Assembly (NCBI GenBank): GCA_023819525.1 | Contig: JAMWCT010000002.1 | Coordinates: forward strand, 1-37,179 | Length of the DNA: 37,179 bases | From: Candidatus Omnitrophota bacterium | Lineage (GTDB): Bacteria > Omnitrophota > Gorgyraeia > Duberdicusellales > 4484-171 | Direction: 5' to 3' | Part shown: positions 1-37,179 of the stretch, piece by piece | How the letters are laid out: the number at the start of each line of letters is the position of its first letter | How positions within the stretch are numbered: position 1 is the first letter of the stretch | Notes under the pieces: model-generated | The model's database searches: none | What the model was told of the DNA's origin: nothing | Seen by the model: only the letters and a program-made list of their open reading frames with translations | Program-made: the position numbers and the translations under genes

Positions 1-13
1 TTTGATTGGTTAA

Positions 14-1237
14 TTAACCTTGAAGCCTTTTTTTTACACTTTCTAAATGTTTTGTCATGCCTTCCAGAGTTGCAATTTTCTCTAAAACTTCATATTCATC
101 CTGTAATGCTTTTTTTGTGTAACTTATAATATGAACTTCTTTTAAGAATTCTTTAGTGGACAATGAAGAAAAAAATCTTGCAGTTCCGCCGGTTGGGAGA
201 ATATGGCTTGGGCCTGCTGTATAATCGCCCAAGGCAACAGGAGAGTTTTCGCCTAAAAAAATTGCTCCTGCATTTTTGATTTTTTTTAATAATTTTCTTG
301 GTGTTTTAGAAAATATCTCCAAATGTTCAGGAGCGATTTTATTTGCAATAAAACAAGCCTCTTCTAAATTCTTAACTTTTAAAACAAAACCTGTAATTTT
401 TTTTAGCTTTAATTCTTTTATAATTTTTTTTGAATTAGTAATAACGATACCTAAACCTTTATGATGCTCAAGTTGAGCCTCAAGGTCAGCAACAATATAA
501 TCTATATTTGAACCCCTAGAAGCAATAATAGCAATTTCCGAAGGGCCTGCAAGCATATCAATACCTACTTCACCAAACACCTGTCTTTTTGCTTCAGTGA
601 CAAATTCATTTCCAGGTCCTATGATTTTATCTACCTTTTTGATTGTTTTTGTGCCATAAGCTAGAGCTGCTATAGCCTGTGCGCCACCTATACGATAGAT
701 TTCTTTAATTTTTAAAAGTGAGGCAACTGCTAAAATAAATGGATTGATGGTTTTATCTTTTCTAGGTGGAGAGGCTAAAACTATTTCTTTTACACCAGCA
801 ACTATTGCAGGAATTGCTGACATATAAACAGTAGAAACCAACGGTGCACTTCCCGCAGGAACATAAATACCTACTCTTTCTAATGGAATATATTTACTAA
901 TTAAAACTTTGCCATTGCTTTCGCGTATACATTTAAAATTTGATGAGACCTCTTTTTTGTAAAATTTAGTAACATTATCTATGACTAGTTTAAATGAGTG
1001 AATTATTTTGCTGTCAAGCTCATTAAATGCTGCACTTATTTCAGATTCACTAATACGTAATTCATTTACTTTTAAACTTACTTTATCAAAACGCTTTGTG
1101 TATTCTATAATTGCTTCGTCGCCTTTTTCTTTTACATCCTTTAATATTTTTACTACTCTATCGGTTAGTTTAATATTGTATCTTCGTTTCCTTAATATTA
1201 ATTTTTCTAATGTTTCGAAATTTCTTATTACTCTCAT
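14..1237 (-). CDS. hisD: Histidinol dehydrogenase
   Basis: Motifs RVGIYVP, GGAQAIAALAYGT, KIIGPGN, IDMLAGPSE, QxEH, APEHL and GDYTAGPSHILPT. Start overlaps the alaS stop (ATGA). Confidence 0.93.
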   Translation of the reverse strand: MRVIRNFETLEKLILRKRRYNIKLTDRVVKILKDVKEKGDEAIIEYTKRFDKVSLKVNELRISESEISAAFNELDSKIIHSFKLVIDNVTKFYKKEVSSNFKCIRESNGKVLISKYIPLERVGIYVPAGSAPLVSTVYMSAIPAIVAGVKEIVLASPPRKDKTINPFILAVASLLKIKEIYRIGGAQAIAALAYGTKTIKKVDKIIGPGNEFVTEAKRQVFGEVGIDMLAGPSEIAIIASRGSNIDYIVADLEAQLEHHKGLGIVITNSKKIIKELKLKKITGFVLKVKNLEEACFIANKIAPEHLEIFSKTPRKLLKKIKNAGAIFLGENSPVALGDYTAGPSHILPTGGTARFFSSLSTKEFLKEVHIISYTKKALQDEYEVLEKIATLEGMTKHLESVKKRLQG

Positions 1238-3825
1238 AAATTCAAAAATTGCTTAAAGCACTCCTCAACTTCGAACAAAATATTTCTTTTTCTTTCTAAA
1301 ACTATCCCCTGCACTAATTCTTTTCTTCCCCCACCTTTAAGCGAAAGTCTATCTTTAAATTGCTCTAAAAATCGTAAACAATCTATATTTTTTTCTACTA
1401 AATCATTAGATGCCCTACAGACAAAAATTTGTTTATCATAAAAGTTTGAAATAATAAAAACAAAAAAATTTGATAACTTTTGTTTTATAAGATCCGTAAA
1501 ATAAAAAAGTAAAGGGTAATCTTTATTTTCCAATTTCACAGTTATAAAATTTATTTCCTGTATTTGTTTTTTTGCTTGAAGACTCTCATTTACAATATAT
1601 GCAAGTAATTCTTTTTCTAACGATAAAATGTGCTCTTTTTGATTTTTTAAGTCTAAAAATATTTTTTCTATTGCTAAACTTATATCATCTATATTGCACT
1701 TTAAAAAATTTGCCACCTTTTTGCTCTGTTGACTTAATTTATTTATATAGTTATAAGCTTCTTTGCCTACAAGAGCCTCAATTCGCCTTATTCCACTACT
1801 TATAGAAAACTCAGAGATAATAATAAATAAACCTACTTGAGAAGTATTATCTAAATGGGAACCTCCACACAACTCTTTACTATAATCTGATATTGAAACT
1901 AAGCGCACAATTTTTTCATACTTATCTTTAAAAAATGCCAATGCTTTTTCTTTTTTTGCTTCTTCAAAACTTACTATTTTCTTTTCTACAGGGTCTGCCC
2001 TCAAAACAAATTCATTCACTAAATCTTGAATTTCTTCTAATTGAGCACTAGCCAAAGCTTTTGGATGCGTAAAGTCAAAATGTAATCTATCTACATCAAC
2101 TAAAGAACCTTGCTGCATTATAGTTTCCCCTAAAACTTTTCGTAAAGCCGCTTGCAAAAGATGAGTAGCAGTATGTGCTCTTGATAATGCTTTTCTTCTT
2201 TCAACATCAAGGAAAGCCAAAGCTTCATCTTTCTTGATTTTTCCTTTTTCAACAAAACCACTATGAAGTATTATATCGCCTATCTTTTTAACCTCTTCAA
2301 CAAAAAATTTTCCTTCTTTTGTTTCTATATACCCTTTATCAGAAAGTTGACCACCACTTTCTGGATAAAAAGGGGTTTTATCCAAAACAATAACGCCTCT
2401 TTCTTTTTCATTTAAAAAATCTTTTTCTATATCATCAACTAACAAATGTACAATATTTACTGTGCTTTGAAAATTATCGTATCCAATAAATATAGTTTTT
2501 GTGTCAAAATTAAAATAACTTTTTGCAAATATATTTTCATCAAACATACTTTTTTTCTTTGAAAGTTCTCTTTGTTTTATAAGCAACTGGTCAAAACCTT
2601 CTAAAGAGAGGCTAATATTGTATTTTTTTGCCAAATCAATTATTATCTCTAATGGAAAACCTTTTGTATCATATAAATAAAACAATTCCTCTGCATTAAG
2701 TTTTTGTTTGGTTGAAATATAGTAATGAGCTTGGTCAAGCAAATCTAGAAATTTTTCCTCTTCTGCTTGAATGATTCTTAAAATAGCATCTTTTTTTTCT
2801 TCTATCTCTGGATATGCATCTTTCATATATTTTATTACCAAGTTACTTAACATATAAAAACAAGGTTTATTATACCCTAATAAATTAATATTACTTACAG
2901 CTCTGCGGATGATCTTTCTCAAGACATATCCGCGTTCTTCATTTGATGGATATACTCCATCAGCTATTAAAAAGGTAGCAGCCCTTATGTGGTCTGCTAC
3001 CGCATTAACCAATTGAGTTGAGTTTTGGTTTTTTTTCTCCAATCCAACTATTTGCCAAATACGTTCTACGATCGGAAAAAATATATCGATTTGGAAATTA
3101 CTTTGTTTGCCTTGCAAAACTGAAGCTATTCGTTCAAGCCCCATCCCTGTATCAATGTTTTTTTGTGGAAGTGGTTCTAACTTATTTGGTCCGACTCGAT
3201 TAAATTGCGTAAAAACTAAATTCCAAACTTCAACAAATCTAGAACAATCGCAAGCTGGGCTACAACTTGGTTTTCCACAACCAATTGTTTCTCCCTGATC
3301 AAAAAATATTTCAGAACAAGGTCCGCAGGGACCATTAGGACCATCTTGTAGTGCATTTGCTGGCCAAAAATTTTTATCTGGTCCTAATTTTGATATTTTT
3401 TCTTCTGGTACTTTAATATAATCTTTCCATATAGAATAAGCTTCATCATCGTCTTTATAAACAGAAACCCAAAGGTCTTTTTCTTTTATATTTAATTCAG
3501 TTGTCAAAAACTCCCATGCGAAACTAATCGCTTCTTTTTTAAAGTAATCTCCAAATGAAAAATTTCCAAGCATCTCAAAAAATGTATGATGGTAAGCGGT
3601 TTTTCCAACTTTATCTAAATCATCTGTTCGCAAGCACTTCTGACAACTTGTAGCTTTTTTAATATCAGTTTTTTCGCCTAAAAAATAAGGCTTAAACTGG
3701 TTCATCCCAGCAGAGGTAAAAAGAACACTTTTATCAAAAGGTATAAGACTATCTGAAGGAAAAATTACATGGTCTTTATTTTTAAAAAAATCTAAAAATT
3801 TTTTTCTCACTTCAGCTGTTGTCAT
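1234..3825 (-). CDS. alaS: Alanine--tRNA ligase
   Basis: LFTSAGMNQFK, HHTFFEMLGNFSFGDYFK, WNLVFTQF and IDTGMGLER; editing motifs HTATHLL and ELCGGSH; 863 aa. Confidence 0.98.
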   Translation of the reverse strand: MTTAEVRKKFLDFFKNKDHVIFPSDSLIPFDKSVLFTSAGMNQFKPYFLGEKTDIKKATSCQKCLRTDDLDKVGKTAYHHTFFEMLGNFSFGDYFKKEAISFAWEFLTTELNIKEKDLWVSVYKDDDEAYSIWKDYIKVPEEKISKLGPDKNFWPANALQDGPNGPCGPCSEIFFDQGETIGCGKPSCSPACDCSRFVEVWNLVFTQFNRVGPNKLEPLPQKNIDTGMGLERIASVLQGKQSNFQIDIFFPIVERIWQIVGLEKKNQNSTQLVNAVADHIRAATFLIADGVYPSNEERGYVLRKIIRRAVSNINLLGYNKPCFYMLSNLVIKYMKDAYPEIEEKKDAILRIIQAEEEKFLDLLDQAHYYISTKQKLNAEELFYLYDTKGFPLEIIIDLAKKYNISLSLEGFDQLLIKQRELSKKKSMFDENIFAKSYFNFDTKTIFIGYDNFQSTVNIVHLLVDDIEKDFLNEKERGVIVLDKTPFYPESGGQLSDKGYIETKEGKFFVEEVKKIGDIILHSGFVEKGKIKKDEALAFLDVERRKALSRAHTATHLLQAALRKVLGETIMQQGSLVDVDRLHFDFTHPKALASAQLEEIQDLVNEFVLRADPVEKKIVSFEEAKKEKALAFFKDKYEKIVRLVSISDYSKELCGGSHLDNTSQVGLFIIISEFSISSGIRRIEALVGKEAYNYINKLSQQSKKVANFLKCNIDDISLAIEKIFLDLKNQKEHILSLEKELLAYIVNESLQAKKQIQEINFITVKLENKDYPLLFYFTDLIKQKLSNFFVFIISNFYDKQIFVCRASNDLVEKNIDCLRFLEQFKDRLSLKGGGRKELVQGIVLERKRNILFEVEECFKQFLNL

Positions 3826-4264
3826 TATACAATCCTTTCCTACTTAATTGAGTTAAAATTTCATCGTATTCAAAACCTCTTGCTAAAAAATATCTTAAAA
3901 TTTTAGAAACAATATTTTTGCTACCCTTATATTGAAGAACTTTTTTATCAATCATAGACGAAAGTATATTAGCAGTATGTGGGAAATCTAAATTATCAAT
4001 CACTTGCTGCGATATCCCTATTTTTTTTAATGTTGCTAAAATTCTTTTTTTCCCATAACCTTTTTTAGATAAAGTTATTATGTAACTCTTTGCAAGCTCC
4101 TCGTCATTCAAATACCTCTGTTCTTTTAAATATTCTAAAATCTTTTGAATTGTTTGCTTGTTATAACCTTTTTTATTTAATCTAAAAATAAGTTCACTAC
4201 TACTTCTTTGTCTAAATTTCAGCAATAAAAATGTATATTTTAAAGCTTTATCAAAATCGTCCAA
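3812..4264 (-). CDS. recX: Regulatory protein RecX
   Basis: 150 aa with LLKFRQRSSSEL, YLNDEELA, GYGKKRI and YFLARGF repeat motifs; sits in a recA...alaS context; TTG start 1 nt after the degP stop. Confidence 0.85.
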   Translation of the reverse strand: MDDFDKALKYTFLLLKFRQRSSSELIFRLNKKGYNKQTIQKILEYLKEQRYLNDEELAKSYIITLSKKGYGKKRILATLKKIGISQQVIDNLDFPHTANILSSMIDKKVLQYKGSKNIVSKILRYFLARGFEYDEILTQLSRKGLYNDNS

Positions 4265-4265
4265 T

Positions 4266-5681
4266 TTATTCTTCTTTTAAAATAATAAAACCCCTATTTG
4301 TTCTTACTAAACATTTACCTTTTATTTTAGAAGTTATCTCAAAAAAGTCATTTGTATTTTTTATAATCTTATTTTCAATTTTTAAAATCACATCACCAAC
4401 CATAAAACCACTTTTTTCTGCTGCAGAATTTTCTTGGATATTAGTGATGACTACTCCTTCGTTTTCTTTTATATTATATTTTTGCTTTAAAAATAAATCT
4501 ATATCTTTAACTTTCATTCCTCTAAAAATAATTTCTTTTTTGATTTTTGCTGTCTCAAAATAACTATCCTCATAGGGGCGTGGGGCAACTTCTATATCTA
4601 AAAATAATTGTTTACCATCGCGCAATATCTGTATTGGATAAGTTTTACCTATTTGTAGTGAAGAAACTATCTTCTCTAAATCTCTTTTATTAGAGATAAT
4701 TTTATTATTAAAACTTAAAATTAAATCGCCCTCTTTAAGATTAGCTTTTTTTGCAGGAGAATTTTCTTCTACCTTGACAATAATTACTCCTTCTTTTTCT
4801 TTTGTCCCAAAATAGCTGCGAAGTTCTTCGTTTAGATCTTGTATCCCTATACCTAACCAACCATACAAAACTTTTTCTCCTCGTATAAGTTTATCTAAAA
4901 TTTGTTTTGCTTTATTTATTGGAATAGCAAAACCTACGCCCTGATATCCACCGGTAGTTGTAATAATTGCTGTATTTATTCCAATCACTTCTCCGTTTAA
5001 ATTAACTAAAGGACCTCCGCTATTTCCGGGGTTAATCGCAGCATCTGTCTGTATTAGATCACTATATGCACGCCTACCAATCCTGGCTAAAGCAGGTATA
5101 TCCCGATGTAAAGCACTTATAACACCAACGGTTACTGTTGGTTCTGGATTATCAATAGCAAAACCAAAAGGGTTACCTATTGCTACTACCCACTCACCTA
5201 TTTTTAAATTATCAGAATCACCTAATTTTGCATAAGGAAGGTGGTATGCATTAATTTTTATAATTGCTAAATCAGTAGTTGGATCTGTTCCTTTAATTTC
5301 AGCATCAAATTCTCTTCCATCTGCAAGTTTAACTTTTATCTGGCTTGCGCCAACAATTACATGCTCATTGGTTAAAATATAACCATCTGGATCAATAATA
5401 ACCCCGCTTCCCAAACCAACGTGTTTATATTCTCGGTATGGTATTTCTCCAAAAAATTCTTCAAAAAATCTTCTAAATGGATCGTTCTCAAACTCATCAA
5501 ATGGATAGCCAAAATACCAACCACCTCCAACCCTTACCTTTACAACACTACTTATAGATACGACTGCCTTTCCAACAGTTTCCGCAACAGAAATCGTTGC
5601 ATTTTCTAAATCACTATATTTTTGAGCAAATGTGTTTGTAAAACAAAATATAAAAATTAAAAAAAATAAAATTTTTTTCAT
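4266..5681 (-). CDS. degP: Do/DegQ (HtrA) family periplasmic serine endoprotease with two PDZ domains
   Basis: Signal peptide; catalytic triad in TNEHV, TDLAIIK and IQTDAAINPGNSGGPL; two C-terminal PDZ-like segments. Confidence 0.93.
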   Translation of the reverse strand: MKKILFFLIFIFCFTNTFAQKYSDLENATISVAETVGKAVVSISSVVKVRVGGGWYFGYPFDEFENDPFRRFFEEFFGEIPYREYKHVGLGSGVIIDPDGYILTNEHVIVGASQIKVKLADGREFDAEIKGTDPTTDLAIIKINAYHLPYAKLGDSDNLKIGEWVVAIGNPFGFAIDNPEPTVTVGVISALHRDIPALARIGRRAYSDLIQTDAAINPGNSGGPLVNLNGEVIGINTAIITTTGGYQGVGFAIPINKAKQILDKLIRGEKVLYGWLGIGIQDLNEELRSYFGTKEKEGVIIVKVEENSPAKKANLKEGDLILSFNNKIISNKRDLEKIVSSLQIGKTYPIQILRDGKQLFLDIEVAPRPYEDSYFETAKIKKEIIFRGMKVKDIDLFLKQKYNIKENEGVVITNIQENSAAEKSGFMVGDVILKIENKIIKNTNDFFEITSKIKGKCLVRTNRGFIILKEE

Positions 5682-5688
5682 ATTTCCT

Positions 5689-6699
5689 CTACCTCTTTTC
5701 GTAAAGTTTTTTATTTACTTCCTCTTCCAACTCTTTTCTTAAACTTTGGTTTTCTTTTAAAAGTAGACGAAGTTGTTCTTTTCCTTGAGCAAGATTTTTA
5801 TCTTTATATGAAAGCCAGCTACCTGATTTTTTAATTATCTCTTTTTCTATCGCTTCATCAATTAAAGAACCAATTTTAGAAACCCCTTCGGTATGTAAGA
5901 TTTCAAAAACAGCTTCTTTAAAAGGAGGTGCAACTTTGTTTTTTACAATTTTTGCTTTTACCTTTGCACCGATAACTTGCTCCTGATTTGTTATAGTTGC
6001 AATTTTTCGTAGATCAATTCTTACAGAAGCATAAAACTTCAAAGCCCTTCCGCCAGGTGTAACTTCAGGATTACCAAACATAACTCCTACTTTTTCTCGC
6101 AACTGATTAATAAAAATTACGCAAGTTTTTGATTTACTGATGGCTGCTGTTAGTTTTCTTAAAGCTTGACTCATAAGGCGTGCTTGGAGGGCAATTTGAG
6201 AATCACCAATTTCTCCTTCAAGTTCAACTTTTGGAACTAGTGCCGCAACTGAATCAACAACAATTAAATCTACAGCATTTGAGCGCACAAGCGTCTCTAC
6301 TATATCTAAAGCCTGTTCTCCTGTATCTGGTTGTGAAATTAAAAGTTCATCTAAATTTACTCCTATAATTTTTGCATAATTTGGGTCAAAGGCATGTTCT
6401 GCATCTACAAATGCTGCTATCCCATCGTTAGCTTGAGCCTGAGCGATAATGCTTAACGTTAAAGTAGTTTTTCCTGAAGCCTCCGGCCCAAAAACCTCAA
6501 TAACTCTACCTCTTGGCAACCCACCAACGCCTAAAGCCATATCTAAAGAAACTATTCCTGTTGAAATAACTTCAACATCTAATTTTACACTTTCACCTAA
6601 ACGCATTATCGCACCTTTTCCATATTGTTTTTCTATTTGAGACAATGCAAGTTCTAATGCTTTTCTTTTTTGACTATGAATATCTTTTTCTTTAATCAT
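5689..6699 (-). CDS. recA: Recombinase RecA
   Basis: GPEASGKTT Walker [42 protein letters not shown]. Confidence 0.99.
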
Positions 6700-6719
6700 A
6701 AAATACCCCCTTTTGCTTT

Positions 6720-7328
6720 TTAAAATCGGTATTCTTCTTTTATAATTAAATTCTTGATATTTTTTTTATGCCGCCAAATAACTAAAATCAACAACAAAAA
6801 CGAAAAAATTTTTATCTCTATATCTTTTAAAAAAACTAAAGTACTAATAAAAAAAATAATAGCAGCTAAAATTGAAGCTAACGAAACATATCGCCAAATA
6901 AAAAAAACTACTAACCAACTAATTATACCTATACTAATCGCTATCCAAAGTTTTGCAAATATAAAACTTAATGCCACCATTGCTCCAAAAGAAGTTGCAA
7001 CTCCTTTTCCACCTTTAAATTTTAAAAATATTGGCCAGTTATGGCCTAACACAGAAAATAAAGCCATAAATATAAAAATATAACTGTCAAAAGAGGTGGT
7101 TTTTAAAAAACTTTTTGCAAAAATTATAGGGAAAAATGCTTTTAAAAAATCTAAAACAAAAACTACTATTCCCCAAAATTTTCCAATTACTCTTGTAACA
7201 TTCGTAGCACCAATATTGCCAGAGCCAAAATTTCTAATATCTATTTTTTTTACAAAATATGCAATCACAAAACCAAAAGGAATGCTACCTAAAATATAAC
7301 TTATTAAACAAAGTATAAAAATTTGCAT
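6720..7328 (-). CDS. plsY: Glycerol-3-phosphate 1-O-acyltransferase PlsY
   Basis: [30 protein letters not shown] and RHKKNI motifs. ATG at 7328 preferred over TTG at 7334. Confidence 0.95.
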
Positions 7329-7337
7329 AACCAAAAG

Positions 7338-7901
7338 TTAAACTTCTGATAATTTGTTTATAGCCTTTACGCCTCGTGTAAAGTAGCCTATTCCTGAAAT
7401 TATGGTAAAGACTACAGCTATTGTCCAAATATAGGGCGGTATAACAGGAATATCTAATAGAATTGATAAAATAGTAAGCATTTGAAAAAAAGTCGTAAAT
7501 TTTCCCCAAATTGAAGGAGCAATTGGTATATCTATTTTTAAAAAATGTAAAATTGCTACCCCTAAAAGAATTATAATATCTCTAATTGTTACAACCAAAA
7601 CAACTGCCAAAGGTAACTTAAATTTAAGGGGGAAGGTGTCTTTTAAAGCATAAATTAAAATAAAAGAAGTAAATAAAAGCAATTTGTCCGCAAGCGGGTC
7701 AATAATTTTTCCTATCTCTGATTTTTCTTTTTTCAACCTCGCAATTAAACCATCAAAAAAATCTGTAAGCATTGCTAATATAAAAATAAAAATTATAGGG
7801 TATTTTAAATATTGATGTTGTGAATTAAAATAAAAAAGCAAAAAAACAAAAATTGGAATAAGTAATATGCGCAAAACTGATATTTTATCTGCAAAACTCA
7901 T
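7338..7901 (-). CDS. pgsA: CDP-alcohol phosphatidyltransferase (PgsA-like)
   Basis: TDFFDGLIAR...GKIIDPLADK signature; multiple TM segments. Start is ATG 7901 or GTG 7904, overlapping the lepB stop. Confidence 0.85.
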   Translation of the reverse strand: MSFADKISVLRILLIPIFVFLLFYFNSQHQYLKYPIIFIFILAMLTDFFDGLIARLKKEKSEIGKIIDPLADKLLLFTSFILIYALKDTFPLKFKLPLAVVLVVTIRDIIILLGVAILHFLKIDIPIAPSIWGKFTTFFQMLTILSILLDIPVIPPYIWTIAVVFTIISGIGYFTRGVKAINKLSEV

Positions 7902-8485
7902 CACTCAATCATTTTTATTCTTTTTGGGGGCCACCATAAAAATATAGCCTTACCTATAATATCTACCTCATCAACAAAGCCCCAGAATCTACTGTCTAAA
8001 GATGAAATGCTATTATCTCCAAGAAAAAAATATTTTCCTTCTGGAACAATTATTTGGTGATTTTCTTTTCCATATTCACCCTGATTATAGTAATAGTTTC
8101 TTGCAATCCTTGGATCAGAAAAAATTTTGCCATTTAAATAGATATTACCATCTTTTATGAGGATTATATCACCGCCCACCCCAATTAGCCTTTTTATATA
8201 CGCTTTTTTTCTATCATGCGGTGGAACAAACACTACCACCTCTCCTCTTTGAGGTTTTCTAAAACCTTGAATGCGAAGCCTCGTGAAAGGTATTTTTGGC
8301 CCATAGACAAGTTTACTTACAAATATTTTATCTCCGGGAAGAAGCGTTGGAACCATAGAATTTGTTGGAATTTTATATAATTGGAAAAAAAAGGTTCGCA
8401 AAAATACTGCTAAAGCACCGGCAATAATAAAAGCCTCTACCCACTCTCTTAACTCACTTTTCTTATCCGTTACTTTTTGAAGCAT
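7901..8485 (-). CDS. lepB: Signal peptidase I
   Basis: IPTNSMVPTL (catalytic Ser), YIKRLIG (catalytic Lys), GDNSISSLDSRFWG; follows lepA. Confidence 0.96.
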   Translation of the reverse strand: MLQKVTDKKSELREWVEAFIIAGALAVFLRTFFFQLYKIPTNSMVPTLLPGDKIFVSKLVYGPKIPFTRLRIQGFRKPQRGEVVVFVPPHDRKKAYIKRLIGVGGDIILIKDGNIYLNGKIFSDPRIARNYYYNQGEYGKENHQIIVPEGKYFFLGDNSISSLDSRFWGFVDEVDIIGKAIFLWWPPKRIKMIE

Positions 8486-8492
8486 ATGGTAG

Positions 8493-8521
8493 ATGATACA
8501 CTAAAAAAACGCAAAAATCAA
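8493..8521 (-). promoter_or_regulatory. Sigma70-type promoter for lepB, probably giving a leaderless mRNA
   Basis: Minus strand reads TTGATT (8521-8516), 17 nt, TATCAT (8498-8493), 7 nt, then ATG (8485). No Shine-Dalgarno sequence. Confidence 0.6.
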
Positions 8522-8551
8522 GGAATAAATTGAGAACTCTTTTTAATTTTT

Positions 8552-10357
8552 TTAAAAAGTAGCCCTTAAGACTTCTAAAAATGCATTATCCGGAACAGAA
8601 ACATTACCTATTTGTTTCAATTTCTTTTTTCCTTCTTTTTGTCGTTCCCAAAGTTTTCGTTTCCGCGTAATATCCCCTCCATAACATTTTGCTGTAACAT
8701 TTTTCTTTAAAGCACTTATGCGTTCGCTAGCAATAATTCTGCTGCCAATAGCCGCTTGAATGTTTACCTCAAACAATTGCCTTGGTATCAGTTCTTTTAA
8801 TTTCTCAACAATAGCCCTTGCTTTGATTTCCATTTTTTCTTTATGAACCAAAAGTGAAAATGCTTCAATTTTTTTATGATTAATTAGAATATCAATTTTT
8901 ACAATCTCTGTTTTATTATAACCTATAAACTCATAATCTAATGAACCATAACCTCTTGTTATAGACTTTATCTTATCATAAAAATCAACTATAACCTCAG
9001 ATAGAGGCAATTGAAATATAACACTTAATCTATCTTTTCCAAGATAATCCATTTTTATAAATTGTCCTCTTTTTGATTTTGCTAGTTCGCATAAAGCCTC
9101 TAAATCTTTTATAGGTACTATTATCGTTGCTTTTACATAGGGTTCTAAAATCTCATCAATTGTAGAAAAATCAGGTAGTTTATGAGGACTTGATATATCA
9201 ATTATTTCTCCATCAGTTTTTTTAATTTTATACATTACATTCGGTGCAGTAATAATCAAATCCAAATTAAATTCTCTTTCAAGACGTTCTTTAACTATTT
9301 CCATATGTAGCAGTCCTAAGAACCCAGCTCTAAATCCATAACCTAAAACACCTAAGTTATCTGGTTCGTATACAAAAGATGGATCTGAAAGGCGTAATTT
9401 TTCTATCGCGTCTTTTAAAATTGGGTAATCTTTTGGATATGTAGGAAAGATACTGCAGAAAACCATTGGTGGTATTTTTTTATAACCACTAAAGGGTATT
9501 TTGGTTGGATTGGATGCTAAAGTAATAGTATCTCCCATATCAACTAACGATGGGTCTTTTAAATTACACGTAATATAACCAACCTCCCCGCATGCTAAAC
9601 TTTCTTTTTTTTGCATTTGTGGCTTAAAGACCCCAAGTTCTTCAACTCTATACACCTTATTTGCGTGCATAAAAAGTATATCATCCCCAATATTTAGTTT
9701 ACCATCGAAAATCCTTACAAAAAGTATTACTCCTTTGTATGGATCGAAAAACGAATCAAAAAGAATTGCCTTTAGAGGAGCATCTATATTTTTAGCAGGC
9801 GGTGGAGCCTCTTTGACTATTCGCTCTAAGAGTTGATAAACACCTTCTCCACTTTTTGCAGAGATAAGCGATAATTCTTCTTTTTTGAAACCAAAAATAT
9901 CATAAAGTTGACTAGCGGTGCGTTCTATATCTGCGCTTTGCAGATCTATTTTATTTATCACAGGTATTATCTTTAAATTATTTTCTAAAGCCAAATAAAA
10001 ATTTGCAACAGTCTGCGCCTCTACTCCTTGAGTTGCATCTACTAAAAGTATCGCTGTTTCAGCCGCTTTTAATGATTTTGTAACTTCGTATGTAAAGTCT
10101 ACATGCCCAGGCGTATCAATAAGATTTAAAATATAGTTTTGAGTTTGATAGTTAAAAGAAAGTCTAACTGCTTTTGCTTTTATGGTTATCCCACGTTCTC
10201 TTTCTAATTCCATGCTATCGAGTATTTGTTCTGCCATAATATTTTTATCTATAGCACCTGTAATCTGAAGAAATCTATCTGCTAAGGTAGATTTCCCATG
10301 ATCAATATGGGCTATAATACAAAAATTCCTAATTTTGTCTATTAAATCTGCAGTCAT
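8552..10357 (-). CDS. lepA: Elongation factor 4 (LepA)
   Basis: IRNFCIIAHIDHGKSTLADR, ERERGITIK, DTPGHVDF, KCYGGDITRKRKL. Confidence 0.99.
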   Translation of the reverse strand: MTADLIDKIRNFCIIAHIDHGKSTLADRFLQITGAIDKNIMAEQILDSMELERERGITIKAKAVRLSFNYQTQNYILNLIDTPGHVDFTYEVTKSLKAAETAILLVDATQGVEAQTVANFYLALENNLKIIPVINKIDLQSADIERTASQLYDIFGFKKEELSLISAKSGEGVYQLLERIVKEAPPPAKNIDAPLKAILFDSFFDPYKGVILFVRIFDGKLNIGDDILFMHANKVYRVEELGVFKPQMQKKESLACGEVGYITCNLKDPSLVDMGDTITLASNPTKIPFSGYKKIPPMVFCSIFPTYPKDYPILKDAIEKLRLSDPSFVYEPDNLGVLGYGFRAGFLGLLHMEIVKERLEREFNLDLIITAPNVMYKIKKTDGEIIDISSPHKLPDFSTIDEILEPYVKATIIVPIKDLEALCELAKSKRGQFIKMDYLGKDRLSVIFQLPLSEVIVDFYDKIKSITRGYGSLDYEFIGYNKTEIVKIDILINHKKIEAFSLLVHKEKMEIKARAIVEKLKELIPRQLFEVNIQAAIGSRIIASERISALKKNVTAKCYGGDITRKRKLWERQKEGKKKLKQIGNVSVPDNAFLEVLRATF

Positions 10358-11007
10358 TTGATATTCTTAAATTTTATATACTTTAACATTGTTTTAATAA
10401 CCTCATCTATTGAAAGATTAGTAGTATCTATATAAATAGCGTCTTTACTTATTTTTAAAGCACCAACTTCCCTGTTTTTATCGGCTTCATCGCGTCTTTT
10501 TAAATCTTCTAAAACTTCTTTTAAATCAACCTTTATATTTTTTTCTATAAAATCTCTTGTGCGTCTTTTTGCGCGCACCTCTAAATCTGCATCAAGGTAA
10601 AATTTAAATTCAGCGTCAGGGCACACAACTGTCGTGATATCTCTTCCTTCAACTACATAATTTTTTCCTTTTATTATTAAACGTTGTAGTTCAACCATAA
10701 CATTGCGAACTTCAGGGTAAGAAACGACTTTTGAAATATTTTTATCAACCATTGGTGTTCGTATTTGAAAAGTTACATCTTCCCCATCAAGATAAACATT
10801 TTCTTTACTAAACTTTAAAGATAAATTTTTCGCTAAATCTACTAAAGCTTTCACATCATCAAGATTACAACTCTCCCATAAAGCCTTCAGAGTAAGGGTT
10901 CTATACATTGCACCAGTATCTAAATACAAAAAACCTAAAGTTTTTGATAGAAGTTTAGCAACTGTGGTTTTTCCTGAACCAGCAGGACCATCTATGGCGA
11001 TAATCAT
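10354..11007 (-). CDS. cmk: Cytidylate kinase
   Basis: IAIDGPAGSGKTT, YLDTGAMYR, VVEGRDI. Confidence 0.97.
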   Translation of the reverse strand: MIIAIDGPAGSGKTTVAKLLSKTLGFLYLDTGAMYRTLTLKALWESCNLDDVKALVDLAKNLSLKFSKENVYLDGEDVTFQIRTPMVDKNISKVVSYPEVRNVMVELQRLIIKGKNYVVEGRDITTVVCPDAEFKFYLDADLEVRAKRRTRDFIEKNIKVDLKEVLEDLKRRDEADKNREVGALKISKDAIYIDTTNLSIDEVIKTMLKYIKFKNIK

Positions 11008-11837
11008 AAAAAAAGACTATATTTTTTATTAGCTTCATTAATTAACTTAACAATTGTTTTTTGGTCTTGTTTTTTTATTGCTACCTGAAACTGTCTTAAA
11101 AATTTTATAAAACTTTCGATATCAGCAGTGATGTATTTATTTGTCAAAAAAATATCTTTCCATACAGATGGAGAAGATGCAGAGATTCTAGTTAGATCTT
11201 TAAAACTTTGCGGTGCAAATTTTAAAATTTTTTGATTTGCAACATTAATTAAAGAAAATGCAATGATATGTGGTAGGTGAGAAAAAGTAGAGATTATTTT
11301 ATCGTGTAATGATGGAGAAATAAAAACTACCTTTGCTCCAACTGTTTCCCAAAGTTCTTTTATTATTGAGACTCCATATTTTTTAAAAGGGGTAGTAACT
11401 ATGCATATTGCGTCTTTATAAAGATTAGGATCGCTAAAGTTAGCCCCACTTTTTTGACTCCCACATAAAGGATGGCATCCAACAAAAGTTACATTTTTTG
11501 GTAAATATATCTTAGCATATTTGGTAATTAACTCTTTTGTGCTTCCTATATCAGTGACTATAGTAGATTTTTTTAAAAAGTTAGCTATTTTTTTCAAATA
11601 TTTGATAATTAAATATACGGGTGTAGCTAAAATAACAATATCTGCGTCACTAACTAAAGCTTTTAAATCGCATTCAACTTTATCTAAAATATTTAGTTTT
11701 TTAAGTTTATTATATGAAGTTAAATTACGCGCATACCCCCATACACTTATTTGTGGAAAACTTTTTTTTATACTCAAAGCCAAAGAACCACCCATAAATC
11801 CAACCCCAATAATTGAAATTTTCTTAATTGCTTGCAT
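11004..11837 (-). CDS. tyrA: Prephenate dehydrogenase
   Basis: Rossmann IIGVGFMGGS, TDIGSTK, FVGCHPLCGS, HD..SHLPH, FKDLTRIS; lies in the aromatic amino acid cluster. Confidence 0.92.
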   Translation of the reverse strand: MQAIKKISIIGVGFMGGSLALSIKKSFPQISVWGYARNLTSYNKLKKLNILDKVECDLKALVSDADIVILATPVYLIIKYLKKIANFLKKSTIVTDIGSTKELITKYAKIYLPKNVTFVGCHPLCGSQKSGANFSDPNLYKDAICIVTTPFKKYGVSIIKELWETVGAKVVFISPSLHDKIISTFSHLPHIIAFSLINVANQKILKFAPQSFKDLTRISASSPSVWKDIFLTNKYITADIESFIKFLRQFQVAIKKQDQKTIVKLINEANKKYSLFL

Positions 11838-11842
11838 AGAAT

Positions 11843-12859
11843 TTAAATTTCTCTGTCAATTGCGTGTGCTATTTTTTTTAATTCTTGCATAAGCAAGGTA
11901 AAATTCTCAGGTAAAAGTTGTTGAGGTCCATCGCTTAATGCTTCTTGTGGATTTGGATGGACTTCAATTAAAAGCCCATCAGCACCACAAGCAACAGCTG
12001 CTTTACTTAAAGGAGAAACCACTTCCCCTTTACCTGCAGCATGCGAAGGATCAACAATTATAGGTAAATGCGAAAGTTGCTTTACGGCTACTATAGCACT
12101 TATATCCAGAGTATTTCGCGTAAAATCTTCAAATGTTCTTATACCACGTTCACACAAAATTACATTAAAATTTCCTTCAGATAAGATGTATTCAGCACTC
12201 ATTAAAAGTTCCTTTATAGTTGAACTTAAACCTCTTTTTAAAATAACTGGTTTTTGAGTGCTACCAACCTCTTTAAGCAAACTAAAATTTTGCATATTTC
12301 TTGCCCCAATTTGCAAAATGTCAGAATACCTTGCTACCAATTCAACATCTCTTGTATCCATTACCTCTGTAACTGTAACAATTCCAACTTCCTCTGCAAC
12401 TTCTTTTAAAATTTCTAACCCTTTTTTGCCTAAACCTTGAAAAGAATAAGGTGATGTTCTTGGTTTAAAAGCACCTCCTCTTAATATAGAAGCACCAGCA
12501 TTTTTGACACTAATTGCTACTTTATAAAATTGTTCTTTAGATTCAATAGAACAAGGTCCTGCAATTACAACAATTTTCTTTCCTCCAATTTCTACGCCAT
12601 CTTTTATTTTTATGATACTATCTTGTGGTTTAAACTCCCTTGAAACTAACTTATAAGGAGCAAGTACCTGCATTACTTTTTCCACACCAGGAAAAATCTC
12701 AAGGGGTTGTAATCTAACAACATCCTCAGGCCCAATTACACCAACTATTGTTCGCTCAACGCCTTTAGAAACCATAGCTTTTAGTCCTAATTTTTCAACA
12801 CGTTCAACAACGGCGTTGATTTCTTCTTCTGTAGCACCTTTTTTAAAAACAATAATCAT
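11843..12859 (-). CDS. aroF: DAHP synthase (type I-beta) with N-terminal regulatory domain
   Basis: [50 protein letters not shown]. Confidence 0.96.
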
Positions 12860-12861
12860 AA

Positions 12862-13950
12862 TCAGCCTCCTTCAAATCTTGCTAAGTAATTTTTAAGATG
12901 TTCTATAAACAGTCTATTTTCTTTATGCTTTCCTACAGTAACTCTAATAAAACCTCTAAGCCCCCAGCTGCTTAATTCTCGTACTATTATTCCTTTTTTT
13001 AAAAGATAATTAGAAAAGGATTTTGCATCTTTTAGATTGATAAGAACAAAATTTGTAGCGCTTTCGATAAAATTTATATTTAAAATTTTTAATTGTTCAT
13101 AAAGATAATTTTTTTCTTTTTTAATATATGAAAGCACTTTCTTTAAAAATGCATTGTTTTTTAATGCCTCTATTGCAGCAATTTGAGCAAATCTATTTAC
13201 ATTAAAAGGCTCTCTCACTTTATTTAAAATAAATGCGATTTTTTTTGAAGTAATACCATAACCGATACGCAAACCTGCCAATCCATAAATTTTAGAAAAA
13301 GTTCGCGTAAATATTATATTTGATTTTTTTTTAAGGAACTGACTGGTATTTGGAAAATCCTGAGGGGCAAATTCACTATAAGCCTCATCAAAGAATACTA
13401 AAATATTGTTACCAATTTTTTTAAGAAAATTACTAACCTCTTCTTCATTTACATAAGTTCCTGTTGGGTTATCCGGATTTGCAATAAAAATAATTTTTGT
13501 GCGGCTAGTAATTTTATTAAGCATCCCATTTAAATCGTATTTAAAATTCTTTAAAGGAACCTGCACTATCCTTGCTCCTCCAATCTTTGCTTGGATTTCA
13601 TAAATCAAAAATGTTGGATAAGCCACAATGACCTCATCGCCTCTATTTATAAATGCACGCACACAAAGTGTAATTATTTCATCCGAGCCGTTTCCAAATA
13701 TTATCTGTTCTGGCAAAATATTGAATTTTTTTGCAACAATTTTCCGCAGATAAAAGCAATCTGATTGGGGGTAACGATTAATGTTTTTTAATTCTTTAAG
13801 TATGCTGTTTTTTATATAGGTTGGCACAAATGGTATTTCGTTTGATGCTAATTTATAAACCTCTTTAAGACGTAAAATCCTTCTTACTTCTTCTATTGGT
13901 TTTCCAGGTTGATATGGTTTGATTTTGGATAATTCTTTATTAAATAACAT
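12862..13950 (-). CDS. hisC: Histidinol-phosphate/aromatic aminotransferase
   Basis: [45 protein letters not shown] (PLP Lys). ATG at 13950 preferred over TTG at 13956. Confidence 0.93.
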
Positions 13951-13952
13951 AT

Positions 13953-15014
13953 TCAATTAGTTTCTTTAGGATAGGAACCTAAAATTTTTACAAATATACA
14001 AGTATTTTGTAACTCGTTAAGTGCTTTCTGAATACGAATCTCGCTTCTGTGTCCTTCGAAATCAACAAAAAAATAATATTCCCAAGGTTTCATTTTTGAA
14101 GGTCTAGATTCAATTTTTGTTAAATTTATTTTATATTTTTTAAAGGATGCCAAAACATCATGTAGTATCCCAACCCTATCTTTTACAGAAAATAATATTG
14201 AAGTTTTATCTTTGCCAGATGGCAGGCTATCATTTTGAGATATAACTAAAAATCTTGTGTAATTGTGTAAGTTGTCTTGGATAGAAGAAGCGATCACTTT
14301 AAGTCCATACAATTGCGCAAGGATTTTATTACCAATACAAGCACCTCTATTATCAGACCTTGCTTTAATAGCGGCTTTTGCAGTAGAGGTTACTGGAACT
14401 AATTCTGCCTTTGGATAATTTTGAGCAATCCATTTTCTACATTGAGCAAAAACTTGTGGATTAGAATATATTCTCTCTATTTTAGTAGAACTTCTTGCCA
14501 AAAGCACATGAGAAATATTTAAAGTAATTTCTGCGCATATCTTTAAGTCAGAAGAAAAAAACATATCTAATGTATAATTAACAACACCTTCAATTGAATT
14601 CTCTATAGGAACAACGCCATAATCAGCCTCGTATCTTTCAACCTTTTCAAAAACATCGTTAATGCTATCTGCTGCAATATAGTCAACTTTTCTGCCAAAT
14701 TGTTTAATTGCTGCCAAGTATGTAAAAGTTCCTTGGGGTCCCAAATATACAACTTTTAATTGTTTTTTTAATGCGCGACTGACAGAGAGAATTTCTCTAA
14801 AAATTATTTCAATATCTTCGGGTGCAAATGGCCCTTTTGAAAGTTTTTTTAACCGATTTAATAAACTTTGCTCCCTTTCTGGTGAATATATTTCTAATTT
14901 ATTTTTTTCTTTAAGCTGATTAATTTTTATAACCTCTTTTGCGCGTTGTTGTAATAGTTTTAATATTTTTTCATCAATTTTATCAATCTTTTTTCTTAAA
15001 TTCTCTAACTTCAT
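13953..15014 (-). CDS. pheA: Bifunctional chorismate mutase / prephenate dehydratase (P-protein)
   Basis: N-terminal LRKKIDKID chorismate mutase domain; YLGPQGTFT, VVPIENSIEG, NYTRF; ACT-domain KIESRP. Confidence 0.96.
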   Translation of the reverse strand: MKLENLRKKIDKIDEKILKLLQQRAKEVIKINQLKEKNKLEIYSPEREQSLLNRLKKLSKGPFAPEDIEIIFREILSVSRALKKQLKVVYLGPQGTFTYLAAIKQFGRKVDYIAADSINDVFEKVERYEADYGVVPIENSIEGVVNYTLDMFFSSDLKICAEITLNISHVLLARSSTKIERIYSNPQVFAQCRKWIAQNYPKAELVPVTSTAKAAIKARSDNRGACIGNKILAQLYGLKVIASSIQDNLHNYTRFLVISQNDSLPSGKDKTSILFSVKDRVGILHDVLASFKKYKINLTKIESRPSKMKPWEYYFFVDFEGHRSEIRIQKALNELQNTCIFVKILGSYPKETN

Positions 15015-15751
15015 AATTTAATTAAAAATTCTTTTTCAGCAATCTTTAAAGTTTCAAAGTGGCCTATATCAAACCATTTGCCTTTTAATATATAACCAAA
15101 AACCTTGTTATTTTTTACTAACCAACTAATATATTTTCCTGAAGCGTCGGCGTTTTCTTTACTGTTTATAAATTCATCTAATAAATAAAGTGAATCTTTT
15201 GGAAAAAAATATATACAAGAAGCTGCTAAATCAGAAAAGGGTATCTTTGGTTTTTCTTCAAATCTTAAAATACAACCATTTATATCTAGGTCTACTATAC
15301 CAAATCTAGAGGCTTGGCTTTTGTTTTCAAGCCTACATACCCCAATTGTTACACAAGGTTTATTTTTTTGTGAAAACTTTAAAAACTCTACTAATGAATC
15401 CTCGAATAAATTATCCCCACCCAATATAAGCCAATTATCTTTTGTATTCTCAATAGCAAACTGAATATCTTTTATTGCCCCTAATCTCTCATGCGGTGAA
15501 TTTGTTCCATCATTAAATATCTTTGCATTTATTTTATAAATATTTTTCCAGTCTAAAAAATTATTATAGAACTTATTATTTGTAACTACTCTTACTTCCT
15601 CAATTTTAAAATATTTTTCTAAATATAAAATTTTATCCATTAAAAAATTTATTATAGGTTTATTATTTATTTTAATAAGCGGTTTAGGCATTTCTAATGT
15701 TAAAGGATAAAGCCTTGTACCATAACCTGCAGCTAAAATTAGAATTCGCAT
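15011..15751 (-). CDS. Sugar-phosphate nucleotidyltransferase family protein (catalytic domain only)
   Basis: ILAAGYGTRLYPLT...PKPL, GGDNLF, FEEKP, WFDIG; no left-handed beta-helix tail. Confidence 0.85.
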   Translation of the reverse strand: MRILILAAGYGTRLYPLTLEMPKPLIKINNKPIINFLMDKILYLEKYFKIEEVRVVTNNKFYNNFLDWKNIYKINAKIFNDGTNSPHERLGAIKDIQFAIENTKDNWLILGGDNLFEDSLVEFLKFSQKNKPCVTIGVCRLENKSQASRFGIVDLDINGCILRFEEKPKIPFSDLAASCIYFFPKDSLYLLDEFINSKENADASGKYISWLVKNNKVFGYILKGKWFDIGHFETLKIAEKEFLIKL

Positions 15752-15753
15752 AA

Positions 15754-17511
15754 TTATCCTAAAATTAAAGTTTGAAAATTATCTTTTAAAATTCTTTGTA
15801 ATTGTTCTTGTAAAAATCTTTCCACCTCTTTTGCTGTTGAAAATTTAACGACTAATTCTGATATTTTTTTTGCTTCTTCAAAAGTTACACTTCTTATAAG
15901 TTGTTTAATCTTTGGAATTCTTGGTGGTGGCATACTAAATTCATCCAATCCTAACCCTAAAAGTAAAAAAGCAAAAAGCGGTTCCCCTGCCATCTCACCA
16001 CACATACCTACCCATATATTATTTTCATGAGCAATATCTATAACATTTTTAATTAACCTTAAAACAGCCGGATGAGCCGGTTCATAAAGATAGGCAACTT
16101 TTTCATTTGCCCTGTCAACCGCTAAAGAATATTGAATTAAATCATTTGTACCTATACTAAAAAAATCACTCTCTTTAGCTAATGCATCAGCAATCAATGC
16201 AGCTGATGGAACTTCTATCATGGTCCCAACAGATATATCTTCGTTAAAATCTTTATTTTCTTTTTTGAGTTCTTTTTTGCATTCCTCTAAAATTTTTTTT
16301 GCCTCACGAAGTTCTTCTAATCCAGAAATCATAGGAAACATTATCTTGATATTACCTTCACTTGCTGCGCGAAGTATTGCGCGCAATTGTATTTTAAATA
16401 TATCTGGTCTAGCCAAACAAAATCTAATCGCTCGCCAGCCTAAAAATGGACTCATCTCAGTGGGCACTTGAGGTTGAGAAAGAAATTTATCTCCACCTAT
16501 ATCTATAGTTCTGACTATTACTGAATATGGTTTTATCTTTTTTGCAACGTTTAGATATGCTTTATACTGTTCATCTTCTGTTGGTAAATCTTTTCTTCCC
16601 AAAAAAATATATTCAGTTCTATATAAACCTATTCCTTCAGCACCATATTCTTGCGCCAACGAAAGCTCCTCAGGCAACTCTATATTTGCAGAGGCTACTA
16701 CTTCTTTTTTATCTAAGGTTACTGTCTTTAATGTTTTTGGTATAAAAATTATTTTTATTTCTTTTGCATATACTTGAAGTTTCTCTTGATATTCGTTTAA
16801 AACCTTCTCTATGCGACCCGCTAAAACTAAACCTTCTAATCCATCAACAATAATTTTATCACCAGATTTTATATGTTGAGTTGCAACCTCTAAACCAACT
16901 ACAGCAGGGATCCCTAAAGCTTTAGCAATAATTGCAGTATGAGATGTCCTTCCACCAACATCTGTAACTATACCTAAAATATTTTCTTTTGGTAGACTTG
17001 CTGTTTGTGAAGGGACAAGATCGTGTGCTACAATAATAACTTTTTCTTTTAAATCTTTTAAACTAGTTATATCCTGTTTTAAGAGCTTACGCAAAACCCT
17101 TCGTGCAACATCTTCAATATCCACAATTCTTTCTTTTAAATAATCATCATTTAACTTAAAAAGAGTATCAGTATATTTTTTTATACTTTGATTAAATGCG
17201 TACTCTACATTTACTCTTTTATTTTTAATTTGTTGAATAATATCCTCTATTAATACCCTATCTTCTAAAACTAACAAATGCGCATCAAATATCTTTGCAT
17301 GTGAAAAACCAAGTTCTTCAGAAATTTTTTTCTGTAAATTTGTAAGTTCTTTTCTTGTCTCAATTAAAGCCTCTTCAAGTTTATATATTTCTACAGTAAT
17401 TTCGTCATAAGAAATTTTTCTTTTTGCAATATTAAATTCCTCTTTACCAACGCAATAAGCTTTGCCTATTGCTATACCAGCAGATGCGGCTATTCCTTTT
17501 AGTTTAATCAT
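15754..17511 (-). CDS. ptsI: PTS enzyme I (PEP-protein phosphotransferase)
   Basis: GGRTSHTAI (phospho-His), GIGLYRTE, RTIDIGGDK, FSIGTNDLIQY, GMCGEMAG; no N-terminal GAF domain. Confidence 0.97.
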   Translation of the reverse strand: MIKLKGIAASAGIAIGKAYCVGKEEFNIAKRKISYDEITVEIYKLEEALIETRKELTNLQKKISEELGFSHAKIFDAHLLVLEDRVLIEDIIQQIKNKRVNVEYAFNQSIKKYTDTLFKLNDDYLKERIVDIEDVARRVLRKLLKQDITSLKDLKEKVIIVAHDLVPSQTASLPKENILGIVTDVGGRTSHTAIIAKALGIPAVVGLEVATQHIKSGDKIIVDGLEGLVLAGRIEKVLNEYQEKLQVYAKEIKIIFIPKTLKTVTLDKKEVVASANIELPEELSLAQEYGAEGIGLYRTEYIFLGRKDLPTEDEQYKAYLNVAKKIKPYSVIVRTIDIGGDKFLSQPQVPTEMSPFLGWRAIRFCLARPDIFKIQLRAILRAASEGNIKIMFPMISGLEELREAKKILEECKKELKKENKDFNEDISVGTMIEVPSAALIADALAKESDFFSIGTNDLIQYSLAVDRANEKVAYLYEPAHPAVLRLIKNVIDIAHENNIWVGMCGEMAGEPLFAFLLLGLGLDEFSMPPPRIPKIKQLIRSVTFEEAKKISELVVKFSTAKEVERFLQEQLQRILKDNFQTLILG

Positions 17512-17770
17512 CGTTTCTTTCTAAAAAATTTTTTAGTTCATAAAAAGCTTTTTCTGCGTCTTCTCCATCAACAATTAATCTTATCTTTGTTCCAGAATTT
17601 ATACCAAGGCTTAATATTGCAATTATAGATTTTCCATCCACAATTTCGTTATCCTTCGAAAGCAAGACTTTCGCATCAAATTTACTAGCTATTTGGACAA
17701 AGATCGCTGCAGGCCTTGCATGTAATCCGTGTATATTTTTAACTATAATATCATCTTCAATTTTTACCAT
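17504..17770 (-). CDS. ptsH: Phosphocarrier protein HPr
   Basis: GLHARPAA (His15) and DGKSII (Ser46); 88 aa. Confidence 0.96.
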   Translation of the reverse strand: MVKIEDDIIVKNIHGLHARPAAIFVQIASKFDAKVLLSKDNEIVDGKSIIAILSLGINSGTKIRLIVDGEDAEKAFYELKNFLERNDD

Positions 17771-19011
17771 AATTTTTTATAAAACTTATAAATATTTATT
17801 ATTTCTTTTGCGGTTGTAAATGAATCATGGTGCAAATAATTTGATTTACTGACAATATCTGCCTCAAATACCATTATACCCATTTTCTTTAGGCGCTCTC
17901 TATCAAAAACTACAGGAAATGATTTATCCTGAGAATATTTGGCTAAAAGCTCTGGTTTTAATCTACCAGAATTCACTAAACATGCATTTATAATATTTTT
18001 TTGGCTATGTCTAGTTAGAGTTTCTATATGATCAGCTGCGGTAAAGCCATCAGTTTCACCATGTTGGGTCATAACATTGCAAATATATAGCTTTAATATA
18101 TTTTTTTTAGAAATTTCTTCTGAAATTTGCGATATTAAAAGATTTGGTATGATGCTGGTGAACAAACTCCCTGGCCCTAAAACAATCATATCAGCCTCTC
18201 TTATGGCTTCTATTGCTTCTGGATTTGGCTGGGCATTTTCAGGTATAAGAAATATTCTAGAAATTGGTTTAGCTTCTGTAGGTATTTTATCTTCTCCTTC
18301 TTTTGTTGTCCCATCTTCGTATTGAGCCTTCAAGCGTATCTTATCTAAACTTGAAGGAATGACTTTACCCCTTATTGCCAAAATCTTACTTGATTCCTCT
18401 ATTGCATCTTTAAAACTACCAGTTACTTGCGTCATCGCTGTAATAAAAAGATTACCAAAACTATGTCCTCTAATACCATTCCCTTCTGTAAATCTATATT
18501 GAAAAAGGTCTCTCATCAATTGTGGTGCTTCAGCTAATGAAACTAAGCAATTTCGTATATCACCTGGTGGTAAAATTCCAAATTCTTCACGTAAACGACC
18601 TGATGAACCACCCTCATCTGCAACAGCAACAATCGCAATAATATTAGTAGTGTATTCTTTTAATCCAGCTAATATCATAGATAAACCTGTTCCGCCACCA
18701 ATAGCAACGATTTTAGGGCCACGCGCTAATTTTCGCCTTTCATAGAGAATTTCTATAAGTTCTTTTTGTTGATATGGATAAATTACTTCGAGAAAACTTT
18801 TAAAAAGATAAAATAATGCTGAAATGAGTAATATCAGTCCAATGGTAAATATTACTATACCGGTTACTCGTAATATAAAACGTGATTCATTAGACGAAAT
18901 ATGTGGAGCGCTAGATAGAATCATCACTAAACTTAAAACCAACAATATAATCCAACGCTTTATCCGTAGACCCGGATAAAACCAACGGATAATTTTTAAA
19001 AAATCAATCAT
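17764..19011 (-). CDS. yvcK: YvcK/GlmR (UPF0052) family UDP-sugar-binding protein with two N-terminal TM helices
   Basis: IVAIGGGTGLS, ADEGGSSGRLR, PPGDIRNCL, GHSFGNL, GPGSLFTSIIPNLL, CNVMTQHGET. Confidence 0.92.
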   Translation of the reverse strand: MIDFLKIIRWFYPGLRIKRWIILLVLSLVMILSSAPHISSNESRFILRVTGIVIFTIGLILLISALFYLFKSFLEVIYPYQQKELIEILYERRKLARGPKIVAIGGGTGLSMILAGLKEYTTNIIAIVAVADEGGSSGRLREEFGILPPGDIRNCLVSLAEAPQLMRDLFQYRFTEGNGIRGHSFGNLFITAMTQVTGSFKDAIEESSKILAIRGKVIPSSLDKIRLKAQYEDGTTKEGEDKIPTEAKPISRIFLIPENAQPNPEAIEAIREADMIVLGPGSLFTSIIPNLLISQISEEISKKNILKLYICNVMTQHGETDGFTAADHIETLTRHSQKNIINACLVNSGRLKPELLAKYSQDKSFPVVFDRERLKKMGIMVFEADIVSKSNYLHHDSFTTAKEIINIYKFYKKLW

Positions 19012-19481
19012 CTTATAAGTTGTTGATGCTTATTTATTAAATTAACGACTTCCTCTTGTGTTTTAGAATTTTTTAATTGCTGAACAAAGTATTTATCGCG
19101 TAAAAGTCTTGCTAAAAATGCTAACATCTTTAAATGTAAACCCGCTTCTTTTTCATTAGAAAGAAGTAGAGCAATAATATTTATTGGTTCTCCATCCAAT
19201 GAATTAAAATCAACTCCTTCCTCTGATATAGCTATGCAAATCAAAATATCCTTAACGCAATCAACCCTTGCATGAGGTAAAGCAATATAACCACCTATTG
19301 CTGTTGAGCCCATCTCCTCTCTTTGAAGAAGTTTCTTTAAAATGATTTTTTTATACGCCTTTTTTATTTTCTTTTTTGTAATCAGATGATCCAATATAAA
19401 AGAAAGAATTGTTTTTTTATTTTTTTGCTTCAGCCCTAAAATAACACAATCCTTATCAAAATGTTCTAAAATGTTATCCAC
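19008..19481 (-). CDS. ptsN: PTS IIA component (PtsN/Fru-Mtl-Ntr family)
   Basis: REEMGSTAIGGYIALPHAR (phospho-His), GVDFNSLDGEP, HLKMLAFLAR. GTG start preceded by an AAGGAG RBS. Confidence 0.9.
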   Translation of the reverse strand: MDNILEHFDKDCVILGLKQKNKKTILSFILDHLITKKKIKKAYKKIILKKLLQREEMGSTAIGGYIALPHARVDCVKDILICIAISEEGVDFNSLDGEPINIIALLLSNEKEAGLHLKMLAFLARLLRDKYFVQQLKNSKTQEEVVNLINKHQQLIR

Positions 19482-19527
19482 GCTCTCTCCTTAAAATTTT
19501 TAAGAAAATTTGAAGTTGTAAATTAAA

Positions 19528-19559
19528 CGATAAAAGTTTTATTCTGCAAATTTTTATCG
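19528..19559 (-). terminator. Possible weak hairpin or operator palindrome between tRNA-Gly and ptsN
   Basis: CGATAAAA (19528-35) pairs with TTTTATCG (19552-59), extendable by about 4 bp, and is followed on the minus strand by TTTAATTT. It is AT-rich, so it may be chance. Confidence 0.25.
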
Positions 19560-19586
19560 CTGTATTCAATTTAGCAATAAACTAAA

Positions 19587-19660
19587 AGCGGGCGAGGGGA
19601 ATTGAACCCCCAACCTTCACGTTGGCAACGTGACGCTCTAGCCGGTTGAGCTACACCCGC
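19587..19660 (-). tRNA. tRNA-Gly (GCC)
   Basis: Cloverleaf GCGGGTG...CGCCCGC-T; anticodon arm TCACG-TT-GCC-AA-CGTGA; U73 discriminator; CCA not encoded. Confidence 0.96.
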
Positions 19661-19688
19661 AAAGATATTTTTTAAATAACTATTCACC

Positions 19689-19775
19689 TGCGGATGGGGA
19701 GAGTTGAACTCCCATACTCTTTTTAGGAGTACTGGGTTCTAAGCCCAGCGCGTCTGCCAATTCCGCCACATCCGC
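19689..19775 (-). tRNA. tRNA-Leu (TAG)
   Basis: GCGGATG...CATCCGC-A; anticodon arm CTGGG-CT-TAG-AA-CCCAG; long variable arm; CCA not encoded. Confidence 0.96.
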
Positions 19776-19847
19776 GAAACGAAAATAAAAAATAGTTTTG
19801 CTGATATTAAAAAAATTTCTTTTAGCCATATTGAGGGCGTTTTATAA

Positions 19848-19856
19848 ATTATATCA
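19848..19856 (-). promoter_or_regulatory. Extended -10 promoter upstream of tRNA-Leu/tRNA-Gly
   Basis: Minus strand reads TGA-TATAAT, a perfect TGnTATAAT. No recognisable -35; that position falls in the duplicated tRNA-Lys flank. Confidence 0.5.
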
Positions 19857-19867
19857 CAAAAAAGATT

Positions 19868-19907
19868 TCGTTTTATTTTAAATGAGCCGCCTCAAGAATC
19901 GAACTCG
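19868..19907 (-). repeat. Direct-repeat copy of the tRNA-Lys 3' end plus 15 nt of flank (att-like)
   Basis: Matches 20108-20146 as 24 identical nt, then TCA versus CG, then 13 identical nt. Offset is 240 bp. Confidence 0.92.
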
Positions 19908-20107
19908 TCGCTTCGCTCCTCATAAGAGGGAAAACTACGTTTTCCCTCTTATGACGCTTTTCGCTGTCACTCCCTTTCCTTACAAAGAAGAGAAAGTGAT
20001 GTGAGGGAAAATTCTTTTCCCTCACGCTCCCTTTGCGAGTTCGCTTCTCTTATATGCTTTTATGAAAGAACTTTTTTGCTCTTTAAATTTGAATTTCTTG
20101 TTCGCTA
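19908..20107. mobile_element. 200-bp non-coding palindromic element (mini-island relic / MITE- or REP-like) at tRNA-Lys
   Basis: Bounded by the tRNA 3'-end direct repeats. Contains perfect hairpins at 19920-19954 (16 bp) and 20001-20025 (11 bp), an imperfect one at 19967-19999, and seven WCGCT motifs. No transposase or integrase. Confidence 0.55.
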
Positions 20108-20122
20108 TCGTTTTATTTTAAA

Positions 20123-20195
20123 TGAGCCGCCCGAGAATCGAACTCGGGACACCCGGCTTAAAAGGCCGGTGCTCTACCTACTGAGCTAGCGGCCC
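20123..20195 (-). tRNA. tRNA-Lys (TTT)
   Basis: GGGCCGC...GCGGCTC-A; anticodon arm CCGGC-CT-TTT-AA-GCCGG; T-arm CCGAG-TTCGATT-CTCGG; CCA not encoded. Confidence 0.96.
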
Positions 20196-20198
20196 AAA

Positions 20199-20759
20199 TT
20201 AAAATTCTTTCAATTCTCTTTCTTTTTCTTGAAGAATTTTATCTATCTGACTTATGTATTTATCGGTAATTTTCTGTAACTCCTCTTCAGCTTTAAAACG
20301 ATCGTCTTCAGAAATCTTTTTTTCTTTTTCTAAATTCTTAATTCTATCTTTTCCATTTTGTCTTACAGTTCTTATAGAAATTTTACCTTCTTCTGCCACT
20401 TTCTTCACTACTTTAGCTAGTTCATTTCTTCTTTCTTCAGACAAAGGTGGAATAATTAATCTAATTATCTTACCATCATTTATAGGGGTAACTCCTAAAT
20501 CTGACTGCAAGATTGCCTTTTCTATCTCTTTTAGAGAAGAAGGATCCCATGGATTTATAACAATCATTCTTGCCTCTGGAACAGTAATTGTAGCAATATC
20601 TTTTAAAAGAGTAGGTGTTCCATAGTAATTTACTTTTATTCCTTCAACAATTTTTGGATTGGCTCTACCTGAACGCAATTCTGAAAATTCTCTTTTTGTT
20701 GCATCTACAGCTTTTTTCATCTCTTCTTCTATTTCATTAAGAATTTGTTTATATAACAT
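20199..20759 (-). CDS. frr: Ribosome recycling factor
   Basis: LRSGRANP, VNYYGTPT, PWD, NDGKIIRLIIPPLSEERR; follows pyrH. Confidence 0.98.
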   Translation of the reverse strand: MLYKQILNEIEEEMKKAVDATKREFSELRSGRANPKIVEGIKVNYYGTPTLLKDIATITVPEARMIVINPWDPSSLKEIEKAILQSDLGVTPINDGKIIRLIIPPLSEERRNELAKVVKKVAEEGKISIRTVRQNGKDRIKNLEKEKKISEDDRFKAEEELQKITDKYISQIDKILQEKERELKEF

Positions 20760-20782
20760 AGGGCCCCCTTTTAAAAAATTCT

Positions 20783-21496
20783 CTAACTTATAAGTGTTCC
20801 TATCTCTTTACCTAAAACTATATCACGTAAATTACCTTCCTTCATAAAATTAAATACCCTTATTGGAAGATTGTTTTCTTTGCATAATGTAATAGCAGTT
20901 GTATCCATTATTTCTAAACCTTTATTAATAACATCCATATAAGATAATTTCTTAAATAATTTAGCACTTTTATTTTTTAAAGGATCATCCGAATAAACAC
21001 CATCTACCTTTGTACCTTTAAGTAAAATATCAACTTTAATCTCAATACCTCTTAATGCTGCTGCTGTATCCGTTGTAAAATATGGGTTACCTGTTCCTGC
21101 TACAAATATTACAACTCGTTTTTTTTCCAAATGCCTTATAGCACGACGTCTTATATATGGTTCTGCAATTTGTCGCATCTCAATAGCTGTCAAAACCCTT
21201 GTTGGAACAGAAGTATTCTCAAGGGCATTTTGTAGCGCTAAACCGTTAATAACAGTAGCAAGCATACCCATATAGTCTGCAACCGCTCTATCCATCTCAA
21301 ATTCTTTTGAACGAATTGCACCTCTAAAAATATTACCGCCTCCAACCACCAAAGCAATTTCTGTATTTAATTGAAAAACTTCTTTAAGTTGTTTGGCTAA
21401 ATGTGCACAGATAGCTGCATCAATCCCATGACTATATCTTCCTAAAAATGCTTCACCGCTTAATTTAAGGAGAACTCTTTTATATTTAGGTTTCAT
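20783..21496 (-). CDS. pyrH: UMP kinase
   Basis: [49 protein letters not shown] at 21496 (alternative GTG at 21502). Confidence 0.98.
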
Positions 21497-22010
21497 ACTC
21501 ACCCAAGCAAAAACGGCTAAATCTTTTAATCACAATATTTTCTCCTGTTTGAGCAATAATATTTTGTAAGCATTGCCCAACGGTCATAGTATCATCTTTA
21601 ATAAATACCTGCTCAAGTAAGCAATTTTTTTTTGCATATTCTTCACTATCTGTTATATTAAGTAATATTTCTTGCGGAATCTCTTTCCTTGTTATATATT
21701 TAGGAGAAGCTGCCGCTATATGCATCGCTAAATCTTTGGCAAATTTTTTAAAAACATCAGTATTAGCTACAAAATCAGTCTCGCAATTAAGTTCAACTAA
21801 CGCACCTACATTTCCATTAAAATGCACATAAGATTCAATTCTCCCTTGTAAAGTCAGCCTATCTTTCTTTTTTTCAAATACCTCAGCCCCTCGTTTTTTT
21901 AAAAGTTCTAAGGCTTTATTTAAATCACCTTTTGCTTCCTCCAAAGCTTTTTTACATTCACTCACCCCAACAGATGTTAGCTCTCTTAATTTCTTGATAT
22001 CATTTAGCAT
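21486..22010 (-). CDS. tsf: Elongation factor Ts (very short form, 174 aa)
   Basis: [46 protein letters not shown] at 22010 follows AGGAGGT (22027-22021); the ORF-track GTG lies inside that RBS. Confidence 0.95.
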
Positions 22011-22032
22011 AATTAAAAACACCTCCTAATTA

Positions 22033-22872
22033 TTAACTTTTTGTCACTTCTTTTTGCTTTGTGCGTTTCTTTATTTCTTTTTTCTCTTTTTCTATAACAT
22101 CTTCCTCTAACTCTTCATATTTTTCAACATTTGGCTCTTCTTCAACTGTCTCTTGCTTTTTAGGCTTTGCTGCGCCAACTTCTTCTAACTTTTTTATACC
22201 TTCAAGTATTGCATCTACTATCACAGACATTATGTATCTTACAGATTTTATTGCATCGTCATTTCCTGGAATAGGATAATCTATAATTTGCGGATCTCCA
22301 TCTGTATCAATTAAGGCTATAACAGGAATAGATAATCTATTTGCCTCTTTCACACAAGCAATTTCTTTTTTTGGATCAACTACAAAAATAGCATCTGGCA
22401 ATTCCTCTAAGGATTTTATTCCACTATAATTTCTTTCCATTCTTCGCAGTTCCCTATTAAGACGGACAACTGATTTTCTTGACATTTTATCAAATTCGCC
22501 TTTCTCTCTTTTTTCTAAAAGCAAAATGTATTTTTGCACTCTTTTCCTTACTGTTGAAAAATTTGTTAAAAGTCCACCAATCCATCTATCAACCATATAA
22601 GGCATATTGCAACTACTTGCCAACTCTTTAGTTAAATCTTTAAGCTGTTTTTTTGTTGCGACAAAAAGAATCTTTCCGCCTTCTTGAGCAATTTGTCTGA
22701 CAAAATCTTTTGCTTCCTCCAGTTTCTGAGCAGTCTTTTCTAAATCAATAATGTATACATTTTTCTTTTTGCCAAAAATAAATTTCTTCATTTTTGGATT
22801 CCAATGTTTACTTAAATGACCAAAATGCACACCATTCTCTAATAATTCTTTAATTATCTGCGGTAAAGCCAT
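22033..22872 (-). CDS. rpsB: 30S ribosomal protein S2
   Basis: LLENGVHFGH, WNPKM, RWIGGLLTN, IPGNDDAIKS; charged C-terminal tail; AGGAGG RBS. Confidence 0.98.
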   Translation of the reverse strand: MALPQIIKELLENGVHFGHLSKHWNPKMKKFIFGKKKNVYIIDLEKTAQKLEEAKDFVRQIAQEGGKILFVATKKQLKDLTKELASSCNMPYMVDRWIGGLLTNFSTVRKRVQKYILLLEKREKGEFDKMSRKSVVRLNRELRRMERNYSGIKSLEELPDAIFVVDPKKEIACVKEANRLSIPVIALIDTDGDPQIIDYPIPGNDDAIKSVRYIMSVIVDAILEGIKKLEEVGAAKPKKQETVEEEPNVEKYEELEEDVIEKEKKEIKKRTKQKEVTKS

Positions 22873-22931
22873 ATCTAAAAACCTCCTATATTTGTGTATT
22901 ATTTTTATCTCTACTTAATTACAAAATCAAA

Positions 22932-22959
22932 AGTATACCACAAATTTTTTCCTTGACAA
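22932..22959 (-). promoter_or_regulatory. Sigma70-type promoter of the rpsB-tsf-pyrH-frr operon
   Basis: Minus strand reads TTGTCA (22959-22954), 16 nt ending in TGG, then TATACT (22937-22932). Confidence 0.55.
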
Positions 22960-22982
22960 CAAATTATTAAAATTGTCGTAAA

Positions 22983-24791
22983 CTACATCTCAAATTGTAA
23001 TTGATACAACTTTCTATAAAGTTCATTTTCTTCTAAAAGTTTAGTATGTGTGCCTATCCCGACAATTTTGCCATTCTTTAGCACTACTATTCTATTTGCT
23101 CTTTGAACCGTAGAAAGCCTATGCGCAATTATAATTGCAGTTTTGCCTTCTGTAAGATTAGATAAAGCATTTTTTATAAGTTGTTCTGACTCGCTATCCA
23201 ATTGGCTCGTCGCCTCATCTAAAATTAAAATTGGAGCATTTTTTAAAATTGCTCGCGCAATGGCAATCCTTTGTTTCTCGCCCCCAGATAACCTTACACC
23301 TCTATCACCAATAATCGTATCAAACTTTTTCTCAAGCGAATTAATAAAACCGAAAGCATAAGCTTGTTTTGCGGCATAAATAATTTCAGCTTCAGTTGCT
23401 CCTTCTTTGCCGTAGGCAATATTTTCTCTTATCGTTGCGTTAAAAAGCACCATATCTTGAGAAACAATAGAAAAAAGCGATCGCAATGCATTTAATTTTA
23501 GTTGTCTTATATCTATGTTGTCAATTAAAATTCTACCCTTTTGTGGATCATAAAGACGAGGTAATAAACTAACCAAAGTAGATTTGCCTGCCCCTGAGGG
23601 GCCTACTAAAGCAATTATTTCGCCTTTATTTATAGTTAAATTTATATCTTGTAAAACATATTCTTGTTGGTCATAACTAAACCAAATATTTTTGTAAACT
23701 ATCGTCTCTTTGAAGTCTTTAATATCGTAAGCTTTAATAACTTCTTTTACTTTTGGTTCTTCTTCTAAAATATCATAAATTCTATTTGAGGCAGCTATGG
23801 CTTGTTGATTTATTGCATAAACATTCGAAAGTTTCTTTAAGGGTCTTATAGTAGAAAGTAACGAGGCAATAAATAAACCAAAAACTCCAAAAGAAACCTT
23901 TCCTTCAATTACCTGTCTGCCACCTATTACTAAAATTATAGCAACAGCAATAGCCCCTAAAAATTCAGTTAAAGGAGAAAGAATAATTATTCTTTTTATA
24001 CTCTTCATCATAAACTTATAATATTGTTGATTTATATTTTTAAATCTTTCTAGTTCATAATCTTGGCGGCAGAAAACCTTTACTATATACGCACCTTGAA
24101 TGGTTTCGGTTAAAATAGAAGTTAGATCAGCCATCTTTTTTTGGATTTCAGTAGAAATTTTTTTAATACGTTTCCCTAATCTTATTATTGGATAAAGAAT
24201 TAAAGGAAAAATTATAAATACAGCAAACAATTTCCATGATATATTTATTCCTAAATATATTGCTACAGCCGCAAATATTAGAAGTTGCATAGACTCATAA
24301 ATTAGGTCTGTTAAGGCATATGAAAGTGCATTTGCAATAAAACCAACATCGTTTGTAATGCGTGAAATTAATTCGCCTGTCCTTTTTCTTGCATAAAATT
24401 CTAAAGAAAGTTCTTGAAACTTTTGATAAAGTTTATTCTTCACATCTCTAACAACACCTTGAGCAATTTTGTTCATAAGATAATTTTGAAAAAAGAAAAA
24501 TAAGCCTTTAAGAAAAAATAAAACAAAAACAACAAAAGGTATAAATTTTAACATAGTAATAGGCTCAGTATAATTAAGTTTATCAACTACCCTAGATAAG
24601 ATAGAGGGCAAATTTTTTGGAACAATTATTTTTTTATTAGTAAATAGCCTATCAGTGACAGGAATAATCATACTTAAAGATACGCCATCAAATATCGCAG
24701 AAAAGCACATCAAAAAAGATGCTAAAATAAATAATTTTTTAAATGGCTTTAAAAATCTCAACAATTTAAAATATTCCTTCAAATTCACCAT
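22983..24791 (-). CDS. msbA: ABC exporter, fused TMD-NBD, MsbA-like lipid A flippase
   Basis: N-terminal TM helices, GELISRITND, GPSGAGKST, LSGGEKQRIAIARA, ILDEATS, IAHRLST; divergent from the lpxB operon. Confidence 0.82.
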   Translation of the reverse strand: MVNLKEYFKLLRFLKPFKKLFILASFLMCFSAIFDGVSLSMIIPVTDRLFTNKKIIVPKNLPSILSRVVDKLNYTEPITMLKFIPFVVFVLFFLKGLFFFFQNYLMNKIAQGVVRDVKNKLYQKFQELSLEFYARKRTGELISRITNDVGFIANALSYALTDLIYESMQLLIFAAVAIYLGINISWKLFAVFIIFPLILYPIIRLGKRIKKISTEIQKKMADLTSILTETIQGAYIVKVFCRQDYELERFKNINQQYYKFMMKSIKRIIILSPLTEFLGAIAVAIILVIGGRQVIEGKVSFGVFGLFIASLLSTIRPLKKLSNVYAINQQAIAASNRIYDILEEEPKVKEVIKAYDIKDFKETIVYKNIWFSYDQQEYVLQDINLTINKGEIIALVGPSGAGKSTLVSLLPRLYDPQKGRILIDNIDIRQLKLNALRSLFSIVSQDMVLFNATIRENIAYGKEGATEAEIIYAAKQAYAFGFINSLEKKFDTIIGDRGVRLSGGEKQRIAIARAILKNAPILILDEATSQLDSESEQLIKNALSNLTEGKTAIIIAHRLSTVQRANRIVVLKNGKIVGIGTHTKLLEENELYRKLYQLQFEM

Positions 24792-24877
24792 AAAACTTAA
24801 ATCACTAAAAAATTATCATTAATAGTAAATATTACACTATCTTTTGAAAATAAACAAATTTAATTTTATCACAGCAT

Positions 24878-24906
24878 TTGACTTCACTCAAGACATTTGA
24901 TATCAT
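24878..24906 (+). promoter_or_regulatory. Sigma70-type promoter for the GnnA-like/lpxB operon, near-leaderless
   Basis: TTGACT (24878-83), 17 nt ending in TGA, TATCAT (24901-06), 9 nt, then ATG (24916). No Shine-Dalgarno sequence. Confidence 0.6.
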
Positions 24907-24915
24907 ACAAGCAGT

Positions 24916-25827
24916 ATGAATATAGGTATAGTTGGCATAGGAAAATTAGGAAGCGTGCATTTGCGTCTTTGTCAAGAACTAGAAGCTATAAAAAAAATTT
25001 ATATTGTAGATATTGATCAAAATAAACTATTATTATATCCACAATTCACAACATTTGGAGATTTTAGAAAACTTTTAGGCAAAGTAAATGCCGTAATTAT
25101 TGCTACCCCCACACCCACTCATTTTAAAATCGCTAAATTTTTTTTAGAAAATAAAATTCCTGTATTTGTAGAAAAACCAATCACACAAAATTTAGAGGAA
25201 GGAAAGAAACTATTAAAGTTAGCAAAAAAAAATAAAACCACACTTTTTGTTGGTCACGTAGAAAGATACAACAATGCATATTTAGCTATAAAACAAATTG
25301 CAAAAAAACCCCTTTTTATAGAATGTCACCGTTTAAGTAGTTATCCAAATCGCTCATTAGATATTAGCGTTGTGTTAGATTTAATGATACATGACCTAGA
25401 TATTATTCTTGATTTGGTAAACGATAAAATCAAAAAAATTGAAGCAAAAGGCGTAAAAGTCCTTTCAAAAACAACTGATATTGCTAATGCAAGATTAACT
25501 TTTAAAGGTGGTTGTGTAGCAAATATTACAGCCTCAAGAATCTCATTAAAAAAAGAAAGAAAGATTAGAATATTTTTGACAAATTGTTATATATCTTTAG
25601 ATTATGCACAACAGGAGGTTCAAATATGTGAAAAAAAGGAAAATCAAATAATAACAAAATCTTTGAACATAAGTAAAGAGGAACCGCTTAAAAAAGAAGT
25701 AATGCATTTTTTAGATATAGTAAAATCTAATAGTTTCAGTTTAGAATTTGTAATTAATGCACTAAATGCACTCAAATTAGCATTAGATATTCAAAAAATT
25801 ATTAGTTATGATAAAGTTCTAAAATAA
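24916..25827 (+). CDS. Gfo/Idh/MocA oxidoreductase, probable UDP-GlcNAc 3-dehydrogenase (GnnA-like)
   Basis: GIVGIGKLG, VEKPI, VGHVERYN, VVLDLMIHDLD, ANITASRIS; immediately upstream of lpxB. Confidence 0.8.
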   Translation: MNIGIVGIGKLGSVHLRLCQELEAIKKIYIVDIDQNKLLLYPQFTTFGDFRKLLGKVNAVIIATPTPTHFKIAKFFLENKIPVFVEKPITQNLEEGKKLLKLAKKNKTTLFVGHVERYNNAYLAIKQIAKKPLFIECHRLSSYPNRSLDISVVLDLMIHDLDIILDLVNDKIKKIEAKGVKVLSKTTDIANARLTFKGGCVANITASRISLKKERKIRIFLTNCYISLDYAQQEVQICEKKENQIITKSLNISKEEPLKKEVMHFLDIVKSNSFSLEFVINALNALKLALDIQKIISYDKVLK

Positions 25828-25830
25828 TTT

Positions 25831-26907
25831 ATGAAAAAAATAGTAATTATAGCTGGGGATTTATCTGGCGATTTATATGGTGGATTATTAAGTAAAAAAA
25901 TAAAAGAAAAATTTAGCAATGTAGAAATATTTTCTCTTGGTGGAATAAATCTCGCTCGACATACAAAACAAATTTTCTGTCTAACTGATTATGCTGTTTC
26001 TGGGATATTTGAAGTAACAAGTAGTCTATATAAATTATATAGCATTTTTAAAGATACAGTAGCATATATAAACAAAATTAAACCGGATTTGGTAATTCCT
26101 GTAGATTTTCCAGATTTTAATTTAAGATTGATTAAAAAATTAAATAAAAAATTTCCTGTATTTTATTATGTAAGTCCACAAGTTTGGGCTTGGAGAAAAA
26201 ACAGGTTAAAACTTATAAAAAAATATATAGATACAATGGTAGTAATTTTTAAATTTGAAGAAGAATTTTATCGCAGCCAAAATGTAAATGTAAAATATTT
26301 TGGTCACCCCCTATTAGAATTGGTTACAAAAACAAATATGAAACCAAAAAAAATAATCTCCTTTATGCCTGGTTCAAGAAAAAATGAAATAAAATTAAAT
26401 CTTCCAATTATTGAAAAAACAAAAATCATACTTGAAAAAAAATTGCCAGATTATTCTTTTAGAATTATCTGCCCCCAAAATATTCCAAAAAATTTCTACA
26501 AAAAATTTTCTACTATGGATGTAACCAACCACTCATATCAGGCTATGGAAGAGTCTACTTTTATAATAACCTCTTCAGGAACAGCCACAGTTGAGATAGC
26601 GCTTTTAGAGGTTCCTTTTATCATTTTTTATAAGTTAAGGTCGCCGACATGGTATATTTTAAAACGATTAGTAAATACAAAATTTATTGGAATGGTTAAT
26701 ATATTAGCGGGTAGAAAAATCATTGAGGAATTTCTACAAAATGACGCAAAACCTTTGAATTTAGCAAATAAAACTATTGAAATAATAAATGATAACTTTA
26801 TGTATAACAAAATAAAAAATGAACTTTCAAAAATAAAAGATATCATTTCTCCTTCTGGCGCAACAGAAAATTTTGCTTCCTTTATTGGGGAGTATTTAAG
26901 ATTGTAA
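25831..26907 (+). CDS. lpxB: Lipid-A-disaccharide synthase
   Basis: IAGDLSGD, DFPDFNLRL, YYVSPQVWAWR, GHPL, PGSRKNE, SGTATVE. Confidence 0.96.
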   Translation: MKKIVIIAGDLSGDLYGGLLSKKIKEKFSNVEIFSLGGINLARHTKQIFCLTDYAVSGIFEVTSSLYKLYSIFKDTVAYINKIKPDLVIPVDFPDFNLRLIKKLNKKFPVFYYVSPQVWAWRKNRLKLIKKYIDTMVVIFKFEEEFYRSQNVNVKYFGHPLLELVTKTNMKPKKIISFMPGSRKNEIKLNLPIIEKTKIILEKKLPDYSFRIICPQNIPKNFYKKFSTMDVTNHSYQAMEESTFIITSSGTATVEIALLEVPFIIFYKLRSPTWYILKRLVNTKFIGMVNILAGRKIIEEFLQNDAKPLNLANKTIEIINDNFMYNKIKNELSKIKDIISPSGATENFASFIGEYLRL

Positions 26908-26917
26908 ATAACTTAAA

Positions 26918-27787
26918 TTAGCTTATAGATTTAGTATAAGATTTTATAAAAAATTTATAGGTTGGAATTTTTAAAAGAAAAAGATAAGGATAATCTAAAA
27001 AAAGTTTTTCAAAAAATGTGCTTCTGTGTGGACCACAAATCCCTCGTTTTGAAGACAAAATAAATTCAATTATCTCTTCAACGTATTTGGAGGACATATT
27101 TTTTAGTAACCGCACTGCATTACTTAAGGAAAGTTTGCTGCGATAAATTATATTAAATGCTTTTTTTATTTCTGCTATTTCTTTACTACCAAAACCTTTT
27201 CTTTTAAGCCCAACTAAATTAAGACCCCAAATTTTTGAATCCCCGACTAAAAGCATAAAAGGCAAAACGTCTTGGTTTACTCTTGATAACCCTCCTATCA
27301 TAGCCAATCTGCCTATCCTGACAAATTGATGCACGACTACATTACCTGAAATAAAAGCATTCTCATTGATTTGGACATGCCCTGCTATGAGTGAGCCGTT
27401 ACAAATTACAACATTGTTTGTAATTTCACAATCATGAGCAATGTGACTGAAAGCCATAAAATAATTATTATTTCCAATAGTTGTAGTTTTATCCGCCAAA
27501 CTGGAGGTATGTATAGTAACATATTCACGAATAACGTTATTATTACCTATAAAAAGTCTGCCTAAATTTTCTTTTATACCTAAAATTTGTGGCATTTGGC
27601 CAATAACAGCACCTGTGCCAATAAAATTATTATCGCCTATAGTGGTATTACCAGCAATATGTGCATAAGGACAAATGGTAACATTTTTTCCTATTCTTAC
27701 ATTTTTTTCTATAACAGCATAAGCGCCAATATTTACGGGTTCTTCTAAAATCGCTTCTTTGTCAATGATTGCTGTTGGATGAATCAT
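26918..27787 (-). CDS. lpxA: Acyl-ACP--UDP-N-acetylglucosamine acyltransferase
   Basis: MIHPTAII, hexapeptide repeats, IREYVTIH, HIAHDC (catalytic His), LIAGHV, VHQFVRIG, GLNLVGLKR. Confidence 0.9.
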   Translation of the reverse strand: MIHPTAIIDKEAILEEPVNIGAYAVIEKNVRIGKNVTICPYAHIAGNTTIGDNNFIGTGAVIGQMPQILGIKENLGRLFIGNNNVIREYVTIHTSSLADKTTTIGNNNYFMAFSHIAHDCEITNNVVICNGSLIAGHVQINENAFISGNVVVHQFVRIGRLAMIGGLSRVNQDVLPFMLLVGDSKIWGLNLVGLKRKGFGSKEIAEIKKAFNIIYRSKLSLSNAVRLLKNMSSKYVEEIIEFILSSKRGICGPHRSTFFEKLFLDYPYLFLLKIPTYKFFIKSYTKSIS

Positions 27788-27805
27788 AAATTTTTATTTA
27801 TAAAC

Positions 27806-28816
27806 TTATAATCCTATGCCAGAAATTTCAAAACCACAATATCGACATTTGCCTCCAATTGCATTATTTTGTAAAATAAAAAATCCTCTTCTTTCAATTA
27901 AAAGTTTATTGCAAGCAGGACAATATGTATTTTCAAATTCACTATATACATTTCCAATATAAACATAATTTAATCCTGCTTCTTTTCCAATCTGATAAGC
28001 AATTTTTAAAGAAGTAAATTCCGTTGCCTGAATATTAGTAAGTTTATAATCTGGGTGAAAAGCTGATATGTGCCAAGGTAAATTTTTATCCACAGAAACT
28101 AAAAACTCTGCTATTTTTTTAAGTTCCTGCTTGCTATCATTTAAACCAGGGATAAGAAGTGTTGTTACCTCTACCCAAATGTTTAATCTTTTCATCAAAA
28201 TTATATTCTCAAGCACTGGTTTTAATGTTGCCTTACAAATTTTTTTATAAAAATCTTCATTAAAAGATTTTAAATCCACATTTGCAGCATCTAAATACGC
28301 TGATATGTATTCCAGCGAATCTTTGCTTATATAGCCATTTGTAACAAAAGCATTCTTTAGTCCTTTTTGTTTTGCAAGTTTACAACAATCAAAAGCAAAT
28401 TCAAAATAAATCGTTGGCTCAGTATAAGTATAAGAAATACTTGGGCAATTTGCTTTTAAGGCTAAATTTATAATTTCATCTGGTGTAACTAAATTTGTCT
28501 TGATATTCAACTTCTTAGCTTCTTTTTCTTGCGAGATTTCCCAATTTTGACAGAAATCGCAACTAAAATTACACCCTACACAAGCAATCGAAAAACTAAC
28601 TGAACCAACTAAAAAGTGAAAAAAAGGCTTTTTTTCAATAGGGTCAATGTTGGCTGCTACAACTTCTCCATAATTTAAAGAATAAAGACTACCATTTTTA
28701 TTTTGCCTTACCCTACATCTACCAAAATTATCTAAAGCAATCAAGCAGTTATGGTTACATAAAAAACATTTTACTTGTTTCTGTTCTAACTTTTTATAAA
28801 ATAAAGCTTCCTTCAT
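27806..28816 (-). CDS. amrS: AmmeMemoRadiSam system radical SAM enzyme
   Basis: N-terminal CxxCxxxC...CRVR, DPIEKKP, radical-SAM CNFSCDFCQN, YTYTEP, NVDLKSF, EVTTLLIPG, C-terminal CPAC...CRYC. Confidence 0.9.
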   Translation of the reverse strand: MKEALFYKKLEQKQVKCFLCNHNCLIALDNFGRCRVRQNKNGSLYSLNYGEVVAANIDPIEKKPFFHFLVGSVSFSIACVGCNFSCDFCQNWEISQEKEAKKLNIKTNLVTPDEIINLALKANCPSISYTYTEPTIYFEFAFDCCKLAKQKGLKNAFVTNGYISKDSLEYISAYLDAANVDLKSFNEDFYKKICKATLKPVLENIILMKRLNIWVEVTTLLIPGLNDSKQELKKIAEFLVSVDKNLPWHISAFHPDYKLTNIQATEFTSLKIAYQIGKEAGLNYVYIGNVYSEFENTYCPACNKLLIERRGFFILQNNAIGGKCRYCGFEISGIGL

Positions 28817-28832
28817 ATTTACATTAATGAAA

Positions 28833-28869
28833 ATTATATCTTGATTTTTTCTAACTTCAATGATAATAT
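28833..28869. promoter_or_regulatory. Overlapping divergent promoters between amrS and the ParA-CBM operon
   Basis: Minus strand: TTGAAG (28860-55), 16 nt, TATAAT (28838-33). Plus strand: TTGATT (28841-46), 17 nt, TAATAT (28864-69). The region is very AT-rich. Confidence 0.35.
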
Positions 28870-28883
28870 TATAAAGTCAAAAT

Positions 28884-29588
28884 ATGAATAAGAAAGCTGA
28901 ACCATTAATAGCCTACAACTTAGATACGCAAAGAATAAAAGAGACTTTTTTTTCTCTACCAAAAAAAAGGCATATTGTAAAAAAGAAAAAAGGTTTTTCT
29001 ACAAAAAACAAATATTTTTTTATAGTAGTTGCCTCTGCTATTTTTTTATCTTTTTTTTTCTTTTTGCTAAATTATGATTTTTTAATTATTCCTAAAAAAA
29101 GTATAAAACAAAATGGTATCCCACTTTTACAAAAAAAATTCTCAAACATTAAAATCATAACAAAAAACACTAACATAAAAGCAATCAAAAAATTGCCTAT
29201 TTATATTGACTTATTACAAAATAAAGAATTAATAATTGAATTTAAAAAACCTACTAATTTAAAAGAAAATTTATTGTTTTTATATATTAAAAAATCACCA
29301 CCGCCTATAGAAATGACAGTTACCGTCAGGGATGAACAATTTTTTTCTAATTCTCTAAACCCTTATAAATTGACAATAACACAAACCAATAATGACTATA
29401 TAAAGATTCCCCTTGATTTTACAACTATAAATTTTCAAAATGCAAATTTAAGAAATATTTCGCAAATAAAATTTTCTTTTTTATCAACGAGCTTTAATTT
29501 AAATATCGAAAAAATTATCAAAAATAAAAATGATAAAAATTGGGTAATATTAAAAAATCTTTTTTTAATAAAAAAGGAGGTATTGTGA
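28884..29588 (+). CDS. Single-pass membrane protein: basic N-terminal tail, TM helix, putative carbohydrate-binding (CBM11/CIA30-like) domain
   Basis: KKRHIVKKKKG, then hydrophobic YFFIVVASAIFLSFFFFLL. The C-terminal pattern IKIPLDF...NLRNISQIKFSF...ILKNLFL resembles galactose-binding-like folds (by eye). Stop overlaps the next start (GTGA). Confidence 0.6.
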   Translation: MNKKAEPLIAYNLDTQRIKETFFSLPKKRHIVKKKKGFSTKNKYFFIVVASAIFLSFFFFLLNYDFLIIPKKSIKQNGIPLLQKKFSNIKIITKNTNIKAIKKLPIYIDLLQNKELIIEFKKPTNLKENLLFLYIKKSPPPIEMTVTVRDEQFFSNSLNPYKLTITQTNNDYIKIPLDFTTINFQNANLRNISQIKFSFLSTSFNLNIEKIIKNKNDKNWVILKNLFLIKKEVL

Positions 29589-30601
29589 AAACTATAGCAA
29601 TAGTAAACCAAAAAGGTGGTTGCGGAAAAACAACTATTGCTATAAATCTATCAGCCGCTCTAGTTAAAAAAAATTATAAAGTTTTACTTGTTGATCTAGA
29701 TCCACAAGCCCATGCAACATATTCTTTAGGAGCAAATGCAAATTTATCTATAACTGACATAATGGAAGCAATTGCTGAAAATAAACAACTTTCTTGCGAA
29801 GATATACTTAAATCGTTGTGGGAAAACTTTTATATTATTCCATCAAGTATAGGTTTGGCCTCTTTAGAACATCGACTTATAAATAAAGAAAATAAATTAG
29901 CCTTGCTATCTTCTCTTTTGAAAAACATTTTAAATTTTGATTATTGTATTTTAGATTGTCCACCAAATTTAGGTCTATTAACACTTAATGCATTATGGAC
30001 AAGCCAATATGCAATAATTCCTTTAAGTATGTGTGACTATTCTTTACGTGGCGTAGAAATATTAAAAAATATTATTCTTATGATAAAGGAACAACAAAAC
30101 TCCTGTCCTATAACTTTTTACCTTCTGAATGGTGTAGATAAAAGATATAAATTTGTAGAAAACTTTATTACAAAAGCCAAATTACAACTTAACACTCTTC
30201 TTTTAGATACACAAATACGCACTAATATACATTTACGTGAAGCAGCATCTTCTGGAAAATCAATATTTCAATATAAACCGGATAGTCGTGGAGCTCAGGA
30301 TTTTTATACTTTAGCCGAAGAGGTAGAAAAAATCACTTCACAAAGTAATTGGGTATCGCTTTTTTTAAAAGATAATTCTTTCTCTGAAGTTTATGTTGCT
30401 GGAGATTTTAATAACTGGAATAAAGATCAGAAATATAGATTAAGCAAAATTGGAGATATTTGGAGCATTAATCTTGCTTTAGATAAAGGAAAATATTGCT
30501 ATAAATTTGTAAATCAAGAAAGTTGGTTTTCTGATCCTCATAATAATTTAACAGAAACAGATCCCTTTGGTGGAAAAAACTCTGTACTTATAATTAAATA
30601 A
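29585..30601 (+). CDS. ParA/Soj-family ATPase fused to a C-terminal glycogen-binding module (CBM48/AMPK1_CBM)
   Basis: Deviant Walker A NQKGGCGKTT, VDLDPQ, ILDCPP. C-terminal VYVAGDFNNW...YKF...W..DP...DPFGGKNSV. GTG at 29585 follows AAGGAGG; 338 aa. Confidence 0.9.
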   Translation: MKTIAIVNQKGGCGKTTIAINLSAALVKKNYKVLLVDLDPQAHATYSLGANANLSITDIMEAIAENKQLSCEDILKSLWENFYIIPSSIGLASLEHRLINKENKLALLSSLLKNILNFDYCILDCPPNLGLLTLNALWTSQYAIIPLSMCDYSLRGVEILKNIILMIKEQQNSCPITFYLLNGVDKRYKFVENFITKAKLQLNTLLLDTQIRTNIHLREAASSGKSIFQYKPDSRGAQDFYTLAEEVEKITSQSNWVSLFLKDNSFSEVYVAGDFNNWNKDQKYRLSKIGDIWSINLALDKGKYCYKFVNQESWFSDPHNNLTETDPFGGKNSVLIIK

Positions 30602-30602
30602 C

Positions 30603-31286
30603 TTAATAGTCCTTCCTTGCTAATAAAACCTTCCCAACGGGCAGGTTAACAGATAGATGCAAAACAGTTTTTGTCTCTTTCTCTAAAAACACGTTGATGT
30701 GTTTCTCTTTTAAACCTTTTATAAGATAAACGTTTTTTGTTTTTCCATTTTTCATTAGTGTTTTTAGTGAATCTACTTTCAGATCTATCTTATTAGTTGG
30801 AAAAATAAAACTAAAAAATGATTTTTTATCTAAATCTAAGTTTTTGGGGAAATAATAAAGCAAGGCTAACATATTTTGAATGGGTTTTCCTGGATAAAAA
30901 ATTTTTGTTTTCTTTGCAAAGCCATTAGTATATATTTTTACATAACCTTTTTTTTGATTATATATTTCTTTAATGACTTCTCTTTTTCCGAAAAAATTTA
31001 TCTTTCTCTCTACTTTTAAAGGAAGATATGTTTTGCTATCAAGATAAATATATTCATGACTTTTTAAATTAAATAATGGGGCAACATTTATGTTTGTTTT
31101 AACAAGTAAAACTTCTACCCAATTTTCATAAGTAAAATTTTTCCCAACATAACTATATTCAATTTTTCCTACCAAAACGTCGTTAAAATAAACATCATAA
31201 AAGACGCTCTCTTGATTTGCCAAAACAAATCCATAATTACAAAATAATAACAAAGATATAAGCAGAGAAATTATACGCAATAGCAT
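30603..31286 (-). CDS. Exported hypothetical protein (DUF3108-like, beta-rich)
   Basis: N-terminal signal peptide (LLRIISLLISLLLFCNYGFVLA), beta-strand-rich body, 227 aa, overlaps the patatin gene stop. Family assignment is tentative. Confidence 0.6.
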   Translation of the reverse strand: MLLRIISLLISLLLFCNYGFVLANQESVFYDVYFNDVLVGKIEYSYVGKNFTYENWVEVLLVKTNINVAPLFNLKSHEYIYLDSKTYLPLKVERKINFFGKREVIKEIYNQKKGYVKIYTNGFAKKTKIFYPGKPIQNMLALLYYFPKNLDLDKKSFFSFIFPTNKIDLKVDSLKTLMKNGKTKNVYLIKGLKEKHINVFLEKETKTVLHLSVNLPVGKVLLARKDY

Positions 31287-33139
31287 TCCAGTTTTTTAAT
31301 TTCCTCTATTTTTTCTATCGCGGCCAGCTTTCCTCTTTCTATAATCTCATATACTTTTTCAAACTCCATCCAACCAATGCCTTCTAGATTTGGATGTATA
31401 ACCACATCAGCTATAGATACGGCTTTATTGATAAATTCTCTTTGCATAGTCTCAATGCTACCAAAAATAAAATCAAATATATGGTGTTTATTGCGTTTTT
31501 TATATTCTCTAAATATTTCTTCTTGAGTAGGTGTAATATTAACGGCAATTACTCTGTTCACATTATAGTTTAGTAGTATTTTTGTTGGAAGCGGATTTAA
31601 TATACCGCCATCTAAAAGAAGTTCTTCTTTAAATTTTACCGGCTCAAAAATTCCAGGCATCGCACAACTAGCCGCTACTGCTTTATATATAGGACCGCTA
31701 TCTATTACTGTTGTTTGTTTTTTTACAAAATCAAAAGCAACAATTTTAAGAGCATGTTTAACATCGTAAAAGCTTTTATTGCCAAAAATTTTCTTACAAA
31801 GGTGCTCAAGGTGTTTTGAACGTATCAAACCCCTAAATGGAATAGAAAAACCAAAAAATGAAAAACTTCGCAACAACTTTCCAAATTCTTTGGCAAGTCT
31901 TTCTATTTCAAATATCTTATAGCCCAAAGCCCAAAGCGCTGCTATAACTGAACCCATGCTTGTGCCGCAGATTAAATCTACAGTTACATTATGTTCCTCT
32001 AATACTTTTAAGACCCCTATATGAGAAAAACCATATGCAGCACCACTTCCCAAAGCCAGACCAACTACAACTTCTCCAAGTTGGCGACTAATTCTTGTAA
32101 TTGCTTTATCATAAGCATCAGTAGATATAGGAGGTAGAGTAGCGTAAATTGGATGATCTAGAATTGTAAGTTTTTCTTGCGTAAGTAAATTATCTTTGCT
32201 CCCAAATTCATTTACAAGAACTCTTATTCTATCCTGCGTAAAAGAATATTTGTTTTTTAACTCACCAATAAAAATGCTTGAGCGCTTTAATTCTTCTAAT
32301 TGTGAAAATAAAATAAAATCTATATAATCTGCTACATCTATAAACTCATCAACCACATCAATCATCTCTAAAGAGGGGACTTCATAAATAATAAAATGAT
32401 AATTTTCAGAAATAAAATTTAAAAAATCACCAAACAGATCTTTAGTGTCAAGTTTTAGCAAAAGATAATCAGCGTCATCAGAAATTATATTTTCAAAAAT
32501 TTTATTTTCATCAAATTTACTTAATAAAAGAGCATTCTGCTCTTTTTTAATAAAATAAGGAAGCATAAAGGTATCAGTTAAAGATATCTCTATACCAATA
32601 ACTTTGCGGTTTGTTACTTTTTTCAAGACTTTACATAGTTTATAAAGATAAGTAGTCTTACCAGAAGAGGAAAAACCTAAAATTGCAATTCTTCTAAATT
32701 GAAATATTTTTTTTGGCCTTGCTTCCTGTGCTCTTACACGCTGTGAAAGCATTCGTGAAAAATCTAACGAAATATTAGGATATTTAGTTAAAAATTGCTT
32801 AAATTTTTCTTTTTCTACTATCAAAATATACGAAGTTTCTATCGCTTTTGCAGTAATTGAATGTGGCTGGTCAGTAAAAAGAGAAATTATTCCAAAAGAC
32901 ATACATCTTTTAAGTAAATCTATTTCAATTTCTTTATTTTCATAAGAAACAGAAGCAACTACTTTTCCTTTCAGAATGAAATAAAAATAATCTGCTGGAT
33001 CAAATTGCTTATAAATTATTTGTCCTTTTTTGTATTCTTTTATAATCGCTATTAAAATAAGTTCATCGATGGCGCTTTCGTTTAATTTGTTAAATGTTGT
33101 GCTATTACTTAAAATAAATTTTACTTCTGCTATATCCAT
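31271..33139 (-). CDS. Fusion of cNMP-binding-like domain, P-loop (MinD/CpaE-like) domain and patatin phospholipase
   Basis: N-terminal YKKGQIIYKQFDPADYFYFILKGKV; central ILGFSSSGKTT; C-terminal LALGSGAAYG, GTSMG and DGG. Confidence 0.88.
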   Translation of the reverse strand: MDIAEVKFILSNSTTFNKLNESAIDELILIAIIKEYKKGQIIYKQFDPADYFYFILKGKVVASVSYENKEIEIDLLKRCMSFGIISLFTDQPHSITAKAIETSYILIVEKEKFKQFLTKYPNISLDFSRMLSQRVRAQEARPKKIFQFRRIAILGFSSSGKTTYLYKLCKVLKKVTNRKVIGIEISLTDTFMLPYFIKKEQNALLLSKFDENKIFENIISDDADYLLLKLDTKDLFGDFLNFISENYHFIIYEVPSLEMIDVVDEFIDVADYIDFILFSQLEELKRSSIFIGELKNKYSFTQDRIRVLVNEFGSKDNLLTQEKLTILDHPIYATLPPISTDAYDKAITRISRQLGEVVVGLALGSGAAYGFSHIGVLKVLEEHNVTVDLICGTSMGSVIAALWALGYKIFEIERLAKEFGKLLRSFSFFGFSIPFRGLIRSKHLEHLCKKIFGNKSFYDVKHALKIVAFDFVKKQTTVIDSGPIYKAVAASCAMPGIFEPVKFKEELLLDGGILNPLPTKILLNYNVNRVIAVNITPTQEEIFREYKKRNKHHIFDFIFGSIETMQREFINKAVSIADVVIHPNLEGIGWMEFEKVYEIIERGKLAAIEKIEEIKKLECYCV

Positions 33140-33157
33140 AAAAATTGTTTTAAACTA

Positions 33158-34363
33158 TCAGCGTATTATTAATTGATTTTCTTTACATATTTTAGCATAC
33201 AAAAAAGCAAAAGGTTTTATTTTTCTCTCAAAAGTTTCATAATTTACTTCTACCAATCCAAATCTTGGTCTAAATCCTTTTTCCCATTCATAGTTATCGA
33301 TAAGTGACCACCAAAAATATCCATTTATTTTGACACCCCCTTCTATGGCTTTTGCAACACTTAGAAGATGTGAAATTAAATAATCTTTATAAAACTTATC
33401 ATTATTTTCTGCTGTGCCATTTTCTGTGATAATTATAGGCAAATTAAATTTTGCTAATTTAAATAAAAGTATATACAAACCTTTTGGATAAACATACCAG
33501 CCAAGACAATTTTTCCCTCTTTTGTGATCGTGGGGGCATTCTCTACCATATATACCAAAAAATTGTGTATATTCTTTGCAATAGTAGTTAATAGAAAGAA
33601 AATCTAAAATTCTATTTTTGCAAAGTTTATCAAGCAAAGAAAAATTAAAAATGTTATCACGTATTTTAGCGGTTAGTTTGTTTAAACCAAAACTAAAATT
33701 TGGACAACTACGAAAAAACCGTAAATGCTTACTAAAAGAAACTTTGCAAAAATTTCCTGCATATATTCTTTTTATCTCTTCATAACCATTTTTGTACGCA
33801 TCTATTATGTTACATAAAACTTTTTTTGCGTCAGAAAAAGATTTTTTGCCAGGTGGCCAAATTCCTCTTATAAAACCATTATAAATATAAACCAAAGGTT
33901 CATTAAAAATTAACCAATATTTTACCTTATCTTTAAAAATTGAAACAATCTTTGTTAAATATTTTAAAAAGAAATCAATATTTTTTGCAACAAGCCAACC
34001 ATCTTTTTTAATAAACCAAATAGGGTTAGTGAAATGATGTAAAGTAACAAATGGTTCTAAATTTAATTCTATTAATGTATCTATAACTAACCGATAATGC
34101 CTCAGTGGTTCATCTACAAACTCCGTCTTCTCTGAACACAATCTTGACCACTCAAAAGAAAACCTTATTGCATTCAGATTAAGTTTTTTAGCGATACTAA
34201 AATCCTCTTTGAAAAGAAAATAATGATTGCTTGCAGAGGCTGCTGGTTCTAAATTGTTAAGTTTTTCCCACTCATACCAATCGCAATTAAAGTTGTTACC
34301 TTCGGTTTGATAACTTGAGATAGAAGCCCCCCATAAAAAAGATTGTGGAAATTTATAAATCAT
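33158..34363 (-). CDS. Glycoside hydrolase family 1 (beta-glycosidase)
   Basis: FLWGASISSYQTEG, RFSFEWSR, TLHHF, FNEP (acid/base), ITENG (nucleophile), WSLIDNYEW. Confidence 0.95.
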   Translation of the reverse strand: MIYKFPQSFLWGASISSYQTEGNNFNCDWYEWEKLNNLEPAASASNHYFLFKEDFSIAKKLNLNAIRFSFEWSRLCSEKTEFVDEPLRHYRLVIDTLIELNLEPFVTLHHFTNPIWFIKKDGWLVAKNIDFFLKYLTKIVSIFKDKVKYWLIFNEPLVYIYNGFIRGIWPPGKKSFSDAKKVLCNIIDAYKNGYEEIKRIYAGNFCKVSFSKHLRFFRSCPNFSFGLNKLTAKIRDNIFNFSLLDKLCKNRILDFLSINYYCKEYTQFFGIYGRECPHDHKRGKNCLGWYVYPKGLYILLFKLAKFNLPIIITENGTAENNDKFYKDYLISHLLSVAKAIEGGVKINGYFWWSLIDNYEWEKGFRPRFGLVEVNYETFERKIKPFAFLYAKICKENQLIIR

Positions 34364-34372
34364 CTACTTTTT

Positions 34373-34765
34373 TTAAGAGAGAGCCTCTAATGCTTTATTG
34401 TTATCGCCAGAGGAAAAAACAACAATTGCAGAACCCTTTGGCGTTGCAGCTGTTCCATACATATAAGTAATATCAACATTGGCTTCTTTTAATTTAGAAG
34501 CTAATATGTGGAGTTGACCGATTTCGTCTGGCATATCCACTATAATTACATCTTTGCTTTCAACGGTGCCAAATTTTTTTAAAATTTCTTTGGTAGTAGT
34601 ATTATTTGAAGTAAGTAGCCTAAAATATGCTTTTATACCATCGCTATATGCATTAATAGCTCTAATATTTACATTATTATCTTTTATAATTTTTGTTATC
34701 TGGTCTAATTTAACAATTTTATTTTCAGTAATAAGAAAAATCTCTTCTCCTCTTACTGCTTTCAT
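34373..34765 (-). CDS. Stand-alone tandem ACT domain protein
   Basis: 130 aa with two ACT-like repeats (ENKIVKL...NVNIRAI and MPDEIGQL...ANVDITYMY); AAGGAGG RBS. Confidence 0.78.
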   Translation of the reverse strand: MKAVRGEEIFLITENKIVKLDQITKIIKDNNVNIRAINAYSDGIKAYFRLLTSNNTTTKEILKKFGTVESKDVIIVDMPDEIGQLHILASKLKEANVDITYMYGTAATPKGSAIVVFSSGDNNKALEALS

Positions 34766-34797
34766 ATTTTTTCCTCCTTTTTGTGTTTAAAATCTAT

Positions 34798-34820
34798 AGA
34801 AAACAGAGGTCGCTCCTCTG
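34798..34820 (-). terminator. Probable intrinsic terminator downstream of the GH57 gene
   Basis: Minus strand reads CAGAGG-AGCGA-CCTCTG followed by TTTTCT, 34 nt after the GH57 stop. Confidence 0.6.
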
Positions 34821-34854
34821 ATTTGATTGCCTAAAAATTTGGTCTAAATAATAG

Positions 34855-36900
34855 CTATTTATTTGGATATATACTTAAAGATAAATTAAATTTATTTTTT
34901 TGTTCAAAAATAAAAAGTAAACAAAGTTGTTGATAAACCTTCTCAAAACCATCTTCAGAAGAAGAAACAGTATATATTGGAAAACTAAATATATTAACAT
35001 TTGTGTCTATCTTAAAATCCACAATTATTTTTTTAAATTTATCTAATATTTTAAAATTCTTTATAGAAGAAAAAACTCCTGCCTCTTTCAATGACAATTC
35101 TTCTTTTTTATTTTTAGCAAAAATATCTAATAATGATAAAAAAGACAAATTAAATTCTATTCCAAAATTATACTTATTTAAAATATTTTTTTTATCAAAA
35201 TTGTAAAGCACAGTTAATCCTGCTTCTTTTTCTATCGATATAGTTTTAGTAAAACTTAAATTTTTACTTTTATAATAAAAATCAATAGTGATTTTTTTAT
35301 TTTGACTCTTCATCTTAAAATTATAAAAGGTATTTGCTAAAGTGATAAAACCTCTCTGTTGATCGAAATCCTGTAGCGATATTTTTTTATCTAAAATGTG
35401 ATCTATCAATCCAAGTTTTTGATAATTATCGTATACCAAATACTTATAAAGATCTGGCTCTTTCTGTTTAACTATTTGATGAATAGTAGCAATCTCTTGA
35501 TTTGTGTTACTGTTAGCAGATAATTTTTGATGATATGATTCTTTTTGCCGAGTTACTGTATTTAGTAAATTGTATTGTGGGTCTTTTAGACAAAATTCTA
35601 AAAGAGTACCACCTTTTTGGGAAAAACAAAATATTGCCTTTTTATGATTTACAAGTATTTCGTCTTTTGTACATAAATCTATATCTTCTTGTTTGACCTC
35701 TATATCCTCAAAATCTAAATATTTTTTTTCAAAAAGCACTTGCGCTTTAATTAAATGTTCATAAACAGAACTGCGTAAATGCCCTAAATAGAATCCACCA
35801 AAAATTCCATGCCAATAACTACAGTTAGTCTGCGCTTTCCATAGATTTTTTAAAATTTCTATATCTTGCTTTAGATCTATTTTAGAATGTATTTTTTTAC
35901 TTATAGAAAGCATACGTTTATGCATATAATTTAGACGACTATACTTATGATAAAAATTTCTAAAAAATCCACCACGTATGAAATCTTTAAATTCTTCAAA
36001 TCTGTTCGTTTCTTTAAGAAAATTTTTTAACCTCTCATAAATAATGAAACTCTCAGGCATAAGAACCCATTCCCCCATCTCCTCATATGAGGATGTAGGT
36101 AAATAAATTATTCCGCAAGAACAAAATTTCTGTATTGCTTCTTCTGCTGTAATAGTTATGATATTTTTAGAATTAGACAGTTGGGCAAAAAAATTATTCA
36201 GCCAACCTTTATTATATACCCAATCAAAAGTATTTGGCCAAAGGCCAAATTTTTCTCCATCATCAAAAAGTGTAACTAAAACATCACTATCGGAAGCAAA
36301 ACTATTTAAAAGTTCAATAGCCTCATAGTGCTGGGAAAAAGGAATTTTATACCTTAAAGTTTTACTAATAGGAAAAATAAAAATAGGTTTAGCATCTTCT
36401 TCAGTTGTATAATAGCCAAAAAATTCTTTTTGAATTAGCCCCGCATAACGAAAATGAGTATCATCTAAAAAGGTATATTTTAAATTGCAATTATATATAA
36501 TCTTTACCAAATACTGCTCCCATACTCTTTCTGCAATCCAAATTCCTTTTGGCTCTATCCCAAATTCGCTTCTTAAAAAATCATTCATAAAATTTATCTG
36601 TCCATATTTATCATCATCGCTAATTAAAGGTAATATTGGCTCATAATATCCGCCGCTTATAATTTCAATTTGATTTCTATTTACAAGTTTTTTAAGAATA
36701 TCTATATATTGTGGAGCATTATTTAAAAACCAATCGTAGAGTGGACCAGAGTTGTGGATACAACACTTTATATTTGGAAATTTCTCTAATGTCAAAATAA
36801 ATGGCAAATAACAGTCGTGGTAAGCCTTCCTAAAAATACTATCAAAATTTCCTACCGGCTGATGGTTATGAACACCAAATAAAAAATATACTTTCCCCAT
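34855..36900 (-). CDS. GH57 alpha-amylase / 4-alpha-glucanotransferase
   Basis: HNHQPVGN, GGYYEPIL, WIAERVWE (nucleophile Glu), DDGEKFG (acid/base Asp), SYEEMGEW, YWHGIFGG, VSSSEDGFEKVYQ. Confidence 0.92.
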   Translation of the reverse strand: MGKVYFLFGVHNHQPVGNFDSIFRKAYHDCYLPFILTLEKFPNIKCCIHNSGPLYDWFLNNAPQYIDILKKLVNRNQIEIISGGYYEPILPLISDDDKYGQINFMNDFLRSEFGIEPKGIWIAERVWEQYLVKIIYNCNLKYTFLDDTHFRYAGLIQKEFFGYYTTEEDAKPIFIFPISKTLRYKIPFSQHYEAIELLNSFASDSDVLVTLFDDGEKFGLWPNTFDWVYNKGWLNNFFAQLSNSKNIITITAEEAIQKFCSCGIIYLPTSSYEEMGEWVLMPESFIIYERLKNFLKETNRFEEFKDFIRGGFFRNFYHKYSRLNYMHKRMLSISKKIHSKIDLKQDIEILKNLWKAQTNCSYWHGIFGGFYLGHLRSSVYEHLIKAQVLFEKKYLDFEDIEVKQEDIDLCTKDEILVNHKKAIFCFSQKGGTLLEFCLKDPQYNLLNTVTRQKESYHQKLSANSNTNQEIATIHQIVKQKEPDLYKYLVYDNYQKLGLIDHILDKKISLQDFDQQRGFITLANTFYNFKMKSQNKKITIDFYYKSKNLSFTKTISIEKEAGLTVLYNFDKKNILNKYNFGIEFNLSFLSLLDIFAKNKKEELSLKEAGVFSSIKNFKILDKFKKIIVDFKIDTNVNIFSFPIYTVSSSEDGFEKVYQQLCLLFIFEQKNKFNLSLSIYPNK

Positions 36901-36908
36901 AGAATATT

Positions 36909-36936
36909 AATATACCAACGATAAAATAATATGCAA
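36909..36936 (-). promoter_or_regulatory. Putative promoter for the GH57 gene, near-leaderless
   Basis: Minus strand reads TTGCAT (36936-31), 16 nt ending in TGG, TATATT (36914-09), 8 nt, then ATG (36900). No Shine-Dalgarno sequence. Confidence 0.45.
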
Positions 36937-36972
36937 TTAATTTGTTTATCAATTTTTTGTGAAGTTAACCTT

Positions 36973-37179
36973 TTATTGCTCTATCTTAAATTTTAATTTC
37001 TCAATAGTTTCTGAAGGGCGAGATTTCCAACGTCTATGAATCCACCCCCATTGCTGTGGGTAATTGTAAATCCAATTTTCAAACATTTTCGTAAATCTTG
37101 CTACATTCACAAGAATAGTTTCATCTTTATCAGCCTTAATAATCAATGGCTGCTTAGGTAAAAATTTTATTATGTGTTT
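36973..37179 (-). CDS. C-terminal part of a lipid A acyltransferase (LpxL/HtrB family), truncated by the window edge
   Basis: Not in the ORF track. Manual translation gives KHIIKFLPKQPLII...FENWIYNYPQQWGWIHRRWKSRP...KIEQ*, carrying the family C-terminal PxQWxWxHRRWK motif. Confidence 0.82.
   Translation of the reverse strand, partial: KHIIKFLPKQPLIIKADKDETILVNVARFTKMFENWIYNYPQQWGWIHRRWKSRPSETIEKLKFKIEQ

Follow-up and report, generated by a model that had tools for sequence, protein, structure and literature searches.

Transfer RNA genes are classic landing sites for mobile DNA, and their recognition is normally credited to integrase proteins. The two internal loops of bridge RNAs bind adjacent half-sites. 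In CTX phage attP(+) and integron attC, which the locus described here may resemble in these respects, inverted segments pair to imitate a duplex target with an irregular centre, and arrays occur at one site. Partial tRNA duplicates beside tRNA genes are described in one preprint as the usual scar of an integrative element (bioRxiv 10.1101/2022.07.05.498093). The locus studied here lies on the minus strand of a window of 37,179 nucleotides (the whole stretch of DNA analysed) from a Candidatus Omnitrophota bacterium, and combines such a duplicate with an antisense copy of the same tRNA segment and a structured core.

An intact tRNA-Lys(UUU) gene without encoded CCA (20122-20196, ARAGORN; Rfam RF00005, 69.3 bits at 20123-20195) opens a Lys-Leu-Gly tRNA cluster, within which the element sits, with tRNA-Leu(UAG) (19689-19775) and tRNA-Gly(GCC) (19587-19660) downstream (ARAGORN and Rfam). 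A 40-bp direct repeat (20108-20146 and 19868-19907, spacing 240/239) is made up of 24 identical nt, 3 versus 2 differing nt and 13 identical nt. Its proximal copy (20108-20146) comprises tRNA positions 50-73, covering the T-arm and the acceptor 3' strand, plus 15 nt of trailer. The distal copy comprises a second version of positions 50-73 (19883-19907; hereafter the decoy), whose T-stem 3' strand is altered (3 nt, against 2 nt in tRNA-Lys), and ends by repeating the initial 15 nt of the tRNA-Lys trailer (19868-19882). Between the copies lie an AT-rich spacer (20050-20107), which is unalignable among copies and forms a small hairpin at about 20065-20084 in the minimum free energy (MFE) fold, an antisense segment termed anti-T, GAGAAGCGAACTCG (20036-20049), and a conserved structured core of 121 nt (19915-20035). 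The spacer was assigned to the insert because of a filled/empty comparison in relatives, the empty site (genome G032) having 9 nt from tRNA-Lys to tRNA-Leu.

Anti-T can pair with positions 50-63 of tRNA-Lys at all but one position, where G faces A58. The first-pass annotation had claimed that this segment is inverted relative to two T-arms, and the repeat search recovered both matches: 14 nt at 93% (13/14) between 20036-20049 and the tRNA-Lys T-arm (20133-20146), and 13 nt at 92% (12/13) between 20036-20048 and the T-arm copy (19895-19907). The duplicated T-arm that it reported was borne out and is longer than claimed, being part of the 40-bp repeat. With up to two mismatches, the T-arm 14-mer matches three times in the 37-kb window (tRNA-Lys, one direct copy and one inverted copy) against 0.06 expected, and none of 100 shuffles reaches three copies, so chance is excluded. 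A promoter and terminator scan of 19400-20900 detected no sigma-70-like site and no minus-strand terminator, including between the tRNA genes, and the 240-bp unit contains no ORF of 60 aa or more except frames that span the hairpins. A 50-aa ORF (19873-20025) was rejected as coding, as it spans hairpins and its homologues differ by non-triplet hairpin insertions. A promoter of the element's own is likewise unsupported, since a TATAAG box, lying 16-22 nt upstream of the core (about 30 nt in Pro-type copies), is present in only about 10 of the 40 copies listed.

On the minus strand, the core consists of a J1/2 segment CAAAGGGAG (20027-20035), hairpins P2 (20001-20025) and P3 (19968-19998), a UGACA linker with the P4 stub GCGAAAAGC (19956-19964), hairpin P5 (19920-19954), and the start of GGAGCGAAGCGA (19908-19919), which extends 7 nt past the model match; the three hairpins were delineated by inverted-repeat search and folding. 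Anti-T and the decoy provide the 5' and 3' strands, respectively, of a predicted closing helix, P1. The multibranch fold with three hairpins proposed in the first-pass annotation was reproduced: minus strand 20052-19882 folds at -74.9 kcal/mol with P1 closing P2, P3 and P5, at a z-score of -7.9, and none of 200 shuffles folds as well. Across the family, the core shows a multi-helix junction, invariant linker nucleotides, variable peripheral stems and the closing P1. In an alignment fitted to the model, 94.1% of cells are paired and double changes occur in 31 of 33 pairs, a level reached by none of 500 shuffles, whereas slid-alignment controls are 50-69% paired. As an alternative, RNAalifold suggested that CAAAGGGAG pairs with the pyrimidine strand of P3; this was rejected, as it is without double changes, whereas the P3 hairpin has them in 6 of 7 pairs. 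G.U pairs outnumber A.C combinations by 176 to 43, and therefore the fold belongs to the tRNA-sense strand. From this strand asymmetry and from the position of the element, we infer that it may act as RNA rather than as single-stranded DNA.

The covariance model (R1) was built on the 121-nt core, which has the inverted copy on one side and the direct copy on the other, and it matches the window copy with 123.1 bits (E 1e-27). It detects two copies in this genome. Matches also occur in 26 of 74 genomes of the family, spread over 19 of 37 genera, and in 24 of 151 genomes sampled from the phylum, with 1-11 copies per genome. The second copy in this genome lies behind tRNA-Pro(GGG) with 91% identity over about 105 nt, and is without the 3' half of P5 and the decoy; this truncation therefore suggests decay. 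Across genera the core is 75-90% identical, and the adjoining spacers are unalignable. Copies closely follow tRNA genes on the same strand, and these tRNAs represent at least nine amino-acid identities. Among the best 30 matches, 19 follow a same-strand tRNA at a distance of no more than 120 nt, 4 belong as later units to arrays behind a tRNA, 4 adjoin contig starts, 2 lie behind an inserted island at 12.5 kb (G022) and about 11 kb (G075) from tRNA-Asn, and 1 has only an unrelated, different tRNA-Met directly downstream, so that none of these clearly contradicts a position behind a tRNA. The flank logic is not universal, since the distant matches (30-50 bits) include stand-alone units that have a terminator of their own, units that precede tRNAs and units in the opposite orientation.

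The first-pass annotation knew of no named family with this layout, and the Rfam and literature searches agree. At the gathering score, Rfam 15 matches only the three tRNAs in this locus, and at E up to 10 it returns 18 hits within 19780-20125, all at 10-19 bits against cut-offs of 40-90. Literature searches returned no description of such an element, and the family is apparently undescribed. Loose pattern scans were swamped by chance matches, with the model confirming 0 of 80 loci checked among the matches listed for genome contigs and 1 of 80 for viral contigs.

Within this bacterial class, the family unit is about 200-290 bp long, encodes no protein, and lies inserted in the 3' part of tRNA genes. 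On the tRNA strand it comprises, in order, a non-conserved spacer, anti-T, a multi-hairpin core of 115-165 nt, and the tRNA 3' duplicate. Anti-T, 8-17 nt long across the family, is antisense to the variable-loop/T-arm region of the host tRNA and contains a near-fixed GAGAAC/GCGAAC motif opposite G53-A58. The duplicate begins at a loop/helix junction (38/39, 44-45, 50 or 56-57) and ends at the tRNA 3' end, often continuing into the trailer. The GCGAC at the element's 3' junction lies, in every case, immediately next to the first nucleotide of the segment with which anti-T pairs. The stem irregularity is recurrent: anti-T has a mismatch opposite A58/G57, and the decoy carries insertions or changes at positions 56-58.

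Comparison across genomes confirmed that the complementarity is kept in homologues. The anti-segment matches its cognate tRNA better than all non-cognate tRNAs in 17 of 29 copies, ties in 8 and scores lower in 4, and in 4 of the 29 it is no better than background. The 5' flank pairs more strongly with its own 3' flank than with those of other copies (mean -16.2 versus -12.7 kcal/mol, n=42), at a Wilcoxon p of 2e-4 that is overstated because the copies are related. At tRNA-Lys loci, anti-T follows the local T-loop 59-60 state (TT, GC, GT, TC or CC) in most of the nine genera listed.

A filled and an empty site occur within one genus among the relatives, where an empty site in G032 (tRNA-Lys, 9 nt, tRNA-Leu) corresponds to a filled site in G063, with an insert of 284 nt by the BLAST break and about 290 nt by eye. 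Direct repeats across the family measure 16-96 nt and include the lineage-specific trailer. Tandem identical units occur in two genomes (G031 and G001), mixed arrays with unrelated small elements occur at tRNA-Phe, and G108 has 11 matches and shows both orientations. The same tRNA loci are occupied across genera, a pattern compatible both with ancient insertions inherited vertically and with repeated insertion. In a scan of 100 of the 231 flanking ORFs, neighbouring genes are housekeeping genes, syntenic for each tRNA type, and neither an IS110-type transposase (PF01548, DEDD) nor a reverse transcriptase (RVT_1) was found in these ORFs or in the 90%-complete genome. Unrelated islands aside, no autonomous version with an ORF was found among 61 loci.

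Large serine recombinase islands occur at tRNA-Asn/Gln in this family, and in G022 and an IMG/VR contig the element lies at the far end of a recombinase-bearing island. In these cases a displaced tRNA-Asn 3' end and a terminator lie directly upstream of the element, and therefore the island entered between the tRNA and a pre-existing element. Genomes with both the element and the recombinase number 14, with the element only 12, with the recombinase only 20 and with neither 28 (odds ratio about 1.6), and no core is present in 30 recombinase loci. Large serine recombinases were therefore rejected as the mobiliser, given separate insertions, weak co-occurrence and recombinase loci without a core. 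Retention of a central dinucleotide, a signature of serine recombination, was rejected as well, since GA lies opposite positions 57-58 also where the tRNA has AA.

On balance, these elements probably represent a family of small, non-autonomous, tRNA-targeted insertion elements that specify a structured RNA co-transcribed with the tRNA operon, with P1 formed by anti-T and the duplicated T-arm. The unit would enter a tRNA gene by site-specific insertion and bring a replacement 3' end; the intact tRNA would thereby be kept and the displaced 3' end would become the decoy. The tRNA precursor would then include the unit in its transcript, where anti-T and the decoy T-arm may pair and close the core as P1, leaving a purine-rich irregularity at T-loop positions 56-58. 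Anti-T would tie each copy to its tRNA, either through guide-like recognition or as a closing strand whose complementarity is maintained by selection. More tentatively, the core could be a programmable RNA in which anti-T addresses the chosen tRNA or tRNA gene, serving either as the guide of an RNA-directed insertion system that places small RNA genes in tRNA loci and restores the tRNA, or as a trailer-borne sensor that controls maturation of its own upstream tRNA; this would be a class not described so far.

Among the alternatives, a cis-acting RNA switch is unlikely, and it fares best. The core would sense a ligand or protein, the tRNA would mature when P1 is stable, and otherwise anti-T would invade the T-arm, so that the precursor misfolds or is degraded. 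The first-pass annotation had claimed that anti-T can pair with either T-arm copy, and computed energies agree: anti-T generally pairs no less strongly with the real tRNA than with the decoy, as it does in 18 of 21 comparable copies (for example, -31.1 versus -19.8, -27.3 versus -18.8 and -30.6 versus -16.3 kcal/mol), although stronger tRNA pairing is also expected from neutral decay of the decoy. The MFE structure of tRNA plus element already mixes partners, pairing the 5' acceptor strand of the tRNA with the distal copy of the acceptor, but anti-T is transcribed 60-100 nt after the tRNA, which has thus had time to fold. A switch is also in keeping with the riboswitch-like layout of the core, its placement inside tRNA operons where no terminator was found between genes, and its retention at the same tRNA loci among genera. 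However, a terminator hairpin separates tRNA and element in Asn/Gln-type copies, the element is intact in G022 and G075 despite lying about 11-12.5 kb from its tRNA, relatives stand alone or in the opposite orientation, and there is no reason for nine unrelated tRNAs to share one signal.

Still less likely is a folded single-stranded attachment site acting at the DNA level, in which anti-T and the T copy would mimic the duplex T-arm, a host or trans-acting recombinase would integrate a tiny circle, and the hairpins would be structures of single-stranded DNA rather than of RNA. The identity of the stem sequence with the target duplex, the recurrent irregularity at the stem centre, the direct repeats running from the T-arm past the tRNA end, and the tandem, mixed and two-orientation arrangements described above would all suit such a site, as would the GCGAAGC stubs, which we take to be very stable DNA mini-hairpins. 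The long core with its invariant unpaired nucleotides is nevertheless unlike the variable attC/CTX loop, and the 176 G.U (in DNA, G.T) pairs suit RNA better. Moreover, orientation is bound to the tRNA strand in nearly all strong copies, the stand-alone relatives with their rho-independent terminators resemble RNA genes, and no recombinase partner was identified.

It is more doubtful than either of these that the element is the guide RNA of a trans-acting RNA-guided recombinase or transposase, with the core as a protein-binding scaffold and anti-T as a programmable guide choosing the insertion point in the tRNA. One scaffold carries at least nine target-matched anti-segments set directly against it, the GCGAC junction is fixed at the first nucleotide of the paired segment, and the two copies of this genome share derived core features while having unrelated anti-segments (Lys 50-63 and Pro 38-52), all as expected of a guide. 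Against this, the search for a DEDD/IS110 transposase or a reverse transcriptase in the 90%-complete genome gave no candidate, and that for an ORF-bearing autonomous version among the 61 loci gave none apart from unrelated islands. Anti-T and the decoy show full mutual complementarity, unlike the loops of a bridge RNA, and to our knowledge IS110 insertion proceeds without long direct repeats.

That the locus is merely what an integrase-borne island in tRNA-Lys left behind after losing its cargo (attL, a remnant with functionless hairpins, and attR) is very improbable and already disfavoured: partial tRNA duplicates do match the usual integrative-element scar as that preprint describes it (bioRxiv 10.1101/2022.07.05.498093), genuine large-serine-recombinase islands exist at tRNA-Asn/Gln in the family and the tRNA-Pro copy here is truncated, but the core stays 75-90% identical among genera beside unalignable spacers, compensatory changes affect 31 of 33 pairs, anti-T follows tRNA changes, and the same core recurs behind nine tRNA types.

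The significance of the family depends on what anti-T does. If recognition is its role, it would constitute a new, naturally reprogrammable means by which tRNA loci are addressed; should it act on the transcript, the element would be the first encoded in a trailer that can compete for the tRNA's own T-arm. On the most conservative reading, this is a widespread structured non-coding family of a poorly known phylum that is missing from Rfam, and it explains many of the partial tRNA fragments awaiting annotation pipelines in that phylum.

Compared with known systems, the preferred reading of a tRNA-targeted insertion element shares several features with integrative elements that target tRNA 3' ends (phages, ICEs and islands with attL/attR): the tRNA is intact, the repeat starts in the T-arm or variable loop and reaches or passes the 3' end, units accrete in tandem at one tRNA, and filled and empty sites occur in related genomes. 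Unlike them, the unit measures about 240 bp, has no integrase and no ORF, carries a covarying core with an antisense copy of the target set against it, and belongs to one family that uses at least nine tRNAs and several positions within the tRNA. The first-pass suggestion of a MITE with terminal inverted repeats that mimic a tRNA is only loosely right. The element is indeed small, repeated and without a protein gene, with a filled/empty polymorphism in one genus, and it lies beside tRNAs with matched flanks. However, its right arm is the start of a long direct repeat, the duplicated 3' part of the tRNA, and its interior is a conserved, covarying structured core. Its supposed terminal repeats are target-derived and differ by copy with the host tRNA, its duplication is 16-96 bp rather than 2-10 bp, copies are few (1-11 per genome, two in this one), and we know of no parent transposon.

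IS110/IS1111 bridge or seek RNAs, the EBS-IBS pairings of group II introns and the internal guides of group I introns likewise combine a scaffold with a short variable target-complementary segment that covaries with the target. The element differs from these guide-bearing mobile RNAs in that it has no recombinase, transposase or reverse transcriptase gene in cis and none was found elsewhere in this genome, its guide pairs 3' of the junction, and it also carries a sense copy of the target. Its layout, one antisense segment and one sense copy that are mutually complementary, does not look like that of bridge RNA, where each of two internal loops has split guides for target and donor. No Rfam covariance match to a group I or II intron was obtained in the element, and the same search detects a group I intron in tRNA-Asn of relatives. 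As in retron ncRNA, a closing helix is present, but neither the genome nor the scanned set of 100 of the 231 flanking ORFs yielded a reverse transcriptase. In contrast to CTX attP(+) and attC, which target dif or attI, the element targets a tRNA gene, and its intervening 120-165 nt form a conserved structure instead of varying freely. Finally, riboswitches and the 3'ETS-derived spacer RNAs of tRNA operons resemble the element in lying in a tRNA transcription unit, in having a P1-closed junction with an alternative partner, and in their covariation-supported helices, whereas the element lies 3' of the gene it could affect and is tied to a duplication and to insertion polymorphism.

In the window, a 346-nt gap separates tRNA-Lys(UUU) (20196-20122) from tRNA-Leu(UAG) (19775-19689), which is followed by tRNA-Gly(GCC) (19660-19587), all three being minus-strand genes identified by both ARAGORN and Rfam. 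The cluster is set between a PTS EIIA-2-like gene and frr, pyrH, tsf, and rpsB (19008-19481 and 20199-22872). These ORFs, named by eye from their translations, are presumably housekeeping genes (PTS components, ribosome recycling factor, UMP kinase, EF-Ts, and S2), and matching synteny surrounds tRNA-Lys in eight other genera, Pfam having confirmed the families only in such loci of relatives. A repeat search bore out both complementarities reported in the first-pass annotation: the minus-strand segment anti-T (20036-20049), an inverted copy of the T-arm, is complementary to the tRNA-Lys T-arm at 13/14 positions and to that of the distal tRNA copy (the decoy) at 12/13. The T-arm duplication is present within a longer direct repeat of 40 bp (19868-19907 and 20108-20146, spacing 240), of which it makes up the inner part; the repeat contains tRNA-Lys positions 50-73 and the first 15 nt of the trailer. 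Chance is excluded, with three matches in the window to the T-arm 14-mer (at most two mismatches allowed) versus 0.06 expected. The multibranch fold envisaged earlier was likewise recovered by computation, with the helix of anti-T and the copy (P1) enclosing three long hairpins (-74.9 kcal/mol, z -7.9). Neither a sigma-70-like promoter nor a minus-strand terminator was found within 19400-20900.

A second copy of the core, the hairpin-bearing segment between anti-T and decoy, lies behind tRNA-Pro(GGG) on contig C3 of the same genome (G000; 91% over about 105 nt), and a BLAST search of 60 relatives recovered the core in 14 further genomes, each time adjoining tRNAs. A covariance model of the core only (R1; 131 positions, 33 pairs), built from 14 copies, matched two places in G000, 26/74 genomes of the family (19/37 genera), and 24/151 genomes sampled phylum-wide, drawn from numerous families within the same class, the maximum per genome being 11 matches (G108, phylum sample); these genome sets are samples that include many incomplete genomes. 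Host tRNAs of nine identities were observed: Lys, Pro, Thr, Met, Phe, Asn, Gln, Leu, and Ala. Among the 30 best R1 matches, 19 have a same-strand tRNA at most 120 nt upstream, four are later array units, four abut contig starts, two sit behind an inserted island, and one (63.5 bits, different family) lacks the upstream tRNA and has a whole tRNA-Met directly downstream. Behind one tRNA-Asn, which ARAGORN overlooked because of a group I intron in the gene, is a copy with a lower score (62.5 bits). In G022 (L103:1219-1541, G022:C4:118060-118382) and G078 (L104, G078:C9:14676-15374), tRNA-Asn(GUU) is split after position 35 by inserts of 247 nt and about 626 nt, respectively, which, judged by their matches to Rfam Intron_gpI (82.3 and 74.9 bits), are group I introns in the anticodon loop; both genes escape ARAGORN.

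On the tRNA strand, each unit comprises, 5' to 3', an intact tRNA, a spacer, an antisense segment, the core, and a sense tRNA copy. The spacer (25-100 nt) is unalignable between genomes and holds a terminator hairpin in the Asn and Gln copies, and the antisense segment, complementary to the local tRNA, abuts the core directly. The core consists, in order, of CAAAGGGAG, hairpins P2 and P3, UGACAG with a variable hairpin P4 and CG, hairpin P5 with a conserved GUA loop, and GGAG with a variable hairpin P6 and GCGAC. The sense copy runs from a loop/helix junction to the tRNA 3' end, often further, starting at position 38/39 for Pro, 44-45 for Phe, Met, and Thr, 50 for Lys, Asn, and Gln, and 56-57 in one G108 array.

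Divergent variants from other families (30-55 bits) restrict generalization of this tRNA-linked anatomy; they include cores that carry a terminator of their own and lack tRNA-derived flanks, a core with a whole tRNA-Met directly 3' of it, and one that precedes the 5' 20 nt of tRNA-Thr. In G015, a core sits at the variable loop of a tRNA-Met pseudogene (L065:1240-1830, G015:C29) that carries a pair of similar GC-rich hairpins, one inserted after position 26 and the other in the T-loop region, with an intact tRNA-Met 152 nt downstream. The G108 arrays (L096:900-1950, G108:C4; L077, G108:C24) contain cores oriented opposite to the tRNA and interleaved with 21-35-nt repeats of the tRNA 3' end; in this variant P2 is extended and a long terminator hairpin of its own is present, and one canonical unit is inserted among the units. 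Such variants point to the core being an independent RNA gene whose linkage to tRNA genes is a DNA-level property. Set against them, a maturation switch, as the first-pass annotation had proposed from the capacity of anti-T to pair with either T-arm, appears improbable, while still the best placed of the alternatives to a small insertion element.

Covariation among homologues, scored on a model-fitted alignment of 91 matches, supports the fold, with 94.1% of cells pairing and both-side changes in 31/33 pairs. None of 500 shuffles reached any of five measures, and sliding partners by 1-3 columns lowered pairing to 50-69%. Good support extends to P2, the base of P4, and P5 with its outer three pairs (UA 53 / CG 20), and support is weaker for P3 (80%). 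G.U pairs exceed A.C pairs (176 vs 43), and the fold therefore belongs to the tRNA-sense single strand, as expected of an RNA co-transcribed with the tRNA; alternatively, it may form when that strand is single-stranded DNA. An attachment site acting purely as single-stranded DNA is improbable, somewhat more so than the switch: the abundant G.U pairs fit RNA better, and the variants with their own terminators look like RNA genes.

The flanks of the element are matched to the local tRNA. Scored over 12 nt, the strongest match of the 5' flank to its cognate tRNA reaches 9-12 complementary positions in most copies; the score is higher than for any non-cognate tRNA in 17/29 copies, tied in 8/29, and lower in 4/29. 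Among the nine genera carrying the element at the frr / tRNA-Lys / tRNA-Leu locus, T-loop positions 59-60 are TT, GC, GT, TC, or CC, and anti-T tracks the local state in most. These matches could serve a trans-acting guide RNA, a slim prospect ranking below both preceding alternatives. By duplex energy across 42 copies, the 5' flank is predicted to pair better with its own 3' flank than with those of other copies (mean -16.2 vs -12.7 kcal/mol; Wilcoxon p 2e-4, a generous value as the copies are related). Anti-T departs from a plain complement, usually with G opposite A58 and often A opposite G57, yielding GAGAAC or GCGAAC in place of TCGAAC in Lys, Gln, Leu, Phe, Thr, and Asn contexts. The decoy is often changed at 56-58, with C56G found in two genera and inserted hairpins in the Asn, Gln, and Thr copies, and thus the centre of P1 shows a recurrent purine-rich irregularity. 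G000 encodes a GCD14/TrmI-family methyltransferase (C96:17851-18342, minus strand, 116 bits), possibly a tRNA m1A58 methylase, which makes it conceivable, as an idea only, that A58 may be methylated. The gene is of interest because anti-T segments avoid a Watson-Crick partner for A58.

Within one genus, G032 has tRNA-Lys, 9 nt, and tRNA-Leu, whereas G063 carries a 284-nt insert (BLAST break; about 290 by eye) containing spacer, anti-T, core, and a degenerate tRNA 3' copy; the spacer is therefore part of the insert. Many copies are bracketed by 16-96-nt direct repeats that take in lineage-specific trailer, which implies recent duplication or homogenization. Tandem units occur as identical pairs in G031 and G001 and as two diverged units in G041. 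At tRNA-Phe of G012 and G031, the element forms mixed arrays with an unrelated small element of the same logic (L030:640-1120 and L033:270-1000, respectively), whose 2-3 interleaved repeats begin with a segment complementary to the acceptor 3' strand, continue through a short core, and end in a tRNA 3' copy with trailer. Both G000 copies have derived core traits in common, such as a perfect 16-bp P5, and their anti-segments are unrelated (Lys 50-63 vs Pro 38-52, the latter 14/15). Ongoing mobility is disfavoured by the filling of the same tRNA loci across genera, low copy numbers, and truncation of the G000 tRNA-Pro copy. An inert scar, which the truncated tRNA-Pro copy would suit, is very improbable given the covarying core.

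ORFs flanking the element are housekeeping genes (100/231 scanned). In an IMG/VR contig (L352, 12.4 kb), G022 (L353, G022:C4:117800-131600), and G075, the element lies at the far end of 8-12.5-kb islands containing defence genes and a large serine recombinase adjoining tRNA-Asn. A displaced tRNA-Asn end with its terminator lies directly upstream of the element, and the island therefore entered between the tRNA and a pre-existing element, a separate insertion that led us to reject this recombinase as a partner. Co-occurrence was not above chance (both in 14 genomes, element only in 12, recombinase only in 20, neither in 28), and the core was found in 0/30 recombinase loci of the family, 10/30 of which adjoin tRNA-Asn or tRNA-Gln, counting two intron-bearing tRNA-Asn genes missed by ARAGORN. 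Among the genes carried by such islands are those for a TIR-domain protein or for a type III restriction-modification system, and G000 has a large serine recombinase adjoining tRNA-Asn on short contig C33:846-1895 (L362). Neither an IS110-type transposase nor a reverse transcriptase was found in G000, a 90%-complete genome.

Collectively, we lean, at somewhat better than even, towards a small non-autonomous insertion element that would specify a structured RNA whose closing helix joins anti-T to the duplicated T-arm. No Rfam 15 family matched the element in gathering-score or permissive scans, and no description of such an element was found in the literature searched, which included passages from a 2026 preprint on non-coding-RNA discovery. 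It is well supported that the feature at tRNA-Lys is real, non-chance, and a member of a widespread, structured, tRNA-linked, and insertion-polymorphic family distinct from those in Rfam.

Follow-up and report, generated by a model that had tools for sequence, protein, structure and literature searches.

Introduction

[quoted passage not shown] MinD forms an ATP-dependent dimer that acquires its affinity for a surface via a C-terminal module, and a peptide of the partner protein triggers its release. The partners of such ATPases discussed in PMC10241942 work via a positively charged N-terminus.

On the carbohydrate side, the known CBM48 domains are cytoplasmic or plastidial alpha-glucan modules, and in plants PTST2, together with a membrane-associated partner, places granule initiation. 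PTST brings its partner protein to starch granules via a CBM48 domain, and mutating both tryptophans abolishes binding (PMC4339375); in the AMPK beta subunit, binding of glycogen or cyclodextrin by this CBM family inhibits the kinase allosterically (PMC9788615).

An October 2026 preprint catalogues a pair consisting of a ParA-CBM and a TM-CBM protein, and proposes a role for it in immunity from computation alone (10.64898/2026.10.19.760177). That preprint excepted, our text searches of the literature found no link between ParA and glycogen, and neither glycogen nor granule occurs as a word in a review (2024) or a survey (2023) of the ParA/MinD family. The original prediction for the locus described below knew of no characterized system of this type; its two-gene architecture is nevertheless already present in the preprint's catalogue, with an immune function proposed.

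A coupled gene pair in an Omnitrophota genome

The window, i.e., the whole stretch of DNA that was analyzed, comprises 37,179 nt of contig JAMWCT010000002.1 (assembly GCA_023819525.1; contig C101 below), from an Omnitrophota MAG. The features of relevance are:

28884..29588, + strand: partner gene, coding for a 234-aa bitopic membrane protein, predicted N-in (ORF list)
28923..28952, + strand: N-terminal cytoplasmic motif of the partner, residues 14-23 (homologue alignment and AF2 helix 10-23)
29013..29069, + strand: single transmembrane helix of the partner, approximately residues 44-62 (hydropathy; AF2 helix 41-63)
29115..29573, + strand: predicted periplasmic beta-sandwich (jelly-roll, CBM-like) domain of the partner, residues 78-230 (AF2 strands, Foldseek)
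29574..29580, + strand: Shine-Dalgarno-like AAGGAGG, 4 nt ahead of the ParA-CBM GTG (read in the sequence)
29585..30601, + strand: ParA-CBM48 gene, 338 aa plus stop, GTG start (ORF list, Pfam, AF2)
29585..30334, + strand: Soj-type ParA/MinD ATPase domain, residues 1-250 (AAA_31, 166 bits; Foldseek)
29612-29635, + strand: deviant Walker A motif KGGCGKTT, residues 10-17 (translation)
30368..30598, + strand: CBM48/AMPK1_CBM domain, residues 262-338 (Pfam, 39.5 bits; 1z0m/1z0n)
33158..34363, - strand: GH1 glycosidase (Glyco_hydro_1, 221 bits); genomic context only, membership in the system not shown
34855..36900, - strand: GH57 4-alpha-glucanotransferase-type gene (Glyco_hydro_57, AmyA-A_glucT_m and AmyA-gluTrfs_C in Pfam); genomic context only

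The GTG of ParA-CBM (29585-29587) overlaps the TGA of the partner gene (29586-29588) in a shared GTGA. The ORF listing extends the ParA-CBM frame further upstream, to a TTG at 29540; the GTG is favored as the start because the homologues begin about nine residues ahead of the KGG. From this gene layout, ParA-CBM appears to be translationally coupled to its membrane partner, and the overlap with a single-pass membrane protein that had been predicted is borne out. A promoter and terminator scan of the locus was uninformative (13 sites versus 12.5 expected).

The genes surrounding the pair belong to the core genome, including rpsB-tsf-pyrH-frr, recA, alaS, lpxA/lpxB and aromatic amino-acid genes (Pfam). 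Both the GH57 glucanotransferase and the GH1 gene, placed within 6.5 kb by the original prediction, lie within 6.3 kb, on the opposite strand from the pair and beyond two unrelated genes. A gene for a cNMP-binding patatin, with effector-like matches in PADLOC, is found 0.7 kb downstream, likewise on the opposite strand; PADLOC returned no match for ParA-CBM and none for the partner.

An orphan ATPase of the Soj type

Pfam recognizes AAA_31 (E 8.9e-49, 166 bits) and CbiA (E 8.2e-21) in ParA-CBM, which, together with the C-terminal AMPK1_CBM match described below, recovers all three families of the profile search that had been suggested for this protein; no NCBIfam family scored above its cut-off. 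The motifs noted earlier are all in place (numbered from the GTG: KGGCGKTT 10-17, DLDPQ 37-41 and DCPP 124-127), and N8, Q9, K10, G11, G12, K15, T16, D37, D39, P40, Q41, D124 and R187 are invariant across 38-43 homologues. The protein thus displays the features by which ParA/MinD ATPases are recognized: the deviant Walker A xKGGxxK[ST] with the signature lysine, Walker A' (D37/D39) and Walker B (D124). Two further motifs are hallmarks of the family among 43 homologues, namely KGGCGKT (C13 in 42/43) and DPQAHAT (H43 in 43/43). The AF2 model of the complete protein (pLDDT 90.2, pTM 0.89) retrieves 9a6n, 8ray, 2bej, 2bek, 1wcv, 8jmj and 6iub in Foldseek (E 1e-20 to 1e-23, TM by target 0.84-0.93), and the closest sequences to the ATPase domain are 8ray (E 2.4e-34), TtSoj and HpSoj.

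Hence, chromosomal Soj/ParA of ParABS systems is the nearest relative in both sequence and fold, with the Walker motifs and the DxR arginine in common. ParA-CBM differs from it in having no adjoining parB, in the added CBM48, in the KGGCGKT and DPQAHAT hallmarks and, on the assumed residue mapping given below, in a His at the equivalent of BsSoj R218. A genome-wide profile search places a canonical parA-parB pair on contig C129 (ParB_N beside a 217-bit AAA_31 ParA) and a further ParB_N on C29; ParB_N is absent from the window's contig, and Pfam likewise found no ParB among 24 further ORFs of the window. Since the canonical pair sits on another contig, ParA-CBM is an orphan second ParA, as had been predicted, and we rejected its identification as the chromosomal Soj. 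Its identification as MinD was also rejected, there being neither a membrane-targeting helix nor adjoining min genes. Among the matches to residues 1-250, 15 of 15 fetched sequences carry this fusion as well, its two domains being set further apart by a longer linker; across homologues, the linker between ATPase and CBM spans from about 5 to about 60 residues.

An orphan ParA beside a chromosomal ParAB, accompanied by a co-encoded partner with a charged N-terminus, is an arrangement shared with McdA/McdB and other orphan ParA/MinD cargo systems, and McdA structures (6non/6nop) are among the fold neighbors of ParA-CBM. In contrast to McdAB, it is the ATPase that carries the putative cargo-binding module here, with a bitopic membrane protein rather than a cargo protein as its partner; the signature lysine, moreover, is present in ParA-CBM. 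The likeness to MinD lies in the surface-binding C-terminal module and partner peptide of the latter, the C-terminus of ParA-CBM being a CBM48; this domain replaces the membrane-targeting helix of MinD, and the genes adjoining the pair include none resembling MinC or MinE.

Regarding nucleoid association, the DNA-binding patch of BsSoj is given as R189/K201/R215/R218 in PMC6393308. ParA-CBM has D185-K-R187, matching DxR, and NIHL at 214-217, both as originally read. Counting along the BsSoj sequence, we take R189 to be the arginine of DxR and R218 that of NVR. On this assumed mapping, R187 (R189 in BsSoj) is Arg in 43/43 homologues, position 216 (R218) varies (H12, K12, R7, A5, S3, T2 among the 43, the window's copy having His), and position 213 (R215) is not basic, its neighbor 212 being R30/H13. 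Position 218 of ParA-CBM is K or R in 42/43 homologues.

A constrained CBM48 domain and its possible signaling role

The C-terminal domain matches AMPK1_CBM (PF16561) with 39.5 bits against a cut-off of 26.8 (E 6.5e-10), PF02922 with 19.7 bits, which is below its own cut-off, and, in phmmer, the AMPK beta1 CBM structures 1z0m/1z0n/4yef at E 1e-5. The AMPK-beta-type glycogen-contact pattern ascribed to it is confirmed, with GDFNNW, YKF, W..DP and GGKN all found. According to PMC9788615, AMPK beta1 contacts beta-cyclodextrin through Trp100, Lys126, Trp133, Leu146 and Asn150; these align to W278, K307, W314, F328 and N332 of ParA-CBM. Among the 43 homologues both tryptophans are universal (43/43 each), K307 is K31/R10/Q2 (K or R in 41/43), F328 is F33/Y10 and N332 is N24/D19. 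Judging from this alignment, the predicted glucan-contact residues are under strong constraint, being either invariant or conservatively replaced. Further, divergence of the CBM within Omnitrophota-type copies does not outpace that of the ATPase domain, the mean pairwise identity over all 903 pairs of such copies being 43.2% for the CBM versus 43.2% for the ATPase. ParA-CBM thus shares its CBM family and the glucan-contact residues with AMPK beta and PTST, and differs from them in that the module is joined to an ATPase instead of a kinase scaffold or a coiled coil.

CBM48 domains also occur in other settings in these bacteria. A second one in the same genome forms part of a fusion with an HTH protein, encoded within a cluster of glycogen genes, and in genome G147 a small CBM48 protein follows ORFs resembling ftsQ and ftsA.

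These architectures bear on a reading in which ParA-CBM is a switch rather than a mover, with the CBM informing the ATPase of how much alpha-glucan there is or what state it is in, in the manner of glycogen and AMPK, and the ParA regulating another process at the membrane or nucleoid, for instance division, replication, the synthesis of the envelope or how GH57 enzymes gain access to glycogen; the partner would then relay a periplasmic glycan signal. Several ParA relatives are indeed regulators, with Soj acting on DnaA, MipZ on FtsZ and FlhG on flagellar number. The allosteric control of AMPK by the same CBM family, the CBM48-HTH fusion in the glycogen cluster, the G147 protein with its division-gene neighbors, the invariant DxR arginine with the K/R at position 218, and MerR regulators found upstream of ParA-CBM at some loci in other phyla are all in keeping with such a role. 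However, no target is identifiable, a linker of such variable length suits a tethered binding module better than a packed allosteric domain, and, on the assumed BsSoj mapping, two positions of the DNA patch are variable (R218) or not basic (R215). We consider a glycogen-status switch rather unlikely.

The membrane partner

The partner has a single hydrophobic segment (approximately residues 44-62, hydropathy 2.58), agreeing with the single-pass protein of the original prediction, and belongs to no Pfam, NCBIfam or PADLOC family. Its AF2 model (pLDDT 84) has helices at 10-23 and 41-63. Lys and Arg are more frequent in the 15 residues on the N-terminal side of the transmembrane segment than in those on the C-terminal side (mean 6.0 versus 2.5; higher in 29/31 homologues), which by the positive-inside rule predicts a cytoplasmic N-terminus. 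This N-terminus bears a motif, D-x-x-R-[LI]-[KE]-x-x-F-[FL] (residues 14-23), in 17/17 close homologues, replaced by [ED]-[IV]-Y-[ED]-[HY]-L-A in the other subgroup, and is followed by a Lys/Arg-rich stretch that runs up to residue 43.

Complex prediction with a dimer of ParA residues 1-255, ATP/Mg and partner residues 1-45 scored 0.59 (runs 0.58, 0.64 and 0.59), with the best control at 0.00. This lends weak support to an interaction: the mark was reached by 58/80 solved complexes and 2/110 mismatched pairs, and scores at or below 0.60 comprise 7/80 solved complexes plus both of the mismatches that passed. The runs had at least 78% of their contacts in common, with a partner pLDDT of about 50.

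A homologue of the partner lies immediately upstream of ParA-CBM in 19/30, 11/15 and 35/78 loci of three samples, often with the 4-nt overlap; in the remaining 43 of the 78 loci, which are outside the Omnitrophota type, no transmembrane partner was detected (0/43). In Foldseek, the predicted outer domain resembles APC10/Doc1 and CBM families 4, 6, 11, 16, 22, 29, 30 and 61 (E 3e-5 to 3e-4, TM by target up to 0.53). It evolves fast, homologues being only 13-37% identical to the window's copy. Thus, the notion of a coupled partner holds, with conservation upstream of the fusion in relatives, and that of a mere adaptor does not, given the predicted periplasmic jelly-roll domain.

With CBM-like domains predicted on both sides of the membrane, one might think of an organizer of the envelope or of exopolysaccharide comparable to BcsQ, in which the ParA would localize a membrane complex that exports or takes up glucan, the polymer in transit being bound by both domains. 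ParA-CBM does match CBP_BcsQ (30.3 bits), BcsQ structures are among its fold neighbors, and genes for Alginate_exp-type outer-membrane porins are found upstream of the partner at two loci (L059, L061). Nevertheless, the fit to Soj/ParA structures is much closer (TM by target 0.88-0.93 versus 0.77-0.80 for BcsQ), genes for a synthase, a transporter or a BcsR-like protein do not recur next to the pair in the neighborhoods examined, and a CBM48 belongs, by its known relatives, in the cytoplasm or plastid. All told, this appears highly improbable.

Association with glycogen metabolism

The genome from which the window derives codes for glgC (433 bits, above the cut-off), two GT5 glgA and four GH57 genes. 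In a sample of the class, GT5 glgA is present in 65/66 genomes with the fusion versus 55/65 without it. This co-occurrence has little power since glgA is nearly universal (120/131, the related genomes not being independent), and the 55 glgA-bearing genomes among the 65/131 that are missing the fusion indicate that many relatives handle glycogen without it. At the level of gene neighborhoods, a GH57 gene (about 515 aa) immediately precedes the partner and ParA-CBM in 7/15 loci (3/3 tested being GH57), and does so in 13/78 species loci as well; the GH57-partner-ParA-CBM gene string is seen in one subclade.

The expectation that the fusion would co-occur with glycogen genes agrees with most fusion genomes and, within one subclade, with the gene string headed by GH57. 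It failed in its strict form, that the fusion is only found alongside glycogen metabolism, in one of the 66 fusion genomes. This genome (G291, 91% complete) has the partner and ParA-CBM, yet classical glycogen genes were not detected in it: there is no PF08323 match, the best glgC scores 70.6 bits against a cut-off of 424.9, and GH57 is represented only by a 26.8-bit fragment.

Distribution, descent and the question of biological conflict

At least 120 protein clusters contain the fusion, as do at least 594 tblastn-confirmed stretches of a species collection, which argues against a chance arrangement. By record titles, the phyla among the matches listed include Omnitrophota, Planctomycetota, Myxococcota, Gemmatimonadota, Krumholzibacteriota and Rokubacteria, among others. 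Outside Omnitrophota, the contexts are heterogeneous by a Pfam scan of 75 ORFs from 11 loci (22 selected), in which many high-GC ORFs were without a family and PGM or GH15 lay near ParA-CBM in only 3/11 loci.

In the class sample, 66/131 genomes carry the fusion. CBM matches of any kind, whether in fusions or not, are found in all sampled members of several families (5/5 in f5 and f14; 4/4 each in f15, f22, f12, f17, f48, f44 and f21). In a tree of 43 fusion copies, families f2, f4, f5 and f15 are each monophyletic (SH-aLRT 95-100), and the family label changes 14 times, which is the minimum possible (mean of 28.2 for shuffled labels, with 0/200 shuffles as low). Two copies fall outside their own genome's family (G175 and G394:C3), and four genomes of the class sample have two copies. 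ParA-CBM behaves as a vertically inherited cellular gene in Omnitrophota.

These observations allow a comparison with the proposal of immunity. The preprint's clade ConB5 has a ParA with a C-terminal AMPK1_CBM, and its first variant, with an upstream single-TM protein bearing a periplasmic CBM-like domain, corresponds to the window's pair; ConB5 is placed among the conflict-associated branches (10.64898/2026.10.19.760177). As an immune system, the cytoplasmic CBM and the partner's periplasmic CBM-like domain would sense carbohydrates altered by infection, whereupon the ParA would multimerize and block the invader; the items sensed might be glycosylated parts of virions, envelope fragments or the depletion of glycogen, as the preprint has it (10.64898/2026.10.19.760177). 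The same account reports rapid divergence of the CBM, sporadic occurrence and one variant that adds a second ParA and an inactive REase. Our data concur in the fast evolution of the partner's outer domain, the patchiness of the fusion between families (66/131), the two displaced and four duplicated cases and the nearby patatin gene.

In other respects, the Omnitrophota-type copies depart from the preprint's description: the CBM is as conserved as the ATPase, with the predicted glucan contacts invariant or conservatively replaced, as against the rapid divergence stated there, and ParA-CBM, whose distribution is called sporadic there and is patchy between families here as well, descends vertically, with whole families carrying it, the gene tree following taxonomy with the minimum of label changes, and the pair residing in a core-genome context. 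Neither protein matches PADLOC; a recurrent neighbor is a GH57 gene rather than a nuclease or toxin, and no effector is evident. An immune function for the pair strikes us as distinctly unlikely.

A candidate mechanism

For Omnitrophota, the data favor, though they do not prove, a housekeeping system for glycogen-linked positioning or tethering. We see it as quite possible, if somewhat short of an even chance, that the pair is a two-gene ParA/MinD-type module, which couples cytoplasmic alpha-glucan (glycogen) to an ATP-driven cycle of tethering or positioning at the inner membrane. Briefly, the invariant signature Lys10, Lys15 and Asp37/39 suggest that ATP-bound ParA-CBM would form the usual sandwich dimer. 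Such a dimer would display two CBM48 domains, such that only the dimer would bind the multivalent surface of glycogen with avidity. The partner's N-terminus, predicted to lie inside the cell, might bind the ATPase through its conserved helix and Lys-rich stretch, which the complex prediction weakly suggests, and fire it, as peptides of this type do in the known partners of ParA/MinD ATPases. Binding would tether glycogen particles to the envelope, and ATP hydrolysis would release them; repeated cycles might then spread or anchor the granules, so that both daughter cells inherit them. More speculatively, the periplasmic jelly-roll domain might set the site of tethering on the envelope. What the sequences themselves show is the domain architecture, the coupling and conservation of the genes, their vertical descent and the glycogen genes in the genome and next to the module; that glucan and the partner are bound, and that positioning results, we infer. 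More tentatively still, ParA-CBM48 might be the motor of a system, the first of its kind, dedicated to positioning or partitioning a carbohydrate storage granule.

The glycogen-positioning interpretation with which the locus was originally presented thus keeps the orphan ParA, the constrained CBM48, the coupled partner and the glycogen genes on its side, and loses the role of the partner as a mere adaptor and its strict tie to glycogen metabolism (G291). We count several observations against positioning: the failure to detect classical glycogen genes in G291; the many relatives with glgA that manage without the fusion; the detection of the transmembrane partner only at Omnitrophota-type loci, with heterogeneous neighborhoods elsewhere; the fast divergence of the partner's outer domain, which also fits a surface-sensing or conflict role; the weak complex prediction; and the location of the window's GH57 and GH1 genes on the other strand. 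Also counted against it, the cells in question may be very small, in which case dividing up the granules might not require a machine.

Conclusions

The same genes now carry two opposed hypotheses, housekeeping and immunity, and the KGGCGKT and DPQAHAT hallmark motifs offer a handle for spotting further members of the family. If the module places or tethers glycogen, a storage polymer would join the list of ParA/MinD cargos. The ParA cycle would also be wired in a new way, the ATPase carrying the cargo binder and the membrane holding the activator. If ParA-CBM48 is indeed the motor of such a system, the usual arrangement, in which ParA sits on the matrix and its partner on the cargo, would be turned around, and many bacteria would actively organize the inheritance of their glycogen.

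The gene pair and its genomic setting

The partner and ParA-CBM genes form a real, conserved two-gene module, in which a single-pass membrane protein is encoded directly upstream of a Soj-like ParA ATPase fused to a C-terminal carbohydrate-binding domain:

28884-29588, + strand: partner gene, 234 aa, overlapping the ParA-CBM gene
29585-30601, + strand: ParA-CBM gene, 338 aa from the likeliest start, GTG 29585; the ORF listing opens the frame at TTG 29540

GTG 29585 is most likely the start of ParA-CBM: it follows an AAGGAGG box at a distance of 4 nt, and homologue N-termini, about 9 residues ahead of the P-loop, agree with it. As the original prediction had it, this codon shares bases with the partner's TGA (GTGA at 29585), and all the sequence motifs it quoted are present in the translation. 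The N-terminal domain is a ParA/Soj ATPase (Pfam AAA_31, E 8.9e-49) and the C-terminal one an AMPK1_CBM (39.5 bits; curated cut-off 26.8), whereas the partner lacks a family match in Pfam, NCBIfam and PADLOC. Those ParA-CBM relatives that bear names are without exception Candidatus Omnitrophota.

The source MAG (1.65 Mb, 90% complete, ~30% G+C), of which the window is contig C101, encodes on another contig, C129, a canonical parA (AAA_31, 217 bits) with parB (ParB_N, 112 bits) behind it; Pfam detects no ParB within the window, in keeping with the earlier claim of no parB nearby. Its glycogen genes are glgC (433 bits, over the cut-off) and those of two GT5 glycogen synthases, with four GH57 genes in addition; glycogen phosphorylase (PF00343) was not found in this 90% complete assembly. 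ParA-CBM is an orphan ParA, and the genome, by its gene content, one that makes glycogen. The surroundings of the pair are those of a core genome (rpsB-tsf-pyrH-frr, recA, alaS, lepA, lpxA/B and aromatic amino-acid genes), and the GH1 and GH57 glucanotransferase genes named in the original prediction lie 2.6 to 6.3 kb downstream, both on the opposite strand. Three further neighbors were observed:

27806-28816, - strand: AmmeMemoRadiSam-system radical SAM enzyme (TIGR04337, 335 bits), divergent from the partner gene
31271-33139, - strand: 622-aa protein with cNMP-binding and patatin phospholipase domains; PADLOC matches to phospholipase effectors and, for the cNMP part, PycTIR; no cyclase seen adjoining it
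34373-34765, - strand: 130-aa ACT-domain-pair protein, between the GH1 and GH57 genes

Text searches of the literature for ParA in combination with glycogen yielded nothing relevant except one computational preprint, 'Widespread Recruitment of ParA-like NTPases into Prokaryotic Immunity' (22 Oct 2026; 10.64898/2026.10.19.760177); neither a 2024 review nor a 2023 survey of the cargos of ParA/MinD ATPases uses the words glycogen or granule. In its available text, the preprint describes ParA fused to AMPK1_CBM as sporadic across several phyla, with a variant whose upstream single-TM protein bears a second, fast-evolving periplasmic CBM. This variant is exactly the window's pair. Judged by sequence, the module is a novel version of the ParA/MinD positioning systems, in an architecture lately catalogued elsewhere. 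The preprint proposes that carbohydrate sensing leads to ParA multimerization in immunity (10.64898/2026.10.19.760177). This immune reading gains from the cNMP-binding patatin gene close by, and is weakened by the core-genome setting and by the absence of a PADLOC match for either member of the pair.

Conserved features of the two fused domains

The closest solved sequences to the ATPase are the ParA-ATP structure 8ray (E 2.4e-34), H. pylori Soj and T. thermophilus Soj; the AF2 model (pLDDT 90.2, pTM 0.89) matches Soj/ParA structures with TM scores of 0.84-0.93 by target, followed by McdA, MinD and BcsQ. Across 38-43 homologues there is no variation in the signature lysine, P-loop, D37/D39, D124 or R187, and the family bears the hallmarks KGGCGKT (Cys in 42/43) and DPQAHAT (His in 43/43). 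The DNA-binding patch of BsSoj is given as R189/K201/R215/R218 (PMC6393308); by our own mapping, only R189 (R187 here) is strictly conserved in the family. The position matching R218 is His in the window copy and varied among the 43 homologues (H12 K12 R7 A5 S3 T2), so that the earlier description of a kept DxR arginine and a changed second one stands; the nearby positions 212 and 218 are basic in most homologues.

The CBM, joined by a linker of a few residues in the window copy and up to ~60 among homologues, aligns with crystallized AMPK beta1 CBM sequences (E 1e-5), among them that of the cyclodextrin complex 1z0n. The contacts reported there, Trp100, Trp133, Lys126, Asn150 and Leu146 (PMC9788615), correspond in the alignment to W278 (43/43 homologues), W314 (43/43), K307 (K/R in 41/43), N332 (N/D in 43/43) and F328 (F/Y in 43/43). 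In the plant CBM48 protein PTST, mutation of the equivalent two tryptophans is reported to abolish starch binding (PMC4339375). Both this fixation of the glucan contacts and the equal conservation of CBM and ATPase in Omnitrophota (mean pairwise identity 43.2% for each, 903 pairs) speak against an immune role.

The membrane partner

A profile of the window's partner finds a homologue directly upstream on the same strand, frequently with a 4-nt overlap, in 19 of 30 related loci; a second subgroup of ~190 aa with the same layout precedes 11 of 15 long-linker copies. The joint profile is positive at 35 of 78 species loci (26 titled Omnitrophota, 9 'uncultured Planctomycetia/-ales') and at none of the remaining 43. 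The subgroups have in common an N-terminal helix motif, D-x-x-R-L-K/E-x-x-F-F in the first (17/17) and E-I-Y-E-H-L-A in the second, succeeded by a Lys/Arg-rich stretch, a single TM helix and a ~150-aa beta-sandwich, for which Foldseek finds similarity, at modest TM scores, to jelly-roll CBMs and APC10/Doc1 (E 3e-5 to 3e-4). The fast divergence of this outer domain favors immunity. The N-terminus is predicted to be cytoplasmic by the positive-inside rule in 29/31 homologues, and known ParA/MinD partners are described as working via a positively charged N-terminus (PMC10241942).

Complex prediction with a ParA(1-255) dimer, ATP/Mg and partner residues 1-45 gave a score of 0.59 (runs 0.58, 0.64, 0.59) against 0.00 for the best control, graded as weak support by the prediction tool. 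In its calibration the mark was attained by 58/80 solved complexes and 2/110 mismatches; scores of at most 0.60 included only 7 of those 80 complexes and both passing mismatches. Contacts agreed between runs to at least 78%, with a partner pLDDT of ~50.

Distribution and descent

Among 131 genomes of the window's class queried with the CBM, 88 had a match and 43 did not. The fusion, defined as a CBM ending an open frame of at least 340 aa and counted by genome from the listed rows, occurs in 66, among which one copy is interrupted by an in-frame stop and another truncated at a contig end; in 22 more the CBM is found only in short or different proteins. Matches to the CBM, whatever the protein, fill entire sampled families (f5 5/5, f14 5/5, and 4/4 each in f15, f22, f12, f17, f48, f44 and f21) and are absent from f13 (0/4), f19 (0/3) and f11 (0/4). 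Four genomes of the sample have two copies each.

A quick ML tree was built from 43 copies, which are best matches plus 15 picked long-linker copies and therefore not a random sample. Each of the families f2, f4, f5 and f15 forms a monophyletic group in it (SH-aLRT 95-100), and the family label changes 14 times, the minimum possible (shuffled mean 28.2; 0/200 as low). Two copies, G175 and G394:C3, nest in f1 although their genomes are classified elsewhere. The lack of the fusion in about half of the class, these two likely transfers and some duplications can be cited for immunity, against which stands the mainly vertical descent within Omnitrophota.

Outside the class, the hallmark patterns recover at least 594 confirmed stretches; the best 80 include full-length fusions titled Planctomycetota/Phycisphaerae, Myxococcota, Deltaproteobacteria/Thermodesulfobacteriota, Gemmatimonadales, Krumholzibacteriota, Rokubacteria, Margulisiibacteriota, Eisenbacteria and Auribacter, among others. 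The protein atlas agrees with this spread. In Myxococcota/delta-type loci a MerR-family regulator takes the place of the TM partner directly upstream (L105:5299-5850, L127:5235-5768; by motif, L133 and L142 as well). In one subclade two recurrent genes lie 3' of ParA-CBM, encoding a 3-TM protein of ~106 aa (weak DUF4870 match) and a Lys-rich one of 135-185 aa with a weak C-terminal match to EF-Tu domain 2:

L066:3589-3915 and 3927-4337: recurrent 3' genes
L062:4041-4595: recurrent 3' gene
L054, L058, L065, L067, L068: similar ORFs

The link to glycogen

Of the 131 class genomes, 120 carry GT5 glgA, namely 65/66 with the fusion and 55/65 without it; among the 11 that lack glgA, only one has the fusion. 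This co-occurrence fits the glycogen hypothesis but is weak, because glgA is near-universal and related genomes are non-independent. Synteny is the stronger evidence: a ~515-aa GH57 gene lies directly upstream of the partner in 7/15 loci (3/3 tested were GH57, 206-230 bits; E 2.7e-84 to recently solved GH57 structures), and the same order recurs at 13/78 species loci. Such a glucan enzyme as recurrent neighbor also argues against immunity. Of 11 loci scanned in other phyla, 3 have PGM or GH15 no more than 5 kb away, and several have a MerR regulator upstream.

The exception is G291 (91% complete), which has a genuine partner and ParA-CBM pair (L149:2498-3313 and 3310-4473); there PF08323 was unmatched, glgC was not above the cut-off and GH57 gave only a 26.8-bit fragment. 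The glycogen-linked interpretation of the original prediction is supported in part, by the conserved glucan contacts and GH57 synteny among other points, and countered once, by this pair in a MAG where the classical glycogen genes were not detected.

A second CBM48 of the window's genome belongs to a 156-aa protein (contig C143; L001:1255-1725, +) that also has an XRE-type HTH. Its gene immediately precedes those of a 389-aa glycogen-synthase-like GT and of GH57 enzymes, and the protein may be a glucan-sensing transcription factor. Elsewhere, short CBM frames and GT5 glgA share a contig at a distance of 6.5-7 kb (G025, G045, G065, G177, G409), and a 107-aa Lys-rich CBM48 protein (G147; L152:2751-3074, +) is encoded directly 3' of ORFs that are ftsQ-/ftsA-like, judged by N-terminal sequences only. 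Giant open frames of 13,822 to 39,687 aa with a GT5-like stretch occur in Omnitrophota (G153:C2, G149:C1, G079:C16, G428:C13, G035:C8, G270:C9); a preprint reportedly deals with giant genes in this phylum.

Readings of the module

Weighing the evidence for and against immunity, we therefore rank first, as a tentative choice, a housekeeping ParA cycle at the membrane coupled to glycogen. A switch reporting glycogen status comes second and is unlikely; immunity, third, we regard as doubtful; and an organizer of envelope glucan, fourth, as decidedly improbable. Some of the probability is assigned to none of the four. The module is the subject of two opposed hypotheses that are now separable by simple experiments.
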